Assembly (NCBI GenBank): GCA_043814055.1
Contig: JBDRKL010000001.1
Span: 1-13,642 of the forward strand
DNA length: 13,642 bases
Reading direction: 5' to 3'
Source: an archaeon
Lineage (GTDB): Archaea; Undinarchaeota; Undinarchaeia; Undinarchaeales; JBDRKL01
Shown here: piece by piece, positions 1 to 13,642 of the stretch
How positions within the stretch are numbered: the first letter of the stretch is position 1
Layout: every line of letters starts with the position of its first letter
The notes under the pieces: model-generated
The model's database searches: none
The model's input: only the letters and a program-made list of their open reading frames with translations
Told to the model about the DNA's origin: nothing
Position numbers and translations under genes: made by a program

Positions 1-187
1 CAATCGTGGAAACAAGCTTCCAGAACCGCGGAGAAATTTTCGCAACAGCGTCAATAAATTTCACAAAGTGCTTTGTGTGTATCATTGCCAGCGGGCCAAA
101 CATTTTTGCGCCCTTGACGCGCCGCAAAACTACGAATCCCATGAGAATGAGCTCAAGCACTATTGCTATTGCCAAAACATTATCCAT
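1..187 (-). CDS. Site-2 protease (M50 family) membrane protein, N-terminal part; runs off the window edge
   Basis: Not in the ORF track. ATG at 187 with GAGGTG SD upstream; open frame MDNVLAIAIVLELILMGFVVLRRVKGAKMFGPLAMIHTKHFVKFIDAVAKISPRFWKLVSTI. The GP..MI.TK...FID......RFW pattern resembles N-termini of archaeal S2P proteases; the HExxH motif lies outside the window. Confidence 0.65.
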   Translation of the reverse strand, partial: MDNVLAIAIVLELILMGFVVLRRVKGAKMFGPLAMIHTKHFVKFIDAVAKISPRFWKLVSTI

Positions 188-198
188 GCCCACCTCTA

Positions 199-217
199 GG
201 AAAGCGTTATATATTAA
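199..217. promoter_or_regulatory. BRE/TATA box for lysS, possibly shared with the divergent protease gene
   Basis: GGAAAGCG followed by TTATATAT (207-214), 22-29 nt upstream of the lysS ATG; no SD, consistent with a leaderless mRNA. Confidence 0.6.
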
Positions 218-235
218 GGTTATCTATTTTCAAGT

Positions 236-1771
236 ATGTCGGAACAGGAAGACCGCGAACTAAGAATAAAGCTCGTTGATGAGCTTAGGAAGTCCGGAGT
301 GGAGCCTTTCGCATACAAGTACGAGCGGACGCACACGACGGCGGAGCTCAGTGAAAAATACGCGAAGCTCAAGCCAGAAGAGAAGAAAGAAAAGGACAAA
401 GTGAAAGTTGCGGGCAGGTTGCGCTCTTTGCGCGGCCACGGAAAAGTCGTGTTTGCGGATTTGGAAGACCAGTCTGGGCGAATCCAATTATTTGTTGCAG
501 CTGACGCGCTCAAGGATTTTGAAACCTTCAAGACCAAGCTGAACATCGGGGACATAATCGGCGCAGAAGGATACCCGCTCAAGACCCGGCGCGGCGAGCT
601 CTCAATCTTCGTGAAGAAATTTGATCTCCTCACAAAAGCCCTAAGGCCGCTCCCTTCAGAGTGGTACGGCTTGAAAGACACTCAAACGCGCTACCGCCGA
701 AGATACCTTGATTTAATCATGAACCCGAGCACGCGCGACGTGTTCAAGAAGCGCAGTGAAATAATAAACGCGCTCCGCGAGTATTTTGTCAAGGACGGCT
801 ATGTTGAAGTCACAACCCCGACGCTCCAGCCAGTCTACGGCGGAGCTAATGCTCGTCCCTTCATAACCCACCACAACACTCTGGACATGGATATGTACCT
901 CAGAATTTCGGACGAAATGTACCTGAAACGATTAATCGTTGGCGGTTTTGAGAAAGTATTTGAGTTCTGCATGGACTTCAGGAACGAGGGCATTGACACC
1001 AAGCACAATCCTGAGTTCTGCCTCTTTGAAGCCCAGACCGCATACACAGACTACGAGGACTGCATGAAGCTCATTGAAACTTCAATTGAATACGCAGCTA
1101 AGAAAGCAGTTGGAAAAACAAAAGTAAAGTACGGCGAGCACACGCTTGAGTTCAAAGCACCCTGGGCAAAGATGACAGTTACAGAATCAGTGAAGAAACA
1201 CGTGGGCATTGACCCTGAGAAATCATCACTTGAGGAACTTGAGCAGTTCTGCAGGGACAATAAGCTTGAAGTTGTTGGAAAGGTCAGCAAGGGCGAACTG
1301 ATGGCAGCGATATTTGAGGAAATGGTTGAGTCAAAACTCATCCAGCCAACGCACATCTACGATTACCCGCGAGAGGTTTCCCCGCTCGCGAAAACCTCGC
1401 GCAAAAATCCGGATTACACCGAGCGGTTTGAGTCCTACGTGATGGGCATGGAGCTCACGAATAATTACTCTGAAATCAATGACCCAATTGACTTGAAACA
1501 GAGGCTTGAAACCGAGATGGGCCGCGGCAAGGACGGCGATGAGGAAGCGCATCCGATGGACCAGGACTTCATAGACGCGATGGAGTACGGATTCCCGCCG
1601 ACCGGTGGAATCGGCATTGGAATAGACCGCCTCGTGATGCTGCTTACTGACTCGCACTCAATCCGTGATGTCATACTGTTCCCAATACTCCGCGAGGAAG
1701 GCAAAGCAACAAAAGGCGATGAGCTCTTCGGGGATGAAGTGAAGGACACTGTGCTCAAGCACAAGAAATAA
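236..1771 (+). CDS. lysS: Lysine--tRNA ligase, class II (LysRS2)
   Basis: N-terminal OB-fold anticodon domain (VAGRL..LRGHGK..FADL.D.SGRIQL), RYRRRYLDL, YGGANARPF.THHN, motif 2 FRNEGID..HNPEF, motif 3 GGIGIGIDRLVMLLT, IRDVILFP. Confidence 0.97.
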   Translation: MSEQEDRELRIKLVDELRKSGVEPFAYKYERTHTTAELSEKYAKLKPEEKKEKDKVKVAGRLRSLRGHGKVVFADLEDQSGRIQLFVAADALKDFETFKTKLNIGDIIGAEGYPLKTRRGELSIFVKKFDLLTKALRPLPSEWYGLKDTQTRYRRRYLDLIMNPSTRDVFKKRSEIINALREYFVKDGYVEVTTPTLQPVYGGANARPFITHHNTLDMDMYLRISDEMYLKRLIVGGFEKVFEFCMDFRNEGIDTKHNPEFCLFEAQTAYTDYEDCMKLIETSIEYAAKKAVGKTKVKYGEHTLEFKAPWAKMTVTESVKKHVGIDPEKSSLEELEQFCRDNKLEVVGKVSKGELMAAIFEEMVESKLIQPTHIYDYPREVSPLAKTSRKNPDYTERFESYVMGMELTNNYSEINDPIDLKQRLETEMGRGKDGDEEAHPMDQDFIDAMEYGFPPTGGIGIGIDRLVMLLTDSHSIRDVILFPILREEGKATKGDELFGDEVKDTVLKHKK

Positions 1772-1773
1772 TA

Positions 1774-2751
1774 ATGGCTCTAGAGTTCCTTACAAACAGC
1801 ATCGGCCTCATAGGCCGCTATGTTCTTGTACCGCTATGGTTCGGCCTACTCCTTTTCGTCCTGCTTGAAATCCTTTCCCGCAAGAAAGGGGTATCGCTGT
1901 CGCAGGAGTTTCACACTAGGTCATTCGCTGTGTCAACAGCCATAATATTCGGCTGGCTGGTCTACTTCCTTCTACCCTCTAACTTATACCTTCCAATGGA
2001 AACTCTTACTGTAAAATTCGTGGTCGGCCTCTTTATGGTAATACTCACGTTCCAGTACACGGTCTTTTTAATTGCAGAGCTATTCTCCATGCAAAAAACA
2101 ATCATCTCGCTCGGAATTGGCGCGGGCCTGATTCGCTCAACTATCGCCGCGAGCGTGGTGAGCAAGATGTGCGCTGAGGACGAGGGCGCGAATTATGATG
2201 GTGCGGCAGCTATAATGATTTCAAAAGCAACACTGGCAATCCGCAACTTCGTGATAATAATGGTAGTCGGTATTTGGCTCAACATCTTCGCAGTGCCGCC
2301 AATGTTCTTCACCGTCCCAATGCTCATACTGTTCATATCCTGCCTTGTCACAGGCATTGTGTTTTACAAGAAAGGTTCAGGCGGCGAGGTTGACTTCCAG
2401 CCGGTGTCCCTGAAAAGCTCATTCATTTTCCTAGTGCTCTTCCTTGTGATGTACTACTTCGCGCTCGGCGTGATTGGATATGCGGGTATTATTGGGCTCT
2501 ATGCGCTCTCAGGGGCTGCGGGCTTCCTCTACGGAGGCGCGCACCTCTTCATAATCGCATCACTTTTATTCACGCAGCAGGTAACTGCCGAAGCAGCGCT
2601 AGTCGCGGCTCTTGCGGTTACAATGGGCTCAATGTTCGCGGATCTCCCATACACTTTCTTTGCTGGCGCTCGCGGGCTTACAAAACTAACCCTTATAGCG
2701 TCAATAATCCCGCTGGCGCTTGCGATAATTTCCCTATTGTATTTCATTTGA
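1774..2751 (+). CDS. Polytopic membrane protein, DUF4010-like (domain usually associated with MgtC/SapB)
   Basis: About 9-10 hydrophobic segments. GAGLIRSTIAASVVSK, AIMISKATLAIRN, FQPVSLKSSFIF and GIIGLYALSGAAG occur in the order of the DUF4010 motifs (GGLVSSTA, A....RV, NPF.L..AL.F, G..GLY....SG). Starts 2 nt after the lysS stop. Confidence 0.6.
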   Translation: MALEFLTNSIGLIGRYVLVPLWFGLLLFVLLEILSRKKGVSLSQEFHTRSFAVSTAIIFGWLVYFLLPSNLYLPMETLTVKFVVGLFMVILTFQYTVFLIAELFSMQKTIISLGIGAGLIRSTIAASVVSKMCAEDEGANYDGAAAIMISKATLAIRNFVIIMVVGIWLNIFAVPPMFFTVPMLILFISCLVTGIVFYKKGSGGEVDFQPVSLKSSFIFLVLFLVMYYFALGVIGYAGIIGLYALSGAAGFLYGGAHLFIIASLLFTQQVTAEAALVAALAVTMGSMFADLPYTFFAGARGLTKLTLIASIIPLALAIISLLYFI

Positions 2752-2753
2752 GC

Positions 2754-2793
2754 TTTTTTTCTTGAAATAATATGCGCGCCAGTTCTTTTTTTT
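2754..2793 (+). terminator. Oligo-T archaeal terminator of the lysS operon
   Basis: T7 at 2754-2760 just after the stop and T8 at 2786-2793. Confidence 0.5.
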
Positions 2794-2807
2794 CCAGATT
2801 TCCGCAC

Positions 2808-2822
2808 CACAACCTTTATAAA
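2808..2822 (+). promoter_or_regulatory. BRE/TATA box of the Lrp-domain gene
   Basis: CACAACC-TTTATAAA (TATA 2815-2822); SD-like GAGGGTG just before ATG 2860. Confidence 0.6.
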
Positions 2823-2859
2823 ACATATTTGCTTTCTTATACCGATACTGAGGGTGGAA

Positions 2860-3087
2860 ATGGTAACAGCATTTGTATTAATAACAACGGAAACTGGAAA
2901 AGAGAAAGATGTTCTTGAGAGACTGAAGGCTATTGACGCTGTTGACGAGGCGTGGACTGTCTATGGCGACTATGACATAATCGCCAAGATTAAGACCGAT
3001 AATATGGACCACCTCAACGAGCTAATTCTCACAAAACTCAGGGGCGTTTCAAACGTCTCAATGACCACTACTTTGATAGGGCTGTAA
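2860..3087 (+). CDS. Stand-alone Lrp/AsnC ligand-binding (RAM) domain protein, 75 aa
   Basis: AFVLI...G.EKDV...L.......EAW.VYGDYDIIAKI...TTTLI pattern; no HTH. ATG 2860 preferred over GTG 2854 because of SD spacing. Confidence 0.9.
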   Translation: MVTAFVLITTETGKEKDVLERLKAIDAVDEAWTVYGDYDIIAKIKTDNMDHLNELILTKLRGVSNVSMTTTLIGL

Positions 3088-3478
3088 TCTTTTCCCTTAG
3101 TTCAGCTAGTGCCGCTCCAAGCTGGGACACCTTGTCGTTGAGCTGTTCGCGCTCCGCCTTGAGCGCGTCCATATCATCCTTGTGGTCGCCTATCTGGTCC
3201 TTCAGGATTGAGCGATGCGCTTCAAGTTGCTTTATCGTGCTATGCAATTCTATTTCTTGTTTTCCTGTTCGCAGGAGTTCGTCCCTGTAAGCGTTCTTGG
3301 CTTTTTCAAGCTCCTCAAGCGTCAGTCTCAGCGTTTGCTCCTTGCTCCTGAGCTCACCGAGCTTTTCCCTAATCTGCCCCTCTGCAATCTCCGGGCTGAA
3401 ATTAATCTTGATGATATCATTCAAATTCTGGAGCAGGTCTTCAACATCTTCAATATTTTTTGTCTTGCTTTTTGCCAT
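3068..3478 (-). CDS. Coiled-coil protein of unknown function, 136 aa
   Basis: Heptad-like L/I periodicity with E/K/Q richness over most of its length; 4 nt downstream of a CPBP gene; overlaps the 3' end of the Lrp gene by 20 bp. Confidence 0.75.
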   Translation of the reverse strand: MAKSKTKNIEDVEDLLQNLNDIIKINFSPEIAEGQIREKLGELRSKEQTLRLTLEELEKAKNAYRDELLRTGKQEIELHSTIKQLEAHRSILKDQIGDHKDDMDALKAEREQLNDKVSQLGAALAELREKITALSK

Positions 3479-3482
3479 TTTA

Positions 3483-3896
3483 TCACACCAACTGCGTCAC
3501 CTTATAGACCATGTGCGCCAATATAACTGTTACTATTCCAAGCTCAAACACAGCGAGCCCGAAAACCAGGCCTATCACAACTGCGTCGCCCATATACGGC
3601 GGGCCGTAGAGGAACGCGGTGTAGGTCGTGTATGCAATCAGCATGAACACGAAGCCGCCAACAAAGCCAAAGAACATAATTCCTAGCGAGAGCAGCAGGA
3701 ACCTAAACACAAGCTCCTCAACTATCGGGGTCAAAAGCGCCCAGTGCCTGAACTTCAAACACCTTGTGTATCCTGTGTGTATGAACATCAGTCTGAACGG
3801 TATCGTCACTGCGAGCGTGAAAAGCCCAAGGTAGAGCGGAGTCATATACCATGGCTCAAGCGCCCTGAAGTATGTCCAAAAAGCCGCTATGTCCAT
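3483..3896 (-). CDS. CPBP (CAAX protease/Abi/Rce1-like) intramembrane protease paralog with degenerate motifs
   Basis: PIVEELVFR (EExxxR) present; the FxxxH position reads IAYTTY; HxxxN reads HMVYK. Confidence 0.8.
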   Translation of the reverse strand: MDIAAFWTYFRALEPWYMTPLYLGLFTLAVTIPFRLMFIHTGYTRCLKFRHWALLTPIVEELVFRFLLLSLGIMFFGFVGGFVFMLIAYTTYTAFLYGPPYMGDAVVIGLVFGLAVFELGIVTVILAHMVYKVTQLV

Positions 3897-3897
3897 C

Positions 3898-4380
3898 TTA
3901 GCCCCTCCTCATTATGCTCGCAAGGAAGTTGTGCGTCATATGGGCTATGATTGTAACGCTAAGTCCCACTACAGTGAACGCCCAGCCCCAGAGCAGACCG
4001 CTCACAAAAGTATCCACGAATCGGAGGTTGCCCCAGAGTATGTGGCCAACCGCAAAGAAGAATGCGGATACAACTACTGCTATCAGGACTGACTCAAATA
4101 GCACGGTGAAAATTGAAATCAACACGAGCCTGAATATGATTTCCTCAATAACTGGGGCTACAAAAACAACTGAGAAAAAACCTGCCACGCTCTTGCTCAG
4201 CTTTGCTTTAAGCGGCGCAGTATTGCTGTTAAAAATCAGCGCCACTGACAGCGAGATTATGCCCAGGATTATGCCGAATTCAAGATACCCCAGGTCGTAC
4301 CGCGCCCCGAATAGCTTAAGCTGGACATCTTGCCGCAGGAAGTCTCTCCAAAGTATTGCTATATAGTCCCACATCTCCAT
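3898..4380 (-). CDS. CPBP family intramembrane glutamic endopeptidase (CAAX protease)
   Basis: Canonical motifs all present: APVIEEIIFR, FFAVGH, IIAHMTHN. Confidence 0.9.
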   Translation of the reverse strand: MEMWDYIAILWRDFLRQDVQLKLFGARYDLGYLEFGIILGIISLSVALIFNSNTAPLKAKLSKSVAGFFSVVFVAPVIEEIIFRLVLISIFTVLFESVLIAVVVSAFFFAVGHILWGNLRFVDTFVSGLLWGWAFTVVGLSVTIIAHMTHNFLASIMRRG

Positions 4381-4427
4381 TATTTACCACTGCATAATGG
4401 TGAATAAATGAGGTTATAAATGTTGCG
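4381..4427 (-). promoter_or_regulatory. Promoter of the CPBP operon with an inverted repeat (possible operator)
   Basis: Minus strand GCAACA-TTTATAAC (TATA 4420-4413); inverted repeat TATTTACCA-N8-TGGTGAATA (4381-4406, 8/9 match) between TATA and ATG. Confidence 0.5.
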
Positions 4428-4433
4428 CTTGGG

Positions 4434-4703
4434 CTATTTCTTATAAATCTGATCTATCCAAATCTTCCTGAAAAACGGCAAGGTGAGTGTTGAAAGCATG
4501 AACGCCGCAGCAGGCACAATCGCGTTCAGCCAGGGGCTCTGCACCCCGATAGCGTAAAGATACGCGCCAATTGCCAGATAAGTAAATAATGCAAGCAAAG
4601 ACCGCCTTGTAAAACTCGTCTCCCAGGCCTTGTCCGCGGCAACCGTCTTATTTCGCGCTTTAATACTTTTTATTTCAGCTTCAATCTCTTTAATTGTTGC
4701 CAT
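4434..4703 (-). CDS. Small membrane protein of unknown function, 89 aa
   Basis: Short N-terminal coiled coil, RNK.V.ADKAWETS.TRR motif, two TM segments. Resembles hypothetical proteins recalled from small-genome prokaryotes (not verified). Confidence 0.75.
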   Translation of the reverse strand: MATIKEIEAEIKSIKARNKTVAADKAWETSFTRRSLLALFTYLAIGAYLYAIGVQSPWLNAIVPAAAFMLSTLTLPFFRKIWIDQIYKK

Positions 4704-4706
4704 TGC

Positions 4707-4853
4707 CTATTTGCGCCTCAAATACCAAAAGAACATAAAAACCATAACAAGCACCACTGCAAGCGTGGCCCAAATATAAAATCGATTAACAGTGTCCGCC
4801 AGGAACAAGTTTGCCGATATGTAGAGCGGTGCAAGACCGGTTATGTTTGACAT
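4707..4853 (-). CDS. Small single-pass membrane protein, 48 aa
   Basis: Start reassigned to ATG 4853 (MSNITGLAP...FYIWATLAVVLVMVFMFFWYLRRK). TTATAAAT lies 25-32 nt upstream; one TM plus basic tail; 3 nt gap to the next gene. Confidence 0.6.
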   Translation of the reverse strand: MSNITGLAPLYISANLFLADTVNRFYIWATLAVVLVMVFMFFWYLRRK

Positions 4854-4887
4854 AATAATTTGAGTGTTTTCCCCTCTATTTATAAGT

Positions 4888-5766
4888 TTAGAAAAGTAGG
4901 GTGTACTCGCCCTTGTCAAGGTCAATCACGCCGAACCTGTGGTCCAGGTCCTTGAGCTTGGCGAACCTGTCCACAAACTGCGGCTCCTTATAGTTCTTCA
5001 GGTAGCCCACAAGAATGCCCCGTTCTTCGCCTTCCTTGAGTATTGAAATCCTGAATAAACCCTCAAAGCCCTTAGCCTCTTTTACGCATTCAACTAGCTT
5101 GTCCCTGTGAATCTCCTCAAAAAACTGCGGCGGATAAACCGCGAACGAGAAGCCCTGATGCGAGTCAAACTGGCCGCACTTGACCCCTATCTGCCTCATC
5201 CTGCTGACCATCTCGCGGTCTTTCTCAGTAACAAGGATTTGTCCCTTTGCTATCAGTTTTGAAGTAACAACCAGCTTATTCTGCTGCTCAACCATCTCCT
5301 TGACTAGCTGGTCTTTTTGAATCTTATCCCCTTTTCCAATCCCAGGGCACGCTTCAAGCGAGCTGAAATAAACTTTTCTCCCGCCTGCATCAACTTCGGC
5401 TTTTACCCTTTCGTTCTCATACCAGTCCTTTGCCTCGTGCTCGTCAATCAAGCTGTATGGGACATGCTGGCAGTTCGCTGGCTTTATGCCGAGCTCGTGA
5501 ATTGAGCACTTGTTATCAACAAGAAACTGGCATTCAAAATTCTCTCCGTTTTTCTTCCTGCGCATGCTCATATACTGCTGGCGTTCCCCGCCCTCGCCGA
5601 TGTAGCCAACCACCTCAAACAAGCTCGCTGACGCCCGATTCAAGGTTTCAGAAATCTTCTTGGCCTCGTCCATCGTGACTGGAACGTTCACGTTCCTGCA
5701 GCAATTTCCGCAGAGTGTGCACTCAAACTTCAGCTTGTCTCCGTGGGCTGGTGTGTAGTTTGTCAT
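4888..5766 (-). CDS. YkgJ-family cysteine-cluster (CxxCxxCC, putative Zn/Fe-chelating) protein with C-terminal extension
   Basis: FECTLCGNCCR, CQFLVDNKCSIH...KPANCQHVPY, CPGIGKG. Confidence 0.85.
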   Translation of the reverse strand: MTNYTPAHGDKLKFECTLCGNCCRNVNVPVTMDEAKKISETLNRASASLFEVVGYIGEGGERQQYMSMRRKKNGENFECQFLVDNKCSIHELGIKPANCQHVPYSLIDEHEAKDWYENERVKAEVDAGGRKVYFSSLEACPGIGKGDKIQKDQLVKEMVEQQNKLVVTSKLIAKGQILVTEKDREMVSRMRQIGVKCGQFDSHQGFSFAVYPPQFFEEIHRDKLVECVKEAKGFEGLFRISILKEGEERGILVGYLKNYKEPQFVDRFAKLKDLDHRFGVIDLDKGEYTLLF

Positions 5767-5846
5767 TTCACTTCCTCTTATTTCTCCCCTTATATTACAG
5801 TTCTCATCGCAGGTGTTTTATAGTCTTGGGGCTACAATAAAAACAT

Positions 5847-6644
5847 ATGGTTCTCTACAATGACGAGCGGCTTGATAGGGGCAGAATACTCTATGAGGAT
5901 GACAAAGTGCAGACCCTGCCAAGCAAGGACCAAAGCATAAGGCTTGGGACAGTTAAATCCCAATCCAATCCTGAAAAATTCTATAATGTGAGCATAGAGA
6001 ACTTCGACCAGCCCAGGGTAAACTGGCAATACTACTGCAATTGTAGGGACTACGCGTTCATGAAAGGCGAGCCGTTCCTCTGCAAGCACCTCTGCGCATT
6101 CATGTATGCAATAGGGGCGTTCCCAATGGGCAAATCTTTCCGGGAAATCGCCGCTATGGTGCCCAAGAAATTCCGCTCCGGCAAAACATTGAGAGTACTG
6201 CCCACAAAGTTCGCTGCATTCTCAAACCAGGCTGTAATTGATGAGGCGTTTAGAAACAAACATGAATACCAGACAGAGCTGATATATCGGCTTGAGGCTG
6301 GCCAAATCAGCAAGCTCAACGAGCTGTACCGTCTCTACGAGCGCCTGGAAGTTATCACGCGGCATGAGATATTCAACAAAATTCTTGGCATTGTGAAAGA
6401 TAAACTAGAGGCTGCGCTTTTAAGAGCTCCACTTAACGATGTTCACAAGCTCTTGAAGAAAAAAGTCATCCCGAGCCGGATACTAAGTGTAGAGGAAGCA
6501 CGGGATTTCATTGCCAGAATATTGGCTAACCGCAGGGACTATGAGGTATTAAAAAAGGAATTTAAAAAGGACAAGGACTTTTCTAAAAAATATTCGGAAC
6601 ATCTTCTAGTATTGAACAACAGGGTCAGGGCGTTTTCAAAGTGA
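5847..6644 (+). CDS. SWIM zinc finger domain protein
   Basis: V.SQS.P...Y.V followed by YYCNCRDY...FLCKHLCA (CxC-n-CxH); helical, basic C-terminal region. TTTTATAG at 5816-5823 upstream. Confidence 0.8.
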   Translation: MVLYNDERLDRGRILYEDDKVQTLPSKDQSIRLGTVKSQSNPEKFYNVSIENFDQPRVNWQYYCNCRDYAFMKGEPFLCKHLCAFMYAIGAFPMGKSFREIAAMVPKKFRSGKTLRVLPTKFAAFSNQAVIDEAFRNKHEYQTELIYRLEAGQISKLNELYRLYERLEVITRHEIFNKILGIVKDKLEAALLRAPLNDVHKLLKKKVIPSRILSVEEARDFIARILANRRDYEVLKKEFKKDKDFSKKYSEHLLVLNNRVRAFSK

Positions 6645-6690
6645 GTGATTTATCTCAGTAGGATGGGGTATATCTTGTCATTTTCTTACA

Positions 6691-6710
6691 AGCTAAACTA
6701 TTTATTTAAG
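6691..6710 (+). promoter_or_regulatory. Putative TATA promoter for the tRNA-like RNA / tRNA-Ser unit
   Basis: AGCTAAACTA-TTTATTTAAG, with the TATA-like part 27-36 nt upstream of G6737. Confidence 0.5.
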
Positions 6711-6736
6711 TTTTAATATGTGTTATTGCTAATTGT

Positions 6737-6913
6737 GCCCAGGTGGCGGAAAGACATCTGTTTCGCAGCTGATTACTTATTTAAACGAGTGAACACAAAT
6801 TATAAGGGGCTCACTTAGCCTGGTAGTCCCGCAGCATCACAAATATTATGCGGGACAATCAACACACACGAAGTGTGTGTGCATCACACGAAACGTGTGA
6901 TGTTCCCTGGGTA
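6737..6913 (+). ncRNA. Putative tRNA-like structured RNA (~177 nt) with an acceptor-like stem and five arms
   Basis: GCCCAGG(6737-43)/CCTGGGT(6906-12)+A; TG linker; GCGGAA(6746-51)/TTTCGC(6761-66); GCTGA(6768-72)/TTAGC(6815-19); hairpins at 6821-6861, 6862-6880 and 6881-6903. First 15 nt match tRNA-Ser at 14 positions. No TTCRA T-loop and no CCA. Confidence 0.6.
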
Positions 6914-6925
6914 ATTTGACGCCGT

Positions 6926-7012
6926 GCCAAGGTGGCGGAACCCGGCAACGCGCTCGCCTTGAGAGCGAGTTCCCTTCGGGGAATCTAGGTTCAAATCCTA
7001 GCCTTGGCGCCA
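6926..7012 (+). tRNA. tRNA-Ser(TGA), intronless, CCA encoded
   Basis: Acceptor GCCAAGG/CCTTGGC + G discriminator + CCA; D arm GCG/CGC; anticodon stem CTCGC/GCGAG with loop CT-TGA-GA (anticodon 6960-6962); long variable arm TTCCC-TTCG-GGGAA; T arm CTAGG-TTCAAAT-CCTAG; followed by a T-tract. Confidence 0.97.
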
Positions 7013-7019
7013 ACCTTTT

Positions 7020-7655
7020 TTATTTCTTCCCAATATAAACCCTATACCCTGCACTCCGCCCTGTCTCTTCCAGGGTGCTGAATACTTGTAGCATTTCCTC
7101 CTTATACATCTTTCCGCCCTTGTTGTGCCGCCCCACAATCTGCAGGCTCCCGCCTTCTTTCAAGTGCTCAGGAGCCTTCTTGATAATTTCAACCACAACG
7201 CTTTTTCCAGCAGAGTAGGGCGGATTTGAAACAATCACGTCAAACTTCTTGATGTGTTCTTTTCCCGCTTCATCAATCCACTTGAGCGGTGAATACAAAT
7301 CCCCGTGCATAACCTCTGCATTCTTGAGATTGTGGAGCCTCAGGTTCTTCCGGGTCAATTGCACTGCCCGCTTGCTCTTGTCAATCATCGTGACCTTGAG
7401 CTCCGGATTATTCCGCGCGGCAACAATTCCAATCACACCATACCCGCACCCCAAGTCAAGCAGGTCCTTTGCCGCGTCTGGAATTTCCATGTTCTCCGCG
7501 AGCGTTAGTGTGCCCTTGTCAACTTTTCTCCAGGAAAAAACCGGCGGCGAGGTTTGGAACTCAAGCTCGTCCCCCCTAATAATTGCCTCAATGGTGTGAA
7601 TCTCCATCGGGATTTCTGTTTCTGTTTTGAAATAGTGTTCTTTTGGTTCTGGCAT
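7020..7655 (-). CDS. Class I SAM-dependent methyltransferase, RsmC/MJ0882-like small domain
   Basis: HYF, VFS...VDKGT, LDLGCGYG (motif I), IVSNPPY (motif IV), GY.VY. Start moved to ATG 7655 (SD GGTGA upstream). Confidence 0.9.
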   Translation of the reverse strand: MPEPKEHYFKTETEIPMEIHTIEAIIRGDELEFQTSPPVFSWRKVDKGTLTLAENMEIPDAAKDLLDLGCGYGVIGIVAARNNPELKVTMIDKSKRAVQLTRKNLRLHNLKNAEVMHGDLYSPLKWIDEAGKEHIKKFDVIVSNPPYSAGKSVVVEIIKKAPEHLKEGGSLQIVGRHNKGGKMYKEEMLQVFSTLEETGRSAGYRVYIGKK

Positions 7656-7720
7656 CAAAATCACCGCTCGATTTTGATAAACACGCATTTCAAATTTAAT
7701 AGTGTGTGTTGTGTGCCTAT

Positions 7721-7787
7721 CACAACCTATTTAAATCCACTCCTTTTATTACTTTTCAATGACCCCTCACGGGGTACTACCAGGAGG
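7721..7787 (+). promoter_or_regulatory. Promoter and leader of the Yip1 gene
   Basis: CACAACC-TATTTAAA (7728-7735), small leader hairpin ACCCC-TCAC-GGGGT (7762-7775), SD GGAGG (7783-7787). Confidence 0.55.
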
Positions 7788-7793
7788 AATAAA

Positions 7794-8372
7794 ATGGATT
7801 TTAATATTTGGTTGGAAGCCCTTAAGAACCCCAAAGAGACTTTTGCAGCGCAGAAGGCGCACGCAAGCTTCAGCGAAGGTGCAAAACACATTCTCATTGC
7901 AGGTGTGATACTCGGTCTCATCATGGGTATCGGGGGTGCAGTTCTTGGCTCACTGTTCCTTGCTCCATTACTTGGCGCAGCTGCAGGTGCAATAATGTTT
8001 GTGTACGGCCTGATATTCGGAGTGATAATAGCATTCCTAGGCTGGATAATAAATGGAGTAATCTACTTCATTTTTGCGAAGATACTCGGCGGCAATGGCT
8101 CGCTGACCACGCAGCTCTACTTGTCGGCACTGTTTATGGCGCCGATGATGGTATTGATGGGTATCTTGATGTTGATACCATTCGCAGGCACGATATTGCT
8201 GTTCCTGCTTGAGCTGTACGGACTATACCTGTTGACCCTGTCGCTCAAAGAAGCGCACGGGTTCAGCACGGGCCGCGCTGTTCTGTCTTGGTTGCTTCCA
8301 GTGATAGTAATCGGAATAATAATGATTGCATTCGTTGGACTGGCATTCATGGCAATGTTTGCAGCAGCCTGA
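7794..8372 (+). CDS. Yip1-family membrane protein, 192 aa
   Basis: W..AL.NPKETF N-terminus, AKILGGNGS, L..LSLKEAHGFSTGRA; 5 TMs. Start ATG 7794 after GGAGG rather than the ORF-track start at 7554. Confidence 0.85.
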   Translation: MDFNIWLEALKNPKETFAAQKAHASFSEGAKHILIAGVILGLIMGIGGAVLGSLFLAPLLGAAAGAIMFVYGLIFGVIIAFLGWIINGVIYFIFAKILGGNGSLTTQLYLSALFMAPMMVLMGILMLIPFAGTILLFLLELYGLYLLTLSLKEAHGFSTGRAVLSWLLPVIVIGIIMIAFVGLAFMAMFAAA

Positions 8373-8391
8373 GTCTAAAACACTAAAAACT

Positions 8392-8417
8392 AGAGAGGGG
8401 ATGTAAATCCCCTTTCT
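8392..8417. terminator. Bidirectional hairpin terminator-like structure
   Basis: AGAGAGGGGAT-GTAA-ATCCCCTTTCT stem-loop between convergent genes, with T-rich tails on both strands. Confidence 0.6.
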
Positions 8418-8420
8418 TTC

Positions 8421-9323
8421 TTATTTTTTATAAGCAGCCAAGTGCCAGAACGTTTCATATTCTTTTGCTCTCAGTTGCCACTCATCTTTTGGGAATACCT
8501 TAATCACGTCTTTAATATCTCGGCAGTACTGTCTCTTTAACTTAAAATTGTCATCCCATCGCATATGAATTTTTGTTTCATCCTCTCCTTTGTACTTTGG
8601 AGTGTATTTTTCCAGAATTTCATAAGTCCCATCCTCCAGGCCTTTTTCAAAATAGTCTTTCCTGTAATCCAATATGAAGAATGACTCAGTTAATGGCAGG
8701 TATGTCTGTATCAGGTCTTTCCAATCATTCTCAAAACATCGCATAAGCTTAAGCATAAAAGCACATCCAATTTTTTCCTGGTTAAAGAAATTCCTGTCAT
8801 AAAAACGCCTAACATTCTGATAAGCGCCAACATATTCCTCTCCTGGATTCGTTCCATACAGGTATTGCTTTATTTTTCCACAAACATAGTAAATAGGCGG
8901 GTTGAACTCGCGGCTGCAATACATCTCATTACTGTCCCAATTTATGTTCTCTGCCAGTATTTTCTTCCCATACCCCTTGTTTATTTCTTTTGTGCGTTTA
9001 TTTGGGTGATTGACCTTTTTTGCATATTTCTCTTTAGGTACACCTAAGGGGTTCTGTCCAAGGCAAAGCACATTGCTACTTGAAAATTGTTTTCTTAAAT
9101 TATACAGGAACGCACCCTGCCAGAATCCAACTTCAAGTGCATTTGGATACTTCAACTGGGTCATTATCTTGCTTACTTCGTCTATTTTGGGAAATTGTTC
9201 CACCAGAACCTCGTGTATCTTCAAATTCAGCTCGGATCCTCCCAGCTCAAGAATCATCAAGTCATTTAGGGAGAGCAGGTCGTCCTCATCTCCAAGATTA
9301 AAATGTTTTTTGTTTGCATTCAT
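8421..9323 (-). CDS. AT-rich hypothetical protein, possible divergent class I SAM-methyltransferase fold
   Basis: NALEVGFWQGAF resembles motif I, FFILDY a late beta strand; ATGA overlap with the cbf5 stop. Confidence 0.6.
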   Translation of the reverse strand: MNANKKHFNLGDEDDLLSLNDLMILELGGSELNLKIHEVLVEQFPKIDEVSKIMTQLKYPNALEVGFWQGAFLYNLRKQFSSSNVLCLGQNPLGVPKEKYAKKVNHPNKRTKEINKGYGKKILAENINWDSNEMYCSREFNPPIYYVCGKIKQYLYGTNPGEEYVGAYQNVRRFYDRNFFNQEKIGCAFMLKLMRCFENDWKDLIQTYLPLTESFFILDYRKDYFEKGLEDGTYEILEKYTPKYKGEDETKIHMRWDDNFKLKRQYCRDIKDVIKVFPKDEWQLRAKEYETFWHLAAYKK

Positions 9324-9332
9324 TTTTTATAA
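8421..9332. repeat. Imperfect 13-bp direct repeat (12/13) at the 3' ends of cbf5 and of the downstream ORF
   Basis: TTATTTTTTATAA (8421-8433) vs TCATTTTTTATAA (9320-9332); both encode Y-K-K-stop on the minus strand. Confidence 0.45.
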
Positions 9333-10303
9333 CTAGGATAAACCCCTTCGTCCATAAAAACTCGTTCTGTCTTAATCGCAAGCCCTTTCTTTGTCTTCTC
9401 CATTGCCTCTGAGCTCATCAGCGCTTTGCCCATCACAACTGCTTCGCCTTTCTGCGTGAAGCACGCAACGAGTTCGCCTTTCTCAATTCCTGAGTCCATT
9501 TTCAGCAATCCAGGCAGGGCGAGCTGGGCTCCGTGGCACAGCGCGTCAACCGCGTAGTCGCTCACGATGATTTTTGGCAAATGCGTAAGTGCTTTTTCCA
9601 TCGGATGCACTATTTTCCTCAACTCCTTTTCATCTCCATTCTCTTTCCAATCAACATAAGCATCAGTCAGGCTTTGCAGAGACACAATAGAGCTTTCGTC
9701 AAACGCCGCGGTCTTTGTTCTCCTTAACTGTTGCATATGCGCGCCAACTCCGAGCGCAGCGCCCAGGTCATAGCACAGCCTGCGGATATAAGTCCCTGCT
9801 TCGCACCCTGTTTTGAACAGCACGTCCTTGCCATCAATCTCAATAATCTTGTTATAATAAATCTCTCTTGCCCTGAGGATTCGCTTGACTGCAGCCTTCT
9901 CTGGCGGGCGCTGGTAAATCTTGCCTGTGAACTCGCCCAGCATTACTCTCAAAGCCGCCTCATCAACTGGCTCGTGCAGGTGCATCAGGCAGACATATTC
10001 CTTGCCTGCGTGGAGCAGGGCCTGTAGCGCCTTTGTCGCGTTGCCCAAGCCAACAACCAGAATGCCTGTAACATTCGGGTCTAAGGTTCCGGCATGCCCG
10101 GTTTTGCTGGATTTTAAAATGCGCTTCACCCACTCGCACACCTCGTGCGAGGTCGGGCCTGCTGGCTTGTCAATGTTAACAACTCCGTTATTGAGCAACT
10201 GCTCTACGCTTCTCCTTGTTGGAAGTGTTCCGTGTTTCGCGCTGGTCTCTTCCTCGTGCCTGACAAGAAGCTCCCGGTCGCGCTCAAATGGTAATTTGTC
10301 CAT
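9320..10303 (-). CDS. cbf5: H/ACA RNA-guided pseudouridine synthase Cbf5 (TruB family)
   Basis: NIDKPAGPTSHEV, GHAGTLDPNVTG (catalytic Asp), KEYVCLM, IYQRPP, CEAGTYIR, LRRTK, C-terminal PUA domain (AVDALCHGAQL..PG). ATG at 10303. Confidence 0.96.
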   Translation of the reverse strand: MDKLPFERDRELLVRHEEETSAKHGTLPTRRSVEQLLNNGVVNIDKPAGPTSHEVCEWVKRILKSSKTGHAGTLDPNVTGILVVGLGNATKALQALLHAGKEYVCLMHLHEPVDEAALRVMLGEFTGKIYQRPPEKAAVKRILRAREIYYNKIIEIDGKDVLFKTGCEAGTYIRRLCYDLGAALGVGAHMQQLRRTKTAAFDESSIVSLQSLTDAYVDWKENGDEKELRKIVHPMEKALTHLPKIIVSDYAVDALCHGAQLALPGLLKMDSGIEKGELVACFTQKGEAVVMGKALMSSEAMEKTKKGLAIKTERVFMDEGVYPSYKK

Positions 10304-10339
10304 TAGCAAAATCAGAATCTCTATTATACTGCTACCTTA

Positions 10340-10912
10340 TTACTTCTTCGGCTTGGCCTTACGTCCGCCAACCATCCATACAATTATGCCTCTTATGCCT
10401 TTTTCAAGCAATTTTTCAAATATGGAATGTGCCTGTTCAAACTCATCTGCCACGCCCTTAAGCTCTTCTTCAGCAACAACCACATATTTTCTAGGGTATT
10501 GTTTGCCCCACTCTTCTTTGTGTTTTGTAAAATATCTCTCGTTTTTCTTATACTCTGTCTTATTATCCATGCAAATAAGCTCTTTTTCCCCGTCTCGACT
10601 GTAATACACGCTCAGAATTCTTTTTGTTTCTGGATTTATCTCAACAACAACGCCTTCTGATTGCTTATGAACTACTGAATCAAAAGTGGGGCCAGCCCAG
10701 AAAAATGGTCCGCTGCACACGCCAGAACTCTTAAAGGCATCCTTGCCATTTTCATTAAATTCGTTAATAACCAGCTCTACCAAATCCATAGTGAACATTG
10801 GTCCGCTAACTGCATAGGCCCATATTTTGCCATCCGGCGAATCCTTGCATATTCTCTTAATTAATCTAGAATCCTCTAATAAAGATTTCAGCCCGTTGAT
10901 TTTTACGCTCAT
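10340..10912 (-). CDS. Hypothetical protein with C-terminal DUF5678-like domain
   Basis: YFTKHKEEWGKQYPRKYVVVAEEELKGVADEFEQA resembles the DUF5678 pattern (..HREEL...Y.GKYVAI..GEVV..GD..EEA); AT-richer than flanking genes. Confidence 0.6.
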   Translation of the reverse strand: MSVKINGLKSLLEDSRLIKRICKDSPDGKIWAYAVSGPMFTMDLVELVINEFNENGKDAFKSSGVCSGPFFWAGPTFDSVVHKQSEGVVVEINPETKRILSVYYSRDGEKELICMDNKTEYKKNERYFTKHKEEWGKQYPRKYVVVAEEELKGVADEFEQAHSIFEKLLEKGIRGIIVWMVGGRKAKPKK

Positions 10913-10931
10913 CGTGTTACTTCTTCGGCTT
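10340..10931. repeat. Perfect 15-bp direct repeat flanking the DUF5678-like gene
   Basis: TTACTTCTTCGGCTT at 10340-10354 and 10917-10931 (minus strand AAGCCGAAGAAGTAA = K-P-K-K-stop). Confidence 0.85.
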
Positions 10932-11258
10932 CTTCTTCAGCAGGCTCTTCTTCTCTTCCTTGGGTTCTGCGACTTTTTCCTGCGGAGCTGCTGCCTTTTT
11001 CTCTTTCTTTAGAGATGGTTTCGGCTTCTCCTCAAGTCCTGCGCTCACGAGCGCGTTGGTCGCTTCCTCGTCAGTCGCGCCCTTTTTCACGTTGAGCTTC
11101 TGCGCGAGCGGCTCAATGTGCCTGACATTGCAGCGCCTTCGCTTCACCCTGGGGCCTGCCACTAAAACAAAGCTGTCGTCTACGACATCCACGATAAGGC
11201 AGTTCCTGCCGGCCTCACGACCAGCTGTCTTTATGCATACTCTTCCAATTTCAATCAT
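10917..11258 (-). CDS. rpl14e: 50S ribosomal protein L14e with Lys-rich C-terminal tail
   Basis: MIEIGRVCIKTAGREAGR.C.IVDVVD..FVLV.GP.VKRRRCNV.HIEP; own TATA (ATATAAAT, 11302-11295) and GGGGGAG SD; conserved synteny with cmk and cbf5. Confidence 0.96.
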   Translation of the reverse strand: MIEIGRVCIKTAGREAGRNCLIVDVVDDSFVLVAGPRVKRRRCNVRHIEPLAQKLNVKKGATDEEATNALVSAGLEEKPKPSLKKEKKAAAPQEKVAEPKEEKKSLLKKKPKK

Positions 11259-11307
11259 TTTTGTTCTCCCCCTGCTTAATTACTCGGCTGCCCTATTTAT
11301 ATGTTGC

Positions 11308-11871
11308 TTAGCCAAGCTTTTCCCTCAAGAATTCAATCGCCCTTCCCTTGACTTCATCAAGCCCCAGCTCGTTCGTGTCAATCACAAGGTCATAAACGCT
11401 CATATCATCCAAGTCATAACCGTAAAATTCCCTGTACCTGCGCTTGTCCTCAGTCCATCTTTCCCGTATCTGTTCCTGCACATCCTCAACAGTTTCATAC
11501 GCCTCAGCTATGCGTTCTTTCTCGTCGTTCAAGACCCGCTGGGCTCTTGCCTCAACCGAAGCCTCAAGCCAAATCCTAATCGCTTCACAGCCTTCAACTT
11601 CTTTCGTAATCCAAGCTGCGAGCTTTGACTCCATAACCACGCCGCCTTGTCTGGCTTCTTCCTTTGTAAGTTCGTCAACCTGCTTGTCAACCCCCTCTTC
11701 CGCAGTGTCGCTGAGCTCTTTAACACTTATGCCGCGCTCCTCTGCAATTTTTCTGAACGCCTTGCCAGTTGAGAAATATCTTAATTCAAACTCGTTAGCC
11801 ACAGCGTGGGCAATGCTGGTTGAGCCCGCCCCTGGTGGTCCGCCGATTGTTATTACTGGATTTTCTTGCAT
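11308..11871 (-). CDS. cmk: Cytidylate kinase, archaeal type
   Basis: ITIGGPPGAGSTS P-loop, STG..FR.IA.ERG, D..VD, MESKLAAW, WLEAS.E.RA.R, D..RY...YG.D..D...YDLVIDT. Start moved to ATG 11871 (TTTATAAAA 22-30 nt upstream). Confidence 0.93.
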   Translation of the reverse strand: MQENPVITIGGPPGAGSTSIAHAVANEFELRYFSTGKAFRKIAEERGISVKELSDTAEEGVDKQVDELTKEEARQGGVVMESKLAAWITKEVEGCEAIRIWLEASVEARAQRVLNDEKERIAEAYETVEDVQEQIRERWTEDKRRYREFYGYDLDDMSVYDLVIDTNELGLDEVKGRAIEFLREKLG

Positions 11872-11894
11872 AATGCGTAATATGCGCTCCTGTT

Positions 11895-12719
11895 TTATAA
11901 ATAATCCCCTTCCATTAAGAATATGCATAGTTTTTTAATAAGTGGCAGGAATTCTTCTTTAGTTCTTTTAGTTGGTTTGATATTTTTGTAATTTGTTATA
12001 TCTGTATATGATCTGGCAATTGGCCTTCTCAAAAATCTCCTGAGATTTGGGTCCCCCTCAATACTGCACCTGTAATTGCTATTATATTCTCTAAACTCCA
12101 CATATGTCATATTATATCTTTCAGGACTTTGTGAACCGCCCACTTCCATACGTTCGCTAAAATATTTTATACTATCATCCCTATCCCAGAAAAGTTTGTA
12201 TAATTTTTCTGGAATATCTATCAATTCCATTCCGTGGTCATCATGTCTCATCCAGTCATAGTTATGAAAATTTAAAATTATTCTGCCCTTGTTTTCTTTT
12301 AGGTATCTTTCAATCTTTTTCTTGTCTTCACTCAACTCTAAGTAATTCTCAAAAGTTTCAGCATCCTCTTCTTTCGCATATTCAAAATATCTTTTTACAG
12401 CATCTTTATATGAAATTATCTTTAAATTCTTTCCAATTAAGTCAGGGTTTCTTGCGAAAAACAGATAGACATCAGCCCAGGGTGTTGGTATCGTATCATA
12501 CCTCTTGAATAGCAAATCAAAATAGTCATCCACTATTTTTGGGACTTTGGTTTTCCACTCTTTGTCTAATATTTTGTGTATTTCCTCTTTTGTTGGGTGC
12601 TCTACTTTTAAAAAAGTAATCTTGTCTTTTAATTCAGCATCCTCTTTCAGCTGCTCTGCAATCCATATGGCGGATTTTTCTTGAATGTGCTGATTATAGA
12701 TTATTCCCAGCTCTGTCAT
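11895..12719 (-). CDS. AT-rich hypothetical protein, possible M14/succinylglutamate-desuccinylase-like Zn hydrolase fold
   Basis: Strand-HxxE-helix (LGIIYNQHIQEKSAIWIAEQL), later IILNFH and TYVE in the order expected for M14-like enzymes. Confidence 0.55.
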   Translation of the reverse strand: MTELGIIYNQHIQEKSAIWIAEQLKEDAELKDKITFLKVEHPTKEEIHKILDKEWKTKVPKIVDDYFDLLFKRYDTIPTPWADVYLFFARNPDLIGKNLKIISYKDAVKRYFEYAKEEDAETFENYLELSEDKKKIERYLKENKGRIILNFHNYDWMRHDDHGMELIDIPEKLYKLFWDRDDSIKYFSERMEVGGSQSPERYNMTYVEFREYNSNYRCSIEGDPNLRRFLRRPIARSYTDITNYKNIKPTKRTKEEFLPLIKKLCIFLMEGDYL

Positions 12720-12737
12720 AACTAGTTCTATGCCTGC

Positions 12738-12752
12738 GGAAACTTAAATATA
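12738..12752. promoter_or_regulatory. Shared divergent TATA element
   Basis: GGAAACTTAAATATA lies about 24-33 nt from both ATG 12719 (-) and ATG 12775 (+). Confidence 0.5.
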
Positions 12753-12774
12753 CTGCTATTCACATTTGATTTGT

Positions 12775-13623
12775 ATGGCTCAGCGTGATACAGACCTTGG
12801 TGTTGAAACTCTTCCAATAGCGGATAATGAGATACCTGATAACTCCCGTCTGTCTCAGGATATTTGGGACGCGGTTGAAACAAGAATGCACGGAGGTTCT
12901 AATTCTACTTTTAAAAAAGCAATGAAAAAATTCGGTGTGCGTGACTATAGAGATGTTGTTCATATCTGTAAAGGTATGAACTATGGTAACAATGCAATCC
13001 TTGGTTACATTTTCATAACTGAAGTTGCCACTCTGCCTTTTGGAGTTAGGAATGCAGAGCTATTTCTCATTGCAAACAAACGACTTGAAGACTGCGGCGA
13101 ACCTCCTTCTTTTAATTCAAGTGCCGTTCAATCACTTTTTTATGAACAAAAATCACACCAGAGTATTCGCCAGAACAGAGTACCTGATTCGCGGTCATTG
13201 TGCGAAGAACTTTTTGGTCCTGCATTTACTGGGCATCACGGGACTGGCAAGTTAAAATCATCAGAGTTAGGTCGATTGATATTTAACAACGAAAATGCCG
13301 TTTATGTGCGAATTCTTCTAGAAGGGCTAGAACACGAAGAAAAAATACTTAGTATGTTCACGTGGTTTCCTAAACATAATAACGAATTTGTCAGTGCATA
13401 TGTTTTGGAGCGAAAAATTGGAATATCTGTGACTTCTCAACGTCGCTTAAAACGCTTTCTAGTAAAGAATGGAGCTGGGCAGTATCGTCTTGCCACTCAA
13501 AAAGATTCTACTGATGAGCGCAATCCAAAACTCCTTGCACTTGAAATTGCCAAAGTATTCTGCAAATCAAAAGGCAAAGCTTGGAAATCCTTCAAAAACT
13601 CCGGCTTCTGGAAGCAGTTCTGA
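12775..13623 (+). CDS. Hypothetical protein, possible winged-helix segment
   Basis: 282-aa ORF from ATG 12775. EEKILSMF...VSAYVLERKIGIS...RLKRFLVKNGAGQYRL could be a wHTH; no family recognised. Confidence 0.6.
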   Translation: MAQRDTDLGVETLPIADNEIPDNSRLSQDIWDAVETRMHGGSNSTFKKAMKKFGVRDYRDVVHICKGMNYGNNAILGYIFITEVATLPFGVRNAELFLIANKRLEDCGEPPSFNSSAVQSLFYEQKSHQSIRQNRVPDSRSLCEELFGPAFTGHHGTGKLKSSELGRLIFNNENAVYVRILLEGLEHEEKILSMFTWFPKHNNEFVSAYVLERKIGISVTSQRRLKRFLVKNGAGQYRLATQKDSTDERNPKLLALEIAKVFCKSKGKAWKSFKNSGFWKQF

Positions 13624-13642
13624 TTCTACCTAACGCCCAGCA

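Follow-up and report, generated by a model that had tools for sequence, protein, structure and literature searches.

An apparent tRNA-like RNA beside an archaeal tRNA-Ser gene is probably a structured repeat element inserted into the tRNA gene end

Introduction

Among described systems, the casposons come closest to the elements reported here. Casposon insertion by the casposase of Aciduliprofundum boonei takes place where a tRNA gene ends, and the target duplication, of constant length at about 15 bp, overlaps that end; duplications of 16 and 22 bp occurred occasionally (PMC5137440). Casposons are large, and have terminal inverted repeats and genes for Cas1 and a polymerase. Other systems resemble the present one in form. 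The target duplications of MITEs are usually 2-10 bp long. REP/BIME (RAYT) sequences have, directly 5' of an imperfect palindrome, a short single-stranded head that is conserved, occur in dozens of copies and combine hairpins in a modular way; REPs are bacterial, lack target duplications and are accompanied by a Y1 transposase gene, and we know of no record of a preference for tRNA ends among them. Archaeal tRNA genes may also be interrupted by introns, split or permuted, and the D loop is a site of known non-canonical tRNA introns.

The locus described here lies in a window of 13,642 nt (the whole stretch of DNA analysed) from a DPANN-type archaeon with a genome of 0.98 Mb. A first-pass annotation had proposed that positions 6737-6913, just upstream of a tRNA-Ser(TGA) gene, encode a five-arm, tRNA-like RNA that might act as a tRNA mimic or decoy. 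The analyses below indicate that this 177-nt object is probably a chimera, formed when a member of a repeat family (model R1) inserted into tRNA-Ser(TGA) and duplicated its target. Most probably the element is mobile but non-autonomous, with tRNA gene ends as its targets, and it now forms a long leader in the pre-tRNA transcript. The R1 family appears to be undescribed; a full-text search of the literature found no account of a structured element that prefers tRNA ends and duplicates them.

The duplications found here are 14-25 bp long and take in the first 15 nt of a tRNA gene or its last 16-19 nt, which makes them similar to those of casposon insertions. Unlike casposons, the elements are only 80-190 nt long, non-coding and, by reading, without inverted termini. 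Cas1 was not found in the genome studied or in genomes G010, G002 and G006, and among 13 genomes of the order it was found only in G009. Like MITEs, the elements are short non-coding sequences in many copies that lie mostly between genes, occur unevenly among relatives and have target duplications on their flanks; they differ in lacking, on reading, terminal inverted repeats, in having strand-asymmetric modular hairpins, in duplications that are far longer, and in that no partner transposase was found. REPs resemble the elements in the head, the dozens of copies and the modular hairpins; no Y1 transposase was found in the genome studied. With Ty3, the Dictyostelium TRE elements and SINEs the elements share a preference for the immediate flanks of tRNA genes, target duplications of variable length and, by reading of the repeat-flanked copies, a constant 3' end with a variable 5' end. 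Differences from these retroelements are that insertion here is inside the tRNA gene end and not upstream, that an A-rich tail is lacking, that archaea possess just one RNA polymerase, and that no reverse transcriptase was found in the assembly. Disrupted archaeal tRNA genes are a further point of likeness, with introns in 18 of the 40 ARAGORN predictions for this genome and an insert at the D-loop position, but the upstream copy, taken as an exon, would have a mismatch at position 4 to the 3' acceptor strand.

Results

Structure of the object and its tRNA-Ser neighbor

The features of the window are listed in Table 1. The first-pass annotation had noted that the object begins with a copy of the tRNA-Ser 5' end, and the two repeats are indeed identical at 16 of 17 positions. 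Measured against tRNA positions 1-17 the left repeat matches at 14 of 17, which was equalled by none of 300 shuffles. Similarity to tRNA-Ser ends at position 15. The intact gene starts 12 nt past 6913, and the TATA-like box that the annotation had pointed out 5' of the object is probably the original tRNA-Ser promoter; A/T-rich boxes lie at a similar distance from tRNA +1 at the tRNA-Ser(TGA) loci of relatives.

Table 1. Coordinates of features in the window and of direct repeats flanking R1 copies. Numbers without a prefix are window positions, the window being contig C1; prefixes beginning with C denote other contigs of the same genome.
Feature	Position	Strand	Evidence or remark
TATA-like box	6701..6709	+	28-36 nt 5' of duplicated tRNA 5' end; read from sequence
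Left direct repeat	6735..6751	+	tRNA-Ser positions -2 to +15; pseudo 5' end; one substitution, at 6740
Closing (acceptor-like) helix, 7 bp	6737-6743 with 6906-6912	+	MFE; pair probabilities 0.93-1.0
D-like hairpin, 6 bp	6746-6751 with 6761-6766	+	MFE
Segment between left repeat and family core	6752..6804	+	No match elsewhere in genome
R1 core, 56 nt	6805..6860	+	Covariance model R1, 67.1 bits, E 3.3e-15
Main stem, 8 bp	6826-6833 with 6849-6856	+	MFE
Accessory hairpin 1, 8 bp, 3-nt loop	6862-6869 with 6873-6880 (6862..6880)	+	MFE
Accessory hairpin 2, 10 bp, 3-nt loop	6881-6890 with 6894-6903 (6881..6903)	+	MFE
R1 terminal module	6903..6925	+	Directly abuts tRNA +1; 5' strand 6906-6912 is the annotated "acceptor 3' strand"
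Right direct repeat	6924..6940	+	Two leader nt plus tRNA-Ser positions 1-15, within intact gene
tRNA-Ser(TGA), intact, CCA encoded	6926..7012	+	ARAGORN; Rfam RF00005, 56.6 bits
Flanking repeat, window copy	6735-6751 / 6924-6940		17 nt, 1 mismatch
Flanking repeat	C10:78524-78537 / 78678-78691		tRNA-Ala 5' end
Flanking repeat	C12:18801-18825 / 18920-18944		tRNA 5' end plus upstream sequence
Flanking repeat	C10:28918-28937 / 29027-29046		Last ~19 nt of tRNA-Ser(cga), CCA included
Flanking repeat	C4:80930-80946 / 81073-81089		ORF 3' end

The fold of 6737-6913 is far more stable than those of shuffled sequences (MFE -70.7 kcal/mol versus -44.5 ± 3.8 kcal/mol in 200 shuffles; z -6.89). The acceptor-like closing helix, the D-like hairpin and the three abutting hairpins of the first-pass annotation all appear in the MFE structure, and in a fold of 6731-7012 the closing helix is retained at a probability of 0.95-0.98. 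Shuffles of 6884-6925 offer 6737-6743 a 7-bp partner in 2.4% of cases and shuffles of 6752-6925 in 5.2%, which places the observed helix somewhat above chance in a comparison made after the fact. The proposed 5-bp "anticodon" stem enclosing 42 nt fares differently. Its strands (6768-6772 and 6815-6819) are complementary, yet their pair probability is about 0.001 and forcing them to pair costs 4.4 kcal/mol. The object is therefore predicted to be a closed multi-hairpin RNA and not a cloverleaf. The tRNA spacing that had been read as far as the "anticodon" stem holds for the first 15 nt, which are truly derived from the tRNA, and is lost beyond them.

The segment 6752-6804 contributes the 3' strand of the D-like hairpin. 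It also has TATA-like stretches and a hairpin rich in A/T (6773-6778 with 6787-6792). In a BLAST search of the genome with 6737-6913, query positions 1-69 had no match; the 13 other places that matched all did so within query positions 70-149.

The object is not a canonical tRNA, as had been stated. It has no T arm, no T-loop sequence was seen in it on reading, ARAGORN recognizes just the gene at 6926-7012, and neither the Rfam tRNA model nor ARAGORN in intron mode, run on the whole genome, reported anything in 6737-6913. Rfam searches of the window at gathering thresholds and at E≤10 returned only tRNA and chance-level hits, so that apart from these no family matches the object within 6600-7050. 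An intron-containing or split tRNA was rejected; by eye, no bulge-helix-bulge can be drawn at the junctions, and the gene downstream needs no splicing to be complete. For the main stem, assignment as a K-turn, bulge-helix-bulge, box C/D or H/ACA motif was likewise rejected, as the defining non-canonical pairs or boxes are absent by eye.

The R1 family

The stretch 6805-6925 belongs to the R1 family. In the genome studied, nhmmer gave 22 hits at E<0.05, and model R1 gave 33 matches at E≤1 and, at E≤0.001, 26. The basic unit is about 80 nt long and consists of the 56-nt core and a terminal hairpin, with extra hairpins in longer copies. The core model comprises a 7-bp stem with covariation, a bulge of 3 nt and a further, inner stem. 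In the window copy, which fits this model, the main stem is accompanied by a conserved single-stranded head and by a small hairpin (6807-6811 with 6817-6821). In an alignment of 17 copies, which are paralogs of one genome, the main stem is paired in 97.5% of cells, six of its seven pairs vary on both sides, and none of 500 shuffles reached the covariation score.

A hairpin with a perfect 6-bp stem and a 6-nt loop lies 3' of the core in 21 of 28 R1 hits, usually starting 3 nt past it. Three Watson-Crick pair types occur at four of its six stem positions and the loop is semi-conserved; these hairpins were chosen for pairing, which makes the pairing itself a matter of construction. The terminal module of the window copy aligns over 19 nt, with 2 mismatches, to the terminal hairpin at C12:35131-35150. 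It could form four of six pairs as a hairpin of its own by reading, and these have predicted probabilities of 0-0.03. Hairpins near-identical to accessory hairpin 1 occur at C9:28294-28319 and C12:102390-102413, and this hairpin is a variable module that is also found in other long R1 copies. Rfam searches at E≤1 with 17 other R1 copies assigned the elements to no known family; all the Rfam searches taken together, those of the window and of the G010 elements included, returned only tRNAs, SRP RNA, 23S rRNA, RNase P RNA and chance-level hits. A degenerate 26-letter pattern from the 5' part of R1 located 31 metagenome and 3 viral loci; each scores at most 18 bits with R1, and they were ruled out as members (records of this genome are perhaps absent from the collections searched).

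Genomic placement and flanking repeats

R1 copies are concentrated beside stable-RNA genes. Sixteen of 32 copies have a tRNA gene no more than 200 nt away, compared with 2.3% of random sites. An R1 core on the same strand occurs 20-74 nt upstream of 7 of the 40 tRNA genes, and three further R1-type leaders (Thr-cgt, Ser-gct and Pro-cgg) were recognized by reading and pattern match; the other 30 tRNAs have no R1 leader. By reading, 0-3 nt separate the end of the terminal hairpin from tRNA +1 at Thr-ggt, Thr-tgt, Asn, Leu-tag, Cys, Ser-gct and Thr-cgt, and probably at Pro-cgg, a count made in this way as an automated search for a hairpin abutting +1 often chose other folds. In the window the terminal module ends 1 nt before tRNA-Ser +1. 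Other copies adjoin the SRP RNA gene and sit just 3' of 23S rRNA. Copies occur in both orientations relative to the tRNA, and both 5' and 3' of tRNAs. Tandem copies are found as well, as is a position within the end of an ORF.

Five copies, out of about 32, have recognizable direct repeats of the target, 14-25 nt long, on their flanks (Table 1). The repeated target is a tRNA gene end in four cases and the 3' end of an ORF in the fifth, and duplication is therefore not specific to tRNA genes. By reading, the repeat-flanked copies differ at their 5' ends and agree at their 3' ends. Copies that abut tRNA +1 lack flanking repeats, and a search for pseudo 5' ends at nine other tRNAs with leaders of this type found none, the best matches (10-11 of 17) being within the range of shuffles. 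Such copies could be old, or could have spread otherwise, for example by duplication of leader and tRNA together.

Relatives and a second element family

The insert is absent 5' of tRNA-Ser(TGA) in five relatives, where a plain A/T-rich region lies upstream; these relatives are distant (other families), which makes them weaker evidence than an empty site within the species. Counterparts at this position, for which the first-pass annotation had proposed a search, were thus not found; its own alternative, an unconserved MITE-like insert, essentially matches the outcome. A search of 16 other genomes of the phylum with R1 gave nothing in 15 and one marginal hit, in G003. In the one DNA sequencing run compared with the locus, a 193-nt contig of another organism covered the tRNA-Ser part alone and so has no bearing on the insert.

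A genome from a second genus of the same order, G010, has a different element family (model R2) in the same arrangement. Four R2 copies are each bounded on one side by 14-16 nt repeated from tRNA positions 1-15 and on the other by a complete tRNA; three of the repeats are perfect and one has a 2-nt gap. A fifth copy abuts the 3' end of tRNA-Lys and has a 16-nt repeat. A copy of the R2-type family in G002 has a 9-nt pseudo 5' end of tRNA-Pro, and the repeat in G003 is 41 nt long. R2 is restricted to a single genus. No R1 hit was obtained in G010 and no R2 hit in the genome studied, and Rfam searches at E≤5 with the G010 elements found no known RNA family. The R1 and G010 families have in common only the arrangement, one type of short hairpin (by eye) and a 23-nt terminal module. 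The module of the window matches that at G010:C10:5614-5636, directly 5' of tRNA-Met, at 22 of 23 positions (96%).

Discussion

These features suggest the following origin for the object. An R1 member would have landed in tRNA-Ser(TGA) between tRNA positions 15 and 16, duplicating 17 bp (positions -2 to +15), so that one tRNA 5' end stayed beside the old promoter and the other now lies in the intact gene from 6924. The cloverleaf look would follow from this arrangement. The duplicated 5' end would supply the "acceptor 5' strand" together with one side of the "D arm", and modules of the element would supply the three hairpins and the strand that completes the closing helix. The object is almost certainly part of the same primary transcript as tRNA-Ser. 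Transcription most likely starts at the old promoter or at an A/T-rich box inside the insert and yields a structured pre-tRNA-Ser 5' leader of 120-190 nt. RNase P, whose RNA gene is present in the genome (141 bits), would then free this leader by cutting at 6925/6926. The earlier proposal of co-transcription and excision by a processing nuclease thus carries over in this conditional form.

Mobility itself may involve staggered cuts 14-25 bp apart, one of them at or near the boundary of the tRNA gene. Flanking duplications are present around five copies in this genome, five in G010 and one in G002, and the orthologous sites of the five distant relatives are empty. In the assembly, which is 82% complete, searches found no reverse transcriptase (RVT_1), tyrosine integrase (Phage_integrase), IS4-type DDE transposase (DDE_Tnp_1), TnpB (zinc ribbon), Y1 transposase (Y1_Tnp) or Cas1. 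With no partner enzyme found, we therefore infer movement from its footprints. Repeat lengths of 14-25 nt fit poorly with any known transposase, and no terminal inverted repeats were seen, on reading, at the ends of repeat-delimited copies.

The R1 family might instead be a structured flank that serves the host at stable-RNA genes, as a processing aid, end protection or transcription punctuation, its duplicated ends being by-products of copying. The leaders upstream of ten tRNAs, the terminal hairpins that in many cases end exactly at tRNA +1, the copies beside SRP RNA and 23S rRNA, the stems kept through compensatory change and the searches of the assembly that found no mobilizing enzyme all agree with such a role, as does a terminal module that is nearly identical in two families and in both lies directly 5' of a tRNA. 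Against such a role, copies occur in both orientations, on both sides of tRNAs, in an ORF end and in tandem, and their two strands fold about equally well (sense more stable in 18 of 28 copies, antisense in 10), a comparison that decides little by itself. Three quarters of the tRNAs do without R1, as do nearly all other genomes of the phylum, and R2 belongs to one genus. A host-useful flank is unlikely on this evidence.

Two readings confined to the object itself are less probable still. In the first, 6737-6913 would be a functional tRNA-like RNA that comes from tRNA-Ser, is set free by tRNA-processing enzymes and works as a mimic, decoy or regulator; its very stable fold agrees with this, as does a closing helix that forms in every context folded and is uncommon by chance. 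The lone substitution in the left repeat, at 6740, pairs with 6909, and the hairpin 6881-6903 could stack on the closing helix as a T arm stacks on the acceptor stem. Against a five-armed tRNA mimic stands the R1 family of 26-33 copies, whose ordinary modules include three of the arms and the strand that closes the helix on its 3' side. The T loop and the 7-nt anticodon loop are missing, tRNA detection programs give no match, the "anticodon" stem is not predicted to form, no equivalent closing helix is seen in the other repeat-flanked copies (by eye in G010), and the five relatives have no counterpart. A functional RNA of this kind is quite improbable. The object could also be a decayed tandem duplicate of the whole tRNA-Ser gene that acquired hairpins, given its nearly identical 5' end and the five of seven letters that, by reading, its closing 3' strand shares with the true 3' acceptor strand. 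However, the resemblance stops at position 15, the same boundary recurs at other tRNAs and in G010, the interior is an R1 core (67 bits), and 6896-6925 scores 15 against the R1 terminal hairpin and 6 against the tRNA-Ser 3' end. Decay of a whole-gene duplicate is accordingly very improbable indeed. Insertion of an R1 element is the reading that we prefer.

On that reading the cloverleaf-like object is a by-product of insertion and was a false lead as a new tRNA mimic. A reduced genome of about 1 Mb, of DPANN type, carries a structured element in some 30 copies, with a preference for the precise ends of tRNA genes and duplication of their first 15 or last 16-19 nt, and about a quarter of the organism's tRNAs would be made from precursors with structured leaders of 80-190 nt. 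The different element in the same arrangement in a sister lineage could point to an unrecognized integration mechanism that reads tRNA gene ends. These points bear on tRNA annotation, on the biology of RNase P in DPANN archaea, and on automated scans that flag "tRNA-like" structures beside tRNA genes.

A broader proposal is that the elements are a new archaeal class of non-autonomous mobile elements, integrating after tRNA position 15 or at the 3' end, and beside stable-RNA genes; we regard this as possible but doubtful. If it were true, an element placed between promoter and tRNA would borrow a strong tRNA promoter and have its 3' end cut exactly by RNase P, which would fit RNA-mediated copying or an undescribed integrase supplied by a host or a virus. 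With independent families in two lineages of a single DPANN order, the mechanism would then be both old and active to this day.

The closing helix may be due to chance. It may also be a secondary adaptation that sequesters the duplicated 5' fragment and keeps it from competing with the true 5' strand in tRNA folding. Two differences both favor this helix, the one at 6740 relative to the true tRNA and the one at 6908 relative to the G010 terminal module, and as sequence features they hint at selection on the composite object.

Structure of the 6737-6913 element

The sequence at 6737-6913, directly upstream of tRNA-Ser(TGA), most likely arose when a repeat element inserted into the 5' portion of the tRNA-Ser gene and duplicated its target. 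The first-pass annotation had read it as a five-arm tRNA mimic, and much of its description is right. Reading of the sequence shows that 6735-6751 is a copy of 6924-6940 (17 nt, one mismatch). Over tRNA positions 1-17 the repeat matches at 14 of 17, which none of 300 shuffles equalled. The predicted fold is stable, at -70.7 kcal/mol versus -44.5 ± 3.8 for shuffles (z -6.89), and the closing helix, the D-like hairpin and the three further hairpins that had been described are all present in it. Pair probabilities in the closing helix stay at 0.95 or above in a fold of the entire putative precursor (6731-7012), and no Rfam family matches 6737-6913. The part of the description that folding does not support is the 5-bp "anticodon" stem (6768-6772 with 6815-6819), which has a pair probability of about 0.001 and costs 4.4 kcal/mol to enforce.

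Features of the window and of repeat-family copies elsewhere in the genome. Positions without a contig prefix are those of the window; C4, C9, C10 and C12 are other contigs of the assembly.
Feature	Position	Strand	Basis or repeated target
Class II Asp/Asn/Lys-type tRNA synthetase	236-1771	+	Pfam scan
7-bp closing helix	6737-6743 with 6906-6912	+	Minimum-energy fold
6-bp D-like hairpin	6746-6751 with 6761-6766	+	Minimum-energy fold
Small hairpin	6807-6811 with 6817-6821	+	Minimum-energy fold
8-bp stem	6826-6833 with 6849-6856	+	Minimum-energy fold
Two tight hairpins	6862-6880, 6881-6903	+	Minimum-energy fold
tRNA-Ser(TGA)	6926-7012	+	ARAGORN, Rfam
Small-domain methyltransferase, converging on tRNA-Ser 3' end	7020-7688	-	Pfam scan
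Cbf5-type pseudouridine synthase	9320-10309	-	Pfam scan
Direct repeat, window copy (17 nt, one mismatch)			tRNA-Ser 5' end
Direct repeat	C10:78524-78537 / 78678-78691		tRNA-Ala 5' end; element on opposite strand
Direct repeat	C12:18801-18825 / 18920-18944		tRNA 5' end and upstream sequence
Direct repeat	C10:28918-28937 / 29027-29046		Last ~19 nt of tRNA-Ser(cga) including CCA
Direct repeat	C4:80930-80946 / 81073-81089		3' end of an ORF
Family copy ~40 nt from SRP RNA (C9:51493-51764, +)	C9:51399-51454	-	
Family copy directly 3' of 23S rRNA (end ~C12:9253)	C12:9075-9181	-	

The repeat family and its modules

Searched with BLAST, the element matches 13 other places in its own genome, every one within query positions 70-149; nhmmer brought the number of hits to 22. 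An alignment of 17 own-genome copies defines a 56-nt core. It opens with a small, weak hairpin and a single-stranded head of conserved sequence; a 7-bp stem comes next, from which a 3-nt bulge leads to an inner stem of 5 bp. In the 7-bp stem 97.5% of the aligned cells are paired, and six of the seven pairs show change on both sides. The covariation score of the stem was reached by none of 500 shuffles, a count over paralogues of one genome that is not a probability; slid controls drop to 23-42% pairing. A covariance model of the core (R1) has 33 matches in the genome at E<=1 and 26 at E<=0.001, and scores the window copy (6805-6860) at 67.1 bits.

A terminal hairpin (6-bp stem, 6-nt loop) follows the core in 21 of 28 core matches and starts 3 nt past it in most short copies. 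Three Watson-Crick pair types occur at four of its six stem positions and two loop positions are nearly fixed; in hairpins selected for pairing, as these were, only the pair diversity is informative. In long copies, one to three additional hairpins separate core and terminal hairpin. The window copy is of the long type, with the core, two extra hairpins and a terminal module at 6903-6925. Over an aligned 19 nt this module differs at 2 positions from the terminal hairpin of copy C12:35131-35150; its alignment score is 15 against the family hairpin versus 6 against the tRNA-Ser 3' end. Three of the five proposed arms, together with the "acceptor" 3' strand, are therefore modules of the repeat family.

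Two copies form a tandem pair (C4:112885-113082) with a 120-nt period and a common segment of 90 nt, and the same promoter-like box precedes each. Two others (C4:80950-81046 and C12:9075-9181) have an extra A/T-looped hairpin inside the main-stem bulge, flanked by a 6-nt stem repeat, which could represent either a nested insertion or an arm common to a subfamily.

Genomic sites and distribution

The element is multi-copy and structured, has duplicated targets, prefers the ends of stable-RNA genes, occurs in both orientations and is patchily distributed. Sixteen of 32 copies lie less than 200 nt from an ARAGORN tRNA gene, against a random expectation of 2.3% (20,000 sites). Seven tRNA genes have a same-strand core match 20-74 nt upstream; three further leaders, with a variant form of the main stem, came from a pattern match and from reading 90 nt upstream of each of the 40 predicted tRNAs. 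In most leader copies the terminal hairpin stops 0-3 nt short of tRNA +1, as judged by reading, the automated check being unreliable. Other copies start 13-26 nt past a tRNA 3' end or converge on one from the opposite strand. Direct repeats flank five own-genome copies; no pseudo 5' end was found upstream at the nine leader-type copies tested.

Members of R1 are absent from 15 of the 16 other genomes of the phylum. The sole match (G003:C3:46671-46714, locus L043/L097) is marginal, at E 4.7e-4, and is a hairpin insert between direct repeats of 41 nt that derive from an ORF 3' end. A counterpart upstream of tRNA-Ser(TGA) in relatives, a check named in the first-pass annotation, is lacking in five genomes (G006, G002, G010, G032 and G004), where only A/T-rich promoter-like sequence and no insert was found. 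Metagenome and viral contigs scanned with a sequence pattern contained no true family member.

A second family in a relative

Positions 6903-6925 of the window are 96% identical (22/23 nt) to G010:C10:5614-5636, a site directly 5' of tRNA-Met in another genome of the phylum. Among the 33 G010 tRNAs whose upstream regions were read, four (loci L098, L108, L113 and L121) are preceded by a three-hairpin element of ~95 nt; the four elements are highly alike, with 87% mean column identity. Each follows a 14-16-nt copy of positions 1-15 of its own downstream tRNA, perfect in three cases and with a 2-nt gap in one, and a promoter-like box stands at the usual distance before each pseudo 5' end. The arrangement in the window (tRNA 1-15, element, complete tRNA) therefore recurs with another family in another lineage.

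A model of these elements (R2), a genus-restricted second family, has five matches in G010 and one each in G002 and G006; the 10 remaining genomes of the order, including the present one, have none. The fifth G010 copy (G010:C5:36337-36429) adjoins a tRNA-Lys 3' end with a 16-nt repeat, the G002 copy (G002:C1:93349-93441) follows a 9-nt pseudo 5' end of tRNA-Pro, and the G006 copy (G006:C5:57081-57161) has no nearby tRNA. Homology between the R1 and R2 families could not be demonstrated.

Closing helix and proposed mechanism of insertion

The closing helix is the one feature that insertion does not predict. Two differences both strengthen it, at 6740 versus the true tRNA and at 6908 versus the module as found in G010. 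By chance it would be expected in 2.4-5.2% of shuffles, and no equivalent was seen by eye in the other repeat-flanked copies. The helix is read as chance, or as the outcome of secondary selection that sequesters the duplicated 5' strand, a potential competitor for the tRNA's 3' acceptor strand. With the hairpins and the closing 3' strand accounted for by family modules, and the "anticodon" stem failing, the tRNA-mimic interpretation is not supported, and a real tRNA-like function is very improbable.

Insertion of the repeat element would involve staggered cuts 14-25 bp apart. One would fall on or close to the boundary of the tRNA gene, the other either behind position 15 or 16-19 nt short of the 3' end. 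Once filled in, such cuts would leave the tRNA gene intact. General background for comparison comes from REP elements, the lengths of MITE target duplications, SINEs and the positions of non-canonical introns. The nearest known geometry is casposon integration, which produces a 15-bp duplication at the 3' end of a tRNA-Pro gene and occasionally one of 16 or 22 bp (PMC5137440). Unlike casposons, these elements lack inverted termini, as judged by reading the copy ends, and no Cas1 was found in the genomes carrying them. No reverse transcriptase, tyrosine integrase, IS4-type transposase, TnpB or Y1 transposase was found in the 82%-complete assembly; the mobilising enzyme may be encoded by a virus, by the host of this probable symbiont or on DNA missing from the assembly.

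The probable old promoter, a TATA-like box at 6701-6709, now faces the pseudo 5' end, and the true tRNA-Ser has no A/T box nearer than ~120 nt. These features suggest that the element is transcribed as a long pre-tRNA-Ser leader, which RNase P would then cut off; the genome contains the RNase P RNA gene.

Both the element family and its targeting of tRNA ends seem to be new and of moderate interest; full-text searches of the literature on DPANN archaea, archaeal MITEs and Aenigmarchaeota tRNA repeats yielded no description of such elements.

Host genome and tRNA genes

The assembly comprises 0.98 Mb in 14 contigs, of which the window is contig C1. The window encodes archaeal markers, for example the Cbf5-type protein with DKCLD and PUA domains, and the nearest relative of its class II aspartyl/asparaginyl-type synthetase is from a Candidatus Aenigmatarchaeota MAG (49% identity). 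These affinities place the host among the small DPANN-type archaea. It is probably a symbiont, and is the sole representative of its family and genus among the genomes compared. Pfam matches are absent or weak in four of the eight window ORFs scanned.

ARAGORN predicts introns in 18 of the 40 tRNA genes; long examples are those of Trp (193 nt), Met (109), Gly (106) and Tyr (99). Three predictions look questionable: "Pyl(cta)", "His(atg)" and "Ser(cga)" with its anticodon at position 74. An apparent tRNA 3' end with CCA lies at C12:102300-102390, where no gene is predicted. Downstream of many tRNA genes stands a stereotyped palindromic hairpin, A/T-rich and with runs of T on both strands (for example C10:83441-83485, C10:138481-138525 and C8:32633-32677). 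It resembles a bidirectional terminator, and a short motif past it is similar to the 5' end of the repeat family.
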